From positions 6,816,001 through 6,880,000 of the forward strand of contig CAVTTN010000002.1 of assembly GCA_963737655.1 (NCBI GenBank): 64,000 bases of DNA, given 5' to 3'. Under the pieces are notes generated by a model, which was not told the DNA's origin, did no database searches, and saw only the letters and a program-made list of their open reading frames with translations. Of the stretch, positions 1-64,000 are shown one piece after another. The DNA comes from an uncultured Planctomycetota bacterium. Lineage in GTDB: Bacteria; Planctomycetota; Planctomycetia; Isosphaerales; Isosphaeraceae. Every line of letters starts with the position of its first letter. The first letter of the stretch is position 1. The position numbers and the translations under genes were made by a program.

Positions 1-963
1 GTCCGCGCCTCGCTGCCGGTCGAGGTGGCCTGGGCCGACCCGGACAAGGTGGCCGTGGGCGACTGGGTCCTGGCGATCGGCAGCCCCTTCCTGCTCGACC
101 AGTCGGTCTCCGCCGGGATCATCTCGGCGACCGGGCGGAATCACCTGGGCCTGCTGGGCGAGGGGGCCTACGAGGACTTCCTCCAGACCGACGCCGCCGT
201 GAATCCGGGCAACTCCGGCGGCCCTCTGGTGAACCTCCGGGGCGAGATCGTCGGCATCAACACGGCCCTGGCCCTGGACGGCGGAGGCCCCCAGGGCGGG
301 GCGACGCCGGGGATCGGCCTGGCGATCTCCTCGGGCCTGGCCCGGAAGATCGTCGAGAAGCTCGTCGAGAAGGGCCGGGTCATCCGCGGCTACCTCGGCG
401 TGACGCTCCGGGGCCTCGCCCCCGGAGAGGCCCAGATGCTCAAGATCCCCGGCGGCCAGGGGGCGAAGATCCAGGACGTGGACCCCGGCAGCCCCGCCGA
501 CGGCGCCGGGCTGAAGCCCGGGGACGTCGTGGTCAAGATCGCCGGCCAGCCCGTGGCCGACTACGCGGCCCTGAGGAACGTGACGATGAACCTGCCGATC
601 GGCCGGGGCGTCCCCCTGGTCTACTATCGGGACGGCCGGGAGGTGACCACCGAGGCGGTGATCGCCGAGATGCCGGCGCTGCGGGCCCTGGGCCTCCGGC
701 TCCGCGACGCCTCGCCCCAGGAACCCCCCGGCGTGATCATCGACTCGGTCCTGCCCGAGAGCCCGGCGTTCCGCGACGGCCTGATGCCGGGCCTCCGGGT
801 CGTCTCGGTCGGCGGCAAGCCGGTCAAGACCCGGGCCGAGGCCGACCTCGCCGCCGACCGCGTGGCCCCCGGCTCGGGCATCCCGATGGAGGTCCGCTAC
901 CCCAACGGGCGGACCACGGCCCTGGAGCTGGGAGGCGGGCGCGGGCCTCGCCGGGCCGAGTGA
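1..963 (+). CDS. HtrA/DegP-family trypsin-like serine protease with two PDZ domains (5' end outside window)
   Basis: [19 protein letters not shown] catalytic-Ser motif; GYLGV PDZ start; second PDZ-like segment; frame open from position 1. Confidence 0.93.
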
Positions 964-1119
964 CCGGCCCCGGGCCCGGGAAATCCCCCCGGATCGGGCC
1001 TCGGGCCTTGACTTGGACACCTGGTTTGCGGGACGATCGCCGGCCCTCGCGGGTTCTTCAAATTGCGTCGGGGCTTAGGGCGAATCGGCCCCGAGAACGG
1101 GAGGGGTGCGAAAGTCAAG

Positions 1120-1158
1120 CGTGTACCGGCCCGGCGGGGCCGCGCGGGCCGGTACACG
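1120..1158. repeat. Perfect 14-bp inverted repeat (hairpin) upstream of the dnaG promoter
   Basis: CGTGTACCGGCCCG ... CGGGCCGGTACACG; no U-tract. Confidence 0.6.
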
Positions 1159-1235
1159 GCGGCGGCCTCGTTGTAAAAGCGAAATTCGTGCCAACTTACA
1201 GCGAGGGGGCCACCGTCGGCAATCGCCCGAAAAAC

Positions 1236-1263
1236 TTGACCGATTTCCAGGAAAGGTTATAAT
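1236..1263 (+). promoter_or_regulatory. Sigma70-type promoter for dnaG-rpoD
   Basis: TTGACC (1236-1241), 16-nt spacer, TATAAT (1258-1263); A-rich upstream in a GC-rich background. Confidence 0.7.
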
Positions 1264-1396
1264 TTCCCCGGAGACGCGAACCGAAGGGCACGGTGACGGC
1301 GGCCCCAACCCCGCTCCTCGCAGGGACTTCGACCCCCGAAGCGCAGGCCGCCTCGCCACGGACCCGGGCCTGAGACCTCGGATCAGGGAGCCCCCG

Positions 1397-3283
1397 GTGC
1401 CCCGCCAGTCCGAATCCACCCTCGCCGCGATCAAGCAGGCGATCGATATCGTCGCCCTGGTCGGTGAATACCTGCCCCTGCATCGGGCCGGAGGGAAGTT
1501 CAAGGCCCTCTGTCCCTTCCACGACGACCACAACCCTTCGCTCGAACTGAACAGCGAACGACGATCGTTCAAGTGCTGGAGCTGCGGCGCCGGCGGCGAC
1601 GTCTTCGATTTCGTCAAGGATTACGAGCGGGTGGACTTCTCCGAGGCCGTGCGCATGCTCGCCGAACGGGCCGGGATTGCTCTGGATCGCCGAGGGGCCG
1701 ACGACGAGTCGTCGGCCGTCGCCGCCGGTCCGTCGAAATCCGACCTGCTCGCCGCCTGCGCCTGGGCCGAGGGGGCGTTCGCCGAGGCCCTGGCCGGCTC
1801 GGCCGAGGCCCGGTCGTACGTCGCCTCCCGGGGGATCTCCGGCGAGAGCGTCGCCCGGTTCGGCCTGGGGTTCGCCCCCGACCGTCGCGACTGGCTGTCC
1901 CTGAAGGGGGCCCGGGCCGGGTTCGGCATCGACCTCCTGGAGAAGGCCGGGCTGGTCGCCCGCAAGGAGGGGTCCAGCCTCACGCGAGACCGCTTCCGCG
2001 GCCGCCTGATCTTCCCGATCCGCGACCCGAGGGGCCGGCCGATCGGCTTCGGCGGCCGAATCCTGCCGGAATCGGAAAAACGATTGGCCGAGAACGGCCT
2101 GAATGTCGCCAAGTATTTGAATTCACCCGAGACGCCGCTGTTCCAGAAGAGGCGGACCCTCTACGCCGCCGACCTCGCCCGGGAGGCGGCCCGCCGTCAG
2201 GGGTGGACCGCCGTGGTCGAAGGCTACACCGACGTGATCGCCGCCCACCAGGCCGGGCTCTCGAACGTCGTGGGGACCCTGGGGACCGCCCTCGGGGACG
2301 ACCACGTGACGGCCCTCCGCCGGTTGGCCGATCGCGTCGTCCTGGTCTTCGACGGCGACGAGGCGGGCCAGAAGGCGGCCGACCGCTCGCTCGAATTCTT
2401 CCTCGGGCACGAGGTGGACGTCCGCGTCCTGACCCTGCCCGACGGCCTCGACCCGGCCGACTTCCTCGCCAGGGAAGGCCCCGAGGCATTCCGAACCATG
2501 CTCGAAGGGGCGCCCGACGCCCTGGAGTTCGTCCTGGACCGCGCCTCCGAGCGGTTCGACTTCGAGTCGGCCGAGGGGGCGAGGCAGGCGGCCGGCTGGG
2601 TCCTGTCCCTCCTGGCGAAGGTGCCGAAGGCCTCGGGCCGCTCCGGCCTGGGGTTCAAGGTCGATGCCGCGCTGGACCGGCTCTCCCGGAGGCTGGGCAT
2701 CCCCCAGGAGAGCCTCCGCCGGGGGCTCCGCCGCGAGCAGAATCCGCCGAGGCCGGCGGCCTCGGGCGAACCGAAGCCGGCCGAGGCCGTGTCCGAAGCC
2801 GGGACGGTCCACCTGAAGGACCTCGACCCGGTCGATCGCGAGCTGGTCGAGATCGCCCTGAACGAGCCCGAGGCGGTCGGGGCGATCGCCCGGAAGGTGG
2901 CGGCGGACGACCTGGCCGACCCCCCCCTCCGTCAGATCATGCAAGCCCTCTTCGACCTGCTGGCCGAGGGGGAGGCTCCGGAGTTCTCCCGGGCGGCCCT
3001 GAGGCTCTCGGAGGCCGACCGGGGCCTGGCGGCGGGTCTGCTCCTGCCGATCGATCCCGATCCCCTGCCCGAGGCGTTCCGCCCGGCCTCCTGGTCGGAC
3101 CGCCTGGCCGGGATCTTCCGTCGCCTGGACGCCCGGAGGTGGGAGGCCAAACTCCGCGACCTCAAGGGCGCCCTGGCCGAAATCGACCCTCGCGAGAATC
3201 CCGACGACCATCGGGCACTCCATGCGGAATACTTAAGACATCTTGTGCAGCGGCCGGACCCGAGGAAGACGTCGTCATCCTGA
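1397..3283 (+). CDS. dnaG: DNA primase
   Basis: [10 protein letters not shown]...CWSC zinc finger, [21 protein letters not shown] and FDGDEAG, DPAD; GTG start at 1397 after AGGGAG. Confidence 0.97.
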
Positions 3284-3336
3284 TCGACCCGCGTCGGTCC
3301 CGCGTTCGTTCGTTCGATCCGAGGGAGATTGAGTCG

Positions 3337-5010
3337 ATGGAAAAGATGGACGAGGGCCTCAAGACGCTCCTCGAGTTGGGCAAGCGACGTGGCTTCCTGA
3401 CGTTCGATCAGGTCAACGATTACCTGCCCGACGAGGCCTCCAGCCCGGACAAGATCCAGGGCCTCCTGGAGTCGATCGACGAGCTGGGGATCGAGCTGGT
3501 CAACGAGGAAGAGGCCGAGTCTCGGCTGCTCGCCTCGGGCGACCTCGACGACGAGCCCGACGAGCTCGTCGACGAGCCGGCCGACGACGACGACGGCGAG
3601 CTCACGCCCGAGGACCTCGACGAGATCTCCCGCCGGATCGACGACCCGGTGCGGATGTACCTCACGCAGATGGGCGAGATCCCCCTGCTGACCCGCGAGC
3701 AGGAGATCAACCTCGCCAAGAAGATCGAGATCACCCGCAAGAACTTCCGCCGCAAGGTCCTGGAGTGCGACTACGCCCTGCGCCTCGTGGTGGACGTCCT
3801 CAAGAAGGTCGATTCCGGCGAGCTCCCGTTCGACCGTACCGTGAAGGTCTCCGTGACCGAGAATCTGGAGAAGGACCAGATCCTCAACCGGATGAAGCCG
3901 AACCTGGCGACCCTCGACCACCTGATGGGGGACAACGACCGCGACTTCCGCGCCTACGTCCGCGCCAAGAACGCCCCGGTCGAGCGCCGGGAGATGAAGC
4001 GCGGCCTGAAGAACCGGCGGAGGAAGGCCGTCACCCTCGTCGAGGAGCTGTCGATCCGCACCCAGAAGGTCCAGCCCCTGATGAGGAGGCTGGAGCAGAT
4101 CGCCTCCCGGATGCGCGAGCTGCTCAACCAGCTGGAAGACCACCGCGAGGGCCGGGGAGGCAAGGAAGACCGCGCCAACCTCGAGAAAGAACTCAAAGAC
4201 CTGATGCTCATGACCCTCGAGACTCCGGAATCCCTCCGGAAGCGCTGCGAGGCCATGAACAGCCGGTTCAAGGAGTACGAGCAGGCCAAGCGCGAGCTCT
4301 CCGGCGGCAACCTCCGGCTCGTGGTCTCGATCGCCAAGAAGTACCGCAACCGCGGCCTGTCGTTCCTCGACCTGATCCAGGAGGGGAACACGGGGCTGAT
4401 GAGGGCCGTCGATAAGTACGAATATCGCCGCGGCTACAAGTTCAGCACCTATGCGACGTGGTGGATCCGCCAGGCGATCACCCGGGCCATCGCCGACCAG
4501 GCCCGGACGATCCGCATCCCGGTCCACATGATCGAGACGATGAGCAAGCTGAGGAACGTCTCCAAGAAGCTCCTCCAGGAGAAGGGCCGCGAGCCGACGA
4601 TCGAGGAGACGGCCAAGGCCGCGAACATCTCGGTGGAGGAGACCCGCCGGGTCATGAAGATCAGCCGGCACCCGATCTCGCTCGACCGCCCGGTCGGCGA
4701 GTCCGAGGACAGCTACTTCGGCGACTTCATCGAGGACGAGGCGGCCGAGAGCCCGATCAACGCCGCCACCCAGGAGATGCTCAAGGAGAAGATCGACAGC
4801 GTCCTGAAGACCCTCACGTACCGAGAACGCGAGATCATCAAGCTGAGGTACGGCCTGGGCGACGGCTACACCTACACCCTCGAAGAGGTGGGCCGGATCT
4901 TCAAGGTCACGAGGGAGCGAGTCCGGCAGATCGAGGCCAAGGCCGTCAGGAAACTCCAGCATCCGGTGAGAAGCCGGCAACTGGAAGGGTTCCTGGAGAG
5001 TACCGGCTGA
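3337..5010 (+). CDS. rpoD: Primary RNA polymerase sigma factor
   Basis: [80 protein letters not shown] 3337 after GAGGGAG. Confidence 0.98.
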
Positions 5011-5025
5011 GAGCCGAGGACCAAG

Positions 5026-5064
5026 GCCGCCGGCCGCCCGACGAGGCGACCGGCGGCTTTTTTT
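5026..5064 (+). terminator. Rho-independent terminator after rpoD
   Basis: GCCGCCGG.CGCC-loop-GGCG.CCGGCGGC stem followed by T7. Confidence 0.88.
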
Positions 5065-5103
5065 GTCGAGATGCCCCGATGACGTGGCGAGGCGCGGTTT
5101 CTC

Positions 5104-5526
5104 ATGAGCAAATTCGGATGGATTCGGTCGGTCTGGGACAGGCTGTCCCGTCGGGATGGGCCGGCCTCGCCTGGGTCGGAGGCCGGGCGTACAATTCAGA
5201 TCATCCTCTTCATTCCGAGCGTCGATCGCGACGAGGAACCCATCAATCATCGCCTGTGGAGACGGGCAGCCCTGGAATGGCTCGGCCAGGCGTTTGGAGG
5301 CGCGACCGCCTATCCTCCAGGTTTCGGGGTCTGGCGAGATGATCAGCGTGGTGGACGCCTCGTCTAGGACAGGACGACCGTCATTTTCTGCTATGCGACG
5401 GGACGCGACATCCGGGAGAATGAACGGAAACTGCGAGACTTCATGACGAAGATGGGCCGGGAGACCCGGCAGGGCAGCGTGGCATTCGTCCTGGACGAGA
5501 GGTTCATCGAGATCCCGATCGAATGA
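5104..5526 (+). pseudogene. Hypothetical protein interrupted by an in-frame TAG (5365-5367)
   Basis: Frame continues after TAG with protein-like DRTTVIFCYATGRDIRENERKLRDFMTKMGRETRQGSVAFVLDERFIEIPIE to TGA 5526. Confidence 0.6.
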
Positions 5527-5541
5527 CCCGGAGGGAAGACC

Positions 5542-5769
5542 ATGCGAGCCGACAAGCTTCGTCGATTGGTCGATGCCATCGGTGGCCGGATCGTCGCCCG
5601 GGTCCCCAGGGGCAGCGGAGGGGCCGCGTCTGCCGGCCTCGCCGCGTTCTATCAGGCCCGCCGTCGAGCCTCCCAATCGCAGGGGCAGGGCAGAGACGCC
5701 CGCCCGATCGATCCGCATCCGGCAGAGACGCCCCAAACGAGCCAAGGCCCCGCGACGGTCTCCGGGTGA
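5542..5769 (+). CDS. Small hypothetical protein
   Basis: GGAGGG ribosome-binding site before ATG; 75 aa; no recognised motif. Confidence 0.4.
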   Translation: MRADKLRRLVDAIGGRIVARVPRGSGGAASAGLAAFYQARRRASQSQGQGRDARPIDPHPAETPQTSQGPATVSG

Positions 5770-5801
5770 GCCGGTCCCTCGTTCCTCCAGGAGAGAGCCT
5801 G

Positions 5802-6538
5802 ATGACCGCGACCGCCGAAAGCCTCCGCGACATCCATGCTTTGCACCAGCGCGCAAGGCCATCCGCGATCGTCTGGCCTCGGGGCCGAAAACCCTCGCCG
5901 CCCGCCAGGCGTTGCTGGCCTCTCGCCAGAAGGCCGTGGACGAGGCCAAGAAGGCCCTCCAGGACACCAAGGTCCAGGTCCACAAGAAGGAGACCCAGCT
6001 CAAGGGGATGCAGGAGAAGTCCGCCGAGCTCCGCGTGAAGCTCAACTCGATCAAGAAGCAGAACGAGTACGATGCGATCCGCAACCAGCTCGCGATGGAC
6101 AACTCGGCCCAGAGCAAGCTCTCCGACGAGATCCTCGAAGCGATGATGAAGGTGGACGAGCAGGCCGCCGCCCTCGCCGCCCAGGAGGCCGAGGTCCAGA
6201 AGATCGCCGGCGAGGTCGCCGCGATCCAGGCCGACATCGCCGCCAAGACGGCCGAGCAGAAAGGCCAGCTCGAGGCCCTCGACCGCGAGATCCTCGGCGC
6301 CGAGACCGTGATCCCCGAGGCCGAACGCGAGCACTACAAGCGGGTCGTCAAGCAGAAGGGGGCCGACGCGATGGCCGCCGTCGAGGGGTCGGCCTGCACC
6401 GGCTGCTTCGTCTCGGTCACCGCCCAGATGATGAACGACCTGATCAACGGCGGCCACCTGGTCATCTGCAAGACCTGCGGACGCCTCCTCTACCTCGCCG
6501 ACGAGGACCGCTCCACGACCCGCCGGACCGCCCGGTAG
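5802..6538 (+). CDS. Coiled-coil + C4 zinc-ribbon protein (DUF164/CT398-like); apparent single-base frameshift near 5853
   Basis: MTATAESLRDIHALHQRA joins KAIRDRLASGP in the next frame; long coiled coil; CTGC...CKTCGRLLY; family commonly follows rpoD. Confidence 0.88.
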
Positions 6539-6560
6539 CTTTCGGCGGGTCGGTTCTCGG

Positions 6561-6592
6561 GTGGCATGCTTACGTCCCCGTAAGCATGCCAC
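6561..6592. repeat. GGTGGCA-type palindrome between convergent genes
   Basis: GTGGCATGCTTAC-GTCCCC-GTAAGCATGCCAC perfect 13-bp stem; half copy GTAAGCATGCCACGC at 47574-47588. Confidence 0.7.
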
Positions 6593-6604
6593 GCAGGATG
6601 GCCT

Positions 6605-7162
6605 TCAGGGGTTGATTTCCCGGGTCTGCCAGCCGGATTCGGCCTCCCATCGGGTCCGTTGATGGGGATGGTCGCGGAGGCTCAGCCGCTCGACCCGGTC
6701 GGGCCTCACGATCAGCAGCTGGAAACTCTCCGGGATCGGGGTCTCGGCGGGCAGCGCGTTGGGGAACGCCTCGTCGGGCTCGGATCGAAGCCCTCCCGGC
6801 ATGGGCCAGGAAAACAAGGCCCGGGCCCCGTCGGAAAGCTCGGCCCACAGGGCCGATCGCCTCGGGTCGGTCGATTCCTGGCCGATCACCTCGACCCCAC
6901 CCGCCAGCCGCCACTGCTCGCGACGCCCCTCCAGCCAGAAAACCACCTCGGCCCACGGCGATTCGCGGATCTGCTCGTTCTTCTCGCTCCTCGAATCGCT
7001 GCAAAGCCACAAGAAACCGCCGGGCTCGACCTTGCGGACCACGATCGAGCGGTTCCGGGGGCGGCCCGACCCGTCGGCGGTCGCCATCGCCGCCACCTTG
7101 GGCCGTCCGGCGAAGGCGTCGTCGATCGCTCGCGTGAACAATTCGACCCATTGCGCGATCAT
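6605..7162 (-). CDS. Pyridoxamine 5'-phosphate oxidase-family FMN-binding protein
   Basis: MATADGSGRPRNRSIVVR, DSRSEK, EVVFW..REQWRLAG, LSLRDHPHQR; ATGA overlap with MFS gene. Confidence 0.85.
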   Translation of the reverse strand: MIAQWVELFTRAIDDAFAGRPKVAAMATADGSGRPRNRSIVVRKVEPGGFLWLCSDSRSEKNEQIRESPWAEVVFWLEGRREQWRLAGGVEVIGQESTDPRRSALWAELSDGARALFSWPMPGGLRSEPDEAFPNALPAETPIPESFQLLIVRPDRVERLSLRDHPHQRTRWEAESGWQTREINP

Positions 7163-8517
7163 GAATGCCCCTCGACCTCGATCGGGGTCATCGGCAGGGG
7201 GGGGGCGGTGGAGGGGTCCTGGTCGAGGGCGTCGAGGGGGCCGAGCCGGGCGATCTGGGGCCACTTCCATGCCGTCAGGAGGACCACGCCGATGCAGCCG
7301 ACTCCGCCGAGGACCACGGCGGGGATCGTGCCGATCAGCGAGGCGGCGAGGCCCGACTCGAACCCGCCGACCTCGTTGGACATGCCGATGAAGATGCTGT
7401 TCACGGCCGACACCCGGCCCCTCATGGCGTCGGGCGTCCTCATCTGGATCAGGGTGGAGCGGACGACCACGCTGATATTATCGAAGGCGCCGGTCAGGAT
7501 CAGCATGGCCATCGACAGCCAGAAGTTCCTCGACAGGCCGAAGACGATCGTGGCCGCGCCGAAGCCGATCACCGCGAGGAGCAGGTCTCGACCGGCCCTC
7601 TGCAACGGCGGGCGATGGGCGAGGGTCAACGCCATGGCCAGGGCGCCGATGGACGGCCCGGCGCGGAGCCATCCCAGGCCGGCGGGGCCGACGTGGAGGA
7701 TGTCCTGGGCGAAGACCGGCAGGAGCGACACCGCCCCGCCGAGGAGGACGGCGAACATGTCCAGGGTGATGGCCGCCAGGACCAGGGGCGAATCCCAGAC
7801 GAACCGGAACCCGGCGAGGAGCGAGTCCCACGTCACCGGCTCGGCATGCTTGCGGACGGCCGGCCGCCCCCGGATCGAGGCGATCATCAGGCAGACGACC
7901 ACCCCGCACGAGGCATCGGCCAGGTAGACCGGGCCCGGCCCTCCGGCCAGGGCGATCCCCAGACCTCCCAGCCCCGGGCCGATCATCGCCGCCACCTGCC
8001 ACGCGCTGGACCGCCAGGTCACGGCGTTGTGGAAGTCCTCCGCCGGCACGAGCTCGGGCATGAACGCCCACCGGGCCGGGAACGAGAACGCACCGGCCAC
8101 GCCGATCAGGCCGAGGCAGAGGTAGACCAGCCCGATCGGCCCCTTGCCGTAGGAGATCGCCGCCAGGCCGAGCGAGCCGGCCACCATCGCGGCGGCCGTC
8201 GCCAGGACGATCCCCTTCCGCGAGAGCCGGTCGGCCAGGTGCCCGGCCGGGACCGAGAGCAGGAGCACGGGCAGGGCCTGGACCAGCCCGACCAGGCCCA
8301 GGGCGAGCTTCGAGCCGGTCCGGGCATAGAGCTCCCAGCCCACGGCCACGCTCTGCATCTCGCCGCCGATCGTGGCCGCCACGCTGTTGACCAGGAACAG
8401 GCGGAAGTCCCGATGGCGGAGGGCGGCATACGGGTCATGGCCGGCGGGCTCGTCCGGGAGGGCCTCGGGAGGGGCGTACGGTTCGCGGTCGAGGTCCTTG
8501 TCGAAGCGGTCGCTCAT
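7159..8517 (-). CDS. MFS transporter (DHA3/EntS-like)
   Basis: About 12 hydrophobic segments; GHLADRLSRK motif; TPDAMRGRV; ATGA overlap with doc. Confidence 0.92.
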   Translation of the reverse strand: MSDRFDKDLDREPYAPPEALPDEPAGHDPYAALRHRDFRLFLVNSVAATIGGEMQSVAVGWELYARTGSKLALGLVGLVQALPVLLLSVPAGHLADRLSRKGIVLATAAAMVAGSLGLAAISYGKGPIGLVYLCLGLIGVAGAFSFPARWAFMPELVPAEDFHNAVTWRSSAWQVAAMIGPGLGGLGIALAGGPGPVYLADASCGVVVCLMIASIRGRPAVRKHAEPVTWDSLLAGFRFVWDSPLVLAAITLDMFAVLLGGAVSLLPVFAQDILHVGPAGLGWLRAGPSIGALAMALTLAHRPPLQRAGRDLLLAVIGFGAATIVFGLSRNFWLSMAMLILTGAFDNISVVVRSTLIQMRTPDAMRGRVSAVNSIFIGMSNEVGGFESGLAASLIGTIPAVVLGGVGCIGVVLLTAWKWPQIARLGPLDALDQDPSTAPPLPMTPIEVEGHS

Positions 8518-8918
8518 CCCTGATCCGTCATCCTCGGGTCGTCGATGCGATGCCCGTCGATCCACGCGGTCAATGGCTCGCGGGAGACCACTCCCGAGGC
8601 GAGTCCGAGGAAGGCCGACTCCTGCTCGTCCACATCCGCCGAGATCATCGAGCCGTTCAGGGCCAGGAAGGTTTCCATCGCCAGGTGGCCAATCCTCTTG
8701 TTTCCATCGATGAACGGATGATTCATGACGAGGGAGAACGCCAGGGCCGCGGCCTTCTCGACGGGGCTCGGATCGAGGTCCTCCCCGCCGAAGGTCATCC
8801 GGGGCTGGGCGACCGCGGAATCGAGGGCATCCGGATTCCTGACCCCGAGGCTCCCGCCGGCGTGGGCGATCAGGTCGGCGTGGAGCTCACGCACCTCGTC
8901 GAGGGTCAAGTAGATCAT
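8514..8918 (-). CDS. doc: Death-on-curing (Fic/Doc) family toxin
   Basis: HPFIDGNKR Fic/Doc motif; GVRNPDALDSA; 134 aa. Confidence 0.93.
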   Translation of the reverse strand: MIYLTLDEVRELHADLIAHAGGSLGVRNPDALDSAVAQPRMTFGGEDLDPSPVEKAAALAFSLVMNHPFIDGNKRIGHLAMETFLALNGSMISADVDEQESAFLGLASGVVSREPLTAWIDGHRIDDPRMTDQG

Positions 8919-9115
8919 CGCGCCAGTCGCCGATAGAGTTCCCGATTCTTCTCCAGGAGGAAATCCGCGGTCTGGCGGAACCGTTCGCGACGGACGCGGA
9001 TCATCGTCTCGATCCCCTCGCGGGCCAGGTCCTCGGGCGTCACGCCGAGGCCCTCGGCCAGCCGGTTCAGCTCCTCCAACCTCTCTTCGCTCAGGGGGAC
9101 GGTGATCGCGGTCAT
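8915..9115 (-). CDS. Putative antitoxin (RHH/CopG-like N-terminus)
   Basis: 66 aa MTAITVPLSEERLEELNRLA...LLEKNRELYRRLA; ATGA overlap with doc. Confidence 0.8.
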   Translation of the reverse strand: MTAITVPLSEERLEELNRLAEGLGVTPEDLAREGIETMIRVRRERFRQTADFLLEKNRELYRRLAR

Positions 9116-9293
9116 GGTCGATTCCCGGAGGGGGCGGGGCGCGAGGGCGTCTCCCGGATCATTCTTCTCGGGTCCGGCGGATTCGTCCACCGGCGTCGGG
9201 GCGATTTCGGGGGCGCCCCGGGTGGCGAGATCCCCGATTCCCCCTCCCGGACCCAACCGGGCCGATCTCGGTTCGCCCGAGCCTCGTCGGGCG

Positions 9294-10127
9294 TCAGGCC
9301 TCCGGCTCGATCCCCAGGGCGCGGAGCTGGGCGGCCAGGCGATCGGCCCGGCTAGCCTCGGCGTCGGCCCTCCGGCGTTCTTCCTCGGCCTTGCGGCGTT
9401 CTTCCTCGGCCCTCCCGGCCTGGATCTGGGCGATCTCGTGGCCGGTCGGGAGGAGCAGGCCCTGGGCGTCGTACCATCGCATCCAGGGTTCGTCGTAATT
9501 CTCGACCACGCCTCGCCAGATCCCCAGGGCCACGCCGAGCTCGGGGATGGGGTAGTGGCCCCGGGCGTCGGGAACCATCGGGCGGAACGCCGCGCCGACC
9601 CTCTCGAACATCCACAGCCGCTCGGTCCCGGCGACGTGGACGCCGTAGTAGGCGGGCCGGACGGCCGTCTCATAGATCCACAACTTCCCCTGGCCCGGAG
9701 AGCGGTCGAGTTCCTCCGAGCCGTCGCCCGAGGAGAACTCCAGGACGATCAGCGGCGCCACCAGCTCCCTCCACAACACATACGACCGGCGGTATTCCCC
9801 TTCGAGCTTCGGCGGGACGCCCGGTACGTAGAACCAGTCCGGCGCGATCGCCCCGGAGAGCGGAGGCTCGGGGGGTCGCCACTGGTAATAGATCCCGCAG
9901 TCCCTCCCGATCGCGAATTGCTCGTCGGGGTGGATCTGCTTGAGGACCGGCAGCAGGGCGTCGCTGAGGACCTGCGCCTGGGGGTGCTCCAGGTAGTTTT
10001 CCACGATCCGGCCGTCCGATTCGGGGAGCTCCAGGTGTCCCGGAGGCTTCATGGGGTCCGCGGAAAGGAGGGGAGGGGCCGGCTTCGGCCGGGGAGCGGC
10101 CTCCCGTTCGATCTCGGCGGTGCTCAT
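9294..10127 (-). CDS. Uma2-family (DUF820) endonuclease with C-terminal coiled coil
   Basis: LPESDG..EN..EH, APDWFYVPGV, VLEFSS, K..IYE, RWYD..G.LLPT, RADRLAAQLRALGIEP. Confidence 0.9.
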   Translation of the reverse strand: MSTAEIEREAAPRPKPAPPLLSADPMKPPGHLELPESDGRIVENYLEHPQAQVLSDALLPVLKQIHPDEQFAIGRDCGIYYQWRPPEPPLSGAIAPDWFYVPGVPPKLEGEYRRSYVLWRELVAPLIVLEFSSGDGSEELDRSPGQGKLWIYETAVRPAYYGVHVAGTERLWMFERVGAAFRPMVPDARGHYPIPELGVALGIWRGVVENYDEPWMRWYDAQGLLLPTGHEIAQIQAGRAEEERRKAEEERRRADAEASRADRLAAQLRALGIEPEA

Positions 10128-10821
10128 CCCTGGGCCTCCAGGTCCGTCCGGGCTTCGAGGAACAAGTTCGAGACGAGGACCCGGCCGACCTCGCGGCCGT
10201 CCAGGACGATCGGCGCCTCGGAACCCTCCTCGAACAAAGAAACCGACGTATAAAGGCCCGCCGCCGGCGCCGAATAGACCTCCAGCCGCCGGGCCGGGAT
10301 GTTCAGGAGCCAGTAGACCGGGATTTCTTCGACGGCGTAGGTCGCCGCCAGGGCCCGATCCTTGGACAGGGTCGTATCGGCCACCTCGATCACCAGGGCC
10401 ACGTCGCTGGACCGGGGCATCTTGCGATATTCCCGCGTCTTTCCCCGGACGACCTCCACGTCGGGCTCGGGGCGCTGTCGGCGAACCGGAGGGCCATCGG
10501 GGCCTCGCTCTCGGGCTCGTAGCCTTCGAGCTTCAGGTCGCGGAGGGCGTCGTAGAGGCTCTTGACCCCGTAGACATGAGGGCGATCTCGGGACATCCTT
10601 TGGCAGAGCCTCCCCTCCCACAAATAGACGCGATCGAATCCTTCGACGTCTCCGAACACGCCGGACTCGCCGAGCTTCTCATAGGCCGCCAGCGAGATCG
10701 GCCAGGGGATGTGGTCGGGAGGCGTGACGGGAGGTGTCCGGGGTGCGGTCGCGGCCGGGACGGGGGGCGCGAGGGCCTCGGCGGTCGTGGCCTCGGTCTC
10801 GGGAAGGGTCGCGGTGCTCAT
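10124..10821 (-). CDS. Uma2-family endonuclease; apparent frameshift at G4 run 10469-10472
   Basis: N-part ends ADSAP and continues EPDVEVVRG...LVIEVADTTLSKDR...YWLLN in adjacent frame; paralog of 10849-11514. Confidence 0.85.
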
Positions 10822-10848
10822 GGCGAGGGCCTCCGGGTCCGTCCGGGT

Positions 10849-11514
10849 TCAGGGGAGCAGGTCGGCCACTCGGACCCGGCCGACCTCTCGGCCGTCCAGG
10901 ACCACCGGCGCCTCGGCGTCGGCCTCGAAGAACGCGACCGACGTATAGACGCCCGCCGCCGGCGCGGAGTAGACCTCCAATCGCCGAGCCTGGATGTTGA
11001 GGAGCCAGTAGACCGGGATTTCTTCGACGGCGTAGGTCGCCGCCAGGGCCCGATCCTTGGAGAGCGTCGAGTCGGTGACCTCGACAACCAGCGGGACGTC
11101 GGCGGTCGTCGGCATCTTCGGGTTGTAGTCCCGGCAGCGCCCTCGGACGATTTTGACGTCGGGCTGGGGGACGCTGTCCGCCTTGCGAAAGGCGATGGGC
11201 ATCTCGGTCTCGGCGTCGAAGCCCTCGAGCCGAAGACCCTGGAATGCGTCGTAAATCGCCTTCACGCCCAGGCCGTGAGGTCGTTCGATGGTCATCCTCT
11301 GGCAGAGCCTCCCCTCCCACAGGTAGGCATGGCGGAACCCCTCGAATTCGTTGAAGAGGCCGGACTCGGTCAGCTTCTCATAGGCCGCCAAAGGGATCGG
11401 CCAGGGGATGTGGTCGGGAAGGGAGACGGCCGGCGCCGGGGGAGGCGTCGGGAGGGGAGGGGCGAGGCCCTCCGAGGGGGACGCCTCGGTCGCGGGCAGG
11501 GTCGCGGTGCTCAT
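10849..11514 (-). CDS. Uma2-family endonuclease
   Basis: LWEGRL, PQPDV, LVVEVTDSTLSKDR, YA...IPVYWLLN. Confidence 0.9.
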   Translation of the reverse strand: MSTATLPATEASPSEGLAPPLPTPPPAPAVSLPDHIPWPIPLAAYEKLTESGLFNEFEGFRHAYLWEGRLCQRMTIERPHGLGVKAIYDAFQGLRLEGFDAETEMPIAFRKADSVPQPDVKIVRGRCRDYNPKMPTTADVPLVVEVTDSTLSKDRALAATYAVEEIPVYWLLNIQARRLEVYSAPAAGVYTSVAFFEADAEAPVVLDGREVGRVRVADLLP

Positions 11515-11548
11515 GGCCGAGGGCCCTCGGAGGGTTCTCTGGAGGAAA

Positions 11549-13324
11549 TCAGCTCTTGATGATCTCCTTGACCGTCCCGCCGGCCGGGATCATCGGCAAC
11601 ACGTGCTCCTGATAGGGCACGAGGACGTCCAGGACGTACGGGCCGGGGTGCGCGATCATCTCCTTCAGGGCCGGCACCACGTCTTCCTTCTTGCGGACCT
11701 GCCGGGCCGCGATGCCGAACCCCTTGGAGATGGCCACGAAGTCGGGGTAGGTGACTTCGGGGAGGTCGCCCTCGCCGTGGCCGGTGTATTCGGGGTGCTC
11801 GATCGGCCCGAGGTAGGTGTGGCCGCGGTTGCCTCCGTGGAACCGGTCTTCCCACTGGACGACCATCCCGAGGTGCTGGTTGTTCAGGACGATGGTCTTG
11901 ACCGGCAGGCCCTCGCAGGCGACCGTGGCGAGCTCCTGGATGTTCATCACGAACGAGCCGTCGCCGTCGATGTTGACCACGAGGGCCTCGGGGAACGCCG
12001 CCTGGACGCCCATCGCCGAGGGGAGGCCGAACCCCATCGACCCCAGCCCGCCGGAGGTCACCCACGTCCTCGGCCGGACGAACTTCGTCCACTGCGCCGC
12101 GAACATCTGGTGCTGGCCGACCCCGGTGGTCATCAGGAAGTCGCCGCCGGTGATCTGCGAGAACATGTCCACGACATACTGGGGCAAGATCGCGTCGTCG
12201 CGCTGGTCATACGCCATCGGGTCGGCCGCCCGCCAGGCGTCCACCTGCTTGTGCCAGTCCCGGTAGTCGCCCGGCTCGACCCGGGGGTTCACGGCGACGA
12301 GGAACGTCTTCACGTCGGTGTGGATCGGGACGTGGGCGGCCTTGTTCTTGTTGATCTCCGACGCATCGATGTCCACGTGGACGATCCGGCCGTGCTTGGC
12401 GAACTCGGTGAGCTTGCCCGTCACCCGGTCGTCGAACCGGACGCCCAGCGCCAGGAGCAGATCGGCCTCGTTGATCGCCACGTTCGAATAGACCGTCCCG
12501 TGCATCCCGAGCATCCCGAGCGAGAGGTAATGGTCGCTGGGGATCGCGCCGAGGCCCTGCAAGGTCATGGCCACGGGGATCTTGGTCCTCTGGACGAATT
12601 CCAGGAGCTCGGCCGAGGCGTCGGAGGCGATCACGCCCCCTCCGCAATAGATGATCGGCCGCTTCGCCGTCTTGATCGCCGCCAGGGCGGCCTCGATCGA
12701 CTCGGCGGACGGGGGATCGGGCAGGCGGTAGCCGGGGAGGTCCATCGCCACGTCGTAATCGGGGTTCGGGATCAGCGTGTTCTGGATGTCCTTGGGCATG
12801 TCGATCAGGACCGGGCCGGGCCGCCCGGTGGAGGCGACGTGGAACGCCTCCTTGACGACCCGGGCGATGTCCCGCGCGTTCTGGACGAGGTAATGATGCT
12901 TGGTGATCGCCCGGCAGACCTCGACCATCGGGGTCTCCTGGAAGGCGTCGGTGCCGATGACCTTCGTCGGCACCTGGCCGGTGATGGCGACGATCGGGAG
13001 GCTGTCCATCTTCGCGTCGGCCAGGCCGGTCACCAGGTTCAGGGCGCCGGGGCCGCTGGTGGCCATCACGACGCCCGGCTTGCCGGTCACGCGGGCGTAC
13101 CCCTCGGCCGCGAAGATGCCGCCCTGCTCGTGGCGGGGGAGGATGGTGCGGACCTTGTCGCGATAGCGGGTCAGGGCCTGGTGCATCGGCATGCTCGCCC
13201 CGCCGGGGTAGGCGAACAGGACCTCGACGCCGTGCCGGACCAGGGACTCGACCAGGACGTCGGCCCCGGTGGTCGGCAGGCGCTGGGTCGTCGGCTCGGG
13301 GCGGGCGGTGTCGATGGTGGCCAC
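11549..13324 (-). CDS. ilvB: Acetolactate synthase large subunit
   Basis: [44 protein letters not shown] motif DGDGSF...NN; GTG start after GAGG. Confidence 0.96.
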
Positions 13325-13481
13325 GGCGGGAACCTCGGAAATCGGGCAAGGAAGGCGGCCCGGATCGTCCGGGGCCGCGCGAGAGAGTCCTCTATTGTAA
13401 CGTCGGCCCTCGGCGACGGACAATCATAACCATCGATCGGTTCGCGGTTTCCCAGGCCCCGAGTCCCGAGGCATCCCGCCC

Positions 13482-14276
13482 ATGACCTTCCCCCTGGCCC
13501 TCGCCGCCTTCCTGGCCGTCGCCCCCCTCGCCGAGTCCCGATTCTTCGTCATGGACACGGCCTTCGGCGACCTGCCCTGGGCCGAGATCAAGGCGACCGG
13601 GTTCGAGGGCGTGAGCCTGGACATCAACCGCGGCTTGCCCTTGAAGGAACTGGACGCCGCCGGCCTCCGGCTCGACGCCATCTACGCCGGGATCGACATC
13701 GACACCGGCGCCGGCTCCGAGGCGGTCGCCAGGGCGATGGACGCCCTGAAGGGCCGGCCGACGATCGTCTGGGTCACGCTCTCCGGCGCAAAGCTCAAGC
13801 CCTCCGACCCTTCGGGCGACGAGGCCGCACTGGCCCGGCTCCGCCCCCTGGCCGAGAAGGCCCGCGAAGCCGGCCTGAAGCTGGCGATCTATCCCCACGT
13901 CGGCTTCTGGGCCGAACGCGTGGAGGACGCGGTTCGGGTCGCCGACAGGCTCGACCGCCCCGAGGTCGGCGTGACGTTCAACCTCTGCCACTTCCTCAAG
14001 AAGGATAAGCCCGAGAACCTGGAGACCAGGCTCAAGGCCGCCCTGCCTCGTCTGTTCGTCGTCACGATCAACGGCGCCGATACCGACGGCACGGACTGGG
14101 ACCGGCTGATCCAACCCCTGGACCGCGGCTCGTTCGACGTCCGCCGGGTGTTGAGGGTTCTCCAGGAAGGCCATTTCGCCGGGCCGATCGGCGTGCAGGG
14201 CTTCGGCGTCCCGGGCGACAAGAAGACGAATCTGGAACGCTCCATGCGAGCATGGAACAAGCTGTCGAGTGAATGA
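13482..14276 (+). CDS. Sugar-phosphate isomerase/epimerase TIM-barrel protein with signal peptide
   Basis: AIYPH, VGVTFNLCH, INGAD, PLDRGSFDV; hydrophobic N-terminus. Confidence 0.8.
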   Translation: MTFPLALAAFLAVAPLAESRFFVMDTAFGDLPWAEIKATGFEGVSLDINRGLPLKELDAAGLRLDAIYAGIDIDTGAGSEAVARAMDALKGRPTIVWVTLSGAKLKPSDPSGDEAALARLRPLAEKAREAGLKLAIYPHVGFWAERVEDAVRVADRLDRPEVGVTFNLCHFLKKDKPENLETRLKAALPRLFVVTINGADTDGTDWDRLIQPLDRGSFDVRRVLRVLQEGHFAGPIGVQGFGVPGDKKTNLERSMRAWNKLSSE

Positions 14277-14284
14277 ATGTCTCC

Positions 14285-14473
14285 GTATGGTGCATGCGAT
14301 GTACCGTTATGTAGGGTGCATGAAATGCACCAACCACGAGGCGGCCAACGGCCGCCTTCCTCCAGGTCGAATCTCGGTCCTCCGGGTCGAATCGCGGACG
14401 GATCGGAGATGGGAGGCCGCCTGGCTGGTGCATTTCATGCACCCTACATGAGGGTGCATTTCATGCACCCTAC
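14285..14473. repeat. REP family A cluster (GTAGGGTGCATGNAATGCACC), 2 forward + 2 inverted copies
   Basis: Copies at 14285 (degenerate), 14311, and inverted at 14427 and 14453; 26-bp period. Confidence 0.9.
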
Positions 14474-15054
14474 GTGAGCGAATCGGCGGGGATCGGTTCC
14501 TTGACGAGCGGGCCGTTCGCGGTGGGGAGCGAGGATGGCGAGGCGTCCAGGCTTGCCCAGATCCCCACTCCGATCAACGAGGCGCCCAGGGTGAAGACCA
14601 GGGCCGTCATCACCATCGGCCCGACCGATCCGCCCTGGAACGACTCGGCCGGCAGGTTGAAATTGATGTTCATGCCGTTCTGGGCCGACCTCTTCAGCGC
14701 GTCGAGCATCTCCAGCCCTGGTGACCTGGCGGTCCAGGCCAGCAGGAGCGACCCGAGGGAGCAGAGCGTCCCGCAGACGATCATCGCCATGGCGATCGGC
14801 GGGGCCGGCTTCGTCTTCGACCGATTCAGGGCGGCGATCAGCCCGCCCACGCCCCTCTGCACCGGGCCGATCACGGCGATCGTCAGGAAGAACAGGATCG
14901 TCCCGCAGGTCACCATCTGCGGGCTCGGGCTCTCGTCGTTGAAACGCATCTGGGTCGGGTATCCCGCGGCCGAGGTCATCGGCTTCGCCCCCAGGAACCC
15001 GACGGCCGCACCCAGGGCCAGGCTCAGGAACGCTTTCTGAAGGAATCTGAACAT
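14470..15054 (-). CDS. Hypothetical membrane protein
   Basis: Four hydrophobic segments; stop TAG lies inside the REP. Confidence 0.7.
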   Translation of the reverse strand: MFRFLQKAFLSLALGAAVGFLGAKPMTSAAGYPTQMRFNDESPSPQMVTCGTILFFLTIAVIGPVQRGVGGLIAALNRSKTKPAPPIAMAMIVCGTLCSLGSLLLAWTARSPGLEMLDALKRSAQNGMNINFNLPAESFQGGSVGPMVMTALVFTLGASLIGVGIWASLDASPSSLPTANGPLVKEPIPADSLT

Positions 15055-15290
15055 GATCGCAACCTTTCGCCTCGGCGGACGGTCCAGGCCCCTGACGTCC
15101 CGACCCTCCGGGACTCGACCGGGCATTCGCCGCCGGGGCCCGAGTATTCTCCCCGAATCGTCGCCATCGATGAAGAAAAAATCCCGGGTTCTTGGTCCGG
15201 AGTGGGTGGTCGCCGGTCGGTTTCTGATAGGATCGCGACCCCGGCCCGATCGATTCGCCAAGAACCTCGAAATCGCGGGATGAACGCCCG

Positions 15291-16109
15291 ATGCCGGCCT
15301 TCCAGGGAAAGACCGCCCTCGTGACCGGCGCCTCGGCCGGGATCGGCCGGGAGATCGTCCGCCAGCTCGTCCGGGACCGGGGGATGACCGTCCTGGCGAC
15401 GGCCCGGCGGCTCGATCGTCTGGAATCGCTGGCCTCCGAGCTCCCTCCGGGCCGCGTCCTCGTCCTGGCCGGCGACCTGGCCGACCCGGCGTTTCGGGCG
15501 AGGCTCTGGGAGACGGCCGAATCGACCTTCCTCGGCGGCCCCGACCTCCTCATTAACAACGCCGGACTCGGGGCTTACGGCGATTTCGAGAATCAAGATC
15601 CCGAGCGGTGGCGGGCGATCGTCGAGGTCAACCTGATGGCCCTGATGGACCTCTCGGCGCGGGCCATCCGGTCGATGAAGGCCCGAGGGTCCGGCCAGAT
15701 CCTCCAGATCTCCTCGATCCTCGGGTTCGTGGGGATTCCCTACTCGGCCGCCTATGTGGCGACGAAGCACGCGGTCAACGGGCTGGTCAAGTCGCTCCGC
15801 TACGAGCTCCGGGGGACCGGCGTGAGGGTCTGGGCGGCCTGCCCGGGTCGGACCGAGAGCGAGTTCGCCAGCGTGGCGGTCGGCGAACCGGGCCGGCCGG
15901 GCCGCGGTCCCCGGGGAGAATCGACCGAACGGATCGCGCGGAACATCGTCCGGGGCCTGGACTTCCGATCCGGGTTCCTGATGCCAAGCGGGACGGCCCG
16001 GACGTTCGTGACGCTCGCCCACTGGCTGCCCGGCCCGTTCGAGATGTTCATGCAACGCTGGGCGCCGGGCTACTTTCGACGGGAGATCGAGCGGACCCGC
16101 CTGGGTTGA
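15291..16109 (+). CDS. Short-chain dehydrogenase/reductase
   Basis: TGASAGIG, NNAG, SS...YVATK. Confidence 0.95.
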   Translation: MPAFQGKTALVTGASAGIGREIVRQLVRDRGMTVLATARRLDRLESLASELPPGRVLVLAGDLADPAFRARLWETAESTFLGGPDLLINNAGLGAYGDFENQDPERWRAIVEVNLMALMDLSARAIRSMKARGSGQILQISSILGFVGIPYSAAYVATKHAVNGLVKSLRYELRGTGVRVWAACPGRTESEFASVAVGEPGRPGRGPRGESTERIARNIVRGLDFRSGFLMPSGTARTFVTLAHWLPGPFEMFMQRWAPGYFRREIERTRLG

Positions 16110-16141
16110 CCCTCCCGCGGGATCGGGCCGGGGCCGTCCCG

Positions 16142-16435
16142 TTACATGGGGACTTTTTCGGACCGGACGAAGTGGTTCCCCTTCCCCCTGGCCTTCAGCG
16201 AGGCGGCGAAGGCCTCGGCCTCGGCCTTCTCGGGATAGTCGAAGGTGCGGATGGTCCGACCCCCCAGGTCGCAGACCGACCAGACGACCTTCATCCGGGT
16301 TGCGGCCTCGGGCTTGGCCCGGCGTTCAGTCGATTCGGCCCGGGGCTTCCGCTCGGGAGGGGTGTTGAGGCCCAGGGCCTCGGCGGCCTCGACCTGGGCC
16401 CGGAGCTCTCGGAGGTTCAGGGTTCGTCGTGCCAT
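16142..16435 (-). CDS. Small hypothetical protein
   Basis: 97 aa MARRTLNLRELRAQ...KVVWSVCD...FDY; typical codon usage. Confidence 0.7.
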   Translation of the reverse strand: MARRTLNLRELRAQVEAAEALGLNTPPERKPRAESTERRAKPEAATRMKVVWSVCDLGGRTIRTFDYPEKAEAEAFAASLKARGKGNHFVRSEKVPM

Positions 16436-16612
16436 CAGGGGAAAGGTCCGAAGGCGCCGTAACGGGAGGGGGCCGACACTCACGGGCATTCTACGGCCTC
16501 AACCGGGACGTTCAAGCGAGATCGGCGGGGAGGAAGATGGCGACGGATCGACGTTCGCCGCAAAAATCGATCCGACCCTGCGCTGGAGAAGACCCGGATC
16601 GAAGAGGTGGAT

Positions 16613-16686
16613 CGAGTAGGTCCGACTTCAGTCGGGCCTACAAAGATGCGGAGCTTTGCAGGCCCGACTGAAGTCGGACCTACTCG
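16613..16686. repeat. REP family B doublet (GTAGGTCCGACTTCAGTCGG)
   Basis: GTAGGTCCGACTTCAGTCGGGCCTAC ... GCAGGCCCGACTGAAGTCGGACCTAC inverted pair. Confidence 0.85.
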
Positions 16687-16740
16687 TTTCCTCATTCTCA
16701 ATGGGTTTTCTACAGGTCCATCCGACCCCATTCGTCCGCC

Positions 16741-17703
16741 TCACGCCGGCAGTCGGTAGAGCGTGGAGGAATCGACGACCTCGAAACCCAGGCTGGCGTA
16801 AAGCCCGAGGGCGGCGGCGTTTTCGGCCGAGGTCTGGGCGGCGAGGATGTCCGTGTTCTGTTCCCGGACGTGCCGGAGGATCTCGCCGACGAGGTGCCGG
16901 CCGAACCCCTTGCGCCTCAGGGACGGCTCGACCTCCAGCGCCACCAGGGCGGTCCGGGACCGGCCGTCGAGCACGGCGAACCCCCCGGCGATGTCCCAGG
17001 TCCAGGCGCGGGCCACGACCTGATTGAGCGATTTCTCGACCAGCTCGAACCGCGAGGGGCGGAACAGGCCCAGCGCCAGGGCGTCCCACCAGCCGGGCAT
17101 CTTCGCGTCCTCGGCCACGACCAGGCGGACCTGGCGGCGGAGCAGGGGGGTCTTGGGGTCTCGCGGCTCGGCCCGGGAGAGGTCCGCCTCGAACAGGGTC
17201 GTCCGGGCCACCGGCTCGAACCCCGCCCCGGCCGCCGCCCGGGCGAAGCTGGCGTGCGAGTCGAGCACGCCGGCAAACTCGCTCCCGCCGTAAATCCCCC
17301 AGTAAAATGGGTTTAGCGGCCACTGACCGCCCGCGTAGACGACCTGGGCCCCTTTCGATCGCAGGTACGCGAGGGCGGTGGCCATCAGCCCGGCCTCGAG
17401 GTCCGGGTCGTCCCGGCCGGGTTCGACGACCAGCATGGCCACGGTCCCCATCGTCAGGTCGAGCCGGAGCGACGGACCGGCCGGCTCCTCGGGGCCGAAC
17501 CCGGCGTGGGCGAAGCCGACGACCTGACCGGCCTCCTCGCCCACGATCAGCCCTTGCCGGTCAAACCCCAGCTTGCCCATCACGAGGGTGTCGAACTCGT
17601 GGGGCGACAACGGCCGGACGACGCTCCGGGTCGGGAGCCCCCGGTTCCAGAGGTCCGCCAGGAACGGCGGGTCGTCGTTGCGAAAGGCGCGGAAGGTCGT
17701 CAC
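16741..17703 (-). CDS. Tandem GNAT-family N-acetyltransferase
   Basis: VEPSLRRKGFG acetyl-CoA motif, N..ALGLY..LGF; VVGFAH in N-domain. Confidence 0.85.
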   Translation of the reverse strand: MTTFRAFRNDDPPFLADLWNRGLPTRSVVRPLSPHEFDTLVMGKLGFDRQGLIVGEEAGQVVGFAHAGFGPEEPAGPSLRLDLTMGTVAMLVVEPGRDDPDLEAGLMATALAYLRSKGAQVVYAGGQWPLNPFYWGIYGGSEFAGVLDSHASFARAAAGAGFEPVARTTLFEADLSRAEPRDPKTPLLRRQVRLVVAEDAKMPGWWDALALGLFRPSRFELVEKSLNQVVARAWTWDIAGGFAVLDGRSRTALVALEVEPSLRRKGFGRHLVGEILRHVREQNTDILAAQTSAENAAALGLYASLGFEVVDSSTLYRLPA

Positions 17704-17823
17704 CGGAGGGGCTGCTTCGCTCCAGAGGAACCGAGACGCCCCAGGGGGGGATGGCGACCCGGGGAGGTGGAACGGAACGGGACAGGACAAAATAGGATGT
17801 TCGGGCGAAGGGGAGAGCGGGAA

Positions 17824-18138
17824 TCAGGGGACGGCCACCAGGACGTCCCGGCCTTCGATCTTCACCTCGTAGACCGGTTGCTGGATCTTCCGATGGATCG
17901 GCGAGGCGCCCGAGACGATGTCGAAGGACCATCCATGCCAGGGGCAGGTCACGCACGTCCCATCCAGAGGGCCGTCGGCCAGGGGGCCCCCCTGATGGGG
18001 GCAAATCCCGTCGATCGCCCGGACCGTCTCGGACCCATCCAGACGAAACAACGCATAAATGCGGCCGTCGTGCTCGACCTCCTTCGCCCGGCCCGGCGGG
18101 ATCTCGTCCAGGGTGGCGAGCTTGACGAAACCCGGCAT
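17824..18138 (-). CDS. Rieske [2Fe-2S] ferredoxin
   Basis: CPHQGGPL and CPWHGWSF. Confidence 0.95.
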   Translation of the reverse strand: MPGFVKLATLDEIPPGRAKEVEHDGRIYALFRLDGSETVRAIDGICPHQGGPLADGPLDGTCVTCPWHGWSFDIVSGASPIHRKIQQPVYEVKIEGRDVLVAVP

Positions 18139-18347
18139 CCCCACGATCCCCCTCCAGATCAAGAACTAGCAGCTTCGATCATAACCGCGCGAACCGGCGC
18201 CGACCAGACCGTGCCGATCCGCCGCCCTTTTCGGGAATCATCCGATCCCAGGCCCTCCGGCGATCGCCGATTCCACCATCGATCGCCCCGACCGCCTACA
18301 CTGACCCGGAGGACGGGCAGCGGACCGGCGGCGAGGGTCGTGAGCTC

Positions 18348-19918
18348 ATGGCGGACGAGGGTGTTTTCGACCTGATCGTCGTCGGGGGAGGGATCGGCGG
18401 CCTGGCCTCCGCCGCCCTGGCTCAGCGAGCCGGACTCCGGTGCGCCTTGCTCGAAGCCCATACCAAATTAGGGGGTTGCGCCGGATACTTCGGCCGGGGA
18501 CCGTACCATTTCGACGCCGGGGCCACCGCCCTGATGGGCCTCGGGGCCGGCGAACCTCTGGGCGACCTGCTCGCCGCGATCGGCGCCGATTTCCAGGCCA
18601 TCCCAAGCCCCGGCTATCGCGTCAGCCTCCCAGACCGCGAACTCACCATCGTCCCCGACGACCTCGACTTCGAATCGGCCTCGGCTTCGGCCTTTCCGGG
18701 ACAAATACGGTCAAAAAATGCGTTCTGGAGGCTCCAGGCCGCCGTCGGCCGGACCCTTTTCGAGGTTGCGACCAGGGTTCCGAGGCTCCCGATCCGCTCC
18801 CCGGGGGACCTCGTCTATGATTTGCAAATCCTCGGCCTGTCGGGACTTCTGGCGGCGTCGTCCTGGCGCTCACGGTCCGCGACGTCCTGCGAATGCTGGG
18901 AATCTTCGGCGACGTTCCGTTTCGATCGCTTGTGGCGATGCTCTTGCAGGACACGGCCCAGGGCGGTCCCGAGACGGTCCCGTTCGCCAACGCATCGGCA
19001 TGCCTCCAGGCATACCGAGCCGGGATGAGCCGGCCGGTTGGAGGGATGCAGGCGCTGGCCGAGGGGATCGGCTCGCGGTTCTCGGCGATGGGCGGAGACT
19101 TGCGGGTCGCCTCGAAGGTCGATCGGGTCGAGGCCGTCGATTCGGAAGGGTTCGTCGTCAAAACCCGTCGCCGTCAGGAGATCAGGACGCGACAGGTCGC
19201 CTTCAACCTCCCCCTGGACCTCGCCGCCGGCCTGCTCGGACGGCCTCTGATAGGCCGGCTTGCTCGCCGGGAGAGGCAATCGCGGGCCTCGTGGAGCGCC
19301 TTCACGGGCTACCTGGCGATCCGTCGATCCGCCGTGCCCGACGACGGCCCTTTGTTTCATCAAGTCCTTCAGCATTATGAACTTCCGATCCACGACGGCA
19401 ACAACGTCCTGATCTCCCTCTCCCCGCCCGACGACCCGGGATACGGCCCCCCCGAGGTCCGCATCGCCACGATGTCCACCCACACCCGCCCGGCGGATTG
19501 GGACGGCCTCGACCGCCCTGCTTATGAGGCGAAAAAGGCCGATTATCAGGCCCGGATGGTCGCCGCACTCCGCCAGGCCCTCCCGGATGCCCCGGATTCC
19601 CTCGTTCACGCCGAATTCGCATCTCCCCGGAGTTTCGCCCGTTATACGCGGAGGTGCCTTGGGGCCGTCGGGGGGCCTCCGGTGTCTCGACGCAACAGCA
19701 ACTTCCTCGCGGTCGGCTCGGACGTGCTCGGGCCGGGCCTCTGGGTCGTCGGCGACTCGGTCTTCCCCGGCCAGGGCACGATGGCGGTCGTCCTCTCGGC
19801 CATCCGGGTCGTCGAGCGGATCACCGGCCGTCGCTGGGCCGATCTCGCCGGCAAGCCTCCCTGTTTTACCCAGACGCCCGAGGCTGCCGAGGCTGGAGTT
19901 CCGGGGAAAGTGCCGTGA
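18348..19918 (+). CDS. Phytoene-desaturase/CrtD-like FAD oxidoreductase; apparent frameshift near 18866
   Basis: GGGIGG, LEAH..GGCAGYF....FDAGAT; GGMQAL; VGDSVFPGQG; halves join if one G is added at 18865-18866. Confidence 0.85.
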
Positions 19919-19946
19919 AGTGGCCCTGTCGAAGACCCCAGGAGGC

Positions 19947-20038
19947 TCACCACGAAGCCACGAAGGAAGACACAAAGGCATCGGTGAATTCGGGTCGTCT
20001 TTGTGTCTTCCTTCGTGCTCTTCGTGGCTTCGTGGTGA
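19947..20038. repeat. Inverted repeat built from CACGAAG-type short units
   Basis: TCACCACGAAGCCACGAAGGAAGACACAAAG ... CTTTGTGTCTTCCTTCGTGCTCTTCGTGGCTTCGTGGTGA. Confidence 0.85.
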
Positions 20039-20138
20039 ATCGGGGTCGGCCCTGGAGTCGTTTTCTCCAGAGAGGGGTAAAGTAGTTCTGCGAGATCAGA
20101 TCGGTCGTTCCTCGATCCTCCTCCGAGAGTGACTCCCC

Positions 20139-20831
20139 ATGCTCGATGCCCTGGTGGTCGCCCCTCATCCCGATGACGCCGAGCTGGGCATGGGCGGGAC
20201 GATCGTCCGCCTGATGGCGGGCGGCTGGAAGGTCGGCATCCTGGACCTGACCAGCGGCGAGCCCACGCCGTTGGGTTCGCCCGCCACCCGCCGGGCCGAG
20301 ACGGCCGCCGCCACCGAGGCCCTCGGCGGCCCCTGGCGAGACAACCTGGGACTTCCTAACCGCAACCTGGAACCGACCTTGGAGCATCGCCGCGCCGTCG
20401 CCTCGGTGTTCCGCAAGGTCCGCCCCCGGCTGCTGTTCGCCCCGTTCTGGGAAGACGCCCACCCCGACCACACCGCCGCCACCCAGCTCGTCGAGGCCGC
20501 CCGATTCTGGGCCAAGCTCTCCAAGTCCGACATCCCCGGCGAGCCGTTCCACCCCTCTCGGATCCTTTATTATTTCAGCGTCCATTTGAAGATCGTCGAA
20601 CGCCCGAGCTTTCTGGTGGACATCAGCGATCAAAACGAAACCAAGATGAACTCCCTGCGGTGCTATCGTTCGCAACTGGTGGACAACGTCCCGGAAGGCA
20701 AGCCCGGGGTGATCGACTCGGTGGCGGACCGCTCGCGGTTCTGGGGCCATGTCGTCGGAGTCCGCCACGCCGAGCCGTTCGCCAGCCGGGAGCCGATCGG
20801 CCTCTCGGGCCTGGATTCGCTTCTGCTATGA
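20139..20831 (+). CDS. bshB1: PIG-L family deacetylase (bacillithiol biosynthesis BshB1-like)
   Basis: APHPDDAELGMGGT, LTSGE, DAHPDH, VDIS...K...CYRSQ, AEPF. Confidence 0.85.
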   Translation: MLDALVVAPHPDDAELGMGGTIVRLMAGGWKVGILDLTSGEPTPLGSPATRRAETAAATEALGGPWRDNLGLPNRNLEPTLEHRRAVASVFRKVRPRLLFAPFWEDAHPDHTAATQLVEAARFWAKLSKSDIPGEPFHPSRILYYFSVHLKIVERPSFLVDISDQNETKMNSLRCYRSQLVDNVPEGKPGVIDSVADRSRFWGHVVGVRHAEPFASREPIGLSGLDSLLL

Positions 20832-21112
20832 AAAACCGACCAGGATCGGGCAAAGGGATTCGCATCGGCACCGCGGTTCGCGGCGGGCCTGTGAGGAGGA
20901 GTATCGGGACGACGGGCCGAGGCGATCGCGCGAAATCCCGGGAGGGACGACGGCCCGTCCCCCGAGGCGCCCGATCGCGGAGCCGGGGTGTCCACGAATC
21001 CGGGCCGATTCGCGGCTCGCGCTCGGATTTTTTGATCTGATCGAACCCTCAGCCCGGTCATGACTTGCGATCTTGAAATCCATGATTCCAGAAATGTGGT
21101 GAAATCCGCGCG

Positions 21113-21230
21113 CACGAGTCGTTGCGCACCAGCAAACGGCCGGATTTCCGCCCTTCCGTGAATTTTGGGCGAAAAAGTGTAGTCAAGTTCTGAAGCAACA
21201 GGAAATTCGCATAATTCATTAAAATGAAAT
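21113..21230 (+). repeat. Dispersed AT-rich non-coding element, copy A
   Basis: Ungapped 118-nt match (76/118 by hand count) to reverse complement of 47776-47893; identical core GAAAAAGTGTAGTCAA at 21171-21186. Confidence 0.8.
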
Positions 21231-21273
21231 ATTCAAGGATTGTCGCCGTCGAAGACTGCAAGGGATCTCGGAA

Positions 21274-21301
21274 ACCGCAGATTGTGCAGATTGCGCAGAT
21301 T
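21274..21301 (+). repeat. 9-bp tandem repeat (GCAGATT-containing, 3 copies)
   Basis: CCGCAGATT GTGCAGATT GCGCAGATT. Confidence 0.75.
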
Positions 21302-21420
21302 ATCAATAAATAGTAAATCTATAAGTCTGTTTTTGGTTTAGCGGACCCCCACTCTCCTCCGGGGGCGACGGTTCGCGGACGACCCCGCCACCCGGTCGGG
21401 CTGGGGGGCGGCCCCGGGGG

Positions 21421-22275
21421 TCAACGGCCCCGGGGTCCGGCCGGATCGATGTTCGGTCTACGAAGATCCGACATGTGTTCGATCGTCCAGCCCTTCGGGA
21501 TTTCGGTGGCGAAGTAACCGGCGGGGACCTCCGGATTCACCTCGATCGTCTCGAATCGGATGGTGCGGGACTGATGACCTCCGGCGTTGGCCTTCACGGT
21601 CCGGGGCAGGAGGGTGGCCTTGTCGAGAGTGACCTCTGCGAGCGGGGCCACCCAGACTTCGGGCCGTCCTCGAGCGGCGAAACGCAGGACGTATTGCGTC
21701 GGCGTCTCTTCCATCAGGTCGATCCGGTAGCGGCGGAGGGCGGACTCGACGTCCATCGTCAGGAAGAGAGAGGGGCCATCGGGGTCGAGCAGGTCGAGCG
21801 GCTCCGCGAAGATTGCGTAGTTGAGTTCGGAAAAAATGCCATCGACCGATCGCGCGGCCCGATCCCGTTCGTCGCGGTCCATGGCCTGAAAAATCCACAC
21901 ATGATGAGATTTTCCGTCCAAATGGGTCATTTTATGGTCATTTAAGGAAAGGCGAGCGATCAGGCGAGGCGTCCCTCCCCGCTCGTCGGCGAGGTCGAGC
22001 CGGGCCTTGTCGCGGCCATGCCAGGCGTACCAGCCGCGGAGACGCTCCGTCCGATCGAAGGCCGGGTCGCGGTTTTCGACGGCGAAACGGGCCCGGATCG
22101 ACCGGACCTCGGCGGATTTCCGGGCCCATCGGGCGAGCACGTCGTCGCGGACCGTCGCGGCGTTCGGGTCGGAGGGGGCCGGGAGGTCGGGGACGACCGC
22201 CTCCACGCCGCAGCCCTGGACGATGCCGGGGATCATGCCGAGGAGCGACCAGGAAACGACCTTCCACATCGGCAT
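21421..22275 (-). CDS. Putative lipoprotein, LolA-like fold
   Basis: Signal with VQGC; SIRARF; LDKATLLP..V, I.VNPEVP..YF..EIPKGW tail typical of LolA-like proteins. Confidence 0.6.
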   Translation of the reverse strand: MPMWKVVSWSLLGMIPGIVQGCGVEAVVPDLPAPSDPNAATVRDDVLARWARKSAEVRSIRARFAVENRDPAFDRTERLRGWYAWHGRDKARLDLADERGGTPRLIARLSLNDHKMTHLDGKSHHVWIFQAMDRDERDRAARSVDGIFSELNYAIFAEPLDLLDPDGPSLFLTMDVESALRRYRIDLMEETPTQYVLRFAARGRPEVWVAPLAEVTLDKATLLPRTVKANAGGHQSRTIRFETIEVNPEVPAGYFATEIPKGWTIEHMSDLRRPNIDPAGPRGR

Positions 22276-22371
22276 CTCCTTCCCGATCGTGTCAGGGACC
22301 GAGTCTCCGACGACGGCCGAATCTGGAGGTCCGATCGATATCAGAATCCGGCCCGCGCGACCAGAGGGATT

Positions 22372-23022
22372 TCAGGGATCGTGCCGGACCCGTCGGCCCT
22401 CGACGCGGAGCCGTCCGGCGGCGTGGAGGGCGATGGCCTCGGGGAGGGCGTCGCATTCGGCGAGGAAGACGCGGTGGGCGAGGGTTTCGGGGGTGTCGTC
22501 GTCGAGGACCGGCACGGCCTTCTGGATCACGATCGGGCCGGTGTCGTAGGTCTGGTCGGCGAAGTGGACGGTGCAGCCGGAGAGCTTCACGCCGGCCTCG
22601 ATGGCGGCCTCGTGGACCGCCCGGCCGTGGAAGCCCCGGCCCGAGAAGGCCGGGATCAGGGCGGGGTGGACGTTCAGGACCTTGCAGGCGAAGTCGTCGG
22701 GGATCTCCAGGAGCGAGAGGAAGCCGCCGAGGACCACGAGGTCGGCGCCGCGGTGGCGGATCGGGGCGAAGACGTCGGCGCTGAAGTCCTGGACCGGCCT
22801 CTTCTTGCGCTCGATGACGGCGACCGGCACCCCGGCGGCCTCGGCCCGGCCGATCGCGGCGACCCCGGCCCGGCTGGCGACGACCTGGACGACCTCGGCG
22901 GCGAGCCGGCCGTCGGCGATCCGGTCCAGGAGGTTCTGCAACGTCGTCCCCCCGCCCGACACGCAGACGGCCAGGCGGATCGGAGGGCCGACGATCGGCG
23001 GATTGCGCGGGGAATCGGGCAT
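22372..23022 (-). CDS. purN: Phosphoribosylglycinamide formyltransferase
   Basis: SGGGTTLQ, LNVHPALIPAF, SGCTVHF, YDTGPI. Confidence 0.96.
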   Translation of the reverse strand: MPDSPRNPPIVGPPIRLAVCVSGGGTTLQNLLDRIADGRLAAEVVQVVASRAGVAAIGRAEAAGVPVAVIERKKRPVQDFSADVFAPIRHRGADLVVLGGFLSLLEIPDDFACKVLNVHPALIPAFSGRGFHGRAVHEAAIEAGVKLSGCTVHFADQTYDTGPIVIQKAVPVLDDDTPETLAHRVFLAECDALPEAIALHAAGRLRVEGRRVRHDP

Positions 23023-23338
23023 CGGATGGAGGGCCGAGGGTGGAGACGGGCGGCCGTCGCGGGTCGGGACGGCCCTCGACTCTACCCGAATCGGCCCGGC
23101 CGCGGGAGGGCAGGCGGATCGGCCGATCGTCTTCAGGCCGATTTTACGTTTCTATTCGCGGTTAGATCGCGAATAGAGAACGGAAAATGATACTTTACGC
23201 GGCGAGTCTCGCGGATGGGGCCGTCGGCGATCCCCGGCCGTCGGGCGCTTGCGGGGTGGCGGGCGTGGCCCTACCCTGGAGCGCCGGGGCGGCCGGCGAC
23301 CGTCGCCGATCCACCCCCGGGGCCCGGGCCGAGGGGGC

Positions 23339-24148
23339 ATGATTCGGATGAGCGAGCGTTCCGCCGACCTGGACCTGGACCTGGAGTTCGTCAAGGCCCT
23401 CGCCGTCGAGGCCGCCGGGATCGCCCGGGAGCGGGCCGCCCTGGCGACCCCTCACGAGAAGCCGAACCATACTTATGTGACGGACCTCGACCTGGAGCTG
23501 GAGCGGTTCCTCCGGTCCCGCCTGGCCGAGCGGTTCCCCGACGACCGGCTGACGGGCGAGGAGTACGCCGCCTCGGGCGGCTCGGGGCCGAGGCGGTGGT
23601 CGATCGACCCGATCGACGGCACGGGCAACCTGGTCCACGGCCTGCCGATGTGGGCGATCAGCATCGGCCTGATCGACTCGGGCGAGCCGGTCCTGGGCGT
23701 GATCGCGGTCCCCCCCCTGAACGAGCTGTACTGGGCCACGAAAGGCGGAGGCGCGTGGCGAGACGGCCTCCGCCTGACCTGCCTGGACGCCGACGCGTTC
23801 CACGACCAGGACAACGTCTGCCTCGGCACCAACGCGATGAGGGCCGTCGATCCGAGGAGCCTCAAGGGGCGGCTGAGGGACATCGGCAGCGCCTGCTGCG
23901 AGCTGGTCTTCACGGCCGGCAACCGGCTCCAGTGCTCCACGTTCCTGGGCGAGCAGGCGCACGACGTGGCGGCCGGCTCGGTGATCGTCAGCGAGGCCGG
24001 GTGCGGGTTCGCCACGATCGACGGCCGGTATTTGACGGCGGCCGAGTTCGTCGCCGAGACCCCGGTGAGCGTCCCGACGTTCGTGGCCCCGCCGAACCGG
24101 TTGGCGGCGCTGGTGGCGACGGGGCGGAGGTACGATGTCCGGGCGTGA
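23339..24148 (+). CDS. Inositol monophosphatase family protein
   Basis: VTDLD, GEE, WSIDPIDGTGN, HDVAAG...EAG. Confidence 0.92.
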   Translation: MIRMSERSADLDLDLEFVKALAVEAAGIARERAALATPHEKPNHTYVTDLDLELERFLRSRLAERFPDDRLTGEEYAASGGSGPRRWSIDPIDGTGNLVHGLPMWAISIGLIDSGEPVLGVIAVPPLNELYWATKGGGAWRDGLRLTCLDADAFHDQDNVCLGTNAMRAVDPRSLKGRLRDIGSACCELVFTAGNRLQCSTFLGEQAHDVAAGSVIVSEAGCGFATIDGRYLTAAEFVAETPVSVPTFVAPPNRLAALVATGRRYDVRA

Positions 24149-24159
24149 GCGGCCGTTGA

Positions 24160-24756
24160 TCAGAGGTACTGGGCGAGAAAAGTGCCTCCGAAGAGGGGGA
24201 TGGTGATGATCCAGAACAGGCCCAGGGCCCGGCCCGCCCGGTCGATCCATCCTCGTTCGCTTCGCCAGCGGCCCTCGATCGCGAGCATCGCCCAGGAGAT
24301 GGCCACGCCCACGCCCACGAACGGCGAGGCGAGGCCCTCCCACTCCAGGAGGGTGCCGGCGAGGTCCTTCCAGGATGCGCCCGACCATCGCCCCGACATC
24401 CAGAGATACGCGATGACCGACGCCATCAGGACCGAGGCGGCCAGGAGGCCCAGGGAGGCGGCCAGGCAGGCGACGGCCCCCGGCTGGCGGACGATCCTCC
24501 GCCACGAGGGGCGAGGGCCCCGGAGCCTCAGGACCAGGACCGCGACCGTCCAGGCCAGGACGCACGGCAGCGCCAGGGCCGTGCCTCCGACGGCCAGCAT
24601 CCATGCCCTGTCGAACGAGGAACCCGCCTGCGGCCAGTTCCCGGTCATCGTCGGCAGGACCCGGCCGATCCACGCCAGCCCGGCGGCGGTCGCCGCCACG
24701 AGGATCATCCCGTCGGCGATCGTGAATCGCCGGCTTCCCTGCCCCGTCCGACTCAT
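24160..24756 (-). CDS. Hypothetical membrane protein (RRFTIADGMILVAA-type N-terminus)
   Basis: Five hydrophobic segments; RQPG and WIDR.GR motifs. Confidence 0.75.
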   Translation of the reverse strand: MSRTGQGSRRFTIADGMILVAATAAGLAWIGRVLPTMTGNWPQAGSSFDRAWMLAVGGTALALPCVLAWTVAVLVLRLRGPRPSWRRIVRQPGAVACLAASLGLLAASVLMASVIAYLWMSGRWSGASWKDLAGTLLEWEGLASPFVGVGVAISWAMLAIEGRWRSERGWIDRAGRALGLFWIITIPLFGGTFLAQYL

Positions 24757-24818
24757 CGTCTCGTCCCCCGAAGACTTTCGGACCCCGCGGGCCGGATCGT
24801 AACGAAGGGAGACGCCCG

Positions 24819-25301
24819 ATGCAACGCAAGATCGCCTCCTTGCCCGAATCGATGGCCGGGCTCTGCCTGATCCGCCTGGGGATGCAGGTCCGGAGGCTGT
24901 CGGCCCTGGCGTTCGCCTCGAAGATGGGCCGGGGGATCGACCGATCGGCCCGCGAGGCGATCGCGGCCGGGGCCGGGCTCCTGCATTCGGAGCGGTTCGC
25001 GTTCGGCTGGAGGCATTTCGGCGTCCTGCAATATTGGCGAGGGTTCGACGACCTGGAACAATGGGCGAGGAAGCCGCCTCACGCGGAGTGGTGGCGGGAG
25101 GCCGTCGAGAGGGAGCGGAACCGGGGGGATTTCGGCATCTATCATGAAGTCTTCCTGGTGCCGAGAGACGGCATCGAGTCGATCTACCTGAATTGCGAGC
25201 CCGTCGGCCTCGCCACGTTCGGGACGATCGGCGAGCCCGTCGGCCCGATGACCACCAGCCGGCAGAGGCTCAACCGGTCGGGCCAGGGAAGCGCCACGTA
25301 G
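24819..25301 (+). CDS. DUF4188 / monooxygenase-like protein
   Basis: QYW..FDDLEQWA...PH..WW, GIYHE, ESIYLN. Confidence 0.8.
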   Translation: MQRKIASLPESMAGLCLIRLGMQVRRLSALAFASKMGRGIDRSAREAIAAGAGLLHSERFAFGWRHFGVLQYWRGFDDLEQWARKPPHAEWWREAVERERNRGDFGIYHEVFLVPRDGIESIYLNCEPVGLATFGTIGEPVGPMTTSRQRLNRSGQGSAT

Positions 25302-25458
25302 GGTGCATGCCATGCACCAATCCCGCGCGGGCGAAGCCCGCCTTCCGTTGGGAAAGGCTGCGTTGGATCGTCGAGGAGGGGAGAGGAGTAGGCGGGGAGT
25401 GAGCGGTTGGCGGCCTTCGGCCTCCGCATGGAGAGTTGGTGCATTGCATGCACCCGAC
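25298..25458. repeat. REP family A doublet
   Basis: GTAGGGTGCATGCCATGCACC (25298) and inverted GGTGCATTGCATGCACCCGAC (25438-25458). Confidence 0.9.
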
Positions 25459-25481
25459 ATCGATTTGAGGCGATTCGATTC

Positions 25482-25895
25482 ATGGGTTCCTGGGGCGTTC
25501 GGAGCTTTGAGAACGACGACTCGGCCGACGCCCTCGACGCGGCCTATGAGCGCGTTCATGGGTCGAAGTATGAAGACCTCATGGACGATCGCAACCCGAT
25601 GCCGTTCGAAGACGTCCAGCGCAAGCTGGCGAACCCGGAGACGCTCGTTGCGGCCGTGGAATGGCTCCGCGAGGAGTTCGGCGACGACCTCGACGGTTGG
25701 GACGACGAGGCGAGGCTGGCCCTGGCCGGCGTGGTCGTCCGTCATGCGGAGGCGGGCGTGGCGATCCCGGCGGATTTGCGCGATCGCGCGGTCTCGTGGC
25801 TGGAATCGGAGGCGATCGAATGGGACGAGGCCACGGTCCGCAGGCTCCGACGGCGGAAGGAGATCGAGATGCTGACGAGGGGGGCCGGCCCTTGA
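25482..25895 (+). CDS. DUF4259-like hypothetical protein
   Basis: MGSWGVRSFENDDSAD N-terminal signature. Confidence 0.75.
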   Translation: MGSWGVRSFENDDSADALDAAYERVHGSKYEDLMDDRNPMPFEDVQRKLANPETLVAAVEWLREEFGDDLDGWDDEARLALAGVVVRHAEAGVAIPADLRDRAVSWLESEAIEWDEATVRRLRRRKEIEMLTRGAGP

Positions 25896-27130
25896 GCGAT
25901 TTGCCGAGGACGCCCGACCCGATGGCCCCCGAGGCGGCCGTCCGGGGCCGGCTGGAGTCGATCGACGTGCTCCGCGGAGTGGTCATGGCGGTGATGGTCC
26001 TGGACCACGCCCGCGACTTCTTCGGGGAGGTCCGTCGGCAACCGCTGGACCTGGCCTCGACGACCCCGGCGCTGTTCTTCACGCGATGGATCACCCATTT
26101 CTGCGCCCCCACGTTCGTGTTCCTCGCGGGGGCGGGGGTTTACCTGTACGGGATGAAGGGGCGGACCAAGGGTCAGGTGTCGTGGTTCCTGCTGTCCCGG
26201 GGGTTGTGGCTCATCTTCCTGGAATTGACGGCCGTTCGCCTCGGGCTGACGTTCGATCTGTCGTATCAATTCATCCCGTTGACGGTGATCTGGGCGATCG
26301 GGGCGTCGATGGTGGCGATGTCGGCCCTGGTGTTCCTGCCGACCGGGCTGATCCTGGCGATCGGGCTGGTCCTGATCGTCGGCCACAACGCGACCGACGG
26401 CGTGACGGTGAAGGACGACCTGCTCGGCGACCTCTGGCGGCTCCTCCATCAGCAGGCGTTGCTGCGATCGATCTCCTCGCCGGTGGTCTTCGCGCTCTAT
26501 CCGCTCGTGCCCTGGGTGGGCGTGGTGGCGGCGGGGTACGGATTCGGGTCGTTGTATCGACTGCCTCCGGAGAGGAGACGGCCGATCCTCCTGGGCCTGG
26601 GGGCGGCCCTGATCGTGGGGTTCGTGGCCCTTCGCGCGAGCAACGTTTATGGAGACCCGTCCCGGTGGATGGTCTGGGGCCGGTCCGCCGACGGCCTCCC
26701 GACGCCGGGGGCGAAGCCGCCCGACCTGCTCTGGACGTTCATGAGCTTCGTGAACTGCGCGAAGTATCCGCCGTCGCTGCTCTTCCTGATGATGACTCTG
26801 GGCCCGGCGATCGGGTTCCTCGGGCTGATCGACGGGCGGGTCGGGCCGATCGGCCGGCCCCTGGTGAGGTTGGGCCGGGTCCCGTTGTTCTATTATGTGT
26901 TGCAGTGGTGGCTTCTGCATGCGATGGCGATCGTCGTCGCCATGATCCGGGATCGGCCCTGGCGATGGCTCCTGACGAGCGGGCCATTCGAGCCGCCGGA
27001 GGGGTATGGGTCGGGCCTGCCGTTCGTGTATGCGATGTGGCTCGTGGCGCTGGCGATCCTGTACCCGGCCTCGGCCTGGTTCGCGGGGGTGAAGGCCCGG
27101 CGGAAGGACTGGTGGCTCGGATACCTGTAG
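25892..27130 (+). CDS. DUF1624 (HGSNAT-like) membrane protein
   Basis: SIDVLRG..M..M.LDH.RD, TRWITHFCAP.F, KYPPSL, WWLGYL end; TTG start overlapping upstream stop (alternative ATG 25922). Confidence 0.9.
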   Translation: MSDLPRTPDPMAPEAAVRGRLESIDVLRGVVMAVMVLDHARDFFGEVRRQPLDLASTTPALFFTRWITHFCAPTFVFLAGAGVYLYGMKGRTKGQVSWFLLSRGLWLIFLELTAVRLGLTFDLSYQFIPLTVIWAIGASMVAMSALVFLPTGLILAIGLVLIVGHNATDGVTVKDDLLGDLWRLLHQQALLRSISSPVVFALYPLVPWVGVVAAGYGFGSLYRLPPERRRPILLGLGAALIVGFVALRASNVYGDPSRWMVWGRSADGLPTPGAKPPDLLWTFMSFVNCAKYPPSLLFLMMTLGPAIGFLGLIDGRVGPIGRPLVRLGRVPLFYYVLQWWLLHAMAIVVAMIRDRPWRWLLTSGPFEPPEGYGSGLPFVYAMWLVALAILYPASAWFAGVKARRKDWWLGYL

Positions 27131-27288
27131 GGTGCATGCAATGCACCGTCATGTCGGGTGCATGAAATGCACCAACCACGCGGCGGCCATCGGCCGCCTC
27201 CCTTCTCCCTTCTCCCTTGTTCTCGATCCCAAACGCGAAGGGTCGTGGGCGGGTTTCACCCGCCCGCCACCACGGTGCATTTCCTGCC
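27127..27288. repeat. REP family A cluster (2 forward copies + degenerate inverted copy)
   Basis: Copies at 27127 and 27153; GGTGCATTTCCTGCC at 27274. Confidence 0.88.
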
Positions 27289-27295
27289 GATGGCC

Positions 27296-28822
27296 TCATT
27301 CCTCGGATTCGGGCGGGGTGGATTCGGTGATCAGCCGGTTCAGGCTTCGTCGATAGTGCCAGAGCTGGGTCCTGGGTCCGAGTTTCTTCGAGAGCTCGGC
27401 CCAGGCGGCGGAGGCGGCGAGCAGGGCGGCCTCGGGCGGAGTCCCGGCGATCGCCGCGCCCCTCGCCCTGGCGAATTCGGCGAGATAGGCGTCGGCCCCG
27501 GGGATCCTCAGGCCGGGGATGACCCGGGCATTGGTCAGGGTCTCGGCGACGGCGACGCCCCAGGCTCTTGAATCGATCCCGAGGCTCGCTCCCCCGAACG
27601 GCAGGCCGACGCCCAGGGCCGAGGAGCGGACCGGCAGCATCGGGAACGCCGGGTCGGCCTGGATCGCCCGCGACGCCTCGGGCCCGGCCAGGGTCTTGGC
27701 CAGGTCGAGCGCGGCGGCCCGGCGGTCCTTCGGCACCCTGGCGGAGACGCCCACGAGCCAGCCTCCGCCCCGGGGCAGGTACGACGGGCGGTTGGGCGTG
27801 GCCGGGGTGTCCCACTTCCGGCCGCGGGGGTCGTAGACCCGGGGCGATCCCGGGAGCCGGGCCACCCCGATCGGCACGGGGTGCTTCGCGTCGGCCCACT
27901 GGCGGACGGCCTCGGCCCGGTCGATCAACAGGGCGGCCTCGCCCGAGCGGAACGCCTTCCGCGCGTCCTGGGCCGTTCGGGGCGAGCCTCCCGGCGGCGC
28001 GAGCTTCGACCACGACGCGACCCCGGCCAGGGCCTCGACGAACGGGGGCGTCGCGATCTTCGGCTCCATCGTCCCGGAGTCGAACAGGAAGTCGTAATGA
28101 TCGGGATGGGCCCCGAGCGCCGCGGCCCGGGCGAGGACGAGCGTATCGGCGATCCCTTCGGGGTCGTCGCCCAGAGGGGCGGCGATCCCGCCTCGGGCCC
28201 GGCCCGAGCCGTCCCAGTCCCTCCCGGCGAAGAACCGGGCGAGGGCGTCGAGCTGCTCCCAGGTCTCCGGCGGCTTCAACTCCAGGCCCGTCGCGGCGGC
28301 GGCCTTGCGGTTGGTCTCCGAGTCGAAGGCGTCGCGGCGATAGGCCAGGACCAGGGCCGACCCGCCGATCGGCAGCCCCATCCGGTCATCGCCCCATTGC
28401 GAGACCTCCTCGCGCTCGCTCGGGACGATCTCGGCCAGGGCCAGGGGGTCGGGCGGCGGGGCCTCGCGAGGGCCCAGGGGCATCGGCGTGCGGATGTCCG
28501 AGTCCCTCAGGACGAGCAGGGCCTCGGACCGGACGAGGTCGCCCAGCCGGTCTCCGGGGAAGACCAGGACGTCGGCCCCGCGGAGGTTCTTGGGCCCGAC
28601 GGGTTCGGGCTCGACGGCGACCTGGCCGCCGACGGCCTGCTCCCACGCCCCTCGCCACGAGCGGATCGGCTGGAGGACCGCCGGGTCGCCGACCGCCGCC
28701 AGGGGGACGCTCACGCCCGGGAACGAGGGACGCGAAGGCCCCGAGGAGGTCGATCCCCCTCCGCAGCCGCCCATCATCGCGGCCGCCAGGCCGAGCCAGA
28801 CCATCGCAAAACCCCGACGCAT
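27296..28822 (-). CDS. Extracellular solute-binding lipoprotein (sugar ABC type)
   Basis: Lipobox MGGC; GLPIGG...LAYRRD, PPETWEQL, LPGS; no permease genes adjacent. Confidence 0.82.
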   Translation of the reverse strand: MRRGFAMVWLGLAAAMMGGCGGGSTSSGPSRPSFPGVSVPLAAVGDPAVLQPIRSWRGAWEQAVGGQVAVEPEPVGPKNLRGADVLVFPGDRLGDLVRSEALLVLRDSDIRTPMPLGPREAPPPDPLALAEIVPSEREEVSQWGDDRMGLPIGGSALVLAYRRDAFDSETNRKAAAATGLELKPPETWEQLDALARFFAGRDWDGSGRARGGIAAPLGDDPEGIADTLVLARAAALGAHPDHYDFLFDSGTMEPKIATPPFVEALAGVASWSKLAPPGGSPRTAQDARKAFRSGEAALLIDRAEAVRQWADAKHPVPIGVARLPGSPRVYDPRGRKWDTPATPNRPSYLPRGGGWLVGVSARVPKDRRAAALDLAKTLAGPEASRAIQADPAFPMLPVRSSALGVGLPFGGASLGIDSRAWGVAVAETLTNARVIPGLRIPGADAYLAEFARARGAAIAGTPPEAALLAASAAWAELSKKLGPRTQLWHYRRSLNRLITESTPPESEE

Positions 28823-29023
28823 CGGCCTTCCCTTCCTCGCGAAAACCCGGAGACGCTCCTGGACCCTCATGGTAAGGGCTGGCCGGGGGGCGGTCAAACC
28901 GGTCGGAGCAAGGGGGAACGGCCCCCGGGTCGGGAAATGCTCGGCGGGGCAGGCGCCCGGCGAACCGGATGCCTGCCCCGCGGGGTGCGTCTCTGGGGAT
29001 GTTCGGTGCGGGGAAAGATCGGA

Positions 29024-29707
29024 TCAGATGTCGATGCCGAGGCGGTAGCGGAGCTCCTCGAACTGGTCCTTGTAGACGTCGTCGGTGGAGTGGAGGTGCT
29101 CGGCCTCGGAGATGAACTTCAGGGTGTCGTCGCGGCGGAGGCCGGCGTCCCGGAGGACTTCCTCGAACGGCTCGAGGTCATGGGCGTAGACGAACAGGAG
29201 CTTGTGCTCGTCGAACTGGACCTCCATCGGGCCGCTGGGGTTCAGCGCGGCCAGGCCGGTGCAGCCGTCGTTCAGGAGCAGCTCCTCGTAGTCGTAGAGG
29301 GTGCTCTTGAGGATCACGGTATCCATGTGCTCGCGGTAGAGGTCGGCGTGGGCGCCCGGCTCGCTCTCGTGGGAGGATTCCATCACGACGTCGATCTCGT
29401 CCCCGAGGGGGTCGAGCAGGCTCATGAAGACCTCGAAGAGGCGGTCCGAGGAGACGCTCGCGGCGAGGACGGGCATGGTGTTGCCGGTCTCGGGGTCGCG
29501 ATAGACGTCCCTCCGGTATCCTTCCCTCGGCACGATCTCCAGGCCGAACGAGGGCCGGACGGCGTCGGTCAGGCTGAAATTGCCGTACTTGCCGACCTTC
29601 AGGTGAGCATCGAGCTGATCCTGGCTGAGGTCATCGAAACCGGTCCGGGGCATGCGGCCGGGGGTGGTTCGCAAGACCCGTTCGAGGAACCGTTGAAGGA
29701 AGCTCAT
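29024..29707 (-). CDS. Conserved hypothetical protein
   Basis: Strong coding bias; LLNDGC, FDEHKL, EAEHLH motifs; function not recognised. Confidence 0.78.
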   Translation of the reverse strand: MSFLQRFLERVLRTTPGRMPRTGFDDLSQDQLDAHLKVGKYGNFSLTDAVRPSFGLEIVPREGYRRDVYRDPETGNTMPVLAASVSSDRLFEVFMSLLDPLGDEIDVVMESSHESEPGAHADLYREHMDTVILKSTLYDYEELLLNDGCTGLAALNPSGPMEVQFDEHKLLFVYAHDLEPFEEVLRDAGLRRDDTLKFISEAEHLHSTDDVYKDQFEELRYRLGIDI

Positions 29708-30315
29708 GGGATTGTCGTCCCCTCCTGCCGCCAGCAGACGTCGTATGGGGTGGTCAGTCCTGGGACCGCGTCGGACGAACCCGGGGAAACTCCCCCGAGC
29801 TGAGCCATCCCGGGCATCCGTCCGACACCGCGCCCAAGGGGACGAATCCACCCCGGGGACGGTCGCCTCTCCCTCGGCACCGCTCGTTCACCGTTCTCCT
29901 ATATATACCATGTAAGACGCCGAAAACCCGCCGGGCCCGAGAAACAAATTGAAGCCCCTCGGGCGGGCGGGCCGATGCGTTCGCGAAGATGTCGATCCGT
30001 TCGGCGCCCGGAGTCGGTCCGAGCGTGAAAGGGACTTGTCGCAACTGCGATGCCAACGCCCCTCATGAGTCCTCCTCGGCGGCCTGTCGGCCCGAAACGG
30101 CCGGGACTTGAGGCGAATTTCGAGAGATCCGCCGGGCGATCGGTCGGCCCTCGGCCTGGTACATTGTTCAAGACGGGGGCCGACCGGCCTTGTGACCCCT
30201 CGGCGGCTTCCCATCTCCGAACCTACGGCGCGCGTTTCGGGAAAGCAACGGACCGACCGGCCCGATCGGTCGGTTCCTCGCGACGAGCGGGCCCCCGTCC
30301 CTCCGGCTCGCTCGA

Positions 30316-30570
30316 TCACCACCATTTCGGCCCGCGTTCGCCCAGCGCCACCTTGGCGGCGTGGACCCGCGCCCGGGCGTCTCGCTCGGCGGCCTGGTCC
30401 TTGGCCTTCAGGGCCCGGCCGACGTCCCCCCGGGCCCTCATCAGCTCGGAGACCAGCCGTTTTCGCTCGGCTTCGGGCAGGTTCGGGTTGGTCGCCCGCC
30501 ACTTCCGGCCGTCGATCAGGACGTGATGGCCATCGGGCGTCGGCTCGACGGTCTTCTTCGATTTCGCCAT
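30316..30570 (-). CDS. Small hypothetical protein
   Basis: TPDGH..IDGRKWRATNP...LMRAR...KVALGERG.KWW, 84 aa. Confidence 0.78.
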   Translation of the reverse strand: MAKSKKTVEPTPDGHHVLIDGRKWRATNPNLPEAERKRLVSELMRARGDVGRALKAKDQAAERDARARVHAAKVALGERGPKWW

Positions 30571-30662
30571 GATCGAAAACGCCCCGAGGGGCCGTCGGAC
30601 TCGTCCCGATCGGCCCCTCGGTCGTGTTCTCTCCGCAATCGACGCGCCTTGCCCGGTTCGGC

Positions 30663-31423
30663 TCAGCGGCGGTCCTGGAGCTTCATCAGGAGCCGGACGA
30701 TCGAGATATACAGCCAGATCAGCGTGACCATCAGGCCGAACGCGCCGTACCACTCCATCGACTTCGGCGCCTCGTAGCGGCGCTCTTCTCGATGAAGTCG
30801 AAGTCCAGCAAGAGGTTGAACGCCGCGAGGCCGACGACGAACACGCTGAAGGCGATGCCGAACTTCGAGGTGCTGTTGATGAAGTTCGTCCCGCCGTTGA
30901 AGCCGACGAGGCTGGCGAGCATCGAGAACAGGAAGAACAGGCACAACGCCCCGGTCGCCGCCCCGATCATCGCCGCGACCTTGCCGGTCACCTTGATCAA
31001 CCCGGTGGCGTAGAGCGTGAACATCACGAACGACGCGCCGAAGGTCAGCGAGACGGCCTGGAACGGCAGGCCGGGATAATACTTGTTGACCACGTTGGAG
31101 AACGAGCCGAGGAACACGCCCTCCAACGCGGCGTAGATCGGGGCGGTGACCGGGGCCCACGTCGGCTTGAAGCAGGTGACCATCGCGAAGACGAAGCCGA
31201 ACAGGGCGGCCGTGAAGGCGACGCCCTGGCCCAGGGCGCCCTGGTCGGTGTAGACCCACGACGCCGTGGCGGTGGCCGTGGTGATCAGCAGGAGCGCCAG
31301 CGCCTTGCCGGCCGTCCCCTGGACGGTCATCGCCGTGGATCGCTTCTCGGCGTGGGCCCAATCGTCGAAGATCGTGTTGCCGAAGGCGGGATTCGAGGTC
31401 TGGAAATTGCCGAGAGACGACAT
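30663..31423 (-). CDS. Bax inhibitor-1/YccA family membrane protein; apparent frameshift near 30780
   Basis: TSNPAF, MTVQGT, YAALEG, NLLLDFDFIE joins YEAPKSMEWYGAFGLMVTLIWLY in adjacent frame. Confidence 0.9.
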
Positions 31424-31541
31424 GATTCGGGACTCCTTCAGCCTCTGAATACGGACCGGGCCCCGAATCGGTTCGGCCGCGACCCGCGGGCGGACCCGGT
31501 CCCCTTTCCGTCATTGTGGCCCCGGTCGGCCCGGTTGGCAA

Positions 31542-33176
31542 TCACGATCCGGGACGAGGCCGATGGCGGAAGGCGCGGAGAGGCCCGTCGGCGAAGACGG
31601 GCCGGGGGTCGAACCAGCGGGCGTTCTCGGCGGAGAGGGCCGGGTCGGGCTCTCCCCAGACGAGGAGGACGTCGATCTCGTCGTGATGGGCGTCCAGCAG
31701 GGCCTTCCAGGCCGAGGCGCGGGCGGTCGCGTCGGCCGGGGCGTCGCGGATCGCGATCGCCTCGAACGCCTCGGCCGGAGGGTGGGGCAGGCCCGGCCGG
31801 ACCTGGACCGGGAAATAATAGTGGGCCGTCTCGTAGTTCGACCACACGACGTGCCCCGTCGTGCCCAGGCCGGCGAGGTTGTCGGCGTGGAGGACCGGGT
31901 TGGCCCGGAATTTCCCTCGGATGTTCACGAGTAACGTGCCCACCCTCTGCCCCCGACCGATCGCCGGGCCGACCCTAAGGAACGGCGAGACTCGGCGGTC
32001 GGATTCCCGGGCGTAATCCCAGACGCTCAGGCTCTGCAGGAGCAGCGCGGCGACCAGCAAGCCCGAGGCGAGCTTGCCGGCGGCCCGCGAGAGGTCCAGG
32101 ACGATCACCGAGGCCAGGGCCATCAGGCCGATCAGGACGACCCGTTGCGGCAGGTAATTGCCGTGGGCCGGGCCCAGGGTGTCGGGCGTGAGGGCTCCCC
32201 CGACGATCAGGAGGCCCGCCAGGACCGCCCAGCCGAGGCGATCTCGGGGGACCTTCCGGACCGTCGCCACGATCGCCACGACGACCGCCGAGGCCGCCAG
32301 GCCCGAGGGCGACACCAGCCCGAGCCACGCCGATTCGGCCGAGAGGAACGGCGGGACGCCCTTCTTGCCCAGGCTGATCGGGTCGACCCAGCCGAGCTGG
32401 CCCTTCCACGAGGAAAGCGCCAGGGGGGCGGCCTCCAGCTCCCCCCAGATCGGCCTCATCGCGCCGCCTCGGCTCATGAATCCTCGATAGATCGGGCCCA
32501 GGACGAGCAGGGGGGCCAGGCCGAGCAAGGTCCAGCCCGCCCGGGCGACCCGGGACGGGCCGGGCGTGATCGCGGCCAGGACCATCACGCCGAGGACCGT
32601 CAGGCCGAGGCTCACGAGATGGGCGAAATATCCCAGGACCACGAGCCCGGCCAGCCCGCAGGCCAGCTTCGGCCCCGGGCGGTCGCGAAAGGCCCACCAC
32701 AGGCCCAGCGTCGGCGGGAACAGCGAGGCGCCGAGGAGGAACCCCCAGAAGCCGAACGACCACGCCACGTTCAGCCCCACCAGCGCCGCCAGGGGGACCG
32801 CGGCGGCGATCCCGCGATCGCCGACGACCCGGAGGCGGAGCCCCAGCGTCGCGACCGCCGGGGCGATCAGCGAGAGCGAGACCATCGCCCGTTCGGCGAA
32901 CCGGATCGGCAAGAGGCCGATCGCGGCGAGGGCGGCGAGGTGCCCGGCCCAGTTCGGCAAGGGTTCCAGGCGGACCGAGAACGTCGAGGAGAGCGGGCCG
33001 GCTCGCCACCAGTCGGCCAGAACCTGAGCATTATAAAGGTGGGCCGGGCCGTCCTGGGTCGCGAACGCCGGCGCGGACCAGACCGCCAAAAGCGACGGCG
33101 CCAGGGCCAGGAAGAGCAGGGCCCAGGCCGTCCGGACGGCCCTGGGGTCGGTCTCGGCTCGGGTCGGGACGTCCAT
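31542..33176 (-). CDS. Polytopic membrane protein, possible GT-C glycosyltransferase
   Basis: QDGPAHLYNA loop, many TM segments, NYET..YFPV. Confidence 0.7.
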   Translation of the reverse strand: MDVPTRAETDPRAVRTAWALLFLALAPSLLAVWSAPAFATQDGPAHLYNAQVLADWWRAGPLSSTFSVRLEPLPNWAGHLAALAAIGLLPIRFAERAMVSLSLIAPAVATLGLRLRVVGDRGIAAAVPLAALVGLNVAWSFGFWGFLLGASLFPPTLGLWWAFRDRPGPKLACGLAGLVVLGYFAHLVSLGLTVLGVMVLAAITPGPSRVARAGWTLLGLAPLLVLGPIYRGFMSRGGAMRPIWGELEAAPLALSSWKGQLGWVDPISLGKKGVPPFLSAESAWLGLVSPSGLAASAVVVAIVATVRKVPRDRLGWAVLAGLLIVGGALTPDTLGPAHGNYLPQRVVLIGLMALASVIVLDLSRAAGKLASGLLVAALLLQSLSVWDYARESDRRVSPFLRVGPAIGRGQRVGTLLVNIRGKFRANPVLHADNLAGLGTTGHVVWSNYETAHYYFPVQVRPGLPHPPAEAFEAIAIRDAPADATARASAWKALLDAHHDEIDVLLVWGEPDPALSAENARWFDPRPVFADGPLRAFRHRPRPGS

Positions 33177-33531
33177 GAGCGACGGTCAGGCGCCTCCGGC
33201 GAGGTCCGAAGGGAAAAAGGTCGGGGACAGGGGCCAACCCGACCCCTTCCGACGCCCAGAGGGCCTCGGAAGGGGCCGGGTTCGGGTGCGTAACAACCGG
33301 ACGGACGCCCGTCGAAGAAGCCGCCCCCGGCGTCCCGGAGACGGTGGGTCGGGTCGCAGCCGCTGGTGCGCGGCAAGGTCCTAAATCACGCGGTGACGAC
33401 CGACATCGGGCAACCACGGCCCGATCTGGCGATGCAATCACTATAGCCGATCCCCAACCGCCCTGCTCGGGAATTCTCCCAGGACCCAGGGCCGTTTCCC
33501 TCTCGGTGGACGAATCTTCCGAAGGAGTTTG

Positions 33532-33603
33532 GGTGGCACGGGATCCGTCCTCGAGACCCGTGGGCCGTCCCTCACGGGTCCCGAGGACGGATCCCGTGCC
33601 GCC
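33532..33603. repeat. 33-bp inverted repeat (GGTGGCACGGG-type), 3 mismatches, 6-nt loop
   Basis: GGTGGCACGGGATCCGTCCTCGAGACCCGTGGG / CTCACGGGTCCCGAGGACGGATCCCGTGCCGCC. Confidence 0.88.
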
Positions 33604-33824
33604 TACAATGCTTCCGGCCGAAACTTCTCGGAGAAGGAAACGGCCCGGACAACCGGCCTCTCAACTGACATTTTCGGGGCTCGGTGGTAAACTCGGGAGG
33701 GTGGGGTCGTCCCCGGACGATCCTTTCCTCCGTGAGTGAGCGATTTCGCCCTTCCGCTCCCGCCGGCGGGGGTGGCGACCCGATCGAAACGACCGGACTG
33801 GTCCGGACCGGAAGGGGGCAGACG

Positions 33825-36479
33825 ATGGCCCGACGACTCATTGCCCCGGCCTTGCCGTCCTGGGTGGGAGACTTGCCCGTCTTCGAACGGGCCCTGGGCA
33901 ACGGCCTGAAGGCCCTGGCCCTCCCTCGGCCCCATTCGCCGGTCGTCGTGTGCGACCTGTATTACCCCGTGGGCTCGGTCGATGAGCCTCCGGGCAAGAC
34001 CGGCCTGGCCCATTTCGTCGAGCACATGCTCTTCAAGGGCACCGCCCGGTTCCCCAAGGGGCAGATTGACCGCCTCGCGTTCCTCGCCGCCGGGCAGTCC
34101 AACGCCGAGACCGGCGAGGACCTCACCCATTACTGGTTCGCCTTCCCGGCCGATCGCTGGGAGGTGGCCCTGGCCATCGAGGCCGACCGGATGCGAGGCG
34201 CCGGCTTCGACCCCGCCGAGGTCGAGGCCGAGCGCCGGGTGATCGTCGAGGAACGGTCCCGGGAGCTCGATTCCCCGCTCGGGCGGCTCGACCAGCACCA
34301 CCTGGCCACCAGCTACCAGACCCACCCCTACCGCAACCCGATCCTGGGATGGCCGGACGACTTGCGGAAGACGACGGTCGAGGATTTGACCCGGTTCTAT
34401 CGCGATTACTACCGGCCCGACGGCGCGGTGGTCGTCGTCGTCGGCGGGATCGACCCGGAGAAGGCCCTGGACCGCGTCGAGGCCCATTTCGGCCGGCTCG
34501 CCCGGGGCCAGACGCCTCGACCGGCCCCCCCTCCGAGCGAGCCCCGGCAGAACGGCCGCCGCGAATTCGTCCTGATGGAGCCCGATTCGGTCGCCCGCGG
34601 TTTGTTTGGCTGGCATTCGACCCCCAGAGGGCATGCCGACGGCCCCCCTCTGGACGTCCTGTCCGACCTCTTGACCTGCGGCCGACGCTCGCGGTTGTGG
34701 GATCGCCTGGTCGAGCGAGACCGCCTGGCGACCTGGGTGGAGGCGGCGCAGGAGCCGTCCCGGCAAGCCGGGCAATTTCTGATCCAGGTCGAGGCCGCGC
34801 CGGGCGTCGATCCGAAGCGTCTGGAAGCCGCCATCCTCGCCGAGATCGCCGAGATCGTCGCCACCGGTCCGACCCCCGAGGAGCTCGTCCGCTCGCGAAA
34901 CCGCCTGGAAGCGGCCTGGCGATGGGAGCAGGAAGACGTGTTCGGCCTGGCCTCGGGCCTGGGGCACGTGGCGCTCTGGGACGACTGGCGGGCCTGGCAG
35001 GCGGAGCATCGGGCCGCCCTCGCGGTCTCGGCCGAGAGCGTCCGCCGGGTCGCCTCGGCGTACCTGGTCGAATCGGGGCTGACGCTGGGATGGTCGTTGC
35101 CCAAGGGGTCGAGGACGGTCGTCGAGCGGGTCGCTCCTCCGCTCCCGCCCGGCCCGAGCCGCGAATCCGCCCCGCCGGCCCCGGATCGGCCGATCGCCGT
35201 GGCGTTGCCCTCGGGAGGCTCGACGCTGGCCGACTTCCAGCCCTCGAAATCCGTTCTGCCCAACGGCTTGCGCCTGCTGACCGAGACCCGGCCGGGCACC
35301 GGGATCGTCGCTTTGGACCTGTACGTGGACGCCGGCTCCCTCCGGGAGTCCAAGCCCGGCCTCGCCCACCTGACCGGCCGGCTCCGCGAGGAGGGGACCC
35401 GGCGGCGATCGGCCGAGGAGATCGCCTCGGCGATCGAGGACGTGGGCGGGACGCTCGACGTCGGCTCGACGGGCGCCTCGCTGCGGGTCCGGGCCGAAGA
35501 CCTGGACCTGGCGATGGACCTCCTGGCCGACGTGACGCTCCGGCCCGCGTTCCCGGCCGACGCCGTGTCCTGGACCCGGAGGCGGATCGCCTCGGAGCGC
35601 CGGGCCGATCGCGACGACCCGTCCTATCGCGCCGAAGAACGGTTCCGGGCCTTGATTTACGGCGATCACCCCTACGGCCGGGATTTCCGGGGGTCGGCCC
35701 GGACGCTGTCGGGGATCACCCTGGAGGACGTCCGCGGCCACCACGACCGCTTCTTCGCCGCCGATAACGCGATCCTGGTGGCGGTCGGCGATTTCGACCC
35801 GAAGGCCCTGGACGGCCTGACCCACCGCCTCCTCGGTCGCTGGAAGCCGCGAGGCCCGCTGCCGCCCGCGCCTCGAGTCCCGGCCCGACCGGGCCGGAGG
35901 GTCTCGCGGAGGGTGGCGGCGACGGGCGAGCAGGTCCATATTTTGATCGGTCACCTCGGGATCACCCGGACCGACCCGGACCATGATGCGTTGATGGTCC
36001 TGGACCACATCCTGGGCAGCGGGCCCGGGTTCACCGATCGGCTCAGCCGCATCCTTCGGGACGAGATGGGCCTGGCCTACAGCGTCGGCGGAGGGATGAC
36101 CGACTCGGCCGACCTCATCCCCGGCCTCCTGAGGATCTACCTCGGAACCGCCCCGGCCGAGGCCGACCGCGCGGTCAAGGCGGCGGTCGCCCAGATCGAG
36201 GCGATCCACCGGGGCGAGTTCTCCGACGAGGAGGTCGATCGGGCCCGCCGCTACCTCGCCGGCTCCTGGGTCTTCGACTTCCAGACCGTCGGCCAGAGGG
36301 CCGAACGGCTCCTGGAGCTCGAACGCTGGGGCCTGCCCCTGGACGACCCGCTCGGCCTGCCCGGCCGGATGGCCGCCATCACCACCGAGCAGGTCCGCCA
36401 GGCCGCCCGCCGCCACATCGACCCGCGATCGCTCGTGAGGGTCGAGTACGGGCCGATCGTCCGCCGGCGGTCCTCCTGA
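33825..36479 (+). CDS. M16 (pitrilysin) family zinc peptidase, two-lobed
   Basis: GLAHFVEHMLFKG (HxxEH); second inactive lobe LPNGL...LREEGT; RDEMGLAYSV. Confidence 0.94.
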   Translation: MARRLIAPALPSWVGDLPVFERALGNGLKALALPRPHSPVVVCDLYYPVGSVDEPPGKTGLAHFVEHMLFKGTARFPKGQIDRLAFLAAGQSNAETGEDLTHYWFAFPADRWEVALAIEADRMRGAGFDPAEVEAERRVIVEERSRELDSPLGRLDQHHLATSYQTHPYRNPILGWPDDLRKTTVEDLTRFYRDYYRPDGAVVVVVGGIDPEKALDRVEAHFGRLARGQTPRPAPPPSEPRQNGRREFVLMEPDSVARGLFGWHSTPRGHADGPPLDVLSDLLTCGRRSRLWDRLVERDRLATWVEAAQEPSRQAGQFLIQVEAAPGVDPKRLEAAILAEIAEIVATGPTPEELVRSRNRLEAAWRWEQEDVFGLASGLGHVALWDDWRAWQAEHRAALAVSAESVRRVASAYLVESGLTLGWSLPKGSRTVVERVAPPLPPGPSRESAPPAPDRPIAVALPSGGSTLADFQPSKSVLPNGLRLLTETRPGTGIVALDLYVDAGSLRESKPGLAHLTGRLREEGTRRRSAEEIASAIEDVGGTLDVGSTGASLRVRAEDLDLAMDLLADVTLRPAFPADAVSWTRRRIASERRADRDDPSYRAEERFRALIYGDHPYGRDFRGSARTLSGITLEDVRGHHDRFFAADNAILVAVGDFDPKALDGLTHRLLGRWKPRGPLPPAPRVPARPGRRVSRRVAATGEQVHILIGHLGITRTDPDHDALMVLDHILGSGPGFTDRLSRILRDEMGLAYSVGGGMTDSADLIPGLLRIYLGTAPAEADRAVKAAVAQIEAIHRGEFSDEEVDRARRYLAGSWVFDFQTVGQRAERLLELERWGLPLDDPLGLPGRMAAITTEQVRQAARRHIDPRSLVRVEYGPIVRRRSS

Positions 36480-36575
36480 TATTTTGTCCAGGTTTTTGCT
36501 GGACCCGGGCCGGTCGTCGCGTTATTCTCCCATTTCGAGGGAACGATCGGCCCACGGACGACCGGAGGCAAGGCG

Positions 36576-37469
36576 ATGGCCCGCGTCGAATCGATCGAGG
36601 AAGCCGCCTATCCCGACGCCTCGGAGCTGATCTCGGAGGACGGCATCCCCTTGGAGACGCCCTGGCACCGGGCCGAGATCGGCGTGTTGATCGATTCCCT
36701 GGCCTACCACTGGCGGGACCGCGACGATTTCTACGTCGGCGGCAACATGTTCATCTATTTCAGCGCCGAACAGGCGAGGAACCGCGACTATCGGGGGCCG
36801 GACTTCTTCTTCGTGGACGGCGTCCGCCGCCGGCCCCCTCGGCCGTACTGGGCCGTGTGGCTGGAAGGGTTCAAATTCCCCGATCTGATCATCGAATTGA
36901 CCTCGCCCAGCACCGCCCGGGAGGACCGAACGACCAAGAAAGACCTCTATGAGAGGACGTTCCAGACCCGGGAGTACATTCTCCTCGATCCCGACGACCG
37001 CCGGACCGAGGGCTGGAGGCTCGACGAGGAGGGGCATTATCAACCGATCCCGCTCGACGCCCGAGGGCGGCTCTGGTGCGAGACGGTCGGCTTCTACCTC
37101 GGCCCGTGGGAGGGCCCTTACGGCGAATTCGACGAGCCCGCGTCCTTCCACCGCTTCTTCACCCCGAGAGGGGACCTGATCCTCCTGCCCGGGGAGGCCG
37201 AACGAGTTCGAGCCGACGAGGAACGGAACCGCGCCGACGAGGCGAGCCTCCGCGCCGACGAAGCGAGCCTCCGCGCCAATGAAGCGAGCCTTCGAGCCGA
37301 CGAGGCAAGCCTCCGCGCCGACGAAGCGAGCCTTCGGGTCGAGGAGGCGCGTCTCCGCGCCGAGGAGGCCGTCGCCCGTGCCGAGGCCGAGCGCCAGCGG
37401 GCCGACGCTTCGGCCGAGGAAGCGGCGAGGCTTCGGGCGTTGCTGGCCGAGCTTCAGGGGCGTCAGTAG
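36576..37469 (+). CDS. Uma2-family endonuclease with heptad-repeat coiled-coil tail
   Basis: LETPWH, GNMFIYF, GPDFFFV, PDLIIELTSPST..ED..KK.LYE, REY. Confidence 0.92.
   Translation: MARVESIEEAAYPDASELISEDGIPLETPWHRAEIGVLIDSLAYHWRDRDDFYVGGNMFIYFSAEQARNRDYRGPDFFFVDGVRRRPPRPYWAVWLEGFKFPDLIIELTSPSTAREDRTTKKDLYERTFQTREYILLDPDDRRTEGWRLDEEGHYQPIPLDARGRLWCETVGFYLGPWEGPYGEFDEPASFHRFFTPRGDLILLPGEAERVRADEERNRADEASLRADEASLRANEASLRADEASLRADEASLRVEEARLRAEEAVARAEAERQRADASAEEAARLRALLAELQGRQ
37209..37376 (+). repeat. In-frame 21-bp tandem repeat (RADEASL), 5 near-perfect + 3 degenerate units
   Basis: CGCGCCGACGAGGCGAGCCTC-like units at 37230, 37251, 37272, 37293, 37314. Confidence 0.9.
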
Positions 37470-38470
37470 GCCCGGCGGACCACGTAGGCCGTCAGGGCCT
37501 GGAGGACCTGCCGGGCCTGCGAGTCGGGCAGTCCGTCCAGCGCCCTCCGGGCCGATTCGGCGAACTCCCCGGCGCGGTCCCAGGCGTATTGCAGGGCCCC
37601 GGAGTCTTCCAGGAGGGGGCGGAGGGCCCGTCGGGCGTCGGTCCCGGGGTGGCCGAGCAGGTCGCGGATCCGCTCCGCCTCGGCGGGCCGGGCCGTGGCG
37701 AGGAGGCGAATCAAGGGGAGAGTGAGCTTTTGCTTCTCCAGGTCGGTGCCGAGCGTCTTGCCCGTGGTCCTCTCCTCGCCCCAGAGGTCCAGGACGTCGT
37801 CGGCGATCTGGAACGCCACGCCGAGGTCACGCCCGAAGCCGTCCATCGCCTCGACGACCTCGGCCGAGGCCCCCGCGTAGTGCGCCCCGAGCCGGCAGGA
37901 GACCGCCGTGAGCTCGGCCGTCTTCCCCCGGACGATCTCGTAATACGAATCCTCGTCCAGGTCGAGATTGCCCCGGTTGTGCACCTGCTGCATCTCGCCT
38001 TCGCACACCAGGTTCGTCGCCCGGCCGATCAGCCGGCAGGCCAGGGTGGTCTCCAGGCTGGCGGCGAGGTGGAATGCGTGAGTGAACAGGTAATCGCCGA
38101 TCAGCACGGCCGACTCGTTCCCCCATTCGGCGTTGACCGTCGCGGCGTGGCGGCGGACCAGGGCCTCGTCGAGGATGTCGTCGTGGACCAGGGTCGCGGT
38201 GTGGATCATCTCGACCACGGCGGCCAGGACCGGATGCTCGTCGCGGATGCCTCCGCAGGCCTTCGCCGTCAGCAGGAGGAGGGCCGGCCGGAGCCTCTTG
38301 CCCTGGAGCTCCGAGCAGTGCTCGACCAGCCGGGCCACATACGGCGATCGGCTGGCCAGCTCGGTCGCGTAGATCCGATCGGCCTCGGCCAGCTCGGCGG
38401 CGATCGGCGCGTAGGCGTCGGCCAGCCGTCGGCGGGCGTCCTCGGGCTTCCTCAGGACCGTCAGGCTCAT
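37463..38470 (-). CDS. ispB: Polyprenyl (octaprenyl-type) diphosphate synthase
   Basis: [44 protein letters not shown]. Confidence 0.9.
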
Positions 38471-39000
38471 CCGTCGGCTCCCCCGGGATTCGGTGACGAG
38501 GCCGGGGGCGACGGGCCGCCGTCCGAGTCGCCTCGGAGATACGTCCCGCTCCGGCCCCCGGTCTTCTCTTCGAGCCTCACGCCGTCGATCGTCATCCCGC
38601 GATCGACGGCCTTCGCCATGTCATAGACGGTCAGCGCGGCCACCGCCGCGGCGGTGAGCGCCTCCATCTCCACGCCGGTCCGTCCCCGGGTCCGGGCCCG
38701 GGCCTCGATCCCCAGGGTCGAGGCGTCGAGGAACGAGAACCCGACCTCCACCGCGTCCAGCCCCAGCGGGTGGCACAACGGGATCAGGTCGGCGGTCTTC
38801 TTGGCCGCCATGATCCCGGCGATCCTCGCGACCTCGAAGACGTCCCCCTTGGCCAATCCCCGATCGCGGATCAGCGCCAGGGTCTCCGGCCTCATCCGGA
38901 CCAGGGCCGACGCCCGGGCCGTCCTCTCCGTCGCCTCCTTGCCCGAGACGTCCACCATCCGGCTCGCCCCGAGTTCATCGAAATGGGTCAGGCCGGCCAT
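38467..39000 (-). CDS. moaC: Cyclic pyranopterin monophosphate synthase
   Basis: [45 protein letters not shown]. Confidence 0.96.
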
Positions 39001-39101
39001 GACGGGTCTTCCCGTGACGTTCAATTCATTCTGAACGAATTGTAGGCCGATCGCCCGGGAGTTTCAATCTCGGTTGAAAGATTTTTCCGGGCCCATTCCG
39101 T

Positions 39102-40709
39102 TCACCTCCGCCAGAGGCCCGAGAGCCAGACGCCCTGCCGCGATCGGACGAAGGCCGGCGGTCGCGAGGCCAGGGCGCGCATCTCGGGCGTCCAGTACGC
39201 GTCCCGGCGGTAGAGGACGACCCATTCGGAGCGGTCCAGGGCCTCCTGATCGTCCAGCGCCACGGGTTTTTGCGCCATCTTGCGGGTGGTCATCGCCCGG
39301 CCCTGCTCGGGGACGAGCGTCGGGGCCAGGGCGCACGGCGATCCGGCCTGCGCCTCCCGGGCGAGGCGATCCAGGAGGACGCGATCGACCGAATCGCCCC
39401 AGTACGTCAGCTCCAGGCCGAGTTTCTCGGCGCCGGGCAGACCTCCGACGAGGACGTTGTAATAGCTCAGCCCGAACGGGTGGATCGTCACCACGCCGAC
39501 GGCCTGGAAGAGCGTGGCCGCCACGAGCGCCGCTTTCCAGGTCGGTCGATTCGTCAGGTCGTCCCAGACCGCCGCGAATCCTCGGCCGACGAGCAGGGCG
39601 AGCAGGGGAAACGCCGGCAGGAACAGCCTCTCGCCGTCGTAAATCGGCACCTTCGTGCTGAACAGGACGAGCCAGCCGACGATCGTGCCCAGGAGGAGCA
39701 GGCCGAACGGGTCGTCCCGGCGGTCGCGGACGCCCCGAGACGCGCCGATCCCGCCCAGGATCAGCAGGCCGACGGGCACCGTCGCCCCGAAATAGACCCA
39801 CGGGTAATGCCAGGGGACCTCGCGATCGGCATAAATCGAGCCGAAATAGAGGACGCGGATCGGGTCCCGGCGGACGCCCGTCGCCAGATATGCGGAGAGC
39901 CGGTCCCACGAGTCGTACCAGAGCCACGGCCATCCGGCGAAGAAGACGGCCAGGCCGACCAGCCCCCACAAGGCCATCGCCGGGATCGCCCGGCGGATCG
40001 GCAATCGCACGAGGACCCACGCGAGGACGACCGGAGGCAGGAGCCATCCGTGGATCTTGGTCAGCAGGGCCAATCCCCAGAAAACGCCCGAGAACGCCAT
40101 CGCCAGGGCTGGCCTCGGCGAGTCGGCCGCCTCCACCGCCTTGAGCAGGGCGAGCGTCCAGAACAGGGCCACGAACGTATCCAGGGCCCCGAGATGCGCA
40201 TGGGCGAACGCCCGGGGCATGACCGCCAGCGAAAAACCCGCCACGACCGCCGCGCCCGGGCCATATCGACGCCCGGCCGCCGCCGAGACCAGCCCCACCA
40301 GCGCCGCGAAGCAGACGGCCGGCGCGACCCGGGCCGAGAGCAGATAACTCTCGGGCCGGACCGGATCGCGACCGAGGAAAATCGTCTCGACCGGCTCGCC
40401 CAGGGTCGAGGCGATCCCCAGGAGCCATCGGCCCAGGGGGGGATGCTCCTTGTTGTGGAGGAACACGCGATCGACCGTCTTCCGGTCGAAGAACCCGATC
40501 CCCCGGGCCCGCAAGGTCTGAACATATTCGCGACCGGGGCGAACGTCGAGCCGTTCATCCATCGTCTGGCCGGGGTCGCCGAGCGTCAGGAGGACGCTCA
40601 GCCCCGACCCGAAGGCCAGGGCCAGGGCGATCCGGCCGACGGTCCAGAAGGATGGACGGCCCGGGGGGAACCGGGGAGGCAGGGGGATCGTCGTCGAGGC
40701 GTCCCCCAT
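39102..40709 (-). CDS. ArnT/GT39-like membrane glycosyltransferase
   Basis: TMDE, EHPPLG, LALLTK, YDGER, HPFGLSYYN, TYWGD. Confidence 0.85.
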   Translation of the reverse strand: MGDASTTIPLPPRFPPGRPSFWTVGRIALALAFGSGLSVLLTLGDPGQTMDERLDVRPGREYVQTLRARGIGFFDRKTVDRVFLHNKEHPPLGRWLLGIASTLGEPVETIFLGRDPVRPESYLLSARVAPAVCFAALVGLVSAAAGRRYGPGAAVVAGFSLAVMPRAFAHAHLGALDTFVALFWTLALLKAVEAADSPRPALAMAFSGVFWGLALLTKIHGWLLPPVVLAWVLVRLPIRRAIPAMALWGLVGLAVFFAGWPWLWYDSWDRLSAYLATGVRRDPIRVLYFGSIYADREVPWHYPWVYFGATVPVGLLILGGIGASRGVRDRRDDPFGLLLLGTIVGWLVLFSTKVPIYDGERLFLPAFPLLALLVGRGFAAVWDDLTNRPTWKAALVAATLFQAVGVVTIHPFGLSYYNVLVGGLPGAEKLGLELTYWGDSVDRVLLDRLAREAQAGSPCALAPTLVPEQGRAMTTRKMAQKPVALDDQEALDRSEWVVLYRRDAYWTPEMRALASRPPAFVRSRQGVWLSGLWRR

Positions 40710-40734
40710 GATCGTCGCGGCCCTCCCCGGACCG

Positions 40735-43700
40735 TCACTCTCCCGCCTGGGGCGTGGTGTGCTGCGGGTCGGCCCCGGGTTCGACCTGGGGCGGGGCGTC
40801 GGTGGCGGGGGATTCGGCCGGGGCCGATTCGCCTTCGCCGCCCGGCTGGTCCTCGTCGTCGGGGCCCTTGGAGCGGGCCTCGAAGAGTTGCTTGAGCTGG
40901 CCGAAGGTCCGCAAGGGGACGCTGCCGGTCAGGGCGTCCTTGGACAGCGGAGGCGGAGGGGCGGCGGGCTTGGGCTTGGGCTTGGGGGCATTCGGATCGA
41001 CGGGGGTTTGCGGGTCCCGGGCGCCTCCGGGGCCTCCTCGGTTGGGTCCGCCTCGATTCGGCCCGCCTCGGCCTCCGGGGCCTCCTCGGCCGCCCTGGGC
41101 CCTCTGCGGGAGGAACTTGGCGAAGCGGTCCTGCGGGGCGGGCGGGCGGTTCTGGCCCCCGCCCGGGGGCCGATCGCCCCGGGGGGCGCCTTCGCCCGGA
41201 GGGCCTCCGCCCTCGCCGGCCGGGCGCACGCCCCGGGCCGGTCCCGGCCTCCGGTCGCCCGGGGGGCCTCCGCCCGGTCCGCCGGGGCCCGGCCCCTGAC
41301 CCTGGGGCCGCCCCTCGCCGCGACGAGGGCCGCGTTCGGGTCGCTCGCCCCGCTCCCCGCGTTCGCCGGCACCCCGGGGGCGCTCCGTCCCCGGCTTGAC
41401 CATCGTCAACGAGACCCGCTTCCGCTCGTTATCGACGCCCATGACCCACACGCTGACCACGTCCCCCACGCTCACCACGTCGTGGGGGCTCTTGATGTAG
41501 CGGTTGGCGAGCTGGCTGATGTGGACGAGCCCCGAGTCCTTCAAACCGATGTCCACGAACGCGCCGAAGTCCACGACGTTCAGGACGGTGCCCTTGAGCT
41601 CCATCCCGGCGGCGAGGTCTTCGAGCTTCAGGACGCCCTTCTTGAAGATCGGCTTGGGCAGGTCTTCGCGCGGGTCGCGCTCGGGCCGGGCCAGGGCCTC
41701 GAAGATGTCGTGGAGGGTCGGCTCGCCGATCTCCAGCTCCTTGGCCATCGCCGGGAGGTCGGCCGTGTTGAGCTTCTCGTGGAGCTCGGGGAGCCGGTCC
41801 TTCTGGGTCAGGATCTCGGGCGCGAACCCGAGCTTTTCGAGGACCTTGGTCGCGACCTCGTAGCTCTCCGGGTGGATCCAGGTCCGGTCGAACGGGTTGG
41901 CCGACTCGCGGACCTTCAGGAACCCGGCAGCCTGGGTGAACGTCGCCGGGCCGACGCCCTCGACGCCCTGGATCGCCGATCGCTCGGCGAACGGGCCGTG
42001 GGCCGTCCGGTGCTCGACCAGGCGGCGGGCCGTCAGGGCGTTCAGGCCCGAGACGTGGCGGAGCAGGGGGATGCTCGCCGTGTTCAGATCGACCCCGACG
42101 AAGTTCACGCAGCTCTCGATGACCGATTCCAGGCTCTCCTTGAGCTGCTTCGGGCTGACGTCGTGCTGATACAGGCCCACGCCGATGTTCTGGGGCTCGA
42201 TCTTGACGAGCTCGGAGAGCGGGTCCTGGAGCCTCCGGCCGATCGAGACGGTGCCCCGGGTGGTGGCGTCGAGGTCCGGGAACTCCTCGCGACCCACCGG
42301 GCTGGCCGAGTAGACGCTGGCTCCGGCCTCGTTCACGATCACGTAGGAAAGCTGGGCCAGCATGGGGTCGGCCGAGTGGGGCCGGGGAGGAGGGGGCGGC
42401 CCCTTGGGCTTCGGAGGCCGGGGGGCGGACTCCTTCTTCTCCCCGTGTTCCTTCGGTTCCCTCGGCTCCCTCGGCTCCTTCGGGGCCTTGGGAGGCCGGG
42501 CGAAGTCGGGCGCCGGCGCGGGCGCCGAGGCCGGCTTGTGCGAGGGAGGGGTCGGCGAGGCCGTGGCGGCCGGGGCCTCGCCGTTGGCTTCGCCGCCCTC
42601 GCCTTCGACCGGCGCCGAGGCCGTCGCGGCGACCTCCGGGGCCTCGTGACCTTCCGCCGGGGGCGGGACGGTCTCGATCGGCGTCTCGGCCGGGGCCGAT
42701 TCGGGGGCCGCCGAGGCTTCGGGCTCGGCGGGGGCCGAGGGCGCGGCCGCTTCATGGGCCGAGGGCGCGGCCGCTTCATGGGCCGGGTTGCGGGTCGCCT
42801 CGGCGTCGGGGTTTTCCAGGACGTCCGCCTTGTGGGCCGAGCCCTCGGGCTCCTCGGAGTAGGCGGACGAGGGCGGCGCCGCGGCGCGGGGTCATGGGGC
42901 GGAGGCGGGCTTTCCTCCCCTTCGTCGGGCGCCCCTCCGGTGATCGGCGGCATGGCCTCGACGGGCTCGGCGCCGTCGGCGTGGCCGATCGGCCCGTTCT
43001 CGGTCGGGGCGGAGGAGTTGTGATCCGATTGGGGGTCGAGCGCCGGGGCGGCGTCGAGGGTCGGCGCCTCGGCGGCTTCCTCGGCCTGGTGGACGGCCTC
43101 GGCCATCGTCACCGGCGAATCGGCCGGTTCTTCCGGGGCGGCGGCCTCCGAGTCGGGCGATTCCGGGGCGTCCTCGGCCGGCGCCTCCGGGTGAGACGCC
43201 CCCTCGGGAGCGGCCGGAGCCGCGGGCGCCGGGACGGCCATCGCCCGGGCGGCGGCCTCGGGGTCGGTGTGGAACATCGTCCCTTCGGAGATGATCTCGG
43301 CCACGAGCTCCTCGGTCTCCCGGCAGGCCGTGCCGTTGCCGATCGCCACCACGCCCACCTGATGCTTGCCGACCAGGTCCTTCAAGACCTGCTTGGCCTC
43401 GTGGCGGCGATTCTGGGGCTGGTGCGGGTGGATCGTCGTCTGTTCCAGCAATTCGCCGTGGGGGCCCAGGACCGCCACCTTGCATCCGGTGCGGAACCCG
43501 GGGTCGATGGCCAGGACCGTCTGCTTCAGGATCGGCGGCTGGAGCAGCAGGCTGCGGAGGTTCCGGGCGAACACGTCCACGGCGTGCCGCTCGGCCATCT
43601 CGGTCAGGTCGCGACGGACCTCGCGCTCCAGGCTGGGCAGGAGGAGCCGATCGAGCGCGTCCAGCGCGGCCCGGGCGAAGAAGTCGCCGTGGGGGTGGCC

Positions 43701-44486
43701 GTCCAGGGGGAGCTGGCCGAGGATCGAGCGTTCGAGCTCCTGGCGGGGGACGTCCAGCTTCACCTTGAGCTGGTTCTCCTTGTCCCCCCGGTTGATCGCC
43801 AGGACGCGGTGGGGCGGGATGTGGCCGACGGGCTCGGAATAGGCGAAATAGTCGCGATATTCGAGGCCCTGGCCCTCGGGCACGCTCTCCGCCTTGGTCG
43901 TGGCCACCTTGCCCAGCTTCCACACCGTCCGGCGGACGGCCTCGCGGACGATCGCCAGCTCGTTGATCGACTCCGAGAGGATGTGGCCGACGCCTTCGAG
44001 GACGCTCTCGGGCGTTTCCAGGCCATTCTCGGCGTTGACGAACTCGGCGGCGGCGGCGGCCAGGTCGGTCAGGGTCTCGTCCCGGTTCCAGATCCGCAGC
44101 GCCAGGGGCTCCAGGCCCTTCTCGCGGGCCTCGCTCGCCTTGGTCCGCTTCTTGGGCTTGTACGGGAGGTACAGGTCTTCGAGCCTCTTGGGATTGTCGG
44201 CCGCCTTGATCGCGTCGCGGAGGTCGTCGGAGAGCTTGCCCTGGGCCTCGATCGCCTTGAGGATCGTCTCCTTCCGCTCGGCCAGGTCGCGCAACCGCTT
44301 GACCCGCGCCTGGATCTCCCGGATCGCGACCTCGTTCAGGTTGCCGGTCCGCTCTTTTCGGTAGCGGGTGATGAACGGCACCGTGTTGCCCTCGTCGAGC
44401 AACTGAACGACGCTCTCGACCTGGACGCGCCGGATTTGCAAATCCTGCGCGATCCGGCCCAGGTCGACCGGGATCGGGGTTTCCAT
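40735..44486 (-). CDS. tex: Tex-family transcription accessory protein with large low-complexity insertion; apparent frameshift near 42890
   Basis: GNTVPFITRYRKERTG, LEDLYLPYKPK, AIDPGFRTGCK, IGNGTACRET, VNEAGASVYSAS, GVGLYQHD, S1 NVVDFGAFVDIG. Confidence 0.93.
42732..42784 (-). repeat. 24-bp tandem duplication inside the tex insertion
   Basis: GGGCCGAGGGCGCGGCCGCTTCAT x2 plus partial. Confidence 0.85.
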
Positions 44487-44952
44487 GAGAGACCTACTCG
44501 GAGGAGGGAGGGACGACGACGTTTCGGGCGGTCCCCTCGGGGGTCGAGGGCCCGTCCACTGGAACCCGGCCAAGTTTCCCGGACGGACGCGCGCGGGCCG
44601 ACCGGCCTGGCGCAACAGTCCGGCCAATCTATGAGATGGCACGCCCCGATGTCAAGCGCCGCAAACGGGATTGGGCCGAATCACCGACACGGCCTCCGGG
44701 CCGTCCCCGTTCAACCCGTTCGACTCGCGAACATCCCGTGGCAGACCAAGCAAGTCCGGGGGATTTTGACGATCGCCGACGCGGCCCAACCCGGGGCGCA
44801 CGCCCGGAAGCCCCGATCGGATCCGGGCCGACCGCACCATCGCCGAGGTCCGACGCGAAGGAGGGAACGCCGAGGCGAGCCCGGCGTCGCGCCCGTCGAT
44901 GGGCTCGCACACGGCCGGCGATCGCCGATCCGGCCCGGTCTCGCCGTCCGCC

Positions 44953-45396
44953 TCACCGGGACCTGGCGCGCTCCAGGGCGATCTCGGCTTCCAGGCGGTC
45001 CGCCGTGGCCTTGAGGGTATCCGCGAAAGAGGCTCGCGCCGCCTTGTGATCTGCCTGGGCAATCGCCTCGGAATTCCGGGCCTCGGCCACCAGCTTCTCC
45101 AGGACCGCCACCCTCGCCTTGTCCGTCTCGCAGAGGTCGAGTTCGGCGCGGAGCGCGTCTCGGTTCGCCTCCGCGACCTGGCGATACGAGGCCCGGCCGT
45201 TCTGGAAGCTCGCCCGGACGGCTTCCGCGGCCTGTTCGAGGATGGCGTGCCTCTCCTTGAGGAGCGCCTTCAGCTTGGTGTCCCGGTCCTCCGCCGCAAC
45301 CGCTCGGGGCGAAGTGCCGCACCAGGCGGCGACGCCTCCGCCGATCACCAACGCCGCGATGCCGAGAGCCGCGAGCCGGGATTCGCGTGAAAGCAT
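44953..45396 (-). CDS. Hypothetical secreted helical protein
   Basis: Signal-like N-terminus; two helical repeats ending in AELDL/AEIAL, reminiscent of TolC-like helices. Confidence 0.7.
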   Translation of the reverse strand: MLSRESRLAALGIAALVIGGGVAAWCGTSPRAVAAEDRDTKLKALLKERHAILEQAAEAVRASFQNGRASYRQVAEANRDALRAELDLCETDKARVAVLEKLVAEARNSEAIAQADHKAARASFADTLKATADRLEAEIALERARSR

Positions 45397-45602
45397 GGGA
45401 GCGCCCCCTCGTCAAGCCGTGATCGTGAGCCGCCGAACGACCAGCCTCCGCGGGCCCGCCCCCCGGAGCGACCCTGACCTTAGCATAAAACCGCCGAGGC
45501 GGTGAGGGGCGAGGTCAGGCGAGGTCGTCCCGAGGCGCCGATGCCCCGGATGGGCGACGGAGCGGCGTGGCCCGCGCCGCACCGGGTCGGCGGCGGGCGC
45601 CC

Positions 45603-45995
45603 TCAGGGCGGTTGTTGGGGAGCATCCTCGAAGGGGCTCGACTCCTCCGCGGGCAACGCGGGCATTCGTCCGTTCCTGAGCGGGTCGGCCGCGCTCATCT
45701 TGGCAGGTTCGGGCGGATCGGCCTCCACCGGAAGCCAGGGGAAGCGGGCCGCCCGCTCGTACTTGCGCTGCATGGCCCAGTCGTAGAATGCTTGCCGAGG
45801 GATGAGGAAGCCCGGGTAGAGCCAGACATGACGCGAGGCGTCTTCGTACCGGGCCGCGATCCGGAGGAACCTCGCCCGACGCTCGGCCAGTATCCCGAGC
45901 GCCACGCCGGCGACCGCCACGGCAACCATCGCCCGTCGCAGGGTGAACCGGGGACCGCGAATGAGAGTAGGCACCGGCAATCTCGCCCCCAACAA
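45603..45995 (-). CDS. Small hypothetical membrane protein (PRFTLRRAMVAVAV-type); start uncertain
   Basis: RFTLRRAMVAVAVAGVALG, RKYERAARFPWLPVEADPP; lies just past the last attC-like site. Confidence 0.6.
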   Translation of the reverse strand: MLGARLPVPTLIRGPRFTLRRAMVAVAVAGVALGILAERRARFLRIAARYEDASRHVWLYPGFLIPRQAFYDWAMQRKYERAARFPWLPVEADPPEPAKMSAADPLRNGRMPALPAEESSPFEDAPQQPP

Positions 45996-46019
45996 CCTTG
46001 CCCGATCGCTTCCCGGGCC

Positions 46020-46112
46020 GCCTCACGCCAAAGCTCAGCGGCCCAGCACCGCCGAGCAAGATCAGGATCGTCTGGTGAGCGCGGCGGCGGTTGCTGAAGC
46101 CGATCTTCGAGC
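46020..46112 (-). mobile_element. Degenerate attC-like site 3
   Basis: Minus strand ends CCGCTGAGC-TTTGGC-GTGAGGC (R' GTT mutated to GTG); left half decayed. Confidence 0.55.
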
Positions 46113-46138
46113 GGTAAGGAGGTATGACGCGGTGTGCC

Positions 46139-46239
46139 GCCCAGCCACAAAGCTCAGCGGACCCGGACACTGACCAGTGAGCTTGAGATTAGAGAAAGCG
46201 CCGACCGTGGCTGGGGTCCGCTGCAACGCGAGTTTAGGC
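46139..46239 (-). mobile_element. Degenerate attC site 2
   Basis: Minus: GCCTAAA-CTCGC-GTTGCAGC-GGACCC ... GGGTCC-GCTGAGC-TTTGTG-GCTGGGC; upstream gene stop TAA inside R''. Confidence 0.75.
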
Positions 46240-46545
46240 CATGTCGGCGATCGAGAAGATAACCACCTCGTCGCGAACCACCGGGAACTCTTGAGACCAG
46301 CAGGCGACGGTTGCGGTTTCGGGACTGAGACGACGAATGGCCGCCACACAGGATACCAAGCCCCAGCGCCGCATGAGCCTGGCAATTCCACGACTGCATG
46401 CCCCGTCGATTTGGAAGGGCGTCCCAGCCGGGGAGGTTAGGAGAGCGGCTCGCAAGTCGTCGTCGAACGTCACGACGTAGGCGCAGACGATGGTGAGGAA
46501 CCGGCGGTGTAGTTTCTTCCTGAGACGCCTCCGATGCCGCATCAT
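46234..46545 (-). CDS. Integron cassette gene 2, hypothetical protein (103 aa)
   Basis: Starts 18 nt after R' of attC1 with GAGG RBS; stop in R'' of attC2; basic N-terminus MMRHRRRLRKKLHRR. Confidence 0.65.
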   Translation of the reverse strand: MMRHRRRLRKKLHRRFLTIVCAYVVTFDDDLRAALLTSPAGTPFQIDGACSRGIARLMRRWGLVSCVAAIRRLSPETATVACWSQEFPVVRDEVVIFSIADMA

Positions 46546-46563
46546 CCCTCGACCGCGAGAGCG

Positions 46564-46663
46564 GCCTAACGCCCAAGCTCCGCGAACCGGCCGCCGACCT
46601 GTGACGTGGATATTACCAGAAATCGACCTCGGCGGCCGGGTCCGCTGCGGCGCGAGGTTAGGC
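46564..46663 (-). mobile_element. attC site 1 (intact cores)
   Basis: Minus: GCCTAAC-CTCGC-GCCGCAGC ... CCGGCCGCCGA/TCGGCGGCCGG stem ... GCGGAGC-TTGGGC-GTTAGGC; 100 bp; complementary RYYYAAC/GTTRRRY. Confidence 0.85.
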
Positions 46664-47005
46664 GCGATTCGGCTCGGTGACCTCGACCACCGAGGCCGCC
46701 CAAAACGACGGCACGCACCAGTCCGGCTCGAAGGTGCCCACCCGCACGCCGATATCTTCCATCTGCCGGCCTGACACGTCCGAGACGTACACCCGGGACC
46801 AGGCGCCCAGCCGCCCGCGGGGCAACTCCACATCCCGAGGGGCGAAGAACCGCAGGCGTCGCTCAACCCCGTTTCGGACGAATGCCAGATCGATGTGCGT
46901 CTGCCGCCAATCGTCCGGGGCGAGGCGGTAAGCGAACTCGACCAGCGCCCACGAGTAGGGGTCGGGCAAGATCGGGTGGAATGGATCGTCTCCGGGGTCC
47001 GACAC
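46658..47005 (-). CDS. Integron cassette gene 1, hypothetical protein (115 aa)
   Basis: GGAG RBS then GTG just after GTTAGCC; stop TAA inside GCCTAAC of attC1. Confidence 0.75.
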   Translation of the reverse strand: MSDPGDDPFHPILPDPYSWALVEFAYRLAPDDWRQTHIDLAFVRNGVERRLRFFAPRDVELPRGRLGAWSRVYVSDVSGRQMEDIGVRVGTFEPDWCVPSFWAASVVEVTEPNRA

Positions 47006-47022
47006 CGCGAGTCTTCTCCGCC

Positions 47023-47045
47023 GGCTAACAAGTATTGGACGGACC
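47023..47045 (-). mobile_element. attI-like recombination site
   Basis: Minus: CCGTCCAA-TACTT-GTTAGCC; GTT core with no matching attC palindrome upstream; lies between first cassette and divergent intI remnant. Confidence 0.6.
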
Positions 47046-47196
47046 GCACGCAATGTGGGGTCTTACGCCCTTGCTCCGCATGCTTTTCAGCATTTCTTGA
47101 AATTATGGGCCGCCTGTTTGCGATGCAAGCGTTATGTCGGAAAGATTCGGGAATGAGGGCGTGGACGGGTGTAGCCCCCGAATCTGGAGTTTTTTC

Positions 47197-47228
47197 GGGT
47201 GCCCCCGGTTCTCGAACCGGGGGCACCC
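47197..47228. repeat. Perfect 15-bp palindrome inside a 100-bp segment bounded by 11-bp direct repeats
   Basis: GGGTGCCCCCGGTTC-TC-GAACCGGGGGCACCC; GGCGTGGACGG at 47158-47168 and 47258-47268. Confidence 0.8.
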
Positions 47229-47260
47229 CAGAAGTTCCGGATTCCAGAGCTATACCCGGC

Positions 47261-47423
47261 GTGGACGGTTGCGGACCGAGGGGTTTTTCGCGATCGACGC
47301 GGCATCTTCACCGCGTTCGCGCGGACGTGAGGCGATTGCATCCCGGCCTTCGCACGGAGGATGCTTATGTGCTATGGTCCGTCGATCCGTCCGGTTCATG
47401 AGACACGGCCTCCGGAGGAGATG
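47261..47423 (+). pseudogene. intI: Integron integrase 5' remnant (N-terminal SAM-like domain), two frameshifts, truncated
   Basis: Three frames join to RHLHRVRADVRRLHPGLRTEDAYVLW/VRRSVRF/HETRPPEEM, matching the IntI N-terminal pattern LL..VR..IR..HYS.RTE.AYV.WI.RFI.FH..RHP.EMG; divergent from cassettes. Confidence 0.75.
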
Positions 47424-47463
47424 TGTCTATTTGTAGGTATTCGCGGGGTCGAGGGCGGTTTTT

Positions 47464-47533
47464 GTCGGGTCCGCTATTGCGGACCTCCTGGCGACGAAGG
47501 GATGGCGAAGAGGTCCGCAATAGCGGACCCGAC
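47464..47533. repeat. REP family C doublet (GTAGGGTCCGCTATTGCGGACC)
   Basis: 70-bp inverted pair; flanks homologous to those of 61686-61755 in opposite orientation. Confidence 0.88.
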
Positions 47534-47775
47534 GAGCCGCGATTCGATGCACTACACGGATGATTGCTAAGATGTAAGCATGCCACGCGAGCCTCGATCC
47601 TTGAGGGATCACTCGACGGTTCCCAGGGCTTGCGATCCTGGGGAATCTGGGGCTTTCGGGAAATCCGCTGGAGAGACTCGGATGGGGTGGGGTTTGCGGG
47701 CGGTTGGCTATGGTTGATTTGCCGATGTTTTCGAATTTATGGATTTGTATTCCATTTTTAAGTAAGATTGATCAA

Positions 47776-47893
47776 ATTTCCTATGGATAAGAAATGCGGG
47801 TTCGATGTTTTGTAGGAAGTTGACTACACTTTTTCCCGAAAAACGCGCCGAAGGGCTTTTTTTCCAGGGTTTTCGGGCGCGCAGTCACTCGTG
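47776..47893 (-). repeat. Dispersed AT-rich non-coding element, copy B
   Basis: Reverse complement aligns without gaps to 21113-21230; core TTGACTACACTTTTTC at 47820-47835. Confidence 0.8.
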
Positions 47894-48313
47894 TCGAGCC
47901 ATGATTATTAATTTGAGAATTTGTTTGATTTTGACGAACAAAGAGCGATGGATAAACGGTTTGCGTCAATCGGAGTTTGGGGCTTCGTCGCCGACTTTTG
48001 TCCGAAAAGTGGACGGCTTGCGGATCGCAAGCGAGGGGGCGGTCGGGAGGGGCGATGGGGGTGGTGGCGGGATTGGGTGATCGGGGGTGGGGGCGGCCCT
48101 CGATGATGGGTTCATGGGGGCGGCGACAATGGGGGGCGGGTTCGATTGGCAGAGCTGGGGAGGGTGGGCCGTGATCGATGGGGATGGGTTCGCGCGATCT
48201 CTCGTCTCGGTCGAGGGGGCGGGGTCCGGGGACGGGGCGGGCCTGGCTCGTCGAGCCGGGATCGGCGGCTCGGGCGCGGGGCGGTCCCGGCGACCGGTCG
48301 AGGTTGACGGCGA

Positions 48314-49756
48314 TCAGAGGTCCCAGGCGCGGGCACCGTCGAGGAAGCAGGAGACGACGCCGTCCTCGCTGACCTTGAGGACGGGGCCGAAGCGGCTGGC
48401 GGCGAGGGCGGCGGTGGTCCGGGCGCCCTCGGCGGCGGCGAGGTTGGGGAGGTCGGCGGCGTCGTGACGGAGGATGGCGCCGAAGGCCAGGATCTTGCCG
48501 GCTCGATCGACGGCCAACGCCCCATCCAGGCCGGCGAGGGCCTCCAGCACGGTGGGATCGAGGTCGAAGACGGATCGGCCCCGGGCGAGGTAGTGCAGGG
48601 CGCGGCGGGCCAGGGGGTCTCGGGGGGAGACCTCGGCGGGAGGGCCGTCCGGAGCGGGGCCGGTCAGGACGTCGCTCGGGGCGATCAGGCGGCCGATGGC
48701 GTCGTCGGGCCGGTCGAGCACGACGAACAGGGCGCCCCGGCGGCCCTCGGCCAGGTTCAGGGCCGCACCGAACAGCGAGCCGGCCAGGGGCAGGTCGCCG
48801 ACGGCCCCGGTCCACTCGGCCGACCGGGCCCGGGGGTTCAAAAGCCGCCATCGGCCGTGGGCGAAGGCGAAGGCCTGGGCGCCCTCGGCAAAGACCTTGA
48901 TTTCCTGGTGAGGGCTGAGGACCACGCAGACATGGCCGCCCCGCCGGGTGGCCCTGGCGTGGGGGCGATAGGTCCGGGCGCAGAGGGTGCATTCGGGGCC
49001 GTCGTCGGGCAGGTCGGCGGCCCATCGGACGATGTCGGCGATCCCCGCGAGCTTGCCCTGGCGGTCCACCAGGAACAGCGTGCGCTCGCCGTCGCAGAGG
49101 CGGTGGATGCTCTTGAGGCCGGTCAGCTCCACGCCGTAGGGCAGGGCGTCGGGGGCGGCGGGGGGGAAGGGGCGGGTTGAGGCGTCTCCGGGGCCGACCA
49201 GCAGGGCCCCGGTGGAGACCCGGTGGTTCTCGTAGGTGGAGAGGGCGGCCGTTCGAAGCGTCTGGATCGTCCCGGCGACGCGGCTGGGTTCGTGGGCCGG
49301 GGGGCGGTAGGCGTCGGGCTCGACGAACGCGGCGACGTAGTGGTCTTCGGAGCCGCCTCGATAGAGTTCCAGGCGGGCGGCGCGGGACATGTGGAACAGA
49401 TGATAATATCGCAGGCCGAGGACCGCCCCCAGGGCGCGGACCATCCTCGTCTCGTCGGAGGAGAGGCGGGCGCCGTCGCGAGAGGCCAGCCGGTGGCGGA
49501 TTCCGTAGAGCTCGACGACGTCCCCGCCCTCGTCCTGGTAAAGCCGGAAGCCGGGGCCGAGCCGGAAGACGGCCTGGGATGGGTCGTCCAGGGGGTCCAG
49601 GCGGCTCTGGGGGAAGAAGGCGAGCAGGTCTCGGCGGAAGACCGAGAAGAACAGGTCGGCCACGGCCGGGGCGTCGCGAAGACCCTCGGAGGAGTCGCCC
49701 GGCAGGTGGGGAAGAAACGGGCCGGGCCCCGACGGTCCGTCGATCCTGGGTCGCAT
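48314..49756 (-). CDS. Diadenylate cyclase (DisA_N/DAC) domain protein with N-terminal extension; start uncertain
   Basis: RGALFVV, LAGLDGA, FGAIL, EGARTTAA, KVSEDG. Confidence 0.82.
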   Translation of the reverse strand: MRPRIDGPSGPGPFLPHLPGDSSEGLRDAPAVADLFFSVFRRDLLAFFPQSRLDPLDDPSQAVFRLGPGFRLYQDEGGDVVELYGIRHRLASRDGARLSSDETRMVRALGAVLGLRYYHLFHMSRAARLELYRGGSEDHYVAAFVEPDAYRPPAHEPSRVAGTIQTLRTAALSTYENHRVSTGALLVGPGDASTRPFPPAAPDALPYGVELTGLKSIHRLCDGERTLFLVDRQGKLAGIADIVRWAADLPDDGPECTLCARTYRPHARATRRGGHVCVVLSPHQEIKVFAEGAQAFAFAHGRWRLLNPRARSAEWTGAVGDLPLAGSLFGAALNLAEGRRGALFVVLDRPDDAIGRLIAPSDVLTGPAPDGPPAEVSPRDPLARRALHYLARGRSVFDLDPTVLEALAGLDGALAVDRAGKILAFGAILRHDAADLPNLAAAEGARTTAALAASRFGPVLKVSEDGVVSCFLDGARAWDL

Positions 49757-50057
49757 CCCGCGCCTCCGTCCCTGGATGGCCTCGGGGCGCTCGCTCGGGC
49801 CTCGTTGCCCACGGATCTTGCCCCGCCCCGGACGGGGAACTATACCCGAGACCGGACTCGGGGGCAATGGTGCGAGGAGGCCCCGCCAGGGCCGTTTCAG
49901 CGTCAGGGGTTCCTCGGCCGGAAATGCTTGATGGGGCACGGGTTCCGAAGAGGAAACGCGTGCCACCCGAGATCCTCGCGGCCGGATGTCTCCCGAGAAC
50001 GCAACGGCCGGGGAGGCCGTCGGCCCCGGTCGCGGAGTCCCGCTCCGCCGGGTCGGC

Positions 50058-50372
50058 TCAACCCCCCGGGGCGACGAGCCGAGCGGCGGCCAGGGCCCGG
50101 TTGTCGCGGTGGTCGTCAGGCCGGGCCTTCACGGCCGATTCGAGCCGGGCGACCCCGGAGGCGATCCGGGCCCGGCCCTCGTCGGCCCTCCCCTGGCGGA
50201 TTCGGAGGCGGCCGAGGGCGATTTCGGCCTCGGCGAGCCGGCCGGGGAGGCCGAGGTTCGCCCGGTCCCGGTCCTTCATGAGGTCCGAGAGGGCCTTTTG
50301 AACCTCCTGCAAGGCGGCCTCGGCCTCGGCAACCGGCCCGGCCTCGGCGAGCCGTTCGGCCCGGAATCGAGG
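50058..50372 (-). pseudogene. TPR-like helical C-terminal fragment
   Basis: AEAEAALQE...LAEAEIALGRL..RQGRADEG....A.LE..V.ARPDD; upstream part of ORF looks non-coding, no convincing start. Confidence 0.4.
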
Positions 50373-50582
50373 CCGGCCCGACCGGCGGGCGGGTCCGGCC
50401 TGGCTCCCGTCACCGAGGGCCTCGATCCAGAGGGGCGGCGACTCTCGGCCAGGCCATCCTAACCCCGCCCCCGGCGATCCCGCCAGGAGATCTGGGCGAA
50501 TTGCGGGTGACACCCGTGATCCTTCGCAAAACCGTTCCCGTCCCCGGGATCTTCCAAGGCTCAACTCTCGCCGGTGACCGGC

Positions 50583-51656
50583 TCAATGCCGGACCAGCGC
50601 CAGGACGATCTCCACGGCGATCAGGACCACCACGACGATCTCCAGGGCCTCCATCCGCGAGCCTCCGGCCTGCTGGACGAGCAGGTCATACACGTCCCCC
50701 ACGGTGTCCAGCTTCCGGCGGATCGATTGCTGCCAGTCCCCGAGGTGGAACCGGGCCGAGGCCAGGGCGTAGACCCGCGAGAGGTACTGATCGCCGATGA
50801 GCTTCAACGCGTTGTCGGCCCTCTCGAACAGGCTGGTGGCCTCGATTTCCAGCTCTCGGACGCTGCGGACCGCCCGCTCGTGGGACCTCCAGGGGAACCT
50901 CGGCCGCGTCTTCCTCCGCTCGGGGCGGATCAGCCGATAGGCGGCCTCCAGCCGGTCGTCCAGGCGGTCGTCGATGTGTCGGAATTCCAGGAGCTGGACG
51001 TTGGCGAACTCGATGACTTGCAAGGTGTCGGCGCAGTCGCGGTCGGCGACGAGCCCGGCGGCCCAGTCGATCAGGACCAGGTCATTCGGGGCGTAGGAGA
51101 TGGCCAATCGGGTGGCCTCGCGGACCTCGTCCGGGCTGTAGGGGCCGCCCTCCAGGCGGACGAGCCCGGCGGCCCACTCGGCATGGTCGGCCAGCCAGCC
51201 GCTGCGGACCTCGCCGAGCTGGAAGATCACGTATTCCTCGCTCAGATCGCTGAATTCGAATTCGATCACGGCCGGACGGACCCGCTCGATCCACGGCGAG
51301 AGCGCCCGGCGGGCGGACTCGGTCAAGGGGCCGAGGTCGGCCAGGGCCGAGGCCAGCCGGGCGAGTCCCTCGGGCGTCTCCCGGACCGGGAACCGGGCCA
51401 TCAGCGACAGGGCGCCGAAGTCGTAAATGCCAAGCTCCAGACGATTTGGGGCGATCCCGCCGGGCAGCGCCATCGACCCGGGCTCGACCGTCAGCCGCAG
51501 GGGGGCCGGACGGTAGCGGATCGATTCGGGCGTCCTCCGGCGACGGGGCAGCGCCCCGGCCTCCACCGGCAGGAGCGTCCGGGCCCGGTCCAGGTCGATC
51601 TCGTACCCCACGTCGAAGGCGAACGCGAGGTGGATGGTGGCGTCGAGGATTTCCAT
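50583..51656 (-). CDS. Conserved hypothetical protein (RMD1/DUF155-like) with C-terminal TM
   Basis: AFDVGYEIDL, IEFANVQLLEFR..D, GDQYLSRVY, LEIVVVVLIAVEI. Confidence 0.8.
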   Translation of the reverse strand: MEILDATIHLAFAFDVGYEIDLDRARTLLPVEAGALPRRRRTPESIRYRPAPLRLTVEPGSMALPGGIAPNRLELGIYDFGALSLMARFPVRETPEGLARLASALADLGPLTESARRALSPWIERVRPAVIEFEFSDLSEEYVIFQLGEVRSGWLADHAEWAAGLVRLEGGPYSPDEVREATRLAISYAPNDLVLIDWAAGLVADRDCADTLQVIEFANVQLLEFRHIDDRLDDRLEAAYRLIRPERRKTRPRFPWRSHERAVRSVRELEIEATSLFERADNALKLIGDQYLSRVYALASARFHLGDWQQSIRRKLDTVGDVYDLLVQQAGGSRMEALEIVVVVLIAVEIVLALVRH

Positions 51657-51791
51657 GCCGATACTCTCCCCGGTCCGGCCTCCCGGATGCAAGTTGGCCG
51701 CGAGGATCGGCCTCGTCCCGGGCCGGATTTCCCGGCCGTCGGGTAGAATATCCGACCGAGGAATGGCCCGACGATCCGGGGAGGAGTGCGC

Positions 51792-52751
51792 ATGTTCTTT
51801 GGTCGGAAGTTGCACACGCCGTTTTCGTTCTGGCTCCAGGCCCTGCAAATCCGGGGGTCGGCGGTGCCGTTGGTGGTGATCCGGGTCCTGGTGTTCACGG
51901 TGATCACGGTCCTGCTCGCCTGGATTCATCGCAATGACCACCTTCCCGACCTGAACATCCCCGTGGCCCCGTACGAGGCGGCCGGGGCGGTCCTGGGCTT
52001 GCTGATGGTGCTCCGGACCAATTCGGGGTATGAGCGGTGGTGGGAGGCACGGAAGCTCTGGGGCTCGATGGTCAACACGTCCCGGTCTCTGGGGGTGACG
52101 ATCGTGACCTACGGCCCCAAGGACCCGGCCTGGCGGGATCGGGCGGCCCGGCGGGTCGCGGCGTTCGGGCATGCGGCCCGGCGGAGCCTCCGGGGCCAGG
52201 CGATCGCCCCCGAGCTCGTGACCCTGCTGGGGGCGGAGGAGGCCCGGTTCGTGACCGAGGCCGACCACATGCCCTCGGCCGTGGCCCGATTGATCGCCGA
52301 GTCGCTCCGCGAGGGCCTGGCCGGCCCGCCGTTCCTCCAGGCCGACGCCCTCCGCGTCCTCCTGATCGACAACCTCGGCGGCTGCGAGCGGATCGCCAAG
52401 ACGCCCTTGCCCCAGGCCTATACCATCGAGGTCCGCCGCTTCATCTTCCTGTTCCTCTTCAGCTTGCCGTTCGTCCTGTTCAACAAGCTGGAGAAGTCCG
52501 AGGCCGTCTGGCTGGCCCCGCTGATCATGATCCTCGTCTCGTACCCGCTCCTGGCCATCGACAAGATCGCCCACGAGCTCCAGGACCCGTTCCAGCCCTA
52601 CCGGCTGAACCACCTCCCCCTGGACGACCTCTCGGCGATGATCGAGCGGAACGTCCTGGCGATCGTCGGCGAAACGCCGGCCCTTGACTCCTCTCGGACC
52701 TCGCCGATACAGTCGCCCATGATCTCCTGGGGCGACCTCCGAAGCGTCTAG
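51792..52751 (+). CDS. Bestrophin-family ion channel (YneE-like)
   Basis: RTNSGYERWWEARKLWG, GGCERIAKTPLP.AY, ELQDPF, NHLPLD. Confidence 0.93.
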   Translation: MFFGRKLHTPFSFWLQALQIRGSAVPLVVIRVLVFTVITVLLAWIHRNDHLPDLNIPVAPYEAAGAVLGLLMVLRTNSGYERWWEARKLWGSMVNTSRSLGVTIVTYGPKDPAWRDRAARRVAAFGHAARRSLRGQAIAPELVTLLGAEEARFVTEADHMPSAVARLIAESLREGLAGPPFLQADALRVLLIDNLGGCERIAKTPLPQAYTIEVRRFIFLFLFSLPFVLFNKLEKSEAVWLAPLIMILVSYPLLAIDKIAHELQDPFQPYRLNHLPLDDLSAMIERNVLAIVGETPALDSSRTSPIQSPMISWGDLRSV

Positions 52752-52781
52752 AGCCGCGGCGAAGCCGAGGACGACCCGACC

Positions 52782-53438
52782 ATGACCCGCGACGCGACCC
52801 TCCGGCGCATCCTTCTCGGGGGGATCGTCGCCGTGATCCGTTCGGAGACGGCCGAGCCGATCGTCGGGGCGGTCCGGGCCCTGGCCGAGGGGGGCGTCAC
52901 CGCGGCGGAGGTCACCTTCACCGTCCCGGACGCCCCCGACGTGATCCGTGAGGTCCGCCGCGAGATTGGAGACGCCGTCGTCCTGGGCGCGGGGACGGTC
53001 CTCGACACCGAAACCGGTCGGATCGCCCTCCTAGCCGGCGCCGAGTACCTGGTCTCCCCGGTCCTCAATCCCGACCTGATCCGCCTGGCCCATCGGTACG
53101 ACAAGCTCGCGATGCCCGGGGCGTTCTCGCCGACGGAGATCCTGGCGGCCTGGGAGGCCGGGGCGGACGTGGTGAAGGTCTTCCCGGCGGAGGTCGGCGG
53201 CCCGGCCTTCTTCAGGGCCATGCGGGGGCCTCTGCCCCAGATCCGCCTGATGCCCACCGGGGGCGTGGACCTGGACTCGGCCCGCAAGTTCCTCGACGCC
53301 GGCGCCTGCTGCCTCGGCGCCGGAAGCTCCTTGGTGGAACCCAGGGCGATGGCCTCGGGCGACTTCGGGCGAATCCGCGACCTGGCCTCGAAGTTCTCCG
53401 CGATCGTGGCCGAGGCCCGTCGGGGCCGCGATGCCTGA
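52782..53438 (+). CDS. eda: KDPG/KHG aldolase
   Basis: EVT, GAGTV, GA.YLVSP, PGAFSPTE, KVFPA, PTGGV. Confidence 0.94.
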   Translation: MTRDATLRRILLGGIVAVIRSETAEPIVGAVRALAEGGVTAAEVTFTVPDAPDVIREVRREIGDAVVLGAGTVLDTETGRIALLAGAEYLVSPVLNPDLIRLAHRYDKLAMPGAFSPTEILAAWEAGADVVKVFPAEVGGPAFFRAMRGPLPQIRLMPTGGVDLDSARKFLDAGACCLGAGSSLVEPRAMASGDFGRIRDLASKFSAIVAEARRGRDA

Positions 53439-54180
53439 CCTCCGCGAACCCCGATTCGTCCGCCTCGTCCGCCTGGCGATCGGCGGCCTGACGACCCTCC
53501 CCGCCGGGCGGTTCCGCCAACCGGTCTCGGAGCGCGACCTCGCCGCCTCGCGGTTCGCCTTCCCCCTGGTCGGCGCCTATCTCGGCCTGATCCTGGCGGC
53601 CGTCCAGGTGGTTCTGGAACGATGGGGGGTTGGCGAAGGTCCGTCGGCCTGGGTCATCGTGGCGATGGCGGCGGGCCTGACCGGCGGCCTCCATCTCGAC
53701 GGCCTGGCCGATACCGCCGACGGCCTGTTCCTCGCCGGAGGCCCCGACCGGCGATTGTCCGCGATGCGTGACCCGAGGATCGGCAGCTTCGGGGTGATCG
53801 CGGTCGTCCTGGTCCTCCTGGGGAAATACGCGGCCCTGGGGAACCTGTCGGTTCCCGAGCGAGTCGTGAGGCTGATCGGGGCGTTCGCGGTCAGCCGGAC
53901 CCTCCTGATCGTGGCCGCCGGGTCGGCACCTTACGCCAGGCCCGAGGGGACGGGCCGGACGATCATCGACGCCGGGACTCCGGGAGAGGCTCTCATCGCC
54001 TCGGCCGGGGTCTGCCTGATCGGTGCCCTGACCGGGGGGAGCCGGGGTCTGCTCGCCTCATTGGCCAGCCTGGCCGTGGTCCTCATCCTGGTCCGGGTCG
54101 CCGATCGCCGGATCGGGGGGATCACCGGAGACATCCTGGGAGCCGCCGTCGAGCTCGCCGAGCTGACGTATCTCCTGTAG
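53431..54180 (+). CDS. cobS: Adenosylcobinamide-GDP ribazoletransferase
   Basis: FPLVG, TGGLHLDGLADTADG, MRDPRIGSFG, GGITGDILGA. Confidence 0.95.
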   Translation: MPDLREPRFVRLVRLAIGGLTTLPAGRFRQPVSERDLAASRFAFPLVGAYLGLILAAVQVVLERWGVGEGPSAWVIVAMAAGLTGGLHLDGLADTADGLFLAGGPDRRLSAMRDPRIGSFGVIAVVLVLLGKYAALGNLSVPERVVRLIGAFAVSRTLLIVAAGSAPYARPEGTGRTIIDAGTPGEALIASAGVCLIGALTGGSRGLLASLASLAVVLILVRVADRRIGGITGDILGAAVELAELTYLL

Positions 54181-54387
54181 GGTGCATGCAATGCACCGTC
54201 ATGTCGGGTGCATGCAATGCACCAACCCGCGGCGGGCGAAGCCCGCTTCCTTGGGATCGTCGGAACCGATCGGGAGAGGCGGGGGGTTGTTGCGGGCTTC
54301 GCCCGAGGCGGGTTGGTGCATTGCATGCACCCTACATGACGGTGCATTGCATGCACCCTACATGACGGTGCATTGCATGCACCCTAC
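54177..54387. repeat. REP family A cluster, 2 forward + 3 inverted copies
   Basis: Copies at 54177, 54203; inverted at 54315, 54341, 54367; 26-bp period. Confidence 0.92.
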
Positions 54388-54515
54388 AGGGATCGCTTCC
54401 CCTGCATCCCGACCGTTCCATTCAAGCCGCGTGACGCGATCCGTCGATACAACCGGACATACGGTCCTTTCCGCGCCCGATTCCGGTCCGGGAACTCCTG
54501 GGGGAACCCCTGTCG

Positions 54516-55049
54516 ATGGGCAAGACGATCCTGGTCCTGGGCGGGGTGCGATCGGGCAAGTCCCGGCTGGCCGAGGGGCTGGCGGCGGGTCGGCCTCCGG
54601 TCGTTTACGTCGCGACGGCCGGGCTCGACCCCTCGGACCCGGAGATGGGCGAACGGGTGGCCCGGCACCGGGCGAGCCGGCCGGAGTCGTGGCGGACCGA
54701 GGAGATCGGTTACGGCCTGGATTCGGCCTTGCCGGGGTTGGTGGAGTCGGGCGGGACGGTCCTGGTGGATTCCGTGACGCTCTGGATCGCCTCGCTGCTC
54801 CTGGGTTTCGGCGGCGAGCCCCTGGAAGGCCCGGCGATCCTGGAGCGGGTGGAGGCGGTCGGCCAGGCGGCGAAGCGCGGAAATTCCGACGTGGTTTGGG
54901 TTTCCGACGAGGTCGGGCTCGGCGGGATCGCCGGGGACGCCCTGGCCCGCCGGTTCGCCGACGTCCTGGGGCTGGCCAATCAAGCCCTGGCCGAGGCGAG
55001 CGACGAGGTCAGCCTGAGCGTGGCGGGGCGGCCCGTCCGGATCAAATAA
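54516..55049 (+). CDS. cobU: Adenosylcobinamide kinase/guanylyltransferase
   Basis: LGGVRSGKS, YVAT, RV.RH..SRP..W.T.E, VSDEVG.G, R.F.D.LG..NQ. Confidence 0.95.
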   Translation: MGKTILVLGGVRSGKSRLAEGLAAGRPPVVYVATAGLDPSDPEMGERVARHRASRPESWRTEEIGYGLDSALPGLVESGGTVLVDSVTLWIASLLLGFGGEPLEGPAILERVEAVGQAAKRGNSDVVWVSDEVGLGGIAGDALARRFADVLGLANQALAEASDEVSLSVAGRPVRIK

Positions 55050-55111
55050 CGCCGAGATGGGCCGTCGCCCCCGAAACGGGGAGGGGACGACGGGCCCGAA
55101 AGGACGAGGCG

Positions 55112-56656
55112 ATGCCGAGGAGGGCCTGGGAGCGTCTGGCGAGCATCGGGCTGGGCCTGGCCCTGGCCCTGACGATCGCCTCGCGCCCCGGGACCGCCGC
55201 CCCGGCCGGGCCTCCGGCCGAGGTCAAGTGGCAGAGGTCGCGCTCCTTCCGCATCCCCGTCAACTTCTCCCCCGAGCACCGCGCGGCGATCAAGGAGATT
55301 TACCTGATCGCCTCCGATGATCTCGGGACCACCTGGAAGAAGAACGGCCGGACCACCCCGGACCAGCCCGAATTCTCGTTCCGGGCCCCCCGGGACGGCG
55401 AATTCTGGTTCGCCGTCCAGACCAAGGACACCCGAGGCAACTTCTATCCGTCGGGCGACCGCGAGGTCGAGCCGTCTCTGAAGGTGATCGTCGATTCGAC
55501 GGCGCCGACGATCGCCCTGGAGCCCCGGGGGCGTCGCGGCAGCCAGGCCGCGGTAAGATGGGAGGTCCAGGACGAGCACCTCTCGCTCCGGACCCTGACC
55601 CTGGAGTACCAGTCCGAAGGGGCCCGCGACTGGAGGCAGGTCCCGCTGGCCTCGAAGGACTTCGCCCTGATCGGCGAGAAGACCTGGGACGCCGGCACGG
55701 CCGACCCGATCCGCGTGAGGATGACCGTCCGCGACCGCGCCGGCAACGCCCGGACCGTCGAGGCGATGCTGCCCGACGGCCTGGCCTCGGACCCCGGCCC
55801 GGCGTCGCCCGAGACCCGGGTCGCCGGGGCGCCGGTCACGCCGATTTCCAACCGGGTCGCCCCGGCCGACGAGCCCGAGGACGGCTTCGAGCCCGCCGAG
55901 ACGACCGCGCCGCCTCCTCGGGTCGAACGCGCCCCCGTCGCCGAGCCTCCTTCCCGCGAGCGAGAGCCCGACCCCGCCTCCAACGGCGGAGGCCAGACGC
56001 TCCTGGTGGCCAAGCCGCAATTTCCGTTGCGATACGAAGTTGAGGACGCGGGCCCCGGCGGCCCGGCGCTGGTCGAATTGTGGGTCACTCGCGACGGAGG
56101 CCGGACCTGGAGCCGCCAGCCCGAGGACTCCGACCACCAGTCTCCGTACAACGTCGATCTCGGAGGCGAGGGGACGTTCGGCCTCTGGCTGGTCGTCCAG
56201 TCCGCCTCCGGCCTCGGCGACCCCCCGCCCGGGCCCGGCGACCGCCCTCAACAATGGGTGGAGGTCGATAACGCCCCGCCAAGCCTCTCGCTCGACCGGC
56301 CGATGATCGGCAAGGGGGCGAACGTGGGCCGGGTGGCGATCACCTGGAGGGCCGGCGACGCCCATCCCGCATCCCGCCCCGTCAGCCTGTTTTATCGCGC
56401 CGACCGAACCGGCGCCGATTGGACGCCGATCGTCACGAACCTGGACAACACCGGCAAATACGTCTGGACCGTCCCGCCCGAAGTCCCGCCCAAGTTTCAC
56501 GTTCGGATCGACGTGGTGGACGCCCTGGGCAACCGGGCGACGGCCGACACGACCGACGCCGGGGCGATCGTCCTCGACCGGGCCCGGCCCCGGGGTAAGA
56601 TCCTCGGCCTCGACCCCGCCGCACGGACCGGCGCCGACGGCGCCTATCGGCGATGA
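55112..56656 (+). CDS. Secreted hypothetical protein with two repeated beta-sandwich modules and Pro-rich linker
   Basis: Signal peptide; S.D.G.TW...DGEFWF and T.DGG.TW...EGTFG; VD..AP. Confidence 0.8.
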   Translation: MPRRAWERLASIGLGLALALTIASRPGTAAPAGPPAEVKWQRSRSFRIPVNFSPEHRAAIKEIYLIASDDLGTTWKKNGRTTPDQPEFSFRAPRDGEFWFAVQTKDTRGNFYPSGDREVEPSLKVIVDSTAPTIALEPRGRRGSQAAVRWEVQDEHLSLRTLTLEYQSEGARDWRQVPLASKDFALIGEKTWDAGTADPIRVRMTVRDRAGNARTVEAMLPDGLASDPGPASPETRVAGAPVTPISNRVAPADEPEDGFEPAETTAPPPRVERAPVAEPPSREREPDPASNGGGQTLLVAKPQFPLRYEVEDAGPGGPALVELWVTRDGGRTWSRQPEDSDHQSPYNVDLGGEGTFGLWLVVQSASGLGDPPPGPGDRPQQWVEVDNAPPSLSLDRPMIGKGANVGRVAITWRAGDAHPASRPVSLFYRADRTGADWTPIVTNLDNTGKYVWTVPPEVPPKFHVRIDVVDALGNRATADTTDAGAIVLDRARPRGKILGLDPAARTGADGAYRR

Positions 56657-56683
56657 TCGGAGCGATCGGCCGCGCCCGGCCCG

Positions 56684-56992
56684 TCATCGATGGAAATGCA
56701 AGGTCGCCGAGTGGCCCGGGGCGAGGCCGTCCTCGACCCAGGAGCTATAGCGGCATCCCTGATCCGTGACCCAACCTTCGATCCAGGTCTTCAGCGAGTC
56801 CCAGCCGACGGCCTTGCGATCGACGATCACGGCGTCGGCCTCCGACGGGCGCCCGGCCGCGTTCATCACGGCGACGGCCGGGCCATATTCGGCCGAAAGC
56901 GCATCGTTCAGGGCGGAAACGTCCAGTTCCGCCGGTTTGAGGCCCTCGATCAGGTAGCTCATTCCGACGGTTCGGAGGGTCAGCGTCGGCAT
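56684..56992 (-). CDS. Small hypothetical protein
   Basis: 102 aa globular-looking ORF; no motif recognised. Confidence 0.6.
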   Translation of the reverse strand: MPTLTLRTVGMSYLIEGLKPAELDVSALNDALSAEYGPAVAVMNAAGRPSEADAVIVDRKAVGWDSLKTWIEGWVTDQGCRYSSWVEDGLAPGHSATLHFHR

Positions 56993-57074
56993 CGGTCGTC
57001 TCGCCGCGAGATCGGTCGGTGAGGCGGCCCGGTCCGTGGCCCTCGAAGGCGGCTCATTCTCGGGTCGCAACCTC

Positions 57075-57133
57075 GTAGGGCAGGCCTTGGCCTGCCGTCC
57101 TCGCGGATCTCGGCAGGCCAAGGCCTGCCCTAC
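57075..57133. repeat. REP family D doublet (GTAGGGCAGGCC..GGCCTGCC)
   Basis: GTAGGGCAGGCCTTGGCCTGCC ... GGCAGGCCAAGGCCTGCCCTAC. Confidence 0.88.
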
Positions 57134-57242
57134 GAAGATCGGCGTGCGTCCCCGGTCCGCGAATGGCTGGAAGTCGCGATCTTCGCGGATTTCGGGGCGT
57201 GAATCAAGCCGCCCTGGGATCAGTTCGTGACCGCGGATGCAC

Positions 57243-59936
57243 TCAATCCGCCACCCGGGCCGGCTGGGGGATCGTCAACACCTTGGGCTGGGTCTCTCGC
57301 CTCCGTTCGTTCCTCCGGTGGATCAGCCAGTGGCCGATCGGGACGAGCAGGGGACGGACCAGGATCGCATCCACGACGATGCCCACCACCAGCGCGAACC
57401 CCAGTTGCTTCAGCGACCCCAGGGGGCTGAACAGCATGGCCGCGAAGCTGCATGCGGTGATCGCCGCCGCCGAGGAGATCAGCCCGCCGGTCTGGGCGAT
57501 CGCGCGATTGATCCCCGCCTTCAGGCCCAGGACTCGCGTCTCTTCCTTCAACCGGGTCATCAGGAAGATGTTGTAATCCACGCCCACCGCCACCAGGAGC
57601 ACGAACAGGAAGTACGGGACCTTCCAGTCCAGCCCGTCGTGGCCGAGGATCGAGACGAAGACCAGGTGCGTGGTCCCCAGGGCGAAGGCGTAGGTCAGGA
57701 GCATCGTCGCCACCAGGTTCAGGCAGGCCCAGCCGTCCCGGAGGGTCACGAGCAAGACGAGGAAGACGCCGATGGGCACGACGATCCACGTCTGCCTCTG
57801 GTCCGAGCGGGTCAGGGTCCACACGTCGGCGCTCTCGGCGTTGGCGCCGGAGATCCCGAGCGAGACGGGGAAGGGGGTCCGCTCGGTCAGGTAGTCTCGG
57901 AGGCGTTTGCGGAGGGTCAAGACCTGCTCCATCGCCTCGTTGGAGAACATCCGGTGGTCCTGCTCGACGTCGAACCGGGCGAGGCGGCCGTCGGGCGAGA
58001 GGTAGGCGTCGAAACTCTTCTGCAACTCGGGATGTTCGCGGATGTCGCCGGGGGTGATGAGCAGGCGATTGAGCGTCTCGTGCCCCACCGGGTCGCGGAG
58101 GATCTTGGTGAGTTCCTGATTGGCCCTCTCGGCGCCGTCGGCGATCTGCGAGGCCCCCTTGGAGGCGGCGTCGAGCTCGCGGAGCATCTGCTCGCGGGGG
58201 TCGTCGACCTTGTTGGCGGCGGTCGTCTTCTTGTCCTCGTGGGACTCCGGCTTCTTCGCCCCGAACAGGGCGGCGGACGCCTGGCGGAGGCCCGAGGCGA
58301 CGGAGTCCCGGGCTTCCTTGTCGGTGATCGGGCCCCCGGTCAGCGGCAATCCGGTGATCTTTTCGAGCTTCAAAGCAAGCTGGAGCTTGACCTTGCCCTC
58401 GGCCAGGCCGTCCCGGAGCTTGCGGGCCCCTTCGGCCATCCGGCGGAAGCCGTCGTTGACCTCGGTGAGCCGGGATTCGATCCTCGCCTTCTCCAGGGGG
58501 GCCGGGCTGCCCAGGGGTTGGGTGGCGGAGCGGACCTCGGCGATCTTCTTCTGGGTCAAGTAGCGGCTGACGTCGTCGATCAGGGCGAGGCCCTCGGAAT
58601 CGCGGAGGTCGCGGTCGGTCCGGAGCACGATCGCCAGGGGCGCCACCCGTCCCGGGCCGAACTTGTTGGGCTCGGAGAGCATCGCCAGGGCCTTCACCGC
58701 CGGGGTGTCCTTCGGGAGCTCGCTAAACAGGTCCTGGAGGAACTCGGTTCGGACGCCGATCACGGCCACCGGCACCAGCACCAGGATGGCCGCCAGCCAC
58801 GTCCGAATCGGCCGGGCCAGGACGCGATGACCCACGTCGTCCCAGAAGCCGGTGGAGGGGGCCGTCAGGCCCGCGAACGACTTCGGCCGCAGGCGGGCCA
58901 GCAGGATCAACAACGCCGGGGTGAACGTCAGGCCGACGAGGACCGTGATCCCCAGCCCCAGGGCCACGCTCGGCCCGGTGCTCGAAAACAGCTTGAACCG
59001 GGTCGTCCCCATCAGGGAAAGCCCCACGATCACCGTCCCGGCGCTGGTCAGCACGGGCTCGAACGAGCGTTTCAACGTCGCCCTCATCGCCCCGGCGGGA
59101 TTCGCCGCGTTCCAGTGCTCGCCGAACCTCCAGGAGAGGAACAGGCAGAAATCGGTCCCGCAGCCGAACAACAGGACGACCAGGAACAGCTCGACCAGGG
59201 GGGAGACCTCCCAGCCCGCCAGGGCCAGCCACGCCAGGACGCTCCGGGACAGCACCAGCCCGATCCCGATCGTCACCAGGGGGATCGTCGCCAGCAGGAA
59301 CGAGCGATAGACCAGCAGCAACACGCCCAGGAGGAGGAACACCGTGGCATAGGCGGCGCGGTCCAGCGACTGCCGGATCTTCTGCATGTAATCGCGGCCG
59401 ATCACGGCGTCGCCGGTCCACTCCACCAGGAGCCCCTCGGGAGGAGGGCCGAGCCTCTTAGGCTTGGCCCGTTCCTGGAGCCAGACGACGGCCGCCTGGA
59501 GACTCGGCGAGACGAACGCCGTCTTGAACGGGATCACCAGGAGCTGGACCGTCCGGTCCCGGCTGACGAGCCTCTGGGCGATCTCCGGGGCCGACGCCGG
59601 GCCGAGGACGCGGAGGATGTCGGCCGGTCGGCGGGGGTCCTCGAATCCGGCGGCCATCTTGCGGGCGAATTCCCGGTCCTCGGTCGTCAGGCCGGCGGGC
59701 CTCTCCATCGCGACGACGGCGATGGCCTGGGACGCCTGGTCGGGCCAGGTCTGGCGGACGAGCTCGGCCACGCGGATGCTCTCGGTGTCGGCGGGCAGGA
59801 GGTCGGCCTGCCCCTCGGCGGCCAGGCGGGTCAGGCTGGGCGAGACGGCCAGGGCGACGACGGCCACGGCGAACCAGAACAGGACCACCCGGCCGGGGTG
59901 GCGGGTCACGACGAGGCGCAAGAAGTCAAGCGGCAT
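57243..59936 (-). CDS. MMPL/RND-family transporter
   Basis: FGCGTDF and AVGVDYNIFL TM motifs, two TM bundles, heptad insert, TGGLISSAA. Confidence 0.93.
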   Translation of the reverse strand: MPLDFLRLVVTRHPGRVVLFWFAVAVVALAVSPSLTRLAAEGQADLLPADTESIRVAELVRQTWPDQASQAIAVVAMERPAGLTTEDREFARKMAAGFEDPRRPADILRVLGPASAPEIAQRLVSRDRTVQLLVIPFKTAFVSPSLQAAVVWLQERAKPKRLGPPPEGLLVEWTGDAVIGRDYMQKIRQSLDRAAYATVFLLLGVLLLVYRSFLLATIPLVTIGIGLVLSRSVLAWLALAGWEVSPLVELFLVVLLFGCGTDFCLFLSWRFGEHWNAANPAGAMRATLKRSFEPVLTSAGTVIVGLSLMGTTRFKLFSSTGPSVALGLGITVLVGLTFTPALLILLARLRPKSFAGLTAPSTGFWDDVGHRVLARPIRTWLAAILVLVPVAVIGVRTEFLQDLFSELPKDTPAVKALAMLSEPNKFGPGRVAPLAIVLRTDRDLRDSEGLALIDDVSRYLTQKKIAEVRSATQPLGSPAPLEKARIESRLTEVNDGFRRMAEGARKLRDGLAEGKVKLQLALKLEKITGLPLTGGPITDKEARDSVASGLRQASAALFGAKKPESHEDKKTTAANKVDDPREQMLRELDAASKGASQIADGAERANQELTKILRDPVGHETLNRLLITPGDIREHPELQKSFDAYLSPDGRLARFDVEQDHRMFSNEAMEQVLTLRKRLRDYLTERTPFPVSLGISGANAESADVWTLTRSDQRQTWIVVPIGVFLVLLVTLRDGWACLNLVATMLLTYAFALGTTHLVFVSILGHDGLDWKVPYFLFVLLVAVGVDYNIFLMTRLKEETRVLGLKAGINRAIAQTGGLISSAAAITACSFAAMLFSPLGSLKQLGFALVVGIVVDAILVRPLLVPIGHWLIHRRNERRRETQPKVLTIPQPARVAD

Positions 59937-60158
59937 GCTCGGCGGCCCTGGGCCCCCGGAAAGGACAGCGCGGGGGCATCGCCTCGGTCGTCTCGCTCGG
60001 GTCCGCTCCGGGAGGGCCGATCGGTCGGTCAAGCGAGAGGCGCCCGATCCCGGCCCCGCCCGAGGCACCGCGCCATTGTGCAAACTTCGGGCCCCACGCC
60101 TAGGGGGAACCGCCGGGAGGGCCTCCTCCTACGGAGTGCGGAGTGCTGAGCCCCTTCC

Positions 60159-60215
60159 GTAAGGCAGGCCTCGGCCTGCCGAGACGCCAGGCCGGCAGGC
60201 CGAGGCCTGCCCTAC
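60159..60215. repeat. REP family D doublet nested within GGAGTGC-type inverted heptamers (60132-60273)
   Basis: GTAAGGCAGGCCTCGGCCTGCC ... GGCAGGCCGAGGCCTGCCCTAC; CGGAGTGCGGAGTGC / GCACTCCGCACTCCG. Confidence 0.82.
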
Positions 60216-60432
60216 GAGAGATGGTCGTCCCCTGCGACCGCGAATCGCCGCGCCCGCGGCACTCCGCACTCCGGAGGAGGCCCTCCGGGGAGGAAGCCCG
60301 AGCCCCTTCCCGGCACGTCGGGCGCCGGGTATCTTGAAAGGGGATGAGGCCCCCGGTCGCCGTCGGTTCCGGGAAACGCTCCAATAATGCCGGTCGGCCA
60401 GCGAACGCCGAGCTAGAGGAGGGACATCGATC

Positions 60433-60744
60433 ATGTCGTACGGCGGAAGCGCGGATGCCACCGGGATTCAGGTCTCATTCCTGGACCAGACCGGGGCCAA
60501 ATCGGTCAAGGCCGTGATCGCGTTCAGCGTCCCGGTCAGCCGAATTTTGCCAAACATCATCACCAAGATGAACCTGCCGACGGTCTCGCCCGACGGCCAG
60601 CCGATGAGCTATTCGCTCGACCACAAGGAAGGCGGCCGGCGCCTCCTGGAGAGCCAGACCCTGCTGGAGGCGGGCGTGCAGAATGGCGACCACCTGATCG
60701 TCTATCCCGAGGTCGTGGCCGGCTCGGCGCGACGGTCGCGGTAA
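60433..60744 (+). CDS. Ubiquitin-like beta-grasp protein (EsaB/YukD-like)
   Basis: GAGGAGG RBS; GRRL..SQTL.EAGVQNGD.L.V resembles ubiquitin G..L....TL....I..G..L; ends YPEVVAG-SARRSR. Confidence 0.8.
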   Translation: MSYGGSADATGIQVSFLDQTGAKSVKAVIAFSVPVSRILPNIITKMNLPTVSPDGQPMSYSLDHKEGGRRLLESQTLLEAGVQNGDHLIVYPEVVAGSARRSR

Positions 60745-60817
60745 CTCCCCCGCGGGGGCGACCTTGCGAACCGTCCCCGGACCCCTTCGAATCGAACCTC
60801 GCGGAGCCCCGAGAGCG

Positions 60818-61543
60818 ATGGCCGGCCCCTCGTCGTATGAATCCCCCCAGATGCGCCGGCTCCGCCACGACGCCAAGGCGATGGAGGAACTCCGCGAGGA
60901 AAGCTCGATCCTCCGGTTCCGCGCCTTCGGCCAGCCGGCCCAGCGGTATCTGATCGAGTTTCGCGGCCGGAGCCTCGCCCGGGACAAGGGGAAGGTGGTC
61001 CATCGCGACTCGCACGAGGTCGAGATCAAGCTCGGCGTGTCGTATCCCCGGACCATGCCGGAGCTTCGGTGGCTCACGCCGATCTACCACCCCAACATCT
61101 CGGAGATCGGCCTGGTCTGCCTCGGCGGTTACGGGACGCACTGGGTCCCCAGCCTCCACCTGGACGACCTCTGCGTGATGCTCTGGGACATGGCCCGCTA
61201 CCACAACTACGACATCCGCAGCCCGTATAACCGCGAGGCCGCCCTCTGGGCCGCCAACCAGACCACCTTCGCCTTCCCCACCGACGCCCGCCCGCTGAAG
61301 GACCGGCGCGCGGCCCTGGGACGGATCGACTACGACCTCAAGTCGGTCGAGCTGGTCAAGGACGCGCCTCCGCCGGTCGAGGCCTCGAAGCCCGTCGAGC
61401 CGCCGCCGAAGCCGCCGTCCCGCAAGAACGACGAACCCATCGAGATCTGCGTGATGGATTTCGAGGTCGATCTGCGAAGGCCCTCACCGCCCCCCGCGCC
61501 CCGGCCCCGGCCGGCGGACCAGGAGGTCATCTTCCTGGATTGA
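60818..61543 (+). CDS. Ubiquitin-conjugating enzyme E2-like protein
   Basis: RRL..D, YP..MP...WLTPIYHPNI...G.VCL (Cys 61118-61120), W.PS..L, SPYN.EAA. Confidence 0.9.
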   Translation: MAGPSSYESPQMRRLRHDAKAMEELREESSILRFRAFGQPAQRYLIEFRGRSLARDKGKVVHRDSHEVEIKLGVSYPRTMPELRWLTPIYHPNISEIGLVCLGGYGTHWVPSLHLDDLCVMLWDMARYHNYDIRSPYNREAALWAANQTTFAFPTDARPLKDRRAALGRIDYDLKSVELVKDAPPPVEASKPVEPPPKPPSRKNDEPIEICVMDFEVDLRRPSPPPAPRPRPADQEVIFLD

Positions 61544-61685
61544 TCGGTTGATCGTTTGATCGATCGATCTCCGCGAACGGCGGCAGGACTCGGACCGGCG
61601 CCCGACGCCGTTTCCTCCTCGGATGAAACGTCCCGGATGGCGCGGGTTCCGTCCGTTCGCGTTGATCGCGTCGAATCGCGCTCTT

Positions 61686-61755
61686 GTAGGGTCCGCTATT
61701 GCGGACCTCTCCGATTTCGATTTGTCGCGAAGTGGTCCGCAATAGCGGACCCTAC
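61686..61755. repeat. REP family C doublet
   Basis: GTAGGGTCCGCTATTGCGGACC ... GGTCCGCAATAGCGGACCCTAC. Confidence 0.9.
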
Positions 61756-61942
61756 AAATACCGCCTTCGACCACGCTCAACCCATGCTTCCGGCCGCGGG
61801 ACGCCCTGAGGAGCGAACGGACCCGCCGGGGGCCGCCCCCGGCTTGACCGGGCCGTCGGCGGCCTGTCCAATGCAGGAACCTGGCCTCGGGTTGGGCGGA
61901 GCGTGGCATCGGGCCGGGCGGACATTCGGGAGCGTCGAGGCC

Positions 61943-64000
61943 ATGAAGCACGATCCGAGAGTCTCCCGGGCCGTGACGTGGCTCCTCGCGTCGCTGTGGA
62001 TCGGGCCGGCGATCGCTGGCGCGGCGGACGGTTATGTCCCGTTCGAGGGCGAGAAGTCCTCCTGGCACGAGGGGTTCGACCGCTTCGATTTCGTGATGGA
62101 CGAGGGCACCCTGGAGGTCTCGCCCTTCAAGAAGCCCGAGAGGGAGGGCTTCGGGGTCGGAGGCCCCGAGGCGGGGAAGCGCCGGTGCCTCGTGATCGTC
62201 CCCAAGCAGCCCGCCCCCGGCCAGCCCTGGGCGTGGCGAGGCCAGTACTGGGACCATGAGCCCCAGGCCGAGGTCGAGCTGCTCCGTCGGGGCTTCCACG
62301 TCGCGTTCATCACGCCCGACCCGGGCAAGCCGTGGGAGGCGTGGCACGCCTACCTGACCGAGAAGCACGGCCTTTCCCCGCGTCCCGCGTTCGTCGGGAT
62401 GAGCAAGGGCGGGGTCAACGCCTATGAGTGGGCCGCCGCCCATCCCGACAAGGTCTCGTGCATCTACGCGGACAACCCCGCGATCCGTCCGGCGCCTTCG
62501 CAAAGCTCGGGGACCTGGCGGCGCACGAGGTCGCCCTCCTGAACGTCTGCGGCAGCCAGGATTTCCTCCTGGAACGGCACACCCTGGCGATCGAAGCCCG
62601 CTATCACCAGCTCGGCGGCCGGATCACCGTGATGATCAAGGAAGGCCCGGCCCACCATCCTCATAGCCTCCGCGACCCCGGGCCGATCGCCGACTGGATC
62701 GTCGAGCACGTCCGCCCCGAGGCCGACCGGCCCGGCTTCTCCGGCTCGGCCTTCGTGAAGTCGTCTTACTACGGCCCGGGGGTCGAATTCGTCCCCCTGG
62801 AGAAGGAGAAGACCTTCGTCACCTGCCGGGGGCCCGGGTTCGTGCCGTGCTACGAGCGTTTCGACGCCCGGACCGACAGCCCGTGGGGCGTCACGGGGAT
62901 GGCGGTGATCGCGCCGAAGACCGCCGCCCCGGGGATGCCCTGGGTCTTCCGGGCCGACCCGATCGGCCGGGAGGCGCCCGTCGATCAGGCCCTCCTGGCC
63001 GAGGGGTTCCACATCGTGGTGGCGCCCCTGGTCGCCCAGGCGGGGCCGGTCCGGAGCCAGTGGGACGAGCTTTACAAGCGACTCGTCGCCCAGGGCTTCT
63101 CCACCCGTCCCGTCCTGGAAGGGGCCGGGGCGGCGGCCGGAGAGGCGTATGCCTGGGCGATCGAGAACCCGGAGAAGGTCTCGTGCATTTACGGGGAGAA
63201 CCCGGCCCTCCGCAGCCTGATGGCCCCGGGATCGCTGCTGGACCGGCTCGAACCGCTCGCCCGCGCCAAGGTGCCCCTGATCCACGCCTGCGGCAGCCTC
63301 GACCCGTGGCTCGAAAGCCAGACCCGGGCGGCCGAGGCGCGGTATCAGGCGCTGGGCGGCCGGATGACGGTCCTCATCGACGAGGGCAAGGGCCACTTCC
63401 CCACGGCCCCGAGAGACCCGAAGCCGGTCGTGCAATTCGTCCTCGCCCAGCAGCCCAAAGCGTCGGCCAAGGCCGAGGCCAGGCCGCCAGACTACCGCTT
63501 CGACCGCGAGATCTCCCGGGAAGTCCTGGAGAACTACCTCTCCCGGGCGATCTCGATGGAGGGCCTGCTCAACGGTCGGGGTGACCTGGACGACAACATC
63601 CGGATGGTCAAGGACACCGGGGCCAAGTTCGTCGGGCGGGCCCTGTGCCTGTGGGGAGGGGAGGCCGACCTGCTCCGCAACCTCGACCGGGCCCGTCAGC
63701 AGGTCCCGAAGCTCCACGCCGCCGACCCCGACCTGGTCCTCCAGGCCTGCATCTTCGAGATCGTGACCGCCCAGGTCGAGCGGGTTCCGGTCCCGGACTG
63801 GGCGTTCGTCGCCCTGGGGCGGCCGGTCGAATCACGAAATTTCCGATACGCCGACATGCTCTACCCCGACGGCCGCCGGGTGAACCACTGGCGGAGGGGC
63901 CAGTCGGTCCCGGACGTCAGCCGGCCGGAGACGAAGCTCTGGTTCTTCTTCCTGGCGGCGTCGTTCCTCGACCTGGGCTTCGAGGCGATCCACCTCGGGC
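61943..64000 (+). CDS. Secreted multidomain protein: two alpha/beta-hydrolase-like domains plus a further domain; frameshift near 62494; 3' end outside window
   Basis: Signal peptide; VGMSKGG nucleophile elbow, HHPHS; second repeat KVSCIYGENP; frame +1 open from about 62495 to window end. Confidence 0.75.

Follow-up and report, generated by a model that had tools for sequence, protein, structure and literature searches.

Evenly spaced intergenic elements at GC-skew switches of an Isosphaeraceae chromosome are candidate transposon-dispersed replication origins

The chromosome of an uncultured Isosphaeraceae bacterium carries a lineage-specific, evenly spaced and selected DNA module that marks minus-to-plus switches in GC skew, and a unit related to this module is found in mobile form. 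We judge it somewhat likely (roughly 0.55) that the copies are replication origins, dispersed by a transposon and then domesticated, in a multi-origin bacterium. If true, a naturally occurring bacterium would have origins by the dozen, each defined by its sequence and set at even distances. Whether and how bacteria become multi-origin would then be directly testable, with 83 named sites and a box for initiator pull-down, and transposition followed by domestication would be a plausible evolutionary route. If the copies are not origins, a lineage-specific, evenly spaced element that imposes strand asymmetry over 40 kb still needs explaining.

One origin per chromosome is treated as the bacterial rule. 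Excerpts of a 2015 review state that evidence for a bacterial chromosome with two functional origins was absent (PMC4403523), and excerpts of a 2020 review call single-origin use in bacteria consistent (PMC7174701). The excerpted text of PMC5352709 contains no origin analysis. A literature search largely confined to papers outside subscription turned up neither the element nor any bacterial chromosome with origins in the dozens.

A family of diverged copies on one chromosome

The source genome (G000) comprises 7.63 Mb in three contigs, and the window, which is the whole 64,000-nucleotide stretch analysed, lies on the 7.60-Mb contig C2. Organism names among the DnaA homologues are in keeping with a placement in Isosphaeraceae. 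Positions 21113-21230 (copy A) and the reverse complement of 47776-47893 (copy B) share 76 of 118 identities without gaps, exactly as counted in the first-pass annotation. This pair is beyond chance: of 400 pairs taken at random from 108 AT-rich intergenic windows without an element, none reached 76 whichever gap-free 118-nt register was used; the best scored 74 and the median was 48. Copy A does sit between convergent genes, a PIG-L deacetylase (20139-20831, + strand) and an unknown gene (21421-22275, − strand).

The same annotation had described a two-copy element. We instead identified 83 diverged copies on the 7.6-Mb chromosome. The nhmmer profile search that had been proposed as a check provided the copy number: when iterated, it placed 81 copies with E ≤ 1e-3 on C2 and none on C1 or C3, and it had no match at E ≤ 1 in the reversed genome. 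Our working set consists of the 83 copies that have E ≤ 0.2 and cover over 40 model columns. With a PWM scan we obtained 85 matches, each within 100 bp of these copies, and none in reversed sequence. Mean ungapped core identity among copies is 0.58, and the element is therefore not an assembly repeat.

Copies occupy both strands (39 plus, 44 minus), and 82 of the 83 are intergenic, outside genes called by a codon-based caller built for this analysis rather than taken from annotation, and thus have no coding capacity. Their gene contexts are mixed (24 tandem-in, 25 convergent, 20 divergent and 14 tandem-against). Two further suggested checks came back negative. Strand bias relative to ori and ter is absent (19+/19− and 20+/25− in the two arms), and a linked gene family was rejected, since the 166 flanking proteins contain no family with more than 4 members.

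Spacing along the chromosome is regular. Gaps between copies average 91.6 kb with a CV of 0.466, compared to a null mean of 0.98. None of 20,000 random sets was as even, whether placed uniformly or restricted to intergenic sequence, and the null CV never fell below 0.61 (20,000 trials each). Two subfamilies share 450-900 bp, A with 18 copies and B with 7 plus a related pair; copy B of the window belongs to subfamily B. Each subfamily avoids other copies (median distances of 64 and 72 kb for A and B versus 31 and 27 kb).

Anatomy of the element

Every copy combines a GTGTNGTCAASTT box with A/T tracts in helical phase and an AT-rich flank. The invariant 16-mer core proposed from the two window copies does not extend to the family; the 16-mer varies, and the family box is AAWGTGTNGTCMASTT, five columns of which are invariant in 83/83 copies. 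GTGTNGTCMASTT 13-mers occur 80 times in the genome, every time no more than 300 bp from an element. A second box is present at +20/+21 in 15/83 copies, and otherwise there is one box and no cluster. The putative initiator-binding box of copy A is GTGTAGTCAAGTT (21177-21189, + strand), with the 9-mer TGTNGTCAA, as judged from the 13-mer genome scan and from its likeness to the TGTNGATAA boxes upstream of dnaN. The copy B box is GTGTAGTCAACTT (47817-47829, − strand), from sequence and family alignment.

A/T tracts precede the box at about −41, −30, −20 and −10, with a periodicity peak at 10.25-10.5 bp, and are predicted to bend or wrap DNA. In copy A these tracts (21133-21176, + strand; about −41, −30, −20, −10 and 0 from the box, period 10-10.5 bp) have the same register as in the same-genus genome G002. 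A GCGCAC...TGCGC block occupies −64 to −45. In the family alignment it corresponds to the conserved, semi-palindromic GCGCAC-GAGTCG-TTGCGC of copy A (21110-21132, + strand), while in copy B the phased tracts and a CACGAG-TGAC-TGCGC block, from sequence and family alignment, together span 47830-47896 (− strand). The unit reaches further upstream than the window alignment, to about −300. CGATCACC is found upstream in 41/83 copies versus 1.3 expected, and the nearest upstream gene is at least 216 bp from the core in all copies, leaving a gene-free zone that is weakly conserved in copy A (20874-21109, + strand).

On the 3′ side, the blocks AACA, CGCAT and GAAAT had been read as identities at fixed spacing. 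These are not family-wide; just low GC is kept there, with family GC dropping to 0.42-0.49 at 0 to +80. The weakest 40-bp duplex window falls at 0 to +100 in 46/83 copies, and the median weakest window is weaker than 99.9% of 40-bp windows in the first 2 Mb. Composition, family GC and duplex stability make this flank in copy A (21190-21340, + strand) a candidate DNA-unwinding element. The whole subfamily-B module of copy B (about −358 to +271; 47561-48190, − strand) is 73-77% identical to other subfamily-B copies. It contains CGATCACCCAATCC at 48083-48070, and its core is flanked by AT-rich sequence on either side. The fixed box, the A/T tracts in 10-10.5-bp phase and the regular genome-wide spacing lend support to the earlier suggestion of a multi-site nucleoprotein element.

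The element 9-mer TGTNGTCAA shares a free fourth position with TGTNGATAA and differs from it at positions 6-7 of 9, which is a resemblance and not evidence of binding. None of the 4 genomic TTATCCACA and none of the 14 genomic TGTNGATAA lie inside elements, and loose DnaA-trio runs (four or more, downstream) occur in just 11/83 copies.

Beyond copy B, outside the element, the sequence contains a putative attC-like imperfect palindrome (47467-47530, − strand), which is followed in our gene calls by small same-strand ORFs that resemble a cassette array. The palindrome and ORFs extend over window positions 44953-47530, and several other subfamily-B copies are followed by arrays with highly similar repeats.

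GC skew switches at the copies

Four-fold-site GC skew is minus to the left and plus to the right of the copies, in genes of both strands alike, and fades by 40-45 kb. Corrected for codon box and strand, the jump comes to 0.058 (z 6.5-7.9 across three nulls that use random, intergenic and AT-rich intergenic anchors). It is positive at 57/83, 62/83 and 65/83 copies at 10, 20 and 30 kb, amounts to 0.051-0.080 across all four gene contexts, is found in both orientations and measures 0.049 with the nearest 5 kb left out. The best of 3,000 rotations by at least 100 kb reached 0.030, below the observed jump; shifts of this size were used because the rotation maximum is 0.0615 if near-zero shifts are allowed. 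The corresponding T/A skew jump is not significant (z 0.8-1.3).

Between neighbouring copies the scaled skew drops from +0.036 to −0.045, forming a sawtooth. In a regression the sawtooth term is 0.042±0.004 and the term for a global parS-terminus axis is 0.0064±0.0023, so that the local effect is about six times the global one. Skew is stronger on the 3′ side of the box (0.043 vs 0.014, paired p 2.5e-4). Because a G-rich leading strand is the bacterial norm, the minus-to-plus sign indicates an origin rather than a terminus, and a local sawtooth flip that outweighs the global term is a signature of replication origins. Excerpts of the 2015 review note that skew alone is no proof of origins and that skew minima need not be origins (PMC4403523).

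The jump grows with copy divergence, measured as terminal branch length (rho 0.27-0.31, p 0.005-0.015). Subfamily A lacks a jump (0.007±0.011 vs 0.070±0.009) and is not younger by identity than subfamily B, so an age reading of the skew is not clean. Apparent skew jumps are also present in large gaps that have no element, and the two that we inspected, at 0.61 and 5.97 Mb, are island-like DNA with atypical composition, tRNA ends and CRISPR arrays. Co-orientation with the forks predicted from the nearest copy is absent among tRNA/tmRNA genes (30/62), rRNA operons (0/3) and genes overall (47-54%).

Replication and segregation loci on the same chromosome

We scanned the chromosome with motifs that we take to be those of KOPS and parS. 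The KOPS octamer has one global polarity that switches at 6.56 and 2.40 Mb and is intact genome-wide, and inversions therefore do not explain the skew pattern. Three parS-like palindromes and parA/parB-like genes, the latter read from their sequences, are located at 6.56 Mb (G000:C2 6,556,700-6,567,520), where they coincide with the KOPS switch about 750 kb from dnaA and dnaN. The single KOPS polarity and the parS site thus point to a coherent assembly with one segregation axis. The parAB/parS locus contains neither an element nor an oriC-like box cluster, and a search near the KOPS terminus yielded no convincing dif site. Of the rRNA operons (1.48, 2.25 and 4.19 Mb), just 1/3 follows the direction of the parS-terminus arms, an unusual arrangement if a bacterium has a single origin.

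Two dnaA genes (471 and 334 aa) and dnaN are located at 5.76-5.83 Mb. From dnaN the nearest element is about 11 kb away; for the short dnaA this distance is 17 kb, and for parS 47 kb. Upstream of dnaN, both in this genome and in many others of the family, lies an inverted pair of TGTNGATAA-type boxes (conserved as GGGGAAAACC-YGTNGATAA; G000:C2 about 5,801,600-5,801,850). From its sequence, this pair is a candidate ancestral oriC or DnaA-regulated promoter; it has no skew jump in this genome. Five near-matches to TGTNGATAA cluster within 400 bp at one place alone, G000:C2 822,525-822,900, which lies some 4 kb downstream of a subfamily-B copy.

An altered DnaA recognition helix was ruled out, as neither DnaA helix is peculiar to this genome. 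The short DnaA paralogue (L012:1423-2427, − strand) lacks domain I and, in most of 120 homologues, has RDxxT[VI]RH[AS] where the helix is usually of the RDHTTV type; RDHTT is kept in other planctomycete families.

A related multicopy unit in the same genus

A sequence-only model of the element gave weak matches (E 0.06-0.6) in G002, four of which belong to a multicopy unit of about 800 bp. Unit copies are 88-92% identical over 300 bp (40 of 128 candidates scored), and the best three are 96-97% identical over 801 bp. G002 contains at least 64 young copies of this related unit, and the phased register is common to both genomes. A pattern that combines phased tracts with AWGTGTNG, built from both genomes, occurs 51 times in this genome, 64 times in G002 and 0-10 times in each of the other 119 family genomes. 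The G002 unit is likely homologous to the element, though on thin support: searching this genome with a G002 profile gives no match at E ≤ 1, so that homology rests on a 39-bp register. TTGAC is absent from the G002 box.

The G002 unit is intergenic (no box falls inside a called gene among the 39 copies listed), spans about 730-880 bp and has degenerate inverted ends of about 40 bp and flanking direct repeats of 7-10 bp. Both ends were found in 24/40 fetched copies, and 7 of these 24 lie between direct repeats of 7 bp or longer, versus 4/552 mismatched pairs. The first-pass annotation had offered an old mobile-element end as one possibility. The mobile side of this idea gains support from the related unit with inverted ends and target duplications, but the conserved part is internal to the unit and is not an end. 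This genome gives no inverted-end signal (24.6 vs 24.2 in the control). No partner transposase was found for the G002 ends with the two families tried; no IS256-family transposase was found in this genome, and of the two in G002 neither is at the stray inverted ends, which lie at C13 126.0-126.4 kb, C28 283 and 696 kb and C38 23 kb. A 387-bp unit with both inverted ends of the G002 element (G002:C13 125,992-126,378) is possibly a core-less derivative.

The upstream gene points away in 30/39 G002 copies. On 10 contigs of known length 0/37 gaps are under 29 kb versus 9.7 expected, with a threshold chosen after seeing the data and an overall CV that is not significant (p 0.13); the contigs of unknown length, which were left out, hold pairs about 8 and 19 kb apart. 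The G002 skew jump has the same sign and is not significant (0.019±0.013, 22/38, p 0.15; 40 copies fetched).

Other relatives yielded little. G001 and G003, also of the same genus, have no copies in fragmented assemblies (820 and 160 contigs). Searches with blastn of copy A in 30 relatives gave one 25-bp match, the exact box had 1 match in 40 relatives, and the one-mismatch box showed no strong excess over controls in 120 family genomes. Synteny around the deacetylase gene in 5 relatives revealed no element-like sequence by eye, and a de novo search of 400 kb each of G036 and G013 gave no such family (for G036, among the matches listed). A metagenome scan returned 26 loci that match the box region alone, which we treat as chance.

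Loss of two-arm skew in this genome alone was ruled out, since four near-complete relatives sampled at 10×20 kb each (G041, G125, G128 and G054) lack a dnaN-centred two-arm skew. In G041 the skew is consistent with one origin located away from dnaN, and in G036 it is uniformly negative over 400 kb. The single-contig G054, in which the element has no match, shows extreme, domain-like strand skew, with four-fold-site skew that falls from −0.17 to −0.71 over 140 kb (C1 950-1090 kb) and a minus-to-plus switch near 3.409 Mb (3.400-3.420 Mb), far from dnaN (0.28 Mb, no switch). G054 may be a second multi-origin or heavily rearranged genome, and unusual replication geometry may be wider in Isosphaeraceae than this element.

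Competing explanations for the element

The copies could be selfish, gene-less transposon remnants that are spaced by target immunity, in a cell that routinely replicates from one low-skew origin. Skew would then come from strand exposure or occasional outward synthesis, through break repair, R-loops or run-off replication in a subpopulation. The inverted ends and target duplications of G002 fit such a scheme, as do the scarcity of short G002 gaps (0/37 under 29 kb vs 9.7 expected, a post hoc threshold), the spacing of the skew-less subfamily A, the persistence of a single parS-KOPS axis with a small global skew and the stronger skew on the 3′ side (0.043 vs 0.014). It fits poorly with a box that is almost invariant in a genome where inverted ends give no signal, a combination that indicates selection on the core. 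More diverged copies have the larger skew, no IS256-family transposase was found in this genome and the two of G002 are away from stray ends, and parS is without an oriC-like box cluster. We regard selfish remnants as an unlikely explanation. It is less probable still that the copies are chromosome-organising sites, either loop anchors or loading sites for SMC-like or nucleoid proteins, which divide the condensed planctomycete nucleoid into ~90-kb domains and leave skew as a by-product of an outward processive factor. Regular spacing, phased A/T tracts, independence from gene context and from the parS-terminus axis, and genes that are not co-oriented all speak for such sites, but the pattern is confined to 2/121 family genomes searched, and no mechanism known to us would let loop anchoring or extrusion flip G over C in both gene strands over 40 kb.

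We consider it very improbable that the copies are multicopy promoters or ncRNA genes whose long-range transcription makes the skew. The reverse strand of the box reads TTGACN, like a −35 hexamer, the upstream gene of G002 copies mostly points away (30/39), and mean fold z-scores are −0.7 and −1.1 against mononucleotide shuffles. However, the family columns 16-18 bp on from TTGACN contain no −10-like hexamer, for want of which a sigma-70 promoter was ruled out, and the TTGAC itself is missing from the G002 box. A multicopy structured ncRNA, raised in the first-pass annotation, finds no backing in folding against dinucleotide shuffles (no signal; z −1.14 to +0.33 for the two window copies) or in Rfam, which has 0 matches in the window. 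All four gene contexts occur, with 25/83 copies convergent, and the skew extends some 40 kb to either side, through genes on both strands.

A model of dispersed replication origins

Transposon-dispersed, domesticated origins are the reading we favour. Modules would have spread through the chromosome inside a gene-less transposon, the inverted ends of which decayed after dispersal while the core stayed under selection. An initiator, for which one of the two DnaA proteins is the likeliest candidate, would bind the box, the phased tracts would wrap the bound initiator, and the AT-rich flank would melt. Forks would leave both ways, more strongly towards the 3′ side of the box. If copies fire stochastically, termination would be spread over each interval, which could account for the linear decay of the skew. 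Even spacing may reflect insertion exclusion, selection against long gaps, or both, and segregation would still run on one parABS-KOPS axis.

An extended version of this model is more tentative. It proposes about 80 homologous, eukaryote-style origins on one chromosome, on which a transposon-borne cassette displaced the ancestral oriC while one parABS-KOPS axis was kept, with G002 captured soon after a sweep by a new cassette variant; we find this possible but somewhat doubtful. The element would be origin-like in its working, but we do not file it as an oriC because it departs from oriC in several tests of membership.

Comparison with known systems

IS256/Mutator-like and similar MITEs generate 8-9-bp target duplications. 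Like MITEs, the G002 unit is intergenic and, in some of its copies, has inverted ends and flanking direct repeats. Unlike them, the element is regularly spaced, has a conserved internal box and a skew flip, and has no detectable ends in this genome. The parS, KOPS, matS and Rok sites are chromosome-organising sites. The elements are similarly repeated and non-coding, and the function of organising sites is chromosome-scale, but the elements are not palindromic, are not confined to ori or ter and have no replichore strand bias. The parS-like sites (three, 6.56 Mb) and KOPS of this genome are separate from the elements.

Excerpts of a review of DnaA-dependent bacterial oriC provide both parallels and differences (PMC6742236). 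As at oriC, the element is intergenic, marks a minus-to-plus GC skew switch (except in subfamily A), and has a box that resembles the DnaA-type box of the family beside an AT-rich flank that, from composition and duplex stability, should melt easily. In contrast to oriC, there are 83 elements per chromosome, each with one or two boxes rather than a cluster; the box differs at 2/9 positions and trio runs are few; and the elements are not beside dnaA, dnaN or parAB, with genes and rRNA that are not co-oriented with forks (PMC6742236).

In the excerpted literature, archaea have one to four origins per chromosome (PMC6742236) and yeast origins are evenly spaced (PMC3834809). The elements resemble such multi-origin chromosomes in being several sequence-defined sites that are more evenly spaced than chance (PMC6742236, PMC3834809) and in their concatenated V-shaped skew (bioRxiv 10.1101/2025.08.07.669222, in excerpt). 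They differ from these systems in belonging to a bacterium and in having no initiator gene beside them (no cluster above 4 among 166 flanking proteins), and they are far more numerous than archaeal origins. Double-origin bacteria are putative and predicted (PMC4403523), and engineered E. coli strains have two or three origins (PMC7174701), as described in excerpts of both reviews. These cases share with the present one more than one candidate origin on a bacterial chromosome (PMC4403523, PMC7174701). Unlike those two or three predicted or engineered sites, the elements described here are dozens of homologous, natural copies with a genome-wide skew pattern.
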